Part shown: one piece after another, positions 1 through 32,337 of the stretch | Numbering within the stretch: position 1 is the first letter of the stretch | Layout of the letters: each line of letters begins with the position of its first letter | Source: a virus | Lineage: Duplodnaviria; Caudoviricetes | Strand: one strand, 5' to 3' | DNA: 32,337 bases | IMG/VR virus record: IMGVR_UViG_3300036778_000071 | Location: 1 to 32,337 of that record | Position numbers and translations under genes: made by a program | The notes under the pieces: generated by a model | Told to the model about the DNA's origin: nothing | Database searches by the model: none | Seen by the model: only the letters and a program-made list of their open reading frames with translations

Positions 1-113
1 GAGCCATCGGCGCCGAGGTAACCCACGACTTCGGCCGCACTGATAACCGCCCCGCCCGCTGTGTACTCGACCCCTTCATGTGTAACCGTGCAATCCGTCT
101 CGATGTAGTCCAT
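1..113 (-). CDS. Hypothetical early protein, partial (runs off the left edge): MDYIETDCTVTHEGVEYTAGGAVISAAEVVGYLGADG...
   Basis: ATG at 113 on the minus strand, open to position 1. It lies 17 nt downstream of the same leader hairpin that precedes the neighbouring genes. Not in the ORF track because it is truncated. Confidence 0.7.
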   Translation of the reverse strand, partial: MDYIETDCTVTHEGVEYTAGGAVISAAEVVGYLGADG

Positions 114-130
114 TACACTTGACCTATACT

Positions 131-155
131 TGACGGGGGCCAATCCCCCGCGCCA
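131..155 (-). promoter_or_regulatory. Conserved leader hairpin, copy 1 (GGGGG-AUUGG-CCCCC)
   Basis: Minus strand TGGCGCGGGGGATTGGCCCCCGTCA. Same loop and position as the copies at 767, 1533 and 2542. Confidence 0.7.
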
Positions 156-164
156 TGGCCGCCT

Positions 165-238
165 CTAGCGTCCAGAAGGGGGGGCGGCACTCGCAAGGAT
201 TCCTTGCGCCCGCCCCCTAGTCCGGACCCTACCGCTAG
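165..238 (-). other. Long imperfect intercistronic stem-loop without a U-tract
   Basis: Nested inverted repeats CTAGCG/CGCTAG, TCCAGA/TCCGGA, GGGGGCGG/CCGCCCCC and CGCAAGG/CCTTGCG. Confidence 0.6.
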
Positions 239-747
239 GCCGATTGCAGCAACCGCTTCGGGAATGGGGCATGTTTGCACATGCGGGCCGTGTTATCGGG
301 GCAGAATGACACTTCCCAAAGGAAGGTTGCGGCATGCCGCCCGCCCCGGTGGACTAGCAGATTGACGATATCGCCATGCAAGCCCGCCCGCGCCGCTGTG
401 TCCGAAGTATAGGCGTCCGGCCAGAAGCGGAATTCGATCTCATCGCCCGCCCGCAACGTGGCTAGGACGCTCGACCCGTCGCAATGCTGCGACGCGTAGA
501 GATTGACATGACTCCAGCACTCGACGCCCCCGTGGTCCACTTCATGGTCATACTGGACCGATACCTTGCAGGGGATGGAATGCCGCCCCTCCTGCGGGTA
601 CGGATTGGAGGCGGACGGGGCAGGCGCCCGCTTGAACGCTTCAACGCGGGGCTTGCGCAAATCGCCGGGGCGATTGAAAGCAACGATCAGACCATCCGCC
701 TTGCGCAGCGCGGCAATGTCGATCTTGGTCAGAGTGTACGCGTCCAT
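235..747 (-). CDS. Hypothetical early protein (170 aa, MDAYTLTKID...)
   Basis: ORF 235..852 with the start moved to ATG 747, because a GGGAG RBS, the leader hairpin and the promoter lie at 750-844. Confidence 0.7.
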   Translation of the reverse strand: MDAYTLTKIDIAALRKADGLIVAFNRPGDLRKPRVEAFKRAPAPSASNPYPQEGRHSIPCKVSVQYDHEVDHGGVECWSHVNLYASQHCDGSSVLATLRAGDEIEFRFWPDAYTSDTAARAGLHGDIVNLLVHRGGRHAATFLWEVSFCPDNTARMCKHAPFPKRLLQSA

Positions 748-766
748 AGGGGTTACTCCCACAAAA

Positions 767-790
767 GAGGCAGGGACAATCCCGCGCCTC
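767..790 (-). promoter_or_regulatory. Conserved leader hairpin, copy 2 (GGG-AUUGU-CCC)
   Basis: Minus strand GAGGCGCGGGATTGTCCCTGCCTC followed by TTTT. It starts 6 nt after the -10 region. Confidence 0.7.
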
Positions 791-796
791 GCAACA

Positions 797-844
797 ATTA
801 TTACTCGCGATAACCGCACCGTGTCAATAGGTATTATCGGTGCA
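797..844 (-). promoter_or_regulatory. Sigma70-type early promoter, copy 1
   Basis: TGCACCG-N10-TTGACA(827-822)-N18-TAATAAT(803-797). Spacing is identical to the copy at 2570-2617. Confidence 0.75.
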
Positions 845-850
845 TTCGGC

Positions 851-878
851 ATAAAAGAGGGGCGGACAACCCGCCCCC
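851..878 (-). terminator. Intrinsic terminator after the 886..1512 gene
   Basis: GGGGCGG-GTTGT-CCGCCCC followed by TCTTTTAT on the minus strand. Confidence 0.7.
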
Positions 879-885
879 CGCCCGA

Positions 886-1512
886 TCAGATGGCGTTATA
901 TTCGCGCGTCGCTTCCCGGACCCGACGCGCCAGCTCGCCCATATCGCCCGCGCACCATTTGTTGCCGTACGCCTCGACATCGCCCGCCACGTCGATAATC
1001 GAGTCGAGTAGTGCGCCAATCCGCTCCGCAATCCGCGACGCGTGCGGGGCCGCGACCCCATGCAAACGAGTGTGCGCCTCGACTAGCAGGGGCAGCGCTG
1101 CGACCGAGCAACGCGTGGCTGGCGTGTCCGCCCATACGGGGGCAGGGGCCGCCGCTGGGGTCCACGAGACGCAGATACGCGCCTCGCTACCGTTGCGCTT
1201 GCAATCGGCACAGTAGCCCGCAGAGAAGCCCCCCGCCGTTGTGCCGATCCATGCCGCGGGCTTGCCGCACTCATGCCCGTACGTGCCAGGTTCCGCATTG
1301 TGGCACTTCCCATCGGTGGCATAGGAATTCGCCCCGACCAGCGCGCCCCGTTGCTTGGGGCATTTCTTGCGCCCCTCGGCCACCCAAGCCCGCGCGACCT
1401 CGCGGCAATCGTACGCCCGCCCGCCATCAGTCGCGAGGCGCGACGCGCGCAACCATGCCATTGACATGGAGGCAAACCATTTACGATCCGGGGCAGTATT
1501 GTAAATCGACAT
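886..1512 (-). CDS. Hypothetical early protein with a Cys-rich, probably Zn-binding segment
   Basis: ORF 886..1545 with the start moved to ATG 1512 (MSIYNT), downstream of the leader hairpin. Contains C..HEC...CADC. Confidence 0.65.
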   Translation of the reverse strand: MSIYNTAPDRKWFASMSMAWLRASRLATDGGRAYDCREVARAWVAEGRKKCPKQRGALVGANSYATDGKCHNAEPGTYGHECGKPAAWIGTTAGGFSAGYCADCKRNGSEARICVSWTPAAAPAPVWADTPATRCSVAALPLLVEAHTRLHGVAAPHASRIAERIGALLDSIIDVAGDVEAYGNKWCAGDMGELARRVREATREYNAI

Positions 1513-1532
1513 AAGGGAACCCTTCCCAAATT

Positions 1533-1556
1533 CAGCGGGGGCCAATCCCCACGCTG
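1533..1556 (-). promoter_or_regulatory. Conserved leader hairpin, copy 3 (GGGG-AUUGG-CCCC)
   Basis: Minus strand CAGCGTGGGGATTGGCCCCCGCTG. Confidence 0.7.
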
Positions 1557-1565
1557 TAACCGCAT

Positions 1566-1616
1566 GCTGCGATTAACTCAGGGGGCAGATTGCCCGCCCC
1601 CTAGCTTAATCCCAAC
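1566..1616 (-). other. Long imperfect intercistronic stem-loop after the ardC stop
   Basis: GATTAA/TTAATC and AGGGGGC/GCCCCCT arms. Shares CTAGGGGGCGGGC with the 165-238 stem. Confidence 0.6.
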
Positions 1617-1618
1617 CC

Positions 1619-2518
1619 TTACGCCGCAAGCGCCTCCGGTTCTTCATCCTCGGCCGCGCCAGGCTGTAACGAGTGCAGATAACCGCACGCCTTTTCCGCG
1701 TAGCTTGCCGCGCGGAAGATGTTTCGGCTGTCACCTTTCAGCGCTTTGAGCCATGACGCGATATAGCTTGCATGATCTTCCCGGACCTCGGCCGAAATGC
1801 CCAAATCCGCCGAGGCATACGCCGCGCCCAATTCGGCCACCAATTCCTCAAAAGCGTAAGCGGGATCGCCAAAAATCTTGCCTTTCGTGCGGTCAAGCCG
1901 CTTCGTTGCCCCTGTCCAGTGGACTAGCTCGTGAATCGCCGTGCCATAGTAGCCCGCGGCCGTCCTGAAAGTTTCAAACGGGGGCATATAGATCGCGTCA
2001 ACCGGTTCATGCCGATAGAAAGCCCGCCCGCCCCCGTGGGTTATCTTTGCCCCCGTGTTAGCAATCCATGCCTCGGCCGAGGCGATCCGCGCGGACGGGT
2101 CCAGCGTAACGATTGCCGCGCCCTTGCCGTAGTATTGCGCTGGCAACCCGTCGATTTCATCGACATTAAAAACGCAATAGCTTTTCAGAAACGGGATTGT
2201 CGCCTCGGCCGTTTCGCCGTCCCGTTCGACTTCGCGCTTTACCGCACCAACATAAAACGCCAGTTCCGACTTTGCGCCCTTCCGGACCTGCCCGCCCAAT
2301 TCGGCCGCTTTCTTGTATGTCATCCAATGACGGCCGCTCAAACCGCGCGCCATCGCCGCGGCCCAAAGGTTGAGGACATTTGCCCCGCGGTATGGCGTGC
2401 CATCGTGCCGCAGGGGGCGCCCGCCACCCGTGGCTTGCCAATCTTGCGCCCACGGCCGAACCCCGCTTTCCAGCATGGCGACAATGCGGTCAGTTACGGC
2501 TTGATACTGCTTAGACAT
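1619..2518 (-). CDS. ardC: ArdC-family ssDNA-binding antirestriction protein (DUF1738 N-terminal domain plus zincin-like domain)
   Basis: N-terminal motifs VTDRIVAMLESGVRPW, PYRGAN, WMTYKKA..LGGQVRKGAK and VFNVDEIDGL. C-terminal motifs HELVHWTG, YAFEELVAELGAA and HASYIASWLKALK. Confidence 0.93.
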   Translation of the reverse strand: MSKQYQAVTDRIVAMLESGVRPWAQDWQATGGGRPLRHDGTPYRGANVLNLWAAAMARGLSGRHWMTYKKAAELGGQVRKGAKSELAFYVGAVKREVERDGETAEATIPFLKSYCVFNVDEIDGLPAQYYGKGAAIVTLDPSARIASAEAWIANTGAKITHGGGRAFYRHEPVDAIYMPPFETFRTAAGYYGTAIHELVHWTGATKRLDRTKGKIFGDPAYAFEELVAELGAAYASADLGISAEVREDHASYIASWLKALKGDSRNIFRAASYAEKACGYLHSLQPGAAEDEEPEALAA

Positions 2519-2541
2519 TCAGGGGACCTTTCCCGCGAAAT

Positions 2542-2563
2542 CCGAGGGGCCAACCCCGCTCGG
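2542..2563 (-). promoter_or_regulatory. Conserved leader hairpin, copy 4 (GGGG-UUGG-CCCC)
   Basis: Minus strand CCGAGCGGGGTTGGCCCCTCGG. It starts 6 nt after the -10 region. Confidence 0.7.
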
Positions 2564-2569
2564 TGCCGA

Positions 2570-2617
2570 ATTAATATTCTGATATAGCTTTCCCTGTCAA
2601 TACATATTTTCGGTGCA
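2570..2617 (-). promoter_or_regulatory. Sigma70-type early promoter, copy 2 (ardC promoter)
   Basis: TGCACCG-N10-TTGACA(2600-2595)-N18-TATTAAT(2576-2570). Confidence 0.75.
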
Positions 2618-2623
2618 AAATGC

Positions 2624-3166
2624 ATGGCACGAAATCGACCTGCCCCCGCGCGTTTCGACAGGCTGTTACCGATGGAACTGACTCCGATCCTGACATGTCC
2701 AGGTCTGCAAATGGCGAATCCCGCCGTCTATCGCGCGGCTTTGGCGCTTGCTGTCGCCTATTGGGCATCGGGTTGCCAGCCGTTACCCGATGATACCGGT
2801 ACGCTGGCCACAATCGCGCGTCTGCACTCTCAGCATCTTGCCCCGATCCGCGCGCAACTCGACTCGGTAATTGCGGAGCTAATGCCGGCGCTTCATCGGG
2901 AATATGTGCGAGCCATGGATAAACGCGTCCGCCAACGCAAAAACGCGATGAACGCCCTTGCGCATGCCAACGCGAAAAACCCCAAGAAACAAGGCCACGG
3001 TGCAATCAATTTGCCCCCCGCGCGTTTCCAGCCGGTCAAGCATGCCGCACCGCACCGCAACCCATCGGTGGACATGACAGCACGCCAAGCCGTGACAGCA
3101 CGCGAACAAGCCGCGACAGGATCGGGCAAGCTAACAGACACGCCAACCCGACTCGGCCGCTCCTGA
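2624..3166 (+). CDS. DUF1376/YdaU-like phage protein (putative replication-associated DNA-binding protein)
   Basis: The segment YRAALALAVAYW...PLPDDTGTLATIARL resembles the DUF1376 core, followed by a basic helix. Divergent from ardC. Confidence 0.55.
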   Translation: MARNRPAPARFDRLLPMELTPILTCPGLQMANPAVYRAALALAVAYWASGCQPLPDDTGTLATIARLHSQHLAPIRAQLDSVIAELMPALHREYVRAMDKRVRQRKNAMNALAHANAKNPKKQGHGAINLPPARFQPVKHAAPHRNPSVDMTARQAVTAREQAATGSGKLTDTPTRLGRS

Positions 3167-3267
3167 ATGCCCCGACGCGACGCGCAACCCTAGTGCACAT
3201 GCATTCGGGCGATTGGGGCAAGGCAATCGTCGGGGGGGCAAATCATTTGCGGGGGGCGGATCGATCG

Positions 3268-3310
3268 GACCTGCGCTTAGACCTGCGCTAGACCTGCGCT
3301 GACATGCGCA
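3268..3310. repeat. Tandem repeat GACCTGCGCT x3 plus a degenerate fourth copy
   Basis: Copies at 3268, 3280, 3291 and GACATGCGCA at 3301, separated by 2, 1 and 0 nt. Confidence 0.85.
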
Positions 3311-3605
3311 ACCCCTCGCTATGGCGCGACGCGGTGCGCCAGCGGACCCGCGCGCAACCCCTCGGATTAGCAGTGATAAGGGCGGTTATCAGCGGTAACG
3401 GGGGCAGGGTGCCCCCATGGGGGGGCGTGCCCCCCTCCCGCCCGCCCGACCTGGTGCTGCGCGATCGGCGCCGCCGCCACCGTTTGGGTCGCTGGTCGGC
3501 GGCGGACGCGGCCCCTTCACAGATGTCCCCCAGGGAATTTCGGGGGGTGCTGTTCGTTACGCCGGGCGGGCTGTCAACGCAGTCCTGTTAAGTCCTTAGC
3601 CGAAT

Positions 3606-3638
3606 TCTGCCAATCTGCCGTAACTCTGCCATTCTGCC
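3606..3638. repeat. TCTGCC x4 short direct repeats
   Basis: Copies at 3606, 3614, 3625 and 3633. Confidence 0.75.
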
Positions 3639-4071
3639 GCGGCGCCTGGTGTCGGCGGCGCGTGGGCAACCAAACCCGAATTTCGGGGTGATTTGTCAAC
3701 CGGGCGACCGGAAGCGCGGCGAGGGCGCGGCTGTTTTTTCCGAGTGCGGTCGCAATGGGAAAGGCTTGTGGGGTGTCAACGTGATCGCTGCGCTGCGCTG
3801 AGCCCGCGATACGGGCGCCTTTGGCGTCATTTGTACAGACCCCCCCAAACCCCCCACTGTTCCTTGTTTGGAACGGGCGGCGCGGCCGTGATGTTGTGTC
3901 ACGGGCGCGGCAACGCGGTGTGTTGTCTTACTGGCGGTCAGCCGGGCGTTGCGGCGGCTTGCGGGCCTGCAAGGGGCGGAAATGTGCCAATACCCCTCGG
4001 TAGCCACTGACCGTTGTGCGTCCGTGCCTTATTGGGGCTGCTACAGCCGTTGTGGCTGCACTTGGGCGCAC

Positions 4072-4311
4072 TCAGACTTTGCTTGGGTCGTAAGGTCGAA
4101 ACATGTGTCGGCGGACGGCCGCGGATTGGGGTTCGCGGCGTTTTTTTTGGCTCCTGAGCTGAGGCGTGGGGGGCTCGATGGGGCCGAGTGTGGCCGGATC
4201 GATGTCGTGGGCGGGGCCTGCGGGGCCAAAATGGCCGCCGGCGAAGCCGCGTTCATAGATGAGCGTGTTGGCGCGTTTGGGGCCAGATTGGTAATCAGCC
4301 CGCCTGGTCAT
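4072..4311 (-). CDS. Hypothetical protein (79 aa)
   Basis: ATGA overlap with the stop of 4308..5240. Confidence 0.45.
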   Translation of the reverse strand: MTRRADYQSGPKRANTLIYERGFAGGHFGPAGPAHDIDPATLGPIEPPTPQLRSQKKRREPQSAAVRRHMFRPYDPSKV

Positions 4312-5240
4312 GCGCGCCCTCGTGTTGGCTGGGTTATGCGGAACGGAAATCCCGCCATCTCGAAGGCGACAATGCCGCGCAGATGTTTGGCAATATCGAC
4401 ATCAACGCCGGCCGCCAGGCGGCGCTGGTGGGAGCGCACCCAATGGAGAATGGGACGCTTGCGCCCGGCTTCCGTGAGGGGCGTGCTGCGGGCGTAGAAC
4501 AGGGACTTGACCAAGGTTGCATTGACACCGAGACGCAAGGGCGTGCGGATTTTGGCACTGCCGACAACATCTTCCTCCGTTTCGACACACCAGAGATTGC
4601 GGAAATCAGCCACCACGGAGAGGGCGGCGGCCGTATCGAGCGCGATCTGAGCGTAATAGTGGATGCTCGGGGGTGGCTTGCCCCGGCGCAGGGGCAGGAT
4701 GCGGTCCCCAATCACGCTGACGGGGTAGTTAATCATGGACATGAAGCCACGTTCCCGCTTGTCGCCGGGTGTTGCGGAGGGGTCAAACCACGACGTCATG
4801 TAGTAGGCGCTGGACCCTGGCAAGGCGCCCCATCCACGGGGCAACTTTTCCAGGCGGCGGGCGGCAAAGAACGAGAGTTTGCCCTTGTCAAAGCGCGGAA
4901 TGGCGGCAAAGTCGGCCAGTCCATCATTGCGTCGGTCGATTTGACCGGCCAGCACCATCCGTTCGACGCAGGGCAACCAGAGGCCCTGCATGTAGAGGGC
5001 GGCAATTTCCTGAATGCCGCCTTCTATGGGCAGGTGTTGCCTGAGATTGCCGGCCCAGCCGTGTTCCGGAATGAGGGACAGATAGATTTGCAGCAGTTTT
5101 TCCGTCAGTTCTTCGCTCTCAAACAGGGGGACGCCGGCGGATCGCCAGCCATCATACGATTCGAAAGCGTCGGTAAAGGAGTGGGGGATGCCGCTGAACA
5201 GCGGGTCATGCCAGGCGCCAAAGAGTGAATCCTGATTCAC
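4308..5240 (-). CDS. Hypothetical phage protein (310 aa) with a C-terminal HWVRSH.R motif
   Basis: Long ORF in a chain of translationally coupled genes. RKRPILHWVRSHQRR resembles a His/Arg motif common in uncharacterised phage proteins. Confidence 0.75.
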   Translation of the reverse strand: MNQDSLFGAWHDPLFSGIPHSFTDAFESYDGWRSAGVPLFESEELTEKLLQIYLSLIPEHGWAGNLRQHLPIEGGIQEIAALYMQGLWLPCVERMVLAGQIDRRNDGLADFAAIPRFDKGKLSFFAARRLEKLPRGWGALPGSSAYYMTSWFDPSATPGDKRERGFMSMINYPVSVIGDRILPLRRGKPPPSIHYYAQIALDTAAALSVVADFRNLWCVETEEDVVGSAKIRTPLRLGVNATLVKSLFYARSTPLTEAGRKRPILHWVRSHQRRLAAGVDVDIAKHLRGIVAFEMAGFPFRITQPTRGRA

Positions 5241-5268
5241 AGGGGGGGTGAATCCTGATTCACAGGGG
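5225..5268. repeat. Direct duplication of a 21-bp unit containing the palindrome GTGAATC-CT-GATTCAC
   Basis: GTGAATCCTGATTCACAGGGG at 5225-5245 and 5248-5268. Confidence 0.9.
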
Positions 5269-5452
5269 TCGGATGTTCGGCCTCTTTTTGAGCGTTGCTG
5301 ATGGCTTGGAGCAAGTCGTCCAAGCGTCGGCAGCCTTCGGCGGCCTTTTCGAACTGGCCGTTTTGGATACGGTCGTGAATCTGCACCAGGGCCGCAGCCA
5401 TCGCGACGAGCGATCTGCGGGCGAAGTCTTTCGCGTCATCATCGGCGCTCAT
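5237..5452 (-). CDS. Small helical hypothetical protein (71 aa), probable paralog of 5449..5658
   Basis: 4-nt overlaps at both ends. Shares I..G.FEKA with its neighbour. Confidence 0.7.
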   Translation of the reverse strand: MSADDDAKDFARRSLVAMAAALVQIHDRIQNGQFEKAAEGCRRLDDLLQAISNAQKEAEHPTPVNQDSPPL

Positions 5453-5658
5453 GGGCGGGGCCGATTGTTGTTGCTGGCTTTCCCGGCTTGGGCTTTTTCG
5501 ATGGCGAGCAGGCGGTGCAGGGCGGCGGCCAGGGCGTCAGCGCATCCGCTGGCCTTTTCGAATTCGCCGTCTGCGATATGGAGGGCGATGGCGCTGTGAA
5601 CGACGAACAGCGAGGCTGCGAACTGGCCGGCGACATCTTGCTGTGACGGCGCGTTCAA
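5449..5658 (-). CDS. Small helical hypothetical protein (69 aa)
   Basis: GGAGG RBS before a TTG start; ATGA overlap downstream. Confidence 0.7.
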   Translation of the reverse strand: MNAPSQQDVAGQFAASLFVVHSAIALHIADGEFEKASGCADALAAALHRLLAIEKAQAGKASNNNRPRP

Positions 5659-5672
5659 TGTGGCCTCCCCCG

Positions 5673-5774
5673 TCAGCCGACGACAAGGCGGTATAGCAGC
5701 AAGCCGAGGGCGATGCCCGATCCGGCGATAATCAAAGCGATGGCGGTTATCATCAAGGCGGCGTCGTCGCGCAT
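5673..5774 (-). CDS. 33-aa single-pass membrane peptide MRDDAALMITAIALIIAGSGIALGLLLYRLVVG
   Basis: Below the ORF-track cutoff. ATG at 5774, TGA at 5675-5673, purine-rich GGGGAAG upstream. First gene of the leftward operon. Confidence 0.55.
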   Translation of the reverse strand: MRDDAALMITAIALIIAGSGIALGLLLYRLVVG

Positions 5775-5842
5775 GTTCGCTTCCCCAACGGCTTCACCGT
5801 CTCACTCTGGATGGTCATTTGGCAAGGACAGATTGAAAATTG

Positions 5843-5848
5843 TATAAT
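5843..5848 (+). promoter_or_regulatory. Perfect -10 box TATAAT, probably a leaderless promoter
   Basis: TTGGCA(5819)-N18-TATAAT, 6 nt before ATG 5855; no Shine-Dalgarno. Confidence 0.55.
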
Positions 5849-5854
5849 CGTTGC

Positions 5855-6118
5855 ATGAGTGACGAACGCCCCCCCATTGAATTGCCAACTGAATTGCAGG
5901 ATCGGGAGCAATTTCTGCAACTAATTGTCGAAATTTGTCGCGCCGGTTGGGAATATACCGAGGGTACAGCTTACGAAGCGGCAATCCGGCACGGATTTGG
6001 CATGGCGGATAATCCCTTCAGGTCTGAAACGAGATTAGTTTCTCTGGCGCTGGCGTGGGATATGGGAATTGCGCGTGCGGCAAAAGACGCAGAGAGTGGG
6101 CGCACCGAAAAAACCTGA
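5855..6118 (+). CDS. Small hypothetical protein, possibly RMF/CrpP-fold-like
   Basis: Start moved to ATG 5855. Pattern AYEAAIRHG....NPF.......AWDMG. Confidence 0.6.
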   Translation: MSDERPPIELPTELQDREQFLQLIVEICRAGWEYTEGTAYEAAIRHGFGMADNPFRSETRLVSLALAWDMGIARAAKDAESGRTEKT

Positions 6119-6133
6119 TAATAATTTCGGTGC
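6102..6133. promoter_or_regulatory. Inverted repeat GCACCGAAA-N14-TTTCGGTGC (putative operator)
   Basis: The same CGGTGC half-site recurs at 838, 2611, 9592 and 18570. Confidence 0.5.
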
Positions 6134-6151
6134 AAACGGGGTGAAAACGCA

Positions 6152-6424
6152 ATGAATGAGGAAGAAATCCTCCGAGTTGGCGACGCGCCTTCGGCCGAAC
6201 ATCGGGTCACCGAGTTGCATGGCTGGATTTGCATTCACAGGAACGGCGGCGAGGGCCTGATGGCAACCGGCGTCGTGATGGAAGGGCACGGCATCATCTC
6301 GATGGAGCCGTTGCTGCGCACCAATCTTGGACTTGCCGAACAGCTTGGCGAACAGGCGCGCGCGATGGCGAAACTCTGCGGCGGACAGGCGGTCATGCGG
6401 ACCTTCAAGGTGGTCATGCATTGA
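6152..6424 (+). CDS. Hypothetical protein (90 aa)
   Basis: ORF in the rightward chain; TGATG overlap with the next gene. Confidence 0.7.
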   Translation: MNEEEILRVGDAPSAEHRVTELHGWICIHRNGGEGLMATGVVMEGHGIISMEPLLRTNLGLAEQLGEQARAMAKLCGGQAVMRTFKVVMH

Positions 6425-6651
6425 TGCGGATGACCCTGGAGCCCACGGAACAGTTCTTCATGCTGGGCGATGTGATGGTGCGCGCCTGGCAGGGGCAAGA
6501 CGATCGCGGCGGGGCGCTGATTGCCCTGGTTGCGGCCATCGCGGTCGAACAGGATTCGATACCGGGTTTGACGTCGATCCCGCCGCCGGGTCCGGTGGAA
6601 GCCGAACAATGGGCGCGCACAATCCTGGACAAAGCGCGGGCAGAAAAATGA
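6424..6651 (+). CDS. Hypothetical protein (75 aa, MRMTLEPTEQ...)
   Basis: Internal ATG of ORF 6229..6651 overlapping the previous stop. Confidence 0.7.
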   Translation: MRMTLEPTEQFFMLGDVMVRAWQGQDDRGGALIALVAAIAVEQDSIPGLTSIPPPGPVEAEQWARTILDKARAEK

Positions 6652-6911
6652 CCCTTTGGATTGAGCAATTCATTACGCAATACGCGCTCGCTCTTGGCTT
6701 CGCCTGCACGTCCAGCTTGGCAATTTGCGTCGTGGTCTTGTGGCGCATCAATGGCCGCCATCTCGCGTTGGAACGCGAATTGCTTGACGCAATTGACATC
6801 ATGCAAACGACAATTCGCTGCTTGGATCAGGAGAATGACCGGCTGAACGCGATCATTCTCACGACGGGCGGCGTCGAGGGGCGGAAAATGCTGGAACAGC
6901 CGCCGGCATGA
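6648..6911 (+). CDS. Hypothetical membrane protein (one TM segment plus coiled coil)
   Basis: ATGA overlap. Hydrophobic YALALGFACTSSLAICVVVLW followed by a heptad-like tail. Confidence 0.65.
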   Translation: MTLWIEQFITQYALALGFACTSSLAICVVVLWRINGRHLALERELLDAIDIMQTTIRCLDQENDRLNAIILTTGGVEGRKMLEQPPA

Positions 6912-6943
6912 ACAGCAACACAAGCAGTCCGGAGAATTGACCT

Positions 6944-7783
6944 ATGATAACACCGACAAGATTCGCCAGCGGATTCACTGTCATGTCTATTCCATGGGGT
7001 CAGCGCACACGGCAAGTCTGCCGCTACGAATGCCAAGACTGTCGGGCGACAATCGACTATCCGCCGCCCGGCAAGACCTTCGTGAAAGCCGTTGACGTCC
7101 ACCGCAAATTTCTGACCGCCAAAGGCTGGAAACTCAACGGGCATGCGGATCGGGCGACGTGTCCCAATTGCCGCCAGTCCCAAAAGGTCGTTGCGGATGC
7201 GGCCATGGTGATAAGCCCGCCAGAGCCAACCGCGGAAGCCCCGCCAGCCGTGCTACAGGCGCCAATCGCAGCGCCGCCGCCGGCGATAAAAGCTGCCGCC
7301 GAACAGCCGGCAAAACGCGGACGGCCCAAGAAAAGCGCCGTCGTGCTGCCGCCCTGGCCCATTGCGACGCCAGACGAAAGCAGCCCGCCGCCACCAGCCG
7401 CAAAAGCCAAGTCGGCAAAGACCAATCCACCGCCGGCGCCCACGATCCCGCCACTGTTCTTGTTGCCGCAGCCAGAGCGGCCGACTGACGAACAACGCCT
7501 GAAAATCCGCTTTCAACTTGACCACCACTTTGACGACAACACGGGCTGTTATCTCGGTTATCAGACCGACGAAACAATCGCCCTGGACCTCGGCGTGCCG
7601 GCGAGCTGGGTCGCAACCATTCGGGAAGTTGCTTACGGGCCTGTCCGCTCGCAACGCAGCGAGGTCCAAAAGGTGCGCGACGTCATCACCAGCCTCGGCA
7701 AACAGTTGACGGACGCCAGTCTTCGCCTGGCTGCCTTAGAGCGGGCGGTGAACGGGCCGCTGGCGCGAAGCGGGGGCTCCTAG
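6944..7783 (+). CDS. Putative DNA-binding protein: CxxC/CxxC Zn ribbon, Pro-rich linker with AT-hook, C-terminal HTH-like domain and coiled coil
   Basis: CQDC...CPNC; KRGRPKK; TDETIALDLGVPASWVATIRE; GGAG upstream. Confidence 0.7.
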   Translation: MITPTRFASGFTVMSIPWGQRTRQVCRYECQDCRATIDYPPPGKTFVKAVDVHRKFLTAKGWKLNGHADRATCPNCRQSQKVVADAAMVISPPEPTAEAPPAVLQAPIAAPPPAIKAAAEQPAKRGRPKKSAVVLPPWPIATPDESSPPPPAAKAKSAKTNPPPAPTIPPLFLLPQPERPTDEQRLKIRFQLDHHFDDNTGCYLGYQTDETIALDLGVPASWVATIREVAYGPVRSQRSEVQKVRDVITSLGKQLTDASLRLAALERAVNGPLARSGGS

Positions 7784-7792
7784 CCGCAGGCT

Positions 7793-8146
7793 TTGCAGAC
7801 CTATCAAACCAGTCCTTGCGCCGAATGTCCCTGGCGCAAGGACATTCCCCCCGGCCAGTTCTCGCCGCTGCGCTTCATCGCCCTGGCGCACACGGCCTAT
7901 GACATGGCGATGGCGCAATTTGCTTGCCACAAGAGCCCGCCAGGGCTCGAATTCGGCTGTGCGGGGTTTGTCCTGCGCGGCGCGACGCACAGCCTGGGCG
8001 CCCGTCTGGCGGCCAGCCGCGGCACGCTTGAACCGCAAAGGGTGAGCAGCCCGTATCCGCTGTATGCGAACTACCGGGCGATGGCGATTGCCAACGGGGT
8101 CCCGCCGGATGATCCGGCGTTGCTGGGCTGCCGCGACGACGTTTAA
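7793..8146 (+). CDS. DUF6283-like Cys/His-rich protein
   Basis: PCAECPWRKD...FACHKS...CAGF pattern. Confidence 0.7.
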   Translation: MQTYQTSPCAECPWRKDIPPGQFSPLRFIALAHTAYDMAMAQFACHKSPPGLEFGCAGFVLRGATHSLGARLAASRGTLEPQRVSSPYPLYANYRAMAIANGVPPDDPALLGCRDDV

Positions 8147-8275
8147 CGCGCCGGGGCTTTCACCCGGACCAGCATGCTGCATCCCAAACCGCAGCCCGAA
8201 GGCTCGCCTACGCGGCGGGTTTACGCTGACGGACGGCCGCCCGCCGAAGGGGGTGGCTGTACCCGCGCTGCATCC

Positions 8276-8650
8276 CTACGCGGCTGCGGCCGTTCGCATT
8301 CGCCTCTTGGCGGCCTTTACTTCGCCGTTCAGACTGCCGCGGATGTCGCGCAGCATGGACATGCCCTTGCCCGTCCGCTGCACCAGAATCGAGCGTCGAT
8401 CGCCGGGTTCCGGCTTGCGGCGGGCCAAGTCGAATTCTTCGAGACGATCCAGCGCGCGCGTAATGGCGGGTTTCGAGATGTTCAGCCGGGCGGCAAGACC
8501 GCGCACGGTCTGCCCCTGGTCATCGAGATAGCAGATCATGAACACGGCCAGTTGCCGCGACGTGAAATCCGGCCAGTCGCTTCGGACGAGCATGCCGATT
8601 GCGGCGCAGAAGGATGCTTCCCCGGTGGCTTCCATTTCTTGTGTTTGCAT
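8276..8650 (-). CDS. MarR-family winged-helix transcriptional regulator
   Basis: FTSRQLAVF...TVRGLAARLNISKPAITRALDRLEE...DRRSILVQRTGKG. Confidence 0.9.
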   Translation of the reverse strand: MQTQEMEATGEASFCAAIGMLVRSDWPDFTSRQLAVFMICYLDDQGQTVRGLAARLNISKPAITRALDRLEEFDLARRKPEPGDRRSILVQRTGKGMSMLRDIRGSLNGEVKAAKRRMRTAAAA

Positions 8651-8717
8651 GTGCCAACGATAGGACTGGCGAATTAGTTCCGCCAGGGATTAATTGCCAA
8701 CTTAACTGCGGAAGAAA

Positions 8718-8954
8718 CTACCTTTCACGCAAGAGTGAAGGCGGATTTTCCGTCGCGGCTGAAACCGCCAGCATCGCGCGCCACATCGCATCGGCATTGT
8801 TGGCGTGCAGCTCGCCGGCGCTGCACATGCTTTCTGTTGGAACGCGCGGAACAATCTTAAACCCGGCGTCATCCAATCCGGCAACGATACGTTGCATGGC
8901 ATCGTGCGGCAGCCCCATCCGCAAGAACGCAGCTTCCAGCCTGACGCGGCTCAT
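8718..8954 (-). CDS. Hypothetical phage protein (VPRVPTESM...W.AML motif)
   Basis: Motif common in small phage proteins; ATGA overlap. Confidence 0.7.
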   Translation of the reverse strand: MSRVRLEAAFLRMGLPHDAMQRIVAGLDDAGFKIVPRVPTESMCSAGELHANNADAMWRAMLAVSAATENPPSLLRER

Positions 8955-9160
8955 CGGCGTACTAAAGGGAAGACGACATCGGCAACCAACTTGGCGGCGC
9001 GGGCATTCGGCAGTGACTTGCTACAGCAAGGGCACACATCAAGCGTCTCGCCCCGGCCTGAGTCGATGCGAAACCGCTCGCCCTCGCCTTCCAGCCGCAT
9101 GACGCGAAGGCCGTCCATGCGAAGATCGTCGGTCCAGTCAGGAAATTCCGCGTCCGCCAT
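8951..9160 (-). CDS. Hypothetical protein with CPCC (69 aa)
   Basis: Translationally coupled at both ends. Confidence 0.65.
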   Translation of the reverse strand: MADAEFPDWTDDLRMDGLRVMRLEGEGERFRIDSGRGETLDVCPCCSKSLPNARAAKLVADVVFPLVRR

Positions 9161-9468
9161 CAGATTGCTCCCTGCAAATCGTTTACCGTCCCCCGGTGCA
9201 ACGCAATGGCGTCTTCCCAGCTCTCCGTTCGGCCGACGATCCGAACGGACCCGTCGTTGTCAAAAATCGCCGTCTCAAACGGGCTGGCCGCTTCTCTGAT
9301 CCCGGTATCGATCCCGATAAAGACGGTGGTGACGGTGACGGTGCCAACCGTATCGAGCCCGAGCCGGGTCAGATCGTCACCGTCTGCCTCCACCATCCAG
9401 TCCACCCATTCGGTCAACGTTTTGACTTCCACGGGCTTGCGATCCCGCAACACGAACCATCTCGACAT
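9160..9468 (-). CDS. Hypothetical phage protein (102 aa, VTTVFIGID..PFETAIF..W.DA...H)
   Basis: Start moved to ATG 9468 after GGGGGAT. Recognisable motif of a recurrent uncharacterised phage family. Confidence 0.75.
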   Translation of the reverse strand: MSRWFVLRDRKPVEVKTLTEWVDWMVEADGDDLTRLGLDTVGTVTVTTVFIGIDTGIREAASPFETAIFDNDGSVRIVGRTESWEDAIALHRGTVNDLQGAI

Positions 9469-9580
9469 TATCCCCCCTGCCAGGCCGCCGGACTCACAGC
9501 CGCGACAAGCGCCAGTCTTAGTAATTTCGCGCGCAACGGTATTGAACACCACACGTCCGCGTTGCGCAGGGTGCAGACTT

Positions 9581-9597
9581 GCACCTAATTTCGGTGC
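9581..9597. promoter_or_regulatory. Near-palindrome GCACCTAA-T-TTCGGTGC in a divergent intergenic region (putative operator)
   Basis: One mismatch from a perfect palindrome; 15 nt before ATG 9613. Confidence 0.55.
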
Positions 9598-9612
9598 GGG
9601 GAAGAGTGACGC

Positions 9613-10116
9613 ATGGCAAACGATGATGGCAGGCCCGTAAGAATTCGCACGGCGCAGACGGATAAGAAGAAGGCGCTTGACCAGTATCAAGATTTACGAC
9701 GCGCGGGGCGCACAGAGTCCGCGGTCGTTGTCTGCGACATGAAGGACGGCAGCTTGCAAATCCTCGGACAAGGCAAGTCATTGCAAGACATCGCTGTTTC
9801 CTTGGTAACGGCGTTGCGCGCTATCGAACCGCAATTGGATAGGCAAAACGAAGTGCGACCGGAAGCACGCGAAGAACCGGTAAATCGTGGCGAAGTCGTT
9901 GGGATCACGACGCCCACGCGGGCGATCACCACGGCGCCGGACGGAACATTCCAACCGCCGCCGGGCGAGAATTTTATTTCGTGCGGCGAATGCGCGCACC
10001 CGCGTTGGTACGTGTTGAACCATAACGATCAGGATATCCCCGCGCGCTTCGCCTGCGCCGCCTGCGGCAATGAAATCATCCTGCATCGGGTTTTCCACGG
10101 GGAAGGCAACGCGTGA
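9613..10116 (+). CDS. Hypothetical protein with a C-terminal Zn ribbon
   Basis: CGEC...CAAC. Confidence 0.7.
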   Translation: MANDDGRPVRIRTAQTDKKKALDQYQDLRRAGRTESAVVVCDMKDGSLQILGQGKSLQDIAVSLVTALRAIEPQLDRQNEVRPEAREEPVNRGEVVGITTPTRAITTAPDGTFQPPPGENFISCGECAHPRWYVLNHNDQDIPARFACAACGNEIILHRVFHGEGNA

Positions 10117-10117
10117 C

Positions 10118-10501
10118 ATGCCCAGAGTCGAAATTGACGCAGATCAAGTGCTGACCGCGGCGGTGAAGATCACGGCCGAACGAGGGGACAGCCTCATTGT
10201 GATGGATGGTGCTGTGGTCGCCGTGGAGCGCCGGCCGCACCAGCAGAGTGAAGCCCCGAAGGTCAACGGCGCGATGCGCGAGATCACGCCGTTCACAGTC
10301 CTGGATCATCTGAAAAAGGTTGGCCCGGTTACCGCCAGGACAATCGGGGACCACTTCCACCTTGGTCCCGAAGGGCGCCGAGAGCTGAGCCAAGTTATCA
10401 AGATAGGGCTGCACCGGCTGCGGCTGTTCCGGGCGGAAAACGACAGCCGCATACCGCGCTATGTGCCGACCGACTATGGCAACGACACCGGAGGCGCTTG
10501 A
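10118..10501 (+). CDS. Hypothetical protein with a possible C-terminal winged helix
   Basis: Start at ATG 10118; VLDHLKKVGPVTARTIGDHF. Confidence 0.65.
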   Translation: MPRVEIDADQVLTAAVKITAERGDSLIVMDGAVVAVERRPHQQSEAPKVNGAMREITPFTVLDHLKKVGPVTARTIGDHFHLGPEGRRELSQVIKIGLHRLRLFRAENDSRIPRYVPTDYGNDTGGA

Positions 10502-10821
10502 TGGAAAGCAAGAACGCCAAGCAGTTTGACATCCTTTGGCACGACGAAGGCCGGGAGCCGCGCGAAAAGCCCAACCCGCGCTATCCCGAGGGCAAGGATG
10601 TGGACCTCGCGGCGATGATGCATGCCACGAAAGCCTGCATCACGCCCCTGCCCTACCCAGCCAGGCGCATCGGCCATTACCTCATCCATTGTCGGTTCTG
10701 CGGTTTGCGCACCGCCGTGACCACGGCCGGACGGCCCGATGATCCGCGGAGCGTCCGTCTGCCGTGCAAGCCCCGTGACGCATCGACCCAGGAAAAGGTT
10801 GGAGCTGATGGCGAAATTTAA
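10501..10821 (+). CDS. Hypothetical phage protein with CxxC (106 aa)
   Basis: GGAGG RBS, TGATG overlap, HCRFCG. Confidence 0.7.
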   Translation: MESKNAKQFDILWHDEGREPREKPNPRYPEGKDVDLAAMMHATKACITPLPYPARRIGHYLIHCRFCGLRTAVTTAGRPDDPRSVRLPCKPRDASTQEKVGADGEI

Positions 10822-11074
10822 GACCGTCCCCACGTCGCCGGAAGCCGAGGCGTGTCGTCTGGCGCTGACGAATGCGATGCGCCCCTATGCGGATAAACTC
10901 GGTGCGCAAGGCATGCTCGCGGTCGCCGCGGCGCTGGTCGGCCAGTTGATCGCGCTTCAAGACCAGCGATCGATGACGCGGGCGATGGCTATGGAAATCG
11001 TCGCGCGGAACATCGAGAGCGCCAATCAAGGGGTGCTTGACAGTCTGCGCAATGCCCCAGGCGGCCACGCGTAG
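10808..11074 (+). CDS. Hypothetical helical protein (88 aa)
   Basis: GGAG RBS before ATG 10808. Confidence 0.7.
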   Translation: MAKFKTVPTSPEAEACRLALTNAMRPYADKLGAQGMLAVAAALVGQLIALQDQRSMTRAMAMEIVARNIESANQGVLDSLRNAPGGHA

Positions 11075-11106
11075 CAACGCGGCCCCTATACCCCGGAGAG
11101 AACGCC

Positions 11107-11388
11107 ATGCCATCGATCGCCATCCTGGCCGTTGTCGAAACCTACGACGCACGCCTTCAAGACCCCGAAGGGCGGACGAAGGACGAGCTGCGCACCGCCG
11201 CGTGGCAGGCGTTGCGCAGCAACCCGCGCATCGTCGCGATCATGCCCGAGAACGAGGCGCGGCTGATGATGCACGCGCACGACCTCGCCAGCCGGGCAGC
11301 CGGTCATCCCGGCGCGGAAATCGGGGATATTCTACAGGAGTTGCTTCCCGGAGCGCCGTTTCAGCCAGTTGGCGGCAAAAAGGGCTGA
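11107..11388 (+). CDS. Hypothetical protein (93 aa)
   Basis: GGAGAG RBS. Overlaps the Rep-like gene convergently. Confidence 0.6.
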   Translation: MPSIAILAVVETYDARLQDPEGRTKDELRTAAWQALRSNPRIVAIMPENEARLMMHAHDLASRAAGHPGAEIGDILQELLPGAPFQPVGGKKG

Positions 11389-11895
11389 CTGCCGCGCCGC
11401 GATCTCGGCCAAGACCGGGGCCGCCTCGCCCCGATCGGCGGCCGCCGGCGCTCTGGCGGACAAACTGGCTGTGAAATCCAATCGCTTATTTTTCTTACTG
11501 TTTACAAGTGGTTGGAGCGGCGCATCGGGCCGGAACCAATAGGCGTTCGACGTTTGCTCGCTGCGCCAGCCGGCCGAAATCAAGCGACGCTGCCACAACA
11601 GCAGGCCAAAGGCTGCCAAGCGTACCAGGGCACGGCCAACGGTGCGCTCATGGCATTTCGCGCGCTTGGCAATGGCCGCGTGGGACGGATCGCACTGGCC
11701 GTCCGTGCCGACCATATCCACCAATGCCTCGCCGACTTTGACGTGATTGGCTGACAGGCGGTTCACGCCCCGATGGGAGCGAACGAGGAATTTACACCGC
11801 GCCTTTTCCTCGCGGTTCAGGGGCCGACGCGGGCCGTCGCCGTGGATTGATCCGGCGTGCCAAGGCTTCGGATGGGGTGTTTTGTGTCTGTACAA
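11332..11895 (-). CDS. Helix-turn-helix protein resembling alphaproteobacterial plasmid/phage replication initiators
   Basis: CDPSHAAIAKRAKCHERTVGRALVRL...QTSNAY. Start moved to the in-frame TTG at 11895 after GGAGGAG. Confidence 0.65.
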   Translation of the reverse strand: MYRHKTPHPKPWHAGSIHGDGPRRPLNREEKARCKFLVRSHRGVNRLSANHVKVGEALVDMVGTDGQCDPSHAAIAKRAKCHERTVGRALVRLAAFGLLLWQRRLISAGWRSEQTSNAYWFRPDAPLQPLVNSKKNKRLDFTASLSARAPAAADRGEAAPVLAEIAARQSALFAANWLKRRSGKQLL

Positions 11896-11961
11896 AGGAC
11901 TCCTCCCGGCCGGGAGGCGCCCGAAAAAGCACGCAAACCACCAGGTCGAAGGATTCGGGGC

Positions 11962-11990
11962 TTGCAAAATTAATTGCGTCCCTCCATTCT
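11962..11990 (+). promoter_or_regulatory. Promoter antisense to the Rep-like leader
   Basis: TTGCAA-N17-CATTCT. Confidence 0.55.
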
Positions 11991-11996
11991 CCGCTC

Positions 11997-12070
11997 GGGA
12001 ATAGTTGTTGTTTTGGTGGTTTTGGCGCTCGTCCTGGTGTTGCAAGCACCGGTTCGGGCGTCTTCCATTT
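11997..12070 (+). ncRNA. Putative ~75-nt counter-transcribed antisense RNA
   Basis: U/G-rich 5' tail, then hairpin GGCGCTCG..CTGGTG-TTGCAAG-CACCGG..CGGGCGTC and TTCCATTT. Antisense to the Rep-like 5' UTR. Confidence 0.5.
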
Positions 12071-12194
12071 GGCCGTTAGTTCATAGGGTTGCTCCAGTGC
12101 GGACGGACTCGACCGCAGCGGTCAGCTTGCCGCGCTATTACGATTCAACGCAATAGTGTATTTCTTGCGCGCAGATCGCGGGCGAGGTTGCCAA

Positions 12195-12371
12195 ATGGGT
12201 GCGGAAGCGAATTTTGAGACCGCCTATTTCCGGCTGCATGTGGACCTTTTGACCCATGCCAATCGGCTTTTGCGCGAACAGTGCGACGCCCTGCTTTACG
12301 AAAATGAGGTCTTACGGTTCGCGCTCGCACAGGCAAACGGTGCGCGCGTTTACGCCTCGGCCGAGAGCTAG
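12195..12371 (+). CDS. Small coiled-coil hypothetical protein (58 aa)
   Basis: GAGG RBS before ATG 12195; Leu heptads. Confidence 0.5.
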   Translation: MGAEANFETAYFRLHVDLLTHANRLLREQCDALLYENEVLRFALAQANGARVYASAES

Positions 12372-12480
12372 TCGGTCGCGCGTTGTTGCCGGTGCCAATG
12401 GCGGAACGGCTAGACAAAATCATTGATACTGTTTCGAATTCAGCCCAAAATCTCGCTGTTTGATCGCGGAGACTGCACCG

Positions 12481-12918
12481 ATGAACCCGAGTGAGCCGAA
12501 GCGTGTCCTGCACGCGGCCGAAGCCCTGGCAGCCGTCTTTGGCGTGCGGCTGGCGGACCTGTCTGCCGAGGATCGGGCGCTCTATCTCGCCGGCACCACG
12601 GCGGTCGCGACGGCCCTGGCTGAGTTTGACAAGGAGATGCACAGCATCCGGGTCCGCCGCGGCCAGGCTATCGCCCGGCGACGGGGCCATGTAGGCGGCG
12701 GCCGGCAGCGGGTTGCACCGGAAAAGGAGGAAGCGGCGCGGCAAATGCTGCTGGATAAGAAATCCACGCGAGAGGTTCGCGCTGAAACCGGCTTGGGAAA
12801 TTCCGCGATTTCCCGTATCAAGCGTGCATTGGAGGCAACCAATGCACCTTCTGGTAGTCAATCTCGTAGAAATGCCCGCGCCCGTCACGTTCAAGTTCAA
12901 CCAGCAGGCGCAGGCTGA
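12481..12918 (+). CDS. Protein resembling the C-terminal half (alphaE helix plus HTH) of a serine resolvase/invertase, without the catalytic domain
   Basis: ALAEFDKEMHSIRVRRGQAIARRRGHVGGGR resembles resolvase ALAEFERELIRERT.AGL..AR..G..GGR, followed by HTH STREVRAETGLGNSAISRI. No YxRVS motif. Confidence 0.7.
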   Translation: MNPSEPKRVLHAAEALAAVFGVRLADLSAEDRALYLAGTTAVATALAEFDKEMHSIRVRRGQAIARRRGHVGGGRQRVAPEKEEAARQMLLDKKSTREVRAETGLGNSAISRIKRALEATNAPSGSQSRRNARARHVQVQPAGAG

Positions 12919-13183
12919 CGCCTACTACAAACAGATCGTAGAGGCGCAGTCAGACGATCCGCTGACCCCGCTCGAAATCGCCGACGATTTCGGCCACACG
13001 CACACTTTTCGGTGCGGCGACGTGCGACACCACGCGACGATCGACGTGGAAAAGGACATCGAAGGTCAGATCGAAACGTCCGTGTTGCAGAGCCGCGGGC
13101 AGATGCGCGCGCAACAGCGGGTGCAGAACGATGCCGCGCTGCATACGATCATCCCCGCCCAAGGTCTGCGTCTGAACGGATAG
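12842..13183 (+). CDS. Hypothetical protein upstream of TerL (113 aa)
   Basis: GGAGG RBS at 12831, ATG at 12842. Confidence 0.65.
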   Translation: MHLLVVNLVEMPAPVTFKFNQQAQADAYYKQIVEAQSDDPLTPLEIADDFGHTHTFRCGDVRHHATIDVEKDIEGQIETSVLQSRGQMRAQQRVQNDAALHTIIPAQGLRLNG

Positions 13184-13186
13184 CCC

Positions 13187-15085
13187 GTGAGCCGGGGCAA
13201 CTGGCGCCCGCTCTTTTCGCGGTTCGTCGGCGAGCTGCGGATTGCCTCCAAGGAGGTTTCGAGCGGGACCGATCCGCGCGGGGTCCACATGGAGCTGTGG
13301 ACCTCGCAGCAACGCTTCCTGGATATGGTGGTCGATGGCCTGGACGCGGACGTCCATGACTTCTCCTGCCTGAAATCCCGCCAGCTTGGCATCACGACGA
13401 TTTCCCTGGCGATCGATCTGTTCTGGCTGGCGGTGCATCCGGGCATGATCGGCGCCCTGGTCGTGGATACCGAGCCCAACCGCGAAGCCTTTCGGGAAAT
13501 CCTGCGCCGCTACGTGCTGTCGTTCCCCAAGAGCTTTCTGAGCAAATCATTTGTCATCGTGAAGGGCGGCGATAACCGCAACTTCATGAAGTTCAGCAAC
13601 AATTCGCGGCTGGATTTTCTGGTCGCGGGCACGCGGGGCGACAAGGCGAATTGGGGTGAATCCCGCGGCTATGCCCTCGCCCACTGCACCGAAGTGGCCG
13701 CCTACGGCAATCCGGCAGGGCTTGAGTCGTTTGAGGAAGGGTTGGCCGACACCAACCCCGAACGGCTGTTCATGTGGGAATCGACGGCCAAGGGGCTGAA
13801 CCACTGGAAGGACAAGTGGGAGGAAGCGGGCCGCGATCGGTTCACCAAGCGGCGGCTGTTCGTCGGCTGGTGGGCCAAGGCGCTGAACGCGATTGCGACA
13901 ACCGATCGGCGCTTCCCGGTGTACGGGTTGGAGCCGCCGGACGAGGAAGAGCGCGAGCTGATCGGCCGGGTGCGCGACGAATACGATTGGGAGATCACGC
14001 CGGAACAGCTCGCCTGGTATCGCTGGCGCGCGTCGTCGGTGTCGCAGACCTCGGCCAGCCTGGATCAAAACCAACCGTGGCATGCCGAACAGGCGTTCGT
14101 GCTGTCAGGGTTTTCGTTCTTCCAAATCCGCAAGATTCAGGATCGGTTTGAAGAGATATCCTCGGCCAATCCGCCGATTGAATACGAGGGGTTTCGCTTC
14201 TGGCTGGGCAATGACTTCTTCGCCTCGAAAATGGAGAAAATCTTCTCCATGGACCGCCGGCATGAGGTCGAGCTGCGGGTGTGGGAACAGCCGGTCAAGG
14301 ACGCCACCTATGTGATTGGGTGCGATCCGGCGATGGGCCGCAACGAAAACAAAGACCGCCATTGCGTCAGCGTGTGGCGCTGCTTCGCGGACAGGCTGGT
14401 CCAGGTCGCCGAGTATGCCGACAATTCCGTGGAGACGCGGCAGGCGGCGTGGGTCCTCGCGTTCCTCGCCGGCGCCTACCGCAATTGCATGATTAACCTC
14501 GAAATCACCGGCGGCTACGGCCAGACCGTGATGACCGAGATGGACAATATCCGCAACCAACTGCGCGCCGAGGTCTATGCGCAGAAGGTCCAAGAGTTCG
14601 GCTGGGGCGATTTCCTGAACACGGCGCGGTGGTACCTCTACCACAAGCCCGACTCTCCGAGCGCCGGCTACGTCTACAACTGGAATTCCACGTTCGACGC
14701 CAAAAACCGCATGCTCTCGTCCTTCCGCGACGCGCATGTGACCGATGTCCTGGCGATCCGCTCCATCCTGCTGCTCGATGAAATGTCGATCGTCGTCCAG
14801 GACGGGGGCGAAATCGGCGCACCAAACAAGCAGAAGGACGATCGGGTGTTTGGCGCGGCGCTCGCCTGCGAGGCGTGGAACCGTTGGTTCCGGCCGGTGA
14901 TGTTGGCTGAGGGCTATCTGTATGACGTCACCATAGCCCGCGAGCGCGGCGAACTGTCGGTGACGCAAAGCCTGGTGGGGCGCCTGGTGCAAAACACGCT
15001 CAAGAAAATGGGCGAGGCGGCCGAGGAAGAGATGGCGACAGACAGCCAGCGGTTTTTCCTGGTGGATCGGGGGATGAAACTATGA
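13187..15085 (+). CDS. terL: Terminase large subunit
   Basis: Walker A-like KSRQLGITT, Walker B AHCTE, coupling motif ESTAKG, RNase H-like YVIGCDPA and KDDRV. Confidence 0.93.
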   Translation: MSRGNWRPLFSRFVGELRIASKEVSSGTDPRGVHMELWTSQQRFLDMVVDGLDADVHDFSCLKSRQLGITTISLAIDLFWLAVHPGMIGALVVDTEPNREAFREILRRYVLSFPKSFLSKSFVIVKGGDNRNFMKFSNNSRLDFLVAGTRGDKANWGESRGYALAHCTEVAAYGNPAGLESFEEGLADTNPERLFMWESTAKGLNHWKDKWEEAGRDRFTKRRLFVGWWAKALNAIATTDRRFPVYGLEPPDEEERELIGRVRDEYDWEITPEQLAWYRWRASSVSQTSASLDQNQPWHAEQAFVLSGFSFFQIRKIQDRFEEISSANPPIEYEGFRFWLGNDFFASKMEKIFSMDRRHEVELRVWEQPVKDATYVIGCDPAMGRNENKDRHCVSVWRCFADRLVQVAEYADNSVETRQAAWVLAFLAGAYRNCMINLEITGGYGQTVMTEMDNIRNQLRAEVYAQKVQEFGWGDFLNTARWYLYHKPDSPSAGYVYNWNSTFDAKNRMLSSFRDAHVTDVLAIRSILLLDEMSIVVQDGGEIGAPNKQKDDRVFGAALACEAWNRWFRPVMLAEGYLYDVTIARERGELSVTQSLVGRLVQNTLKKMGEAAEEEMATDSQRFFLVDRGMKL

Positions 15086-15384
15086 GCGACACAATCGACG
15101 CGCCGGGCTGGACCCGGAAAGACGGCAAACTGCACCTGTCCGGGTATGACGACGTGACCGTCAGTTATGAGGCGTCAACGTTGTCAGGGGCGCCGTTCAT
15201 CGGCTTGGTCGGCGCGGTGCGCTACGAACACCTCTACGTGGAAGATGCGTTGGATTGGGCCGAACGCGTCGCCGCCGGGCGCAAGCTGATGACCACGGAT
15301 GGGCCGCTCCCTGCCAGTCCCGAGGCGGACGAAGAGACCCCCTCGCAGCCCTATTACGTCAACAACCGAGGATTACGGCTATGA
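15082..15384 (+). CDS. Hypothetical protein (100 aa)
   Basis: ATGA overlap with terL. Confidence 0.65.
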   Translation: MSDTIDAPGWTRKDGKLHLSGYDDVTVSYEASTLSGAPFIGLVGAVRYEHLYVEDALDWAERVAAGRKLMTTDGPLPASPEADEETPSQPYYVNNRGLRL

Positions 15385-15689
15385 GCCGTCCCCCTTTGAA
15401 GAGTCGAGATCCCCAGGCCGAGGCCCCCCCCGTAAATTGGTTGCCGATTACCGATGTCACCTTGCTGGTCGGCCCGGTGCTGGTGACCGCGGACCCGGAG
15501 ACGGATCAGACTGGCCGCCTCGCGATCTTCTATCGCCGCCGGCAGCATTTGCATGGGCGTTGGACGCGCACTGCCAATTGGGTTGATCGGAACACCCTCG
15601 CAGAGCTGGACCCGCAGCCAACCCATTGGCGTCAGAACCCGGCGGATGCATCGCTCGATCCGCACCAGATGTTCGCAAGGGCATCGTAA
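15381..15689 (+). CDS. Hypothetical protein with a DUF551-like W.PI...PTHW pattern
   Basis: ATGA overlap; NWLPITD...QPTHWR. Confidence 0.6.
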   Translation: MSRPPLKSRDPQAEAPPVNWLPITDVTLLVGPVLVTADPETDQTGRLAIFYRRRQHLHGRWTRTANWVDRNTLAELDPQPTHWRQNPADASLDPHQMFARAS

Positions 15690-16216
15690 TGACGACGGTC
15701 TTTCAGCTCTCGCTCAAATGCGACGACTGCGGCCACAAATACCGCCGCACCGTGCCGTCCGAGGACGCCCCGGACCCCCCCTGCCCGAAATGCGCGATTG
15801 TGCCCAAGCCGGCGATCGGCCTCGATATCGCCGCCGGCAGAGCCCCGGCGATCGGCGGCAATCCCACGGTTCGCGCCATGGATTACACCATGGAGGCCGT
15901 CGCCCAGGATTACGGCTTCACCGATCTGAAAACGGACGGGCGCCAAGGTGCGACCATGGCGCCGCAACTGCCGAAGGAACAGCAGGCGGCGGCGGATGCG
16001 ATGTTCAATCCGAAGCTGCGGCAGGAACAGCTTGGCAGAACCAATCCCGCGGTCGCGGCCAAGCTGCGGCAGATTGGGGCCGCGGCCATGGCGGGCGGCT
16101 ACCGGCAGAACAATCCGCTGCATGCGCCGGACCCCGTGTTGGTGGCGCAGCGGGGCCGCCAGCAGGGCGAGCCGGGCATTCGGGCGAATTTTGTGGCGGG
16201 TGACGGGGTGAAGTGA
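15689..16216 (+). CDS. FmdB-like Zn-ribbon protein
   Basis: CDDCGHKY...PPCPKC; TAATG overlap. This type of gene often sits between terL and portal. Confidence 0.7.
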   Translation: MTTVFQLSLKCDDCGHKYRRTVPSEDAPDPPCPKCAIVPKPAIGLDIAAGRAPAIGGNPTVRAMDYTMEAVAQDYGFTDLKTDGRQGATMAPQLPKEQQAAADAMFNPKLRQEQLGRTNPAVAAKLRQIGAAAMAGGYRQNNPLHAPDPVLVAQRGRQQGEPGIRANFVAGDGVK

Positions 16217-16344
16217 CCCCGTAAATGATTTGCGGGTGGCGGGGTGAGGGCGCGGAAGTGGCAAACCCCCGCGCCCTCGGTGCGCGTCATGCATTGCCGG
16301 GAGACACGCGGGTATAGCAAGGGCGTTGAACCCTCGCAAATAGT

Positions 16345-16373
16345 TTGCAAGGCCGGTCATGCAATCATAGGTT
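16345..16373 (+). promoter_or_regulatory. Candidate promoter directly upstream of the portal ATG
   Basis: TTGCAA-N17-TAGGTT, 8 nt before ATG 16382; no Shine-Dalgarno. Confidence 0.45.
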
Positions 16374-16381
16374 GCCGGCCT

Positions 16382-18187
16382 ATGATACTACCATCATCTA
16401 AGGTTGGTGGCTGGGCCAAGGAAATCATCGACGCCTGTTATGTGTCGCAGCCGCACCGGCTGGACCGGGGCGCGCGCTACCGCAACATGTTCCTCACGGG
16501 ATCGATGACGGGCGAACGTCAGGTCTACAACCTGATGTACAATCATATCGATAAGCTGTCTTCCTGGCTGTTGTCGCCGGTCGAACTCCGGTTTGGCATC
16601 GAGCCCGAATCGCAGCCTTCGCCGGCGGACCTGGCGATGGCGCGGCGGGCCAGCACGGCGCTGAACGCGAAGGCCCGGCGCGGTCACGTCGGAATCGAGG
16701 CGGCGCAGGCGAATTTGTGGGCGCTCATCAAAGGCGCCTGCATTCTCAAGCTGACCTGGGACCCGGACCTAAAACAGCTCAAGACCGATATCGTGCAGCC
16801 GGAACACATGGGCGTTTTGCGCGAGGACATTAACGGCTTCGATCGCCAAGAGGGGTTCGTCCATTCGAGCTGGTACACGCCGGACAGTTTTCGCCAGTCG
16901 GTCGCGGGCTATCCGAACGCCAAGGAAATCCTCCGGAAGATCACCCGATTTGTCGAGACGGCGCAGCCCAAGGAAAGCGCCGAGACGTCCGGCCCGGCCA
17001 TGCAGATCGTTGCGCCGGGGCTCTATCCCTATCAGGCCGCCGGCAATACCGGCGCCGGCACCGGCAAGGGCATGGTGGATTGGCTGACCGCCCCCGGCGC
17101 CGTGTTGGACCCGCGCGTGCGGCGGCAAATGATCCGCCGCGACGAGTTGTGGGTGTGGGACGATCGCCGCGATGATTGGACAACCATAACGATGGTCGGG
17201 GATGTCGTGGTCGATGGCGAGCTGCGGCACCGTAACTTACTTGCCGATGAGTTCGATCCGGACAATCCGACCAAGCGCATGCCGGCGGCCGAGGACAACC
17301 CGCTGCATGGGCATCACCCGTTCATCCTGTTCAACCCGAACAAGCTGCACGGCTATTTTTGGGGGATGTCCGAGGTCGAGTTGCTTTCGACGCTGCAAGG
17401 GTCGCTCAATGCCCGCGTCGAAGGCATCAACACGATCCTGCGGCTGCAAGAGGACCCGCCCCGCAAGTTCACCGGCTCAACCGTCACGCAGAAAACCTAC
17501 TCAGCCGCCCGCAAGCCCGGCGGCATGCTCAATGACAACAACCCGAACGCGAAAATGGAATTGCTGGCGCCCGACGTGCCGGCGTCGCTGTGGGAAAGCC
17601 TACACGAGATCGTCCAGATGTATCGGACCATGGCCGGGTTTACCCCGACCATGATGGGCCAGGGCGATCAGGGCGTTCGGTCGAATTCGCAGGCCGAGGC
17701 GCTGATCGCGGTCGGCAGCCCGGAAATCAAGGACCGCGCCCTGTTGGTCGAAGAGTCCGTGGCCGAGGTCGGCGGGCTCGCCCTCGATATTCTCAAGGCC
17801 AAGGACGGGACGCGATACATGGCCTGGCTGATGCCGGGCGAGGACTCGATCGTGGCGAAGATCGCGGCGCACGATGAACAGCTCTTGGAGCCGCCGGCCA
17901 AGGGCATGCAGCCCATCCCCTTCACGCTGCGGATGCTGTCGGACGAATTTGCGGTGCGCGTGGATTCCCATTCGTCCAGCCCGGCATTCGCTCACGAAAC
18001 GCAACAACTGATGTTTGCTTTGGCGAAGATCGGCGCCGCGACGCCCGAGGACGTCATCACCCGCATTCATCCGCCGAACGAGGAAGGCATCATTGCCGGG
18101 CTGGAACGCCGCGAGATCGCCCAAGCGCAGCTCGTCAAGGAACACCCGGAACTGCTCACCAAAACCGCCGGCCGCAAGAGGAAATAA
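16382..18187 (+). CDS. Portal protein
   Basis: About 600 aa, located between terL and scaffold/capsid. Contains YNLMYNHIDKL, HPFILF.P....FWGMSEVE.L..LQ..LN and a helical C-terminus. Start moved to ATG 16382. Confidence 0.8.
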   Translation: MILPSSKVGGWAKEIIDACYVSQPHRLDRGARYRNMFLTGSMTGERQVYNLMYNHIDKLSSWLLSPVELRFGIEPESQPSPADLAMARRASTALNAKARRGHVGIEAAQANLWALIKGACILKLTWDPDLKQLKTDIVQPEHMGVLREDINGFDRQEGFVHSSWYTPDSFRQSVAGYPNAKEILRKITRFVETAQPKESAETSGPAMQIVAPGLYPYQAAGNTGAGTGKGMVDWLTAPGAVLDPRVRRQMIRRDELWVWDDRRDDWTTITMVGDVVVDGELRHRNLLADEFDPDNPTKRMPAAEDNPLHGHHPFILFNPNKLHGYFWGMSEVELLSTLQGSLNARVEGINTILRLQEDPPRKFTGSTVTQKTYSAARKPGGMLNDNNPNAKMELLAPDVPASLWESLHEIVQMYRTMAGFTPTMMGQGDQGVRSNSQAEALIAVGSPEIKDRALLVEESVAEVGGLALDILKAKDGTRYMAWLMPGEDSIVAKIAAHDEQLLEPPAKGMQPIPFTLRMLSDEFAVRVDSHSSSPAFAHETQQLMFALAKIGAATPEDVITRIHPPNEEGIIAGLERREIAQAQLVKEHPELLTKTAGRKRK

Positions 18188-18513
18188 TGGTCGCCTATGT
18201 CCTAAACCCGCTCGCCGGGAACGTCACGACAGAGGATTTTTCCCTGGTCGTCGGCGCGACTCCCGTGATCGCGATCCCCAATGGCGCACTGCTCGGCCGC
18301 AATCTGAGCCTCATGCGGATTTGGAACGTGTCTACCAGTGCGACCATTTGGCTGTCGCGCAACGGCCAGCCGGCCGCCGTCAATACCGCCGGCAGCTTCC
18401 CCATCGGACCCGGCCAGTACGAGTTATGGACCTCGCCGCAGGCCATTCCGGTCAATGGGCTCTCGATCGTGTCCACGGCGGCCAATACCCCCGTCACCAT
18501 CGAGGTCGGCTGA
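18187..18513 (+). CDS. Small beta-rich putative virion protein (108 aa)
   Basis: TAATG overlap with the portal; beta-strand-rich composition. Confidence 0.65.
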   Translation: MVAYVLNPLAGNVTTEDFSLVVGATPVIAIPNGALLGRNLSLMRIWNVSTSATIWLSRNGQPAAVNTAGSFPIGPGQYELWTSPQAIPVNGLSIVSTAANTPVTIEVG

Positions 18514-18596
18514 TACAATCACAGGTAGCTGAATTTAATTTCTGCAACTGACGCGTTTCTACGTGTTAGCGGTGCAACTTTTGCGCGTAATTGTCA

Positions 18597-18626
18597 TTGA
18601 CGACACACGAAACCGGCCTATACGGT
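18597..18626 (+). promoter_or_regulatory. Candidate promoter for the head operon
   Basis: TTGACG-N18-TACGGT (alternatively N16-TATACG) in an AT-rich intergenic region, with CGGTGCAA at 18570. Confidence 0.5.
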
Positions 18627-18707
18627 AAATTCCGTGCCCGCAAATTGTTTACGGGTATGACCCGCGATCGGTCCTGGCTTGAGCCCTGGTCGCTTTCAGG
18701 AGGTCAC

Positions 18708-18746
18708 ATGGCACGCCGTCACGGGCGCCGTTCCCGGCGCAAGTAA
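18708..18746 (+). CDS. 12-aa arginine-rich peptide MARRHGRRSRRK
   Basis: AGGAGGT at 18698-18704, ATG at 18708, TAA at 18744. 8 of 12 residues are basic. Confidence 0.65.
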   Translation: MARRHGRRSRRK

Positions 18747-18798
18747 TTTTCGGGGGCCGTCGCCCGCTCCCGAAAGAGGCAGCGATGGCCCCTGAAAA
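18747..18798 (+). other. 17-bp stem-loop immediately after the peptide stop
   Basis: TTTTCGGGGGCCGTCGC pairs with GCGATGGCCCCTGAAAA, with two G-U pairs. Confidence 0.7.
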
Positions 18799-18820
18799 TG
18801 ACCGTTTGTGTGGGATGTAA

Positions 18821-19282
18821 ATGCCGCTGCTTCCCGGAGCATCGTCCCAGCCTCCCCAGCCTTCGCCGGCTGGACCGGGCGCTATGCCCCCGTCGCCGGG
18901 CGGCCCTGGCGCGACGCCGCAGCCTTCGCCTGGTGGTCCCGGCACGGTGCCAACCCCCAATCAGGGCAATCAGACGGGCGCCGTCCTGCAAATCCAGCAC
19001 GCCATGAAGATGCTGACCCAAGCGATGAACAACGTCCCGATGGGCGGCGAATTGTTCACCGACATTCTGACCACGCTCAAGAAATTCGGCACGCACTTGG
19101 AGCAAGCCGGCGTGCAGCAGGATCACGGCCTCCAAGCCAACAGCATGATGAAGCTTGTGCAGCAACAGGCCGCCCAAGCGCCGCAACAGGCCGCCCTGCG
19201 CGCGATGATGTCGCAATCGCAAGCGCCGGCCATGCCGCCCGGCGCCGGCGGATCACCGCCCCAGCCGCAACCAGCCATGTGA
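18821..19282 (+). CDS. Pro/Gln-rich hypothetical head-module protein
   Basis: Low-complexity ends around a helical core. Confidence 0.7.
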   Translation: MPLLPGASSQPPQPSPAGPGAMPPSPGGPGATPQPSPGGPGTVPTPNQGNQTGAVLQIQHAMKMLTQAMNNVPMGGELFTDILTTLKKFGTHLEQAGVQQDHGLQANSMMKLVQQQAAQAPQQAALRAMMSQSQAPAMPPGAGGSPPQPQPAM

Positions 19283-19295
19283 GGGAACCCCAGCA

Positions 19296-19481
19296 ATGGC
19301 CTCTTTTCCACGTCCTTACCTCAACACTGTGCCGACCAAGCCCGGCAGCGATCCGATGATTGAAACCGTCCCGTTCGACTCAATGGGCATCGGCGCGAAC
19401 TCGGTGGGCATGCCCAAAGGGTCCATCAACAGCGATTGCATGAGCATCGAGCATGTTGGCGGCTCGAAGGGCGGCAAATAA
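19296..19481 (+). CDS. Small hypothetical head-module protein (61 aa)
   Basis: GAGGGA RBS; TAATG overlap with the scaffold gene. Confidence 0.65.
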   Translation: MASFPRPYLNTVPTKPGSDPMIETVPFDSMGIGANSVGMPKGSINSDCMSIEHVGGSKGGK

Positions 19482-20056
19482 TGCCGATGGTCGATGAGGC
19501 CACATGGGCGATCCATCAACGGGCGTTGGCGCTGCTGAACAAGGTCGCGGACCATCCGCAGCTCGGCACGACGTTCAAGCGGATGGCGAAGCAGGTCGAT
19601 AACACGCTGCGCTTCCAAGACATCGAGGCGGCGGACACGATCGGCCAACCCCTGATGGCCGAATTGACCAAGGCCCAGGAACGAATCGCGAAGCTGGAAA
19701 CAGATCGCGAATCGGAGCGCCAGCAGCGCGAAGCCGAGTCGCATGTACGGACCCTGACCGGCGACATCGACACCGCCGCCAAGAAGTTCGGCCTGACCGA
19801 CGAAGGCGTCTCGGCGATGAAAACCCGGATGACGGAAAAGGGCAGCCTCGATGCCGAGGCCGCCGCCGCCTGGGTCGCCTCCCAAAGTCCACGGGCACGG
19901 CCCTCCGACGCAACCGGCGCCTTCGCCCCGGCCGCCCTCAATCTCTACGGCTCAAACGAGAAAGAGGAACGTTGGGAAAAACTCAACACCAATCCGGATG
20001 CCTGGATGTCCGAGGAAATCCAACGCGCCCTGGACGAAAACCCTCTGGCCGCTTGA
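19481..20056 (+). CDS. Putative capsid scaffolding protein
   Basis: Charged coiled-coil protein immediately upstream of the major capsid gene. Start moved to ATG 19481. Confidence 0.65.
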   Translation: MPMVDEATWAIHQRALALLNKVADHPQLGTTFKRMAKQVDNTLRFQDIEAADTIGQPLMAELTKAQERIAKLETDRESERQQREAESHVRTLTGDIDTAAKKFGLTDEGVSAMKTRMTEKGSLDAEAAAAWVASQSPRARPSDATGAFAPAALNLYGSNEKEERWEKLNTNPDAWMSEEIQRALDENPLAA

Positions 20057-20070
20057 GGAACAAACAATAA

Positions 20071-21144
20071 ATGTCCGGCTCCGTAACGCAGTTCCAGAAT
20101 GCCCAATCGGGCGGCATCGTTCCCGGCGGCGCACTCGGCCAACAGCTCTCGGCGATCACCCGGCGTGCGGTTATCCCGTCGCTGTTCGTGCAGATTTACC
20201 AGTCGCATCCCCTGCTGTCGCTGTTCCTGGCGAACGCACAGCGGGCGCGCGGTGGCGTCAGCCAGATCACCATCCCGACGCAGGGCGCGAGCTTCGTGTC
20301 CTTCTCTTGGGGGTCCTTCGCCGGCGACTTCCCGATGCCGGAAGATCAGGCGGCGATCCAAAACGCGCAGTTCAATCTCAAGCTCGGCATGGTCCCGATC
20401 GGCTTTTTCGGGATGGAAGCGCTGTTGCAGTCGTCGGAAGTCATCATTCCGAAGCTGCGCGCGGTGACGGCCGACGCCGCCGTGGTCATCCGGCAGGCTC
20501 TTGCGCAATCAATTTACGCCCCCCCATCCGGCAACAACCTGGTCCTCGATGGGCTGCCGGCCGCGTTTGACGACGGCACGCTGACGCCCTCCTACGGCGG
20601 CATCTCCCGGACCAATGCGTTCTGGCAGGGCCAGTATTACCCCAATGGCGGCGGCATCGCCGGCTCGATCGCCTCACGCGCCGGCATGGCCGTGGCGATT
20701 ACCCGCGTGCAGTCCGGCGCCGGTGGCGAAGCGCCGGATTTTGGGGTGATGAACCCGGCGGATTGGGCGACGCTCATGGTCGATTTCATGGGCTATGAAC
20801 AGTACCAGACCCGGCCGCGCTCGATCTACGGCAAGGGCGATGTCGTCAACGCCGGATTCCGCGCGATCCGCGTCCTGGATACCCCGATTTTCCCCGATCC
20901 GTTCTGCCCGCGCGGCCAGATGTTCATGCTGAACAGCCGCTACACGGCCATGTACATGTCCGAAATGGCCGGGTTTGTGTTCTCGGGCTTCGAAAGCACC
21001 ATCCCACAGGGCCAGATCGCCTCGATCGGCGTGCTGATTACCGCGCTCGATCTGGTGTGCAGCAAGCCCAGCAGCGGCGCGTACATCACCGGGTTGGCGA
21101 GCCCAGCCTGGCCGAACGTCCCAGGCCCCCCGGCCGTAATCTGA
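20071..21144 (+). CDS. Major capsid protein (HK97 fold expected)
   Basis: 357 aa, GAGGA RBS, located after the scaffold. Motifs LDGL.A..D.GT..YGGI.R...W, VMNP.DW and IFPDP.CP.G.MF.LN. Confidence 0.85.
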   Translation: MSGSVTQFQNAQSGGIVPGGALGQQLSAITRRAVIPSLFVQIYQSHPLLSLFLANAQRARGGVSQITIPTQGASFVSFSWGSFAGDFPMPEDQAAIQNAQFNLKLGMVPIGFFGMEALLQSSEVIIPKLRAVTADAAVVIRQALAQSIYAPPSGNNLVLDGLPAAFDDGTLTPSYGGISRTNAFWQGQYYPNGGGIAGSIASRAGMAVAITRVQSGAGGEAPDFGVMNPADWATLMVDFMGYEQYQTRPRSIYGKGDVVNAGFRAIRVLDTPIFPDPFCPRGQMFMLNSRYTAMYMSEMAGFVFSGFESTIPQGQIASIGVLITALDLVCSKPSSGAYITGLASPAWPNVPGPPAVI

Positions 21145-21157
21145 GAGGTTCCCCAGC

Positions 21158-22213
21158 ATGACTATGCCGTTTGGCGGCCCTGGAATTGTCCCGTCTTCGC
21201 GCGGGATTCCGTCGTCCTGTTTCTCTCTCGCGGCCGGTGCAACCTATTTGATCCCGGCGGGCTCTTGGGCGATCGACGTCGGCACCTATGCCGTACTCGA
21301 GCGCTTCGATCCGGTGACCGGTGCATGGCGCCGCCCTGGCGCGTTCGGGCCGGGCGTCCAATACGTCATTTCGGACGGCGTGAACTATCGCATCGCCAAC
21401 CGCACGGGCTGCGCGGCCGGGGCGCTGCTGACCAACGCGGGCAGCGGCTACATCTCGGCTCCCACGGTGACCCCTTCCGCCGGCGCCTCGATGTGGCAGG
21501 CCGTCATGGGGCCAGTTGTTTCCACGACGGCAACCGTCCTGACCGGGGGCAGCAATTACCTGTATCCGCCGCTGGTGCAGATTTCCTCGCCGTCGAACCC
21601 CGGCATTCAGGCGACGGGCACCGCGACAATGACCGGCGGCATCGTGACCGGGATCACGATCACCAATCAGGGCGGCGGCTATCAGGCCGTGCCGACCATC
21701 AACCTGGTGAACGATCCGCGCGACCAGACGGGCAATGGTGCGACCGCCGCGGTGGCTCTGACCGGCGGCGGCACCGTCGCGGGCGTGATCTGCATCGACC
21801 ACGGCAACGCCGTGACCGCCGTTCCCACGCTGGCCTTTTCGGGCGGCGGCGGGGCGAGCGCGGCGGCGACGGCCATCATGGACTTCACACTGACCGGCTA
21901 CACCGTGCAGACCGCCGGCGTGGGGTTTGCCGGCGCCGTGGAAGTGTGGGGCGTCCCGGCGTTCACGGCGGGGGCAGCCGCCTATACCAATCCGCAGACG
22001 CAGACGGGTCTCGTCAACATGCGTCAGGCCATCATCGTCGGTGGGCTTGCCGGGGGCGGCATCGCCGTTGCCGGCTCGGCTGTGATCGATGGCGGCCACT
22101 ACGAGGCGGTGCCCCTCTTGGTCTACGCCACGAACTCGATCCCGACCACGGCCGCCGCGTTAATCGCCGCAGTTGGCGGCGCCGTCGCAAACGTCATCAT
22201 GCTGGCGGTCTGA
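21158..22213 (+). CDS. Virion structural protein with about five GSGY-type beta repeats (decoration or head fibre)
   Basis: LTNAGSGYISAPTV, LTGGSNY..PP.V and ITNQGGGY..VPTI; follows the capsid gene. Confidence 0.7.
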   Translation: MTMPFGGPGIVPSSRGIPSSCFSLAAGATYLIPAGSWAIDVGTYAVLERFDPVTGAWRRPGAFGPGVQYVISDGVNYRIANRTGCAAGALLTNAGSGYISAPTVTPSAGASMWQAVMGPVVSTTATVLTGGSNYLYPPLVQISSPSNPGIQATGTATMTGGIVTGITITNQGGGYQAVPTINLVNDPRDQTGNGATAAVALTGGGTVAGVICIDHGNAVTAVPTLAFSGGGGASAAATAIMDFTLTGYTVQTAGVGFAGAVEVWGVPAFTAGAAAYTNPQTQTGLVNMRQAIIVGGLAGGGIAVAGSAVIDGGHYEAVPLLVYATNSIPTTAAALIAAVGGAVANVIMLAV

Positions 22214-22217
22214 CAGT

Positions 22218-22985
22218 GTGGGCGAGACCCTTGCTTGGTATCTGGCTGACGCCTCATCCGTTATGCGGGATTGGGGCTTTCAGTTCACGAGCCCAGCAAG
22301 GCTGACGCGGTGGATCAACACAGCCCGTAAACAAGTTGCCAAACAGACCGGGTGCCTGCGGGTCCTGGTCGCCGGAAAGACGCCCTCCGGGGCGTCCGCC
22401 CAGCCCGGCGAAATGCGGCCGGGGACCTTCGCGCCGGGGACGGCCGACTACACCGGATTTGTCTGCCGCGAAAACGTCGAGCGCTACGCATACGGCGTGG
22501 CGAACCCGATCATCCTGGCCGAGAACACCGGATATGCCGGGGTCTATGACGTCTTCGGCGTCGCGGTGTCCTGGGGCTCTGCCCGCCCTGCCCTCCGCTG
22601 GATGCCATGGGATGATCTGCAAGCCTATTGCCGGTCATATTCCTTCATCGTCACGTCCTACCCGGCCGTGTGGTCCACGTTCGGCACTGGCGCGACCGGG
22701 CAAGTCTGGCTCTGGCCGCCGCCGTCGCAGACCTTGGAAATGGAGTGGGATGCGACCTGCCTGCCGGCCGATCTGAACACCAATGACGATTACGACGCGA
22801 TCCCGGACCCACTGACTGAATCCGTCAAATTCTTTGCCGCCGGCATGGCGATGCTCGGTTCGTTTCGCTACGGCCAAGCCGAACAGCTCTTCCAGCTCTA
22901 CATGCAGCAGTTGGGGATCGATGCGGGGGCGGCCGAGGGCGGCAAAGTCCCGAATTATTATTACACATCCAGGGCGATGGCCTGA
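22218..22985 (+). CDS. Putative head-tail adaptor (tail tubular protein A-like)
   Basis: GTG start at 22218. L..WIN.A...VA, P......LWP.P and D.IP pattern; synteny. Confidence 0.6.
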   Translation: MGETLAWYLADASSVMRDWGFQFTSPARLTRWINTARKQVAKQTGCLRVLVAGKTPSGASAQPGEMRPGTFAPGTADYTGFVCRENVERYAYGVANPIILAENTGYAGVYDVFGVAVSWGSARPALRWMPWDDLQAYCRSYSFIVTSYPAVWSTFGTGATGQVWLWPPPSQTLEMEWDATCLPADLNTNDDYDAIPDPLTESVKFFAAGMAMLGSFRYGQAEQLFQLYMQQLGIDAGAAEGGKVPNYYYTSRAMA

Positions 22986-25540
22986 TGGCGCCGCCCGTAG
23001 ACCCTGGCATGGGGCAGCGGCAGGCCGAACCGCTTGGCCTGCCCGCTGGCTTCAAGGTCGGATCGGCTTTGCCGTTCGGCGGCCTCAATGTGAGCGATGG
23101 CAGGACCGCCCTTCAGGATCAGGAATTCTCCTGGCTGGAAAATTACGTCCGGATCGGCAAAGGGCGCATGCGGGCGGTTCCAGACAAGGGGCCGGCGCTC
23201 GTTGCGGCGCCGCCGGGCCTGACGATCGCCTATTTCTTCTGGTTCAACATCGGGCCGCGTTCGTTGTGCGCCGTGTTCCTCTCGGATGGCACGGCGATGC
23301 AGGTCGATACGAGCGGCGGCACCATCTGGATTTCCAGCACGCCTGGCACCTTCCTGACCGCGGGCAATCCGCCAACCTGCTCCCCGTGGGGCACGCAATA
23401 CCTGCTGATCGCCAACAACATCACGCCGAATGCCTATTGGGTTTGGGACGGCACGTTGTTGTATGCGCCCGGCTCGATCAGCCCTGTCATCATCCTGACC
23501 TCGGGCGGCAGTAACTATTCGTCGCCCCCGACCGTCACCGCGTTCGGCGGGTCCGGCAGCGGCGCGACGTTTACGGCTACCGTCGAGAACGGATCGGTTG
23601 TGTCGGTCGTGCCGAACAGCCCCGGCTCTGGCTATGGCCCGTCCGACGTCGTGCAGCTCCTTTTCACCGGCGGCGGCACCGACAACGGGGCCGAATTGGT
23701 GGCGGTTCTCGCCAACGGCTCGGTCACGTCCCTGACCCTGACAAATGGCGGCAGCGGCTACACATCGCCGCCAGCCGTCACCCTCACCGGCGGCGGTGGC
23801 AGCGGTGCGGCGGCGACGGCGACGTTGGCGCCGGCGGGTGTGAGCGCCCTGACCCTCAACACTGGCGGATCGGGCTACACCTCGGCGCCAAATGTGTTGC
23901 TGGTCGGCGGCGGCGGCACGGGCGCCACGGCCGCCTGCACCGTGACCGCCGGGGCCGTCACGACGGTCTTTCTGACGAATGCGGGCAGCGGCTACACGTC
24001 CCGGCCGACCGTGCTGTTCCAGGGCGGCGGCGGCACCGGGGCATCGGCCACGGCGAACCTTTCGGGGGCGCCGGTCGCGTCTCTGACGCTGACCAATGGC
24101 GGATCGGGCTACACCGGCACGCCAACCGTGGGCTTCACCTCCGGCGGGGGCACCGGCGCCACGGCCGCCGCCGTCATCACGCCGGGCAGCGTGACCGCCG
24201 TCAACGTCATCAACGGCGGCACCGGCTTTACGGGCACGCCGCTCCTGACCTTTGTAGGCGGCGGCGGCTCGGGCGCAGCGGCATCCGCCACGGTGACCGC
24301 CGGCGCGATCAGCTCCGTGGCCGTGACCAATGGCGGATCGGATTATACCTCGGCCCCGGCGGTCGAAGTGCAGCCGGGCGTCAATCGGGCGGCGACGGCG
24401 ACGGTCGAGTTGATGCCGATCGGCGTGTCGGGCAATGCGCTCGAAGTGTTCCAAAGCCGCGTCTGGCTGTTCCACAACTTCCAAGCGGGACCCCTGCCAT
24501 CCGGGGGCAATGCGATTGTTTCGGCGCCGGGCTCACTGACCGACTTCGCGACCTCCGATGGCGGCCTGGCATTCTCCAACACCGACCGATTCCTGCGCGC
24601 GCAATACACCGCGGCGCGGCAAGCGAACGGCTATCTGTATCTGGTGGGCGATAGTTCGGTCGGCGTCGTCTCCAACGTGCAGACCTCGGGAAACCCCCCG
24701 ACAACCAGCTTCAACAACCTCAATACCGATCCTCAAACGGGCAGCAGTTGGCGTGACAGTCTGGCCGACTTTTCTCGCACCATCCTGTTCGGCAATCCAT
24801 TTGGCGCTTGGGGCATCTACGGCGGCGCGGTGACCAAGATCAGCAAGAAGCTGGACCTGCTGTTCGACACTGCGCAGTTCCCGCCGATGAGTCCCAATGC
24901 CCTGACCCCCACGTCCGCGGTGACGCAGCTTTATGGGCAGCGGATTTTCCTGATGCTGATGACGATCCTGGACCCGTTCACGGCAGAGCCGCGCAACGCC
25001 ATGATCGGCTGGGATGAAACCGATTGGTGCGTGCTGTCTCAGAGCGCGAACCTGACGATGGTCGGCACACAGGAAGTGAACTCGGACCCGCAAGCCTGGG
25101 GCACGGATGGCGCGACGCTCTTCCCGCTGTTCACCAATCCGTCCGCCTCGTTGCCGAAGACGCTGCAAACCAAGTTTTACGGCGCAGAAACGGCCTTTCT
25201 GGTGGAAGTCGCTTACGCGATCTACGTCACCGCGCAAATCAAGGCGGCCGGGGTGACACAGCTCGAATTCGAGACGGCGACTATTGATGCCATCGGCACG
25301 TCCCAGCCGATCAATCTGCCCGAATGGATGGAAGCGGAAGTGCCGCAGATCGGCGGCAGCACGTCGATGAATACCCCCGTCAGTTTTGCCATTCCCTCCG
25401 GACAGGTGGGCTCTTTCGGCGTGGGCTGCGATCCGCCGGTGGCCGGCGTGGGCGTCGGCATGACCCTGGTCACCCACAACCCCGATTTTGAGTTGGTCAA
25501 CCTGCAACTCGGCTACATCGACGTAGCCGCCGTGGCGTAA
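22985..25540 (+). CDS. Putative tail nozzle/stabilisation protein carrying an inserted array of eight GSGY repeats
   Basis: 851 aa, follows the adaptor. Propeller-like flanks (WLENY, VFQSRVW, SAPGS..DF) surround repeats at about 23490-24410. Confidence 0.65.
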   Translation: MAPPVDPGMGQRQAEPLGLPAGFKVGSALPFGGLNVSDGRTALQDQEFSWLENYVRIGKGRMRAVPDKGPALVAAPPGLTIAYFFWFNIGPRSLCAVFLSDGTAMQVDTSGGTIWISSTPGTFLTAGNPPTCSPWGTQYLLIANNITPNAYWVWDGTLLYAPGSISPVIILTSGGSNYSSPPTVTAFGGSGSGATFTATVENGSVVSVVPNSPGSGYGPSDVVQLLFTGGGTDNGAELVAVLANGSVTSLTLTNGGSGYTSPPAVTLTGGGGSGAAATATLAPAGVSALTLNTGGSGYTSAPNVLLVGGGGTGATAACTVTAGAVTTVFLTNAGSGYTSRPTVLFQGGGGTGASATANLSGAPVASLTLTNGGSGYTGTPTVGFTSGGGTGATAAAVITPGSVTAVNVINGGTGFTGTPLLTFVGGGGSGAAASATVTAGAISSVAVTNGGSDYTSAPAVEVQPGVNRAATATVELMPIGVSGNALEVFQSRVWLFHNFQAGPLPSGGNAIVSAPGSLTDFATSDGGLAFSNTDRFLRAQYTAARQANGYLYLVGDSSVGVVSNVQTSGNPPTTSFNNLNTDPQTGSSWRDSLADFSRTILFGNPFGAWGIYGGAVTKISKKLDLLFDTAQFPPMSPNALTPTSAVTQLYGQRIFLMLMTILDPFTAEPRNAMIGWDETDWCVLSQSANLTMVGTQEVNSDPQAWGTDGATLFPLFTNPSASLPKTLQTKFYGAETAFLVEVAYAIYVTAQIKAAGVTQLEFETATIDAIGTSQPINLPEWMEAEVPQIGGSTSMNTPVSFAIPSGQVGSFGVGCDPPVAGVGVGMTLVTHNPDFELVNLQLGYIDVAAVA

Positions 25541-25552
25541 GGAGAACTCCCC

Positions 25553-25810
25553 ATGGCCCCCCGTAAATTGTTTGGCAGTTTGAACCTCGAAGGCAACATC
25601 GGCCGAGGCGAAAACCCCAATGGCATGGTGACGCAGACCGCAAACGGCACGTTCATCAACGGCACCGGCGCGGACGGGCAGAGCGATTACGGCGCGGGCG
25701 TTTGGCCGCCGGGGGCCGATGGGCGGTGGAACAAGATCGCCGGGGAGCCGGACGGGCGGATGCCGGAACTGGGTGTCAAACGGCCCCAAACGTCGAGGCT
25801 GCGTCGATGA
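25553..25810 (+). CDS. Hypothetical protein (85 aa)
   Basis: AAGGAG RBS. Its 3' end overlaps the CRISPR-repeat-like element. Confidence 0.6.
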   Translation: MAPRKLFGSLNLEGNIGRGENPNGMVTQTANGTFINGTGADGQSDYGAGVWPPGADGRWNKIAGEPDGRMPELGVKRPQTSRLRR

Positions 25811-25834
25811 ACGCTTCAATGAGGCCGCCCGTCC
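25750..25834 (-). CRISPR. Split type I-G (I-U) CRISPR-repeat-like unit: half repeat, 48 nt, half repeat (not an array)
   Basis: Minus strand GGACGGGCGGCCTCATTGAAGC-[48 nt]-GGCATCCGCCCGTCC. CGGCCTCATTGAAGC matches the type I-G repeat 3' end as I recall it. Confidence 0.4.
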
Positions 25835-25886
25835 AACGCGACCATTCCGTTTCTTCTGCGGAAAGTCAAGCGACGGAGGCGGGCCG

Positions 25887-26219
25887 ATGATCCAAAACAT
25901 GCTGAACGCGCCCCGCACGCCCGACGACTGGCAGATTTTCAGCCTGTCGCATGCGCGCTCGCACCAGGAAATCCGGCAAGCGATCCAGGCACAGTTTGGC
26001 GTGGCGTTGGGCGATTACGTCCTGGACCCGATCAACTTCGAAGCCGTCAACGAATGGCTGGAACGGGTGCAGCAGACCCATACCGAGATGAACGGGGTGC
26101 TTGGCCTGCAAAGCAACGATCTGGAATGGGCCGATCTGAAGGATGAGCGCCAGCTCAGCGCTTGGATTTACCTGAACTGGCAAGAGGACAACGCCGCGCG
26201 AGTGAGGTTGGGAATATGA
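25887..26219 (+). CDS. Hypothetical tail-module protein (110 aa, His/Trp conserved-looking)
   Basis: GGAGG RBS, ATG at 25887. Confidence 0.75.
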   Translation: MIQNMLNAPRTPDDWQIFSLSHARSHQEIRQAIQAQFGVALGDYVLDPINFEAVNEWLERVQQTHTEMNGVLGLQSNDLEWADLKDERQLSAWIYLNWQEDNAARVRLGI

Positions 26220-26602
26220 GCGATACAATGAGCCGCGCCATGACGGGCGGGCCGGGCGGCGGCCAGCCGCAGCCGGAGCAGCCACAGCCGGGGCAGGGCG
26301 GCCAGCCGCCCGGCGGGGCGGGTCTGACCGGGCCGCAGGCGGGCGCGCATTTCCAGCAATACCTGATGCAGACGTATCAGCAGGTGCAGAACGTCCTTCA
26401 AACCATTCGCGGGGTGCCCGGCGTCGATCAGCAGAAAGTCCAGCAGGGGGCGCAGATGATGGGCCAGGGCTGGATGCTCGTTGCGGACGCGATCAAGCAG
26501 GCCAAGGTCGGCCAGGGCGGCGGCGCACCGGGCGGCGAGGCGCCGGGAGGGGCACCGGGCGGCGGGCCGGGAATGCCGCCGGGAGGGGCGCCGCCGGGAT
26601 GA
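26216..26602 (+). CDS. Gly/Pro/Gln-rich hypothetical protein
   Basis: ATGA overlaps at both ends. Confidence 0.65.
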   Translation: MSDTMSRAMTGGPGGGQPQPEQPQPGQGGQPPGGAGLTGPQAGAHFQQYLMQTYQQVQNVLQTIRGVPGVDQQKVQQGAQMMGQGWMLVADAIKQAKVGQGGGAPGGEAPGGAPGGGPGMPPGGAPPG

Positions 26603-27681
26603 GCCTGCCCTTTCTGGTCCTGGGCTTGCCGAGATCGCGAACCGTGTGGTTGTCGCGGTTTTTGTCGTTTCGGCCGTATGCCTGCTACCACGACCAGGCG
26701 CCCTACATCCGCGGCGTCGAGGACGTCCGCGCCTGGCTGTCGCAGCCCTATACCGGGACCGCGGAGACGGCCGCGGCGCCGTTCTGGCGGCTGGCGCGGT
26801 TTTTCCGCCCCGACCTGCGCATGGCCGTCGTGCGCCGGGACCCGGCCGACGTCATCGAAAGCCTGATGCGCTTCGGCTGTTTCGAGCGCGAGCGGCTGAC
26901 GCGCGTCATCGCCCGCTATGACCGCGCGCTTGATCGGGCGGAAACGGCCAGGGATTGTCTGTCCGTCCGCTTTGAGGACCTGACCCGCCGGGAGCCGTGC
27001 GAGCGGCTGTTTGAGCATTGCTTGGGCTTCCCAGCGCCCGATGGCTGGTGGGACCGGATCGCCCCGCAAAACCTCCAACGCGACCTCCAAGCGCAAATCA
27101 TTTACGCCCGTGCCCATGCCCGGCAGATGGACGCCGCTGCCAGGGAGTGTGCGCGAACGGTGCGGCATTATTGCCTGCCGACGCAGGCGAGCGTGCCGCC
27201 GGACGCCGATGGCGTGGTCATTCAGCAAGAGCGGTTCGCCGACTTCTTCCGGGACGCCAAGCCTTTGATGTCGGAACACTGCATCGCCGTGGGCGAGCCC
27301 GCGGACGAATACGAGCGGAAAAACCTGGAACTGTTTGAACGGCTCGATCGCGGCGGGAAACTGCTGATTATGACCGCCCGGCTCAATGGCCGGATGCTCG
27401 GCTACCTCGTCACCGCAATCGGCCCCTCGTTCGAACATGACGACGGCCGGCAGATGGCGACGCAACTCCCATTCCACGTCAGCCCGGACGCGGGCGGGCT
27501 TGGCCTGGGCATGCGGTTGCAGCGGGCGACGATCGCGCGGGCCAAGGAAAAGGGCGTGCGGCGGATGTATTGCCGCGCCGGTATCCGCGGCAACGGCGCC
27601 CGCATGGGGGTGGTGTATCGGCGCCTGGGCGGCAAGGAGTTCGGCCAACTTTACGAAATCGATTTGACGGAGGCGGCATAA
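26599..27681 (+). CDS. Sulfotransferase-like (P-loop) domain fused to a GNAT acetyltransferase
   Basis: N-terminal FLVLGLPRSRT.WL, VVRRDP.DVIES and VRFEDL. C-terminal GRMLGY, VSPDAGGLGLGMRL, AKEKGV and YRRLG. Confidence 0.75.
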   Translation: MSLPFLVLGLPRSRTVWLSRFLSFRPYACYHDQAPYIRGVEDVRAWLSQPYTGTAETAAAPFWRLARFFRPDLRMAVVRRDPADVIESLMRFGCFERERLTRVIARYDRALDRAETARDCLSVRFEDLTRREPCERLFEHCLGFPAPDGWWDRIAPQNLQRDLQAQIIYARAHARQMDAAARECARTVRHYCLPTQASVPPDADGVVIQQERFADFFRDAKPLMSEHCIAVGEPADEYERKNLELFERLDRGGKLLIMTARLNGRMLGYLVTAIGPSFEHDDGRQMATQLPFHVSPDAGGLGLGMRLQRATIARAKEKGVRRMYCRAGIRGNGARMGVVYRRLGGKEFGQLYEIDLTEAA

Positions 27682-29333
27682 TGGGGATCGCAGCAGCAGC
27701 CGTTAGCATCGGCGCGGCGATTGCCGAGGCGGCGACGGCGGTCGGGGTCGCGGTCAGCGCAGGATTTGCCGCTCTCGGCACAGGCATCGCCAGCGGGTTG
27801 GGCATCGCCGGCGCGGCGGGCGCGATCGGCACGGGGCTTGAGGGCGCGGCGATCGGGGCAGGGATCGGCGGCATTTCGTCCGCCATCTCGGGCCAGCCGA
27901 TCTTGCGCGGCATCGGCGAGGGGGGCTTGGTCGGCGGCCTCACCGGCGGCTTTGGCAGCGCGCTTGGCGGCGCGATCGGCAGTGGGACGGTCGGCGGGGC
28001 TCTTGCGGGTGCGGGGGCCGGTGCTGTGGGAGCCGGCGTCTTTGGCGGCAATCCCCTCACGGGCGCTTTGGAAGGGGGCGTCAGCGGCGGCGCCGCCGGG
28101 GCAGCGGGCGCCTTCGATTCAGGCGCGGGCACGGGCTCTGCCACGCTCGGAACACCGGCCGGCGACGTGACCAATGCCGCCGGGGTAGGGAGCCTGGAAA
28201 CGGGCTCGGGCTCGCTTGCCTCCGGTGCGGCGGCCAATGGCAATGTCTCGCTCGGAGCGACGCCAGAGCCGGGCACCGCCCCGGCGGTGTCAGCGGGCGG
28301 GTCCGCCGGGACATCGGTCGGCGCACCTTTGCCGGGAGCCGTGGCGACAGCGGCGCCGGCAGCGGTCGCGCCGGATGCCGCCGCAACGGGCGGCATTGGG
28401 GATGTGACCAACATCGGATGGACAGACACGGTTTCCAACGGCCTCCCGGCTTCCGGCACGGGCGCGGCAGACGCGGGGACAGGCGCGGGGACAGCCGGCG
28501 CTCCAAACGGCGCTGCAACCGGCGGAACGGGCGGGGGAACCGCGGACACCGGGACAGGCGGTTCGAACGGTTGGACGACGCAAGCGGCACAGGCCGCCAC
28601 CAGCAACCAAATTCCCCTGCCGCCGGTGCCGCCGCAGTTGGACTCGGCGGGCAATCCCATGGTCGATGCGGGGGGCAATCCCGTCTATGCCACGCAGGGG
28701 GATGCCCTGGCGGCGGGCACGCAGATTGCGAACCCGAACGGCATCGCGCCGGCGGCACCCGCTGCCGGGAAAACCGATTGGTCGAATTTCTCCAACGACC
28801 CACTCGGAACGGTCGGCTCGGCGCTGACCAACAATGCGGGCATTGCGCTGCAAGCCGGCGGCATGGGGCTGAATCTGATACGTCAGGAGAATAGCGGCCT
28901 GCCAACCGCCAGCAGCCTGACATCGACGCTACAGGGCCAGGCGGGGAACCTGAATACCCAGGGCCAGCAATTGCAAAGTTATTTGCAGTCCGGGACCCTG
29001 CCCGCCGGGGTGCAGCAAAACATTAACCAAGCGTCCGCAGCGGCCAAGGCGACGATCCGCAGCCAATACGCCTCGCGCGGCATGTCGGGGTCCACGGCTG
29101 AGTCGCAGGACTTGGCGGGCGTTGATGAGCGCGCCCAAGCCCAAGGCTCGCAGATCGCGATGCAATTGCTTTCGCAGGGCGTCAACGAAGTCAATTTGGC
29201 GGATGGGATTTACGGCCAATTGCTGAACCAGTCGGTCGCGTCGGACAACGCGCTCTCCAGCTCGATCAGCAATTTCGCGTCGTCTCTGGTCCCACGGTCT
29301 ACAGCCCCGATCACGATCAACACGACGGGATAA
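27681..29333 (+). CDS. Putative ejection/internal virion protein with a Gly/Ala-rich hydrophobic N-terminus
   Basis: TAATG overlap, start at 27681. GxxxG arrays; Q/N/S-rich helical C-terminus with A.RGMSGST. Confidence 0.7.
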   Translation: MGIAAAAVSIGAAIAEAATAVGVAVSAGFAALGTGIASGLGIAGAAGAIGTGLEGAAIGAGIGGISSAISGQPILRGIGEGGLVGGLTGGFGSALGGAIGSGTVGGALAGAGAGAVGAGVFGGNPLTGALEGGVSGGAAGAAGAFDSGAGTGSATLGTPAGDVTNAAGVGSLETGSGSLASGAAANGNVSLGATPEPGTAPAVSAGGSAGTSVGAPLPGAVATAAPAAVAPDAAATGGIGDVTNIGWTDTVSNGLPASGTGAADAGTGAGTAGAPNGAATGGTGGGTADTGTGGSNGWTTQAAQAATSNQIPLPPVPPQLDSAGNPMVDAGGNPVYATQGDALAAGTQIANPNGIAPAAPAAGKTDWSNFSNDPLGTVGSALTNNAGIALQAGGMGLNLIRQENSGLPTASSLTSTLQGQAGNLNTQGQQLQSYLQSGTLPAGVQQNINQASAAAKATIRSQYASRGMSGSTAESQDLAGVDERAQAQGSQIAMQLLSQGVNEVNLADGIYGQLLNQSVASDNALSSSISNFASSLVPRSTAPITINTTG

Positions 29334-29339
29334 CCCCCC

Positions 29340-31379
29340 ATGCCGCAGGATTACGGCACCTTCGGAAACGCGGTCGCGGCCAGTCCCAGCAGCGACAGCA
29401 GCAGCGACACGACGACGGTCGTCGCCGACACCGATACCGTTCAGCGGGCCGTCGCCGCCAACAAGATCGCGCGCCAGGACAATCAGCAGCGCATGCGCGA
29501 GCTTGATGAGCGCTCCGATGCGCTGCGGCCCCCGACATTGGAAACGCCGCCGCAGGCGCCGCAGGCGCAGCAGACCCCGCCCGAACAGCGCTGGGGCTCT
29601 TTCGCGATGATCCTGGCTGCATTCGGGGGCGCGCTCACACGCGCGCCCCTAACCACGTCGCTGAACGCCATGGCCGCCGTGAATAACGCCTACAACACCG
29701 GCGACCAGCAAGCGACGCAGCAGGCGATGGAGCAATGGAAGGTCGCGAACGCCAACGCGGACAAGATGAATCAATTCACCATGCAGGCGTACAGCGACAG
29801 CCTCCGGAAGCTGCAAACCGATCGTTCCGCCGCGATAGCCGAAGGGCGCTACACGTCCGCCGCGCTCAAGGACGACATTGTTCAAGCCCTGTTCGACGCC
29901 GGGCATCCCGACCAGGCGTTTGCGATCATCGCCGGGCGGGCTGCGGCGACACGTCAAATGTCGGAAGCCGCGAAGGCGGTCCAAGCCCGCATCCAGTATC
30001 ATCATGCGACGCATCCCAATGAGAGCCCGGAGGATCAGCAGCGGGCTGACCTGCAAATCCAGGCGGGCGGGGACCCGGACCAACTGCTGTCGAAGGACCG
30101 GGACAAGGAAGGCCAGCCGCAAATGCTCACGGTTGGCAACCAGACCCTTCCGGCCGTGTGGAATCAGACACAAGGGGCCTGGTTCACGGCGGACGGCACG
30201 CATCAGCGCATCGAGGGGGAGGCGGGTAACTTCCGTCTGGCGCCCCGGAGCGGCCCATCCGCAGCAAGCAAGAAGGACGCACGGTTGCAGCGCCAGGCCG
30301 AAGCGGATTTCCGGGCGCAGTTCCACCGAGATCCCGATCCCAACAATCCCGACGACGTGGATGCGGTCGATCGGGCTTATCAGAAGGAACAGGGGGACGC
30401 GCGCTTGGCCGGCACCCGCGAAACCGGGGCGCAGCGCGAGGCGGAAAACGACCGCGCACAGGCCAAGGCCGCGGTTGAAACGACCCTCGGCCGCCCGGTG
30501 GACCCCAACAGCGCCGATGACCGGGTGCAGCTCGCGCAGGCGGAACAACAGCAGAAGGCCAAGCGCATCACGCAGGAGGCGACGGCGCGTGCGACAGCAG
30601 CTCAGACAGTGCGCGAGACGTCCCAGGCGCTTGATCCCGACACGGTGCGGGTCTTGGCTCAACAATTGCGGCTCACGGGCAAAATGCCGGCACTCGGCCT
30701 CGGCGGCAACGAGGCGCGGAAGCAGATTTTGACCGAATGGGCGCGTCAGGTGCGGGCCGACAACGGTTCGCTCGCAGAGGACCTCGCCCGGCAGGCGGAC
30801 ATCGGCGCACTGCACAAAACGATGGATAAGCTGAAGGTCAGTGAAGGAAACGTCGCCAACTTCGAAAACACCGCCGCCAAGGAAGCCGATATTGCCTTGG
30901 AAAAGTTGCAGAAGGGCTCGGGCGGGGCGACCCCCTTCGTCAACCGTTGGCTTCAGGCGGGCCGCAAATCGATTGAGGGCGATGCGGATGTGGCGTCGTT
31001 CAATGCCGCCATTACCTCGTTCAAGAACGAGTATGCCCGCATCATGTCGAATTCGAACGCGACCGGGGGACAGACCTCGGACGCCGCGCGCAACGAAGCG
31101 GACTCGTTAATCAACGCCGCGATGTCGCCGGATCAGATTCGCGACGTGATTACGACGATGAAGCGCGGGATGACGAACCGCGTGAACTCGATCCGCGACG
31201 AATACGACGCGGCCCGCGGGCGCATTGTCGAACTCGGCGGACAGGTCACCGGCGGCACGGCGGCCCCTGCCGATGTCCCGCGCATTACCAACGATGATGC
31301 CGGGCAAAAGCTCTATGACGGCCTTGCACCGGGAACCGTCTTCCTCGGCCCGGACGGAATCAAACATCGGAAGGGCTAG
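29340..31379 (+). CDS. Putative internal virion (ejection) protein
   Basis: 679 aa, Ala/Gln-rich helical protein with no Cys, located between ejection-type genes. Confidence 0.7.
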   Translation: MPQDYGTFGNAVAASPSSDSSSDTTTVVADTDTVQRAVAANKIARQDNQQRMRELDERSDALRPPTLETPPQAPQAQQTPPEQRWGSFAMILAAFGGALTRAPLTTSLNAMAAVNNAYNTGDQQATQQAMEQWKVANANADKMNQFTMQAYSDSLRKLQTDRSAAIAEGRYTSAALKDDIVQALFDAGHPDQAFAIIAGRAAATRQMSEAAKAVQARIQYHHATHPNESPEDQQRADLQIQAGGDPDQLLSKDRDKEGQPQMLTVGNQTLPAVWNQTQGAWFTADGTHQRIEGEAGNFRLAPRSGPSAASKKDARLQRQAEADFRAQFHRDPDPNNPDDVDAVDRAYQKEQGDARLAGTRETGAQREAENDRAQAKAAVETTLGRPVDPNSADDRVQLAQAEQQQKAKRITQEATARATAAQTVRETSQALDPDTVRVLAQQLRLTGKMPALGLGGNEARKQILTEWARQVRADNGSLAEDLARQADIGALHKTMDKLKVSEGNVANFENTAAKEADIALEKLQKGSGGATPFVNRWLQAGRKSIEGDADVASFNAAITSFKNEYARIMSNSNATGGQTSDAARNEADSLINAAMSPDQIRDVITTMKRGMTNRVNSIRDEYDAARGRIVELGGQVTGGTAAPADVPRITNDDAGQKLYDGLAPGTVFLGPDGIKHRKG

Positions 31380-31382
31380 GCC

Positions 31383-32337
31383 ATGGCGGATGCTGATTTC
31401 TGGAAAAAGGGGTCAACCCCCATCGGTGATCCCGCCCCCGCAAATAACTTACCCCTGGCGGCGACCGACACGCCGACAAGCCCCACAGCAACCCCGGCAA
31501 AGAATTTCTGGGAAGTGGGCAGCGCGCCCGTAGCACCGGCCGGCGGTAGCATCCGGTCGATGACCGTGCAGCTCGATGCGCCGCCCGAGACGCCGCCGGC
31601 GCCGGTGACACCCGAACAGGAGCAAAAGACCCGTCAGGAGCGGGATCGCTTCGCCGATGTGCCGTCGAATATCCCGGTGCAGAAGGACTATTACGCAAAT
31701 TATTTACCCCCCCCGCCGATCTACGCTCCGCTGGTGCAGGCGGCGGCCGATCATTACAAAATCCCGTATGACGTCCTTGCCTGGGTAGGCGCGCACGAAA
31801 GCGGCTGGAACTCGGATGCGATGGGGATCGACACGTCCAGCGGCCGGGCCAAGGGGATGTTTCAGTTCAAGGACGCCACGGCGAAAATGCTGGGCATCGA
31901 TCCGATGGACCCAAGGCAGGCGATCGACGGAGGCGCCCGCTACCTGCGCCAGCTATTCGACAAAACCGGCGATTGGACCAAGGCCATCGAAGCCTACGGC
32001 ACGTTTTCCACGGGCCTGGGCAAGAGCCATGACGCGGAGGCCCGCAACGGATTCGACAAGTTCATGGGCGGCGTGACGGCGCGGCGCGACGCGGGCAACG
32101 TGTTCCCCGAGGAACAGCCGGGCCGTTATTACGGCACGCTGCCGTTTTCCGAGGATGAGGAAACCGGGAAAGTGACCTGGGGCCTGGAACAAAGCAGCGT
32201 CGGTCGTGCCCTGGCGCGCGGCATTCAGGGCTTCGAAAGCCGCCTGTCCGGGCCGCTGACCCCGGACAAGCTGCACGGGCTCAATGCCGACGAACAGACG
32301 GCGTTTCTCACCTTGGGCGGCATGCCTCAGCCCACGG
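31383..32337 (+). CDS. Large ejection protein with a lytic transglycosylase (SLT) domain, partial
   Basis: Manual translation from ATG 31383 gives HESGWN, AKGMFQF..AT, DP.Q.I.GGARYL and AIEAYG. Not in the ORF track, consistent with running off the right edge. Confidence 0.85.
   Translation, partial: MADADFWKKGSTPIGDPAPANNLPLAATDTPTSPTATPAKNFWEVGSAPVAPAGGSIRSMTVQLDAPPETPPAPVTPEQEQKTRQERDRFADVPSNIPVQKDYYANYLPPPPIYAPLVQAAADHYKIPYDVLAWVGAHESGWNSDAMGIDTSSGRAKGMFQFKDATAKMLGIDPMDPRQAIDGGARYLRQLFDKTGDWTKAIEAYGTFSTGLGKSHDAEARNGFDKFMGGVTARRDAGNVFPEEQPGRYYGTLPFSEDEETGKVTWGLEQSSVGRALARGIQGFESRLSGPLTPDKLHGLNADEQTAFLTLGGMPQPT

Follow-up and report, generated by a model that had tools for sequence, protein, structure and literature searches.

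A phage structural module carries a split type I-G CRISPR repeat unit whose spacer is the end of a conserved phage gene

Why would a phage carry, across the 3′ end of one of its own structural-module genes, the two separated halves of a type I-G CRISPR repeat? The window analysed here is the whole of a 32.3-kb virus record (32,337 nucleotides), with capsid, tail-like and lytic-domain genes on the (+) strand and, as a preliminary description of this DNA had stated, no cas genes among the ORFs scanned (39, 30 and 18 ORFs in three scans) on a contig that may be incomplete. The element is confirmed as real and comprises (i) a predicted promoter, (ii) the 3′ half of a type I-G repeat, (iii) a 49-nt spacer, and (iv) the 5′ half of the repeat (Table 1); both promoter boxes (TTGACT, 25868-25863; AATGGT, 25845-25840) and both repeat halves lie on the (-) strand where they had first been proposed. 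The joined halves, originally put at 36-37 nt, add up to 36 nt when the 4-nt lead is included. The spacer had been described as 48 nt of unique sequence; it measures 49 nt, because array repeats carry a 4-nt lead before CCG, and it is not unique, being the antisense of the last codons of a real gene. Two cautions attached to the original description hold good: the spacer exceeds the 34-43 nt measured for 498 array spacers, and the CDS that it overlaps at the 3′ end, gene A, is a real gene with 10 homologues.

Table 1. Positions of the split-repeat unit and its surroundings in the window
Feature	Position	Strand	Remarks
Predicted sigma70-type promoter	25840..25868	-	TTGACT, 17 nt, AATGGT; predicted start near 25834
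3′ half of type I-G repeat	25813..25834	-	10-nt stem arm, CCTC and 8-nt handle ATTGAAGC; 16-21/22 identical to 13 distinct array repeats
49-nt spacer, predicted guide	25764..25812	-	Positions 3-49 are the antisense of the last codons and stop of gene A
5′ half of repeat	25750..25763	-	4-nt lead and 10-nt arm, encoded opposite gene A codons 66-71
80-nt insert	25803..25882		Equivalently 25813-25892; not present in the contig of a related phage
Degenerate second copy of guide positions 1-26	25867..25895	-	Copy at 25892-25867; in-register TTG at 25895-25893
Gene A	25553..25810	+	85-aa conserved protein of the structural module; 10 homologues at 58-87%
Gene B	25887..26219	+	110-aa conserved neighbour; tblastn matches directly behind gene A in relatives

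The two ends of the unit were said to pair over 10 bp, and the predicted fold agrees, with 10 Watson-Crick pairs, CCG facing CGG at the base, and 13 pairs when G-U and one more pair are included (mean pair probability 0.97). The halves pair in the register of a true repeat, and the arm has no other stem-forming partner on either strand of the window, its own complement excepted; the folding energy by itself is unremarkable (z about -1.9). Published accounts are cited here from the parts of their text that were available. Type I-G systems use a TTN PAM and span 6 nt per Cas7, and Csb2 cuts 4 nt 3′ of the stem, leaving an 8-nt handle, and stays bound to the hairpin (PMC9638904). With its 10-bp stem, its CCG/CGG base and the 4 nt that separate this base from the 8-nt handle in the predicted fold, the unit matches the geometry of a Csb2 substrate. 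No Rfam family was found at the site, and no terminator 3′ of the unit.

The assignment to type I-G is borne out by arrays that share the repeat end and the CCGCCC/GGGCGG stem and that adjoin csb2, cas7g, cas8g1 and cas3g. The exact 21-nt 3′ half has no match in the viral and genome collections searched, and an 18-nt repeat pattern occurs at 65 genome loci, some of which are arrays whose 36-nt repeats share the stem base. Among the five arrays with scanned neighbours (L158, L188, L191, L140 and L171), L158 and L188 adjoin csb2 and cas7g, L158 also cas8g1 and cas3g, and L191 adjoins cas3g, while L140 and L171, with the repeats closest to the unit, adjoin cas4g/cas1g and type III genes. In alignment, the check first suggested for the repeat, the joined halves gave no exact host repeat match in the collections searched and are at best 29/36 identical to 13 distinct array repeats. 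Capsid searches indicated no phage host, and the 498 array spacers, compared with the window, reached a best match of 70% and gave no host link. As separate observations on these loci, the Opitutales genomes of L140 and L171 place I-G-type repeats beside cas4g/cas1g and type III modules, and on one Opitutales chromosome two widely separated sites (L159:10004 and L189:10004, (-) strand) each have a lone, degenerate I-G repeat end, preceded in both cases by the same sequence context.

The claim that the unit has its own antisense promoter stands as a prediction. Both boxes are present and the weighted score of the site is reached by 1.5% of random stretches, but the consensus scan called 0 sites, the -10 box matching at 3/6. 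Scores of at least 9 occur in 12/23 split units against 9% of random stretches.

The spacer is the conserved end of the phage's own gene, as the comparison with an insert-free relative makes plain: this relative lacks exactly 80 nt, and its three residue differences all lie in the codons of the 5′ half. The C-terminal V-x-R-P and the final R of gene A are common to the 10 homologues; gene A has no PHROG or Pfam family, and an Atlas look-up was uninformative. Among distant relatives, gene B directly follows gene A at four of the five metagenome loci with both matches and at 7/10 viral loci, the remaining three being spaced by 66, 242 and 246 nt. Searches of other kinds returned little: alignment confirmed no gene A relatives in viral contigs and gave one weak match for gene B, a degenerate pattern for the insert-free junction had 0 matches, blastn of the element against isolate phages gave only E=8 matches, and 40 capsid-related loci, 517,668 bases in all, hold no I-G motif.

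The insert-free allele was found in sequencing run X1, as a second contig about 89% alike that skips 25803-25882; the joint (25802-25883), for which a loose end is further evidence, occurs in one contig at depth 4.3. An assembly artefact as the source of the element was considered; one X1 contig spans the element without difference, but X1 may be the source of the window and is not independent of it. Between 25723 and 25810 the insert-free contig differs from the window at 11 positions, nine of them listed, 25804 deduced from the joint and one without a location. Six located differences are synonymous and four alter three residues (P66S, D67N and R69L), giving the state of protein P0002, which agrees with this contig at the peptide level. 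All three located residue changes in this stretch fall in arm codons. Three of the four nucleotide differences responsible lie inside the 10-bp arm, removing both basal C of CCG in the relative, and the fourth (25748), just outside the arm, weakens the pair beside the stem in the window, where the relative would pair better. By outgroup comparison, absence of the insert is ancestral; for the codon changes a direction is likely but weakly fixed by the outgroups, the segment being variable. Homologous genes that keep the peptide and lack the nucleotide motif had been named beforehand as evidence against the element. Such a homologue was found, yet it does not refute the element, since the motif sits in the 80-nt insert and the peptide differs exactly at the arm codons.

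The insert itself is made up of about 54 nt of new DNA, holding the 3′ half and the promoter, and a 26-nt duplication, with nothing else. The segment 25787-25812 recurs at 25867-25892 with 20/27 aligned columns identical, and the second copy has guide position 1 as its first base, directly after a TTG PAM, as one of three sites with 7/8 seed matches among 2894 TTN sites; on the (+) strand it provides the ribosome-binding site and start of gene B. The residual own copy matches the guide at 17/36 positions without gaps, and the insert parts the PAM from the protospacer, leaving the carrier's own site altered. A boundary placed exactly at the PAM would be the trace expected of an acquired spacer that recombined into its protospacer. 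From the codon pattern, a 37-nt spacer would need CCG in the near-invariant V75 region, and the 5′ half lies instead 12 nt further, in variable codons. In the insert-free relative, CTG and not TTN stands at the place of the PAM, and about 42/49 positions agree with the guide, with mismatches at positions 2, 9, 33, 39, 42 and 48 and one without a location; at positions 2 and 9 the guide agrees with neither known copy of the site.

Other phages show the same split layout. The 15-nt repeat end occurs at at least 126 viral loci and is by itself no evidence, because most of the viral matches listed carry no stem. After removal of array members, duplicates, locus-edge matches and eight matches with a hairpin of their own, 89 isolated viral matches remained; among the matches listed, 15 of these 89 have an in-register downstream stem of at least 9 bp, at a distance of 40-43 nt in 13 of the 15. 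Such a stem was found in none of 41 bacterial singleton matches and in none of the wrong-side controls. The arms differ from phage to phage with pairing kept. Outlying spacer lengths (23, 29, 30, 49, 50 and 66) lie about a multiple of 6 above or below 36-37, a periodicity that was tried and proved too weak to use. In some phages two or three split units are scattered over the genome and differ in arm and spacer (G013, L215; G011, L220-L221; G014, L216; G018, L226), two identical units being common to G011 and G018, and G009 holds two back-to-back, oppositely oriented units (L212, about 6170-6310) with homologous spacers (25/30, with wobble differences).

What the spacers of these units match bears on their possible use. 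Nineteen viral records with split or near-split matches were chosen (for G004, 20 of 191 kb only), and the spacers of 23 distinct units, the window's included, were compared without gaps with sequence within 1.5 kb (p ≤ 0.02 on 100 shuffles). A significant near-match was found for 11/23 units, one of them to a twin unit and therefore dropped, so that in 10/22 other units the spacer matches a diverged site of its own genome 68-620 nt away. The same 10 sites are the best matches within their fetched records, 7/10 have a TTN PAM against a background of 4.5%, and the mismatches lie mostly in one codon position. The 12/23 units without a significant match include that of the window (18/30, p 0.39), whose copy is short and contains gaps. 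The same pattern is reported for viral mini-arrays, whose spacers point at the corresponding site in related viruses while the copy in their own genome is changed (PMC6858448). Perfect protospacers in unit-free phages were found neither for the window's unit nor for two other units (matches in carriers only, or 0), and the best TTN sites of the guide reached 17/24 in 2.39 Mb of fetched loci, where no match to a cas promoter was seen, the host locus not being among them as far as known. In one unit of G011 (L220, 6904, (-) strand), a 30-nt spacer has its own site 179 nt away, with a TTC PAM, 25 consecutive matches, and differences at positions 1-3 and 29-30.

On balance, and with moderate confidence, the one-spacer split-repeat unit is best read as a guide that would aim a host type I-G Cascade-Cas3 at the insert-free gene A/gene B junction of related phages, the carrier being self-immune as the repeat end replaces the PAM. 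Starting from the observed sequence, insert, duplication boundary, changed arm codons and recurrence, this reading would have transcription begin at the 3′ half and the two ends of the RNA form the repeat stem, the guide between them becoming its loop. Csb2 would bind the stem and cut once, 4 nt beyond it, giving the 8-nt handle, the guide and a capped 3′ end, and Cas7g, once loaded, would coat the longer guide (37+12 nt) with two more subunits. Type I-E Cascade is reported to accept spacers extended by 12 nt with two more Cas7 and still to recruit Cas3 (PMC5009729); the literature search found no account of extended spacers in type I-G. Immunity of the carrier would follow from the insert, which separates the PAM from the protospacer: repeat sequence occupies the former place of the PAM, and the copy beside the TTG PAM has decayed. 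The unit would have originated when the spacer of a donor unit recombined into the protospacer belonging to it, after which codon changes would have rebuilt the 5′ half. The weak point of the proposal is the known relative, perhaps untargeted on account of the CTG at the place of the PAM and of the mismatches, including those at positions 2 and 9: possible accounts are escape by this relative, a third allele as the actual target, or a guide that is a decoy or has been disarmed. Moreover, the mRNA of gene A, fully complementary to the guide, could titrate it.

A bolder extension, tentative and rather doubtful, would make the unit an RNA-only homing element, in which 80 bases, promoter and half-repeat, turn a flanking gene into a guide and borrow the host I-G Cascade-Cas3 as endonuclease; empty alleles in co-infecting relatives would be destroyed, and repair by recombination would spread the element. 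Homing endonucleases target the empty allele at or near their own element, and their insertion breaks the recognition site. The geometry here is alike, with the empty allele as the putative target and its site broken by the insertion, and the known empty allele carries CTG; it differs in that no protein is involved, the nuclease would be the host Cas3, and conversion is only proposed.

Whether the RNA serves as decoy or guide had been left as an alternative in the preliminary description; the in-register TTG PAM and the PAM-flanked near-matches across the class now favour the guide over the decoy. A decoy, bound by Csb2 and Cas7g, would soak up Cas subunits with whatever sequence lay there as its spacer, a role that we consider unlikely. 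It would accommodate the over-long spacer and the mismatches and CTG flank of the known relative, selection on the stem is equally compatible with it, and viral crRNA-like RNAs are reported to compete for Cas proteins (10.1101/2024.10.29.618823). It needs, however, neither a TTG PAM aligned exactly to guide position 1 nor PAM-flanked recoded homologues across the class, and the location inside a structural operon also speaks against it. Less probable is that the locus records an escape or a disarmed relic, in which recombination with a spacer parted the PAM from the protospacer and protected the phage, the guide having since weakened to near neutrality. Host-array recombination is a proposed route to phage mini-arrays (PMC6858448, PMC7099407), and the divergence of positions 2 and 9 from both known site copies fits such a history, but a scar needs no promoter placed as in other units and no three amino-acid changes building a stem, and the 15-nt repeat end is intact.

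The guide is also complementary to the mRNA of gene A, and an action on RNA would exploit this, the antisense of a late mRNA either loading a type III effector that shares the repeat family or damping gene A by plain antisense. The type III genes beside the L140 and L171 arrays, which adjoin cas4g/cas1g as well, lend some colour to an idea that we rate as decidedly improbable, as does the expected pairing of the handle with mRNA of the carrier itself, by which type III systems usually recognise self. Against it, the other units match homologues in both coding orientations with TTN, which points to DNA targeting, and plain antisense needs neither handle nor stem. A chance meeting of a 15-mer with a GC-rich inverted repeat, scarcely credible, is already largely refuted: most listed viral 15-mer matches are indeed context-free and the folding z is only -1.9, but none of the 41 bacterial controls reached the in-register 10-bp stem, the motif fills a clean insert, and promoter, PAM and codon changes coincide.

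The proposed guide unit invites comparison with several known systems. Filing it with the solitary-repeat RNA anti-CRISPRs (Racrs), as proposed at the outset, is not sustained, given that no intact repeat is present and a spacer is. Racrs are single whole repeats, and the tool used to find them drops any match that has a partial repeat within 100 bp; neither 'I-G' nor 'I-U' appears in the main text of that account, as far as it was available (PMC10651486). The unit resembles Racrs in being phage-borne, with a promoter directly upstream, and in mimicking a host repeat (PMC10651486), and differs from them in consisting of two halves and a spacer instead of one whole repeat. With the mini-arrays of SPV1 and SPV2 it shares the absence of cas genes, a single spacer, a host-type repeat, and homology of the spacer to a nearby site whose own copy is mutated against self-targeting (PMC6858448, PMC11656645, PMC7099407). 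Unlike them, it has no intact repeat or leader, its stem joins the two ends of the RNA, its spacer is coding sequence, its 5′ half is written in codons and it lies inside its own protospacer. By this analogy the unit would work like a viral mini-array, yet in place of two whole host-identical repeats it has halves only, at best 29/36 identical to array repeats. The Cracr, CreR and CreA genes are likewise compact, crRNA-like phage genes that reprogramme host effectors (10.1101/2024.10.29.618823, PMC10120712, 10.1101/2023.03.10.532045); in the available parts of these accounts their guides, often in shortened form, match promoters of cas or toxin genes, whereas the guide of the window is long and matches the end of its own gene. 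In the available text of the CreR preprint, I-U elements are named only in Figure S7 (10.1101/2023.03.10.532045).

What appears new for the window's unit is its origin: with both the filled and the empty allele to compare, it seems to show a phage crRNA gene in the act of arising. Mini-array spacers target sites near themselves, a proximity called unexplained (PMC6858448). The present locus makes this open question of spacers pointing at neighbouring sites testable as spacer-protospacer recombination, perhaps spread by homing, which, if true, would account for the aim of viral mini-array spacers at sites beside themselves. The stem-building amino-acid changes suggest selection on the split fold, and one Csb2 cut is thus predicted to give a complete I-G crRNA from a gene of about 85 nt, a compact guide format; split units would escape repeat-based array finders. 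The literature search gave no account of the split I-G layout, of a coding spacer or of crRNA homing, with Faure et al. 2019 and the supplements (CreR Figure S7 and the Racr tables, which may list such units) outside its reach.

Several further features of the window deserve mention. A 360-aa protein within the structural module (26599-27681, (+) strand) combines a sulfotransferase-like N-terminal part with a GNAT acetyltransferase, and an ArdC-like anti-restriction gene (ArdcN and MPTase-PolyVal) lies at 1619-2518 on the (-) strand. In or near intergenic DNA are found a 28-nt inverted pair (82%) at 3235-3262 and 31428-31455, 28 kb apart, and a 35-nt direct pair at 208-242 and 1592-1626. Finally, protein P0013, a capsid protein 90% identical to that of the window, is encoded on a contig of 32,236 bp, 101 bp shorter than the window, which may be an insert-free sister genome.
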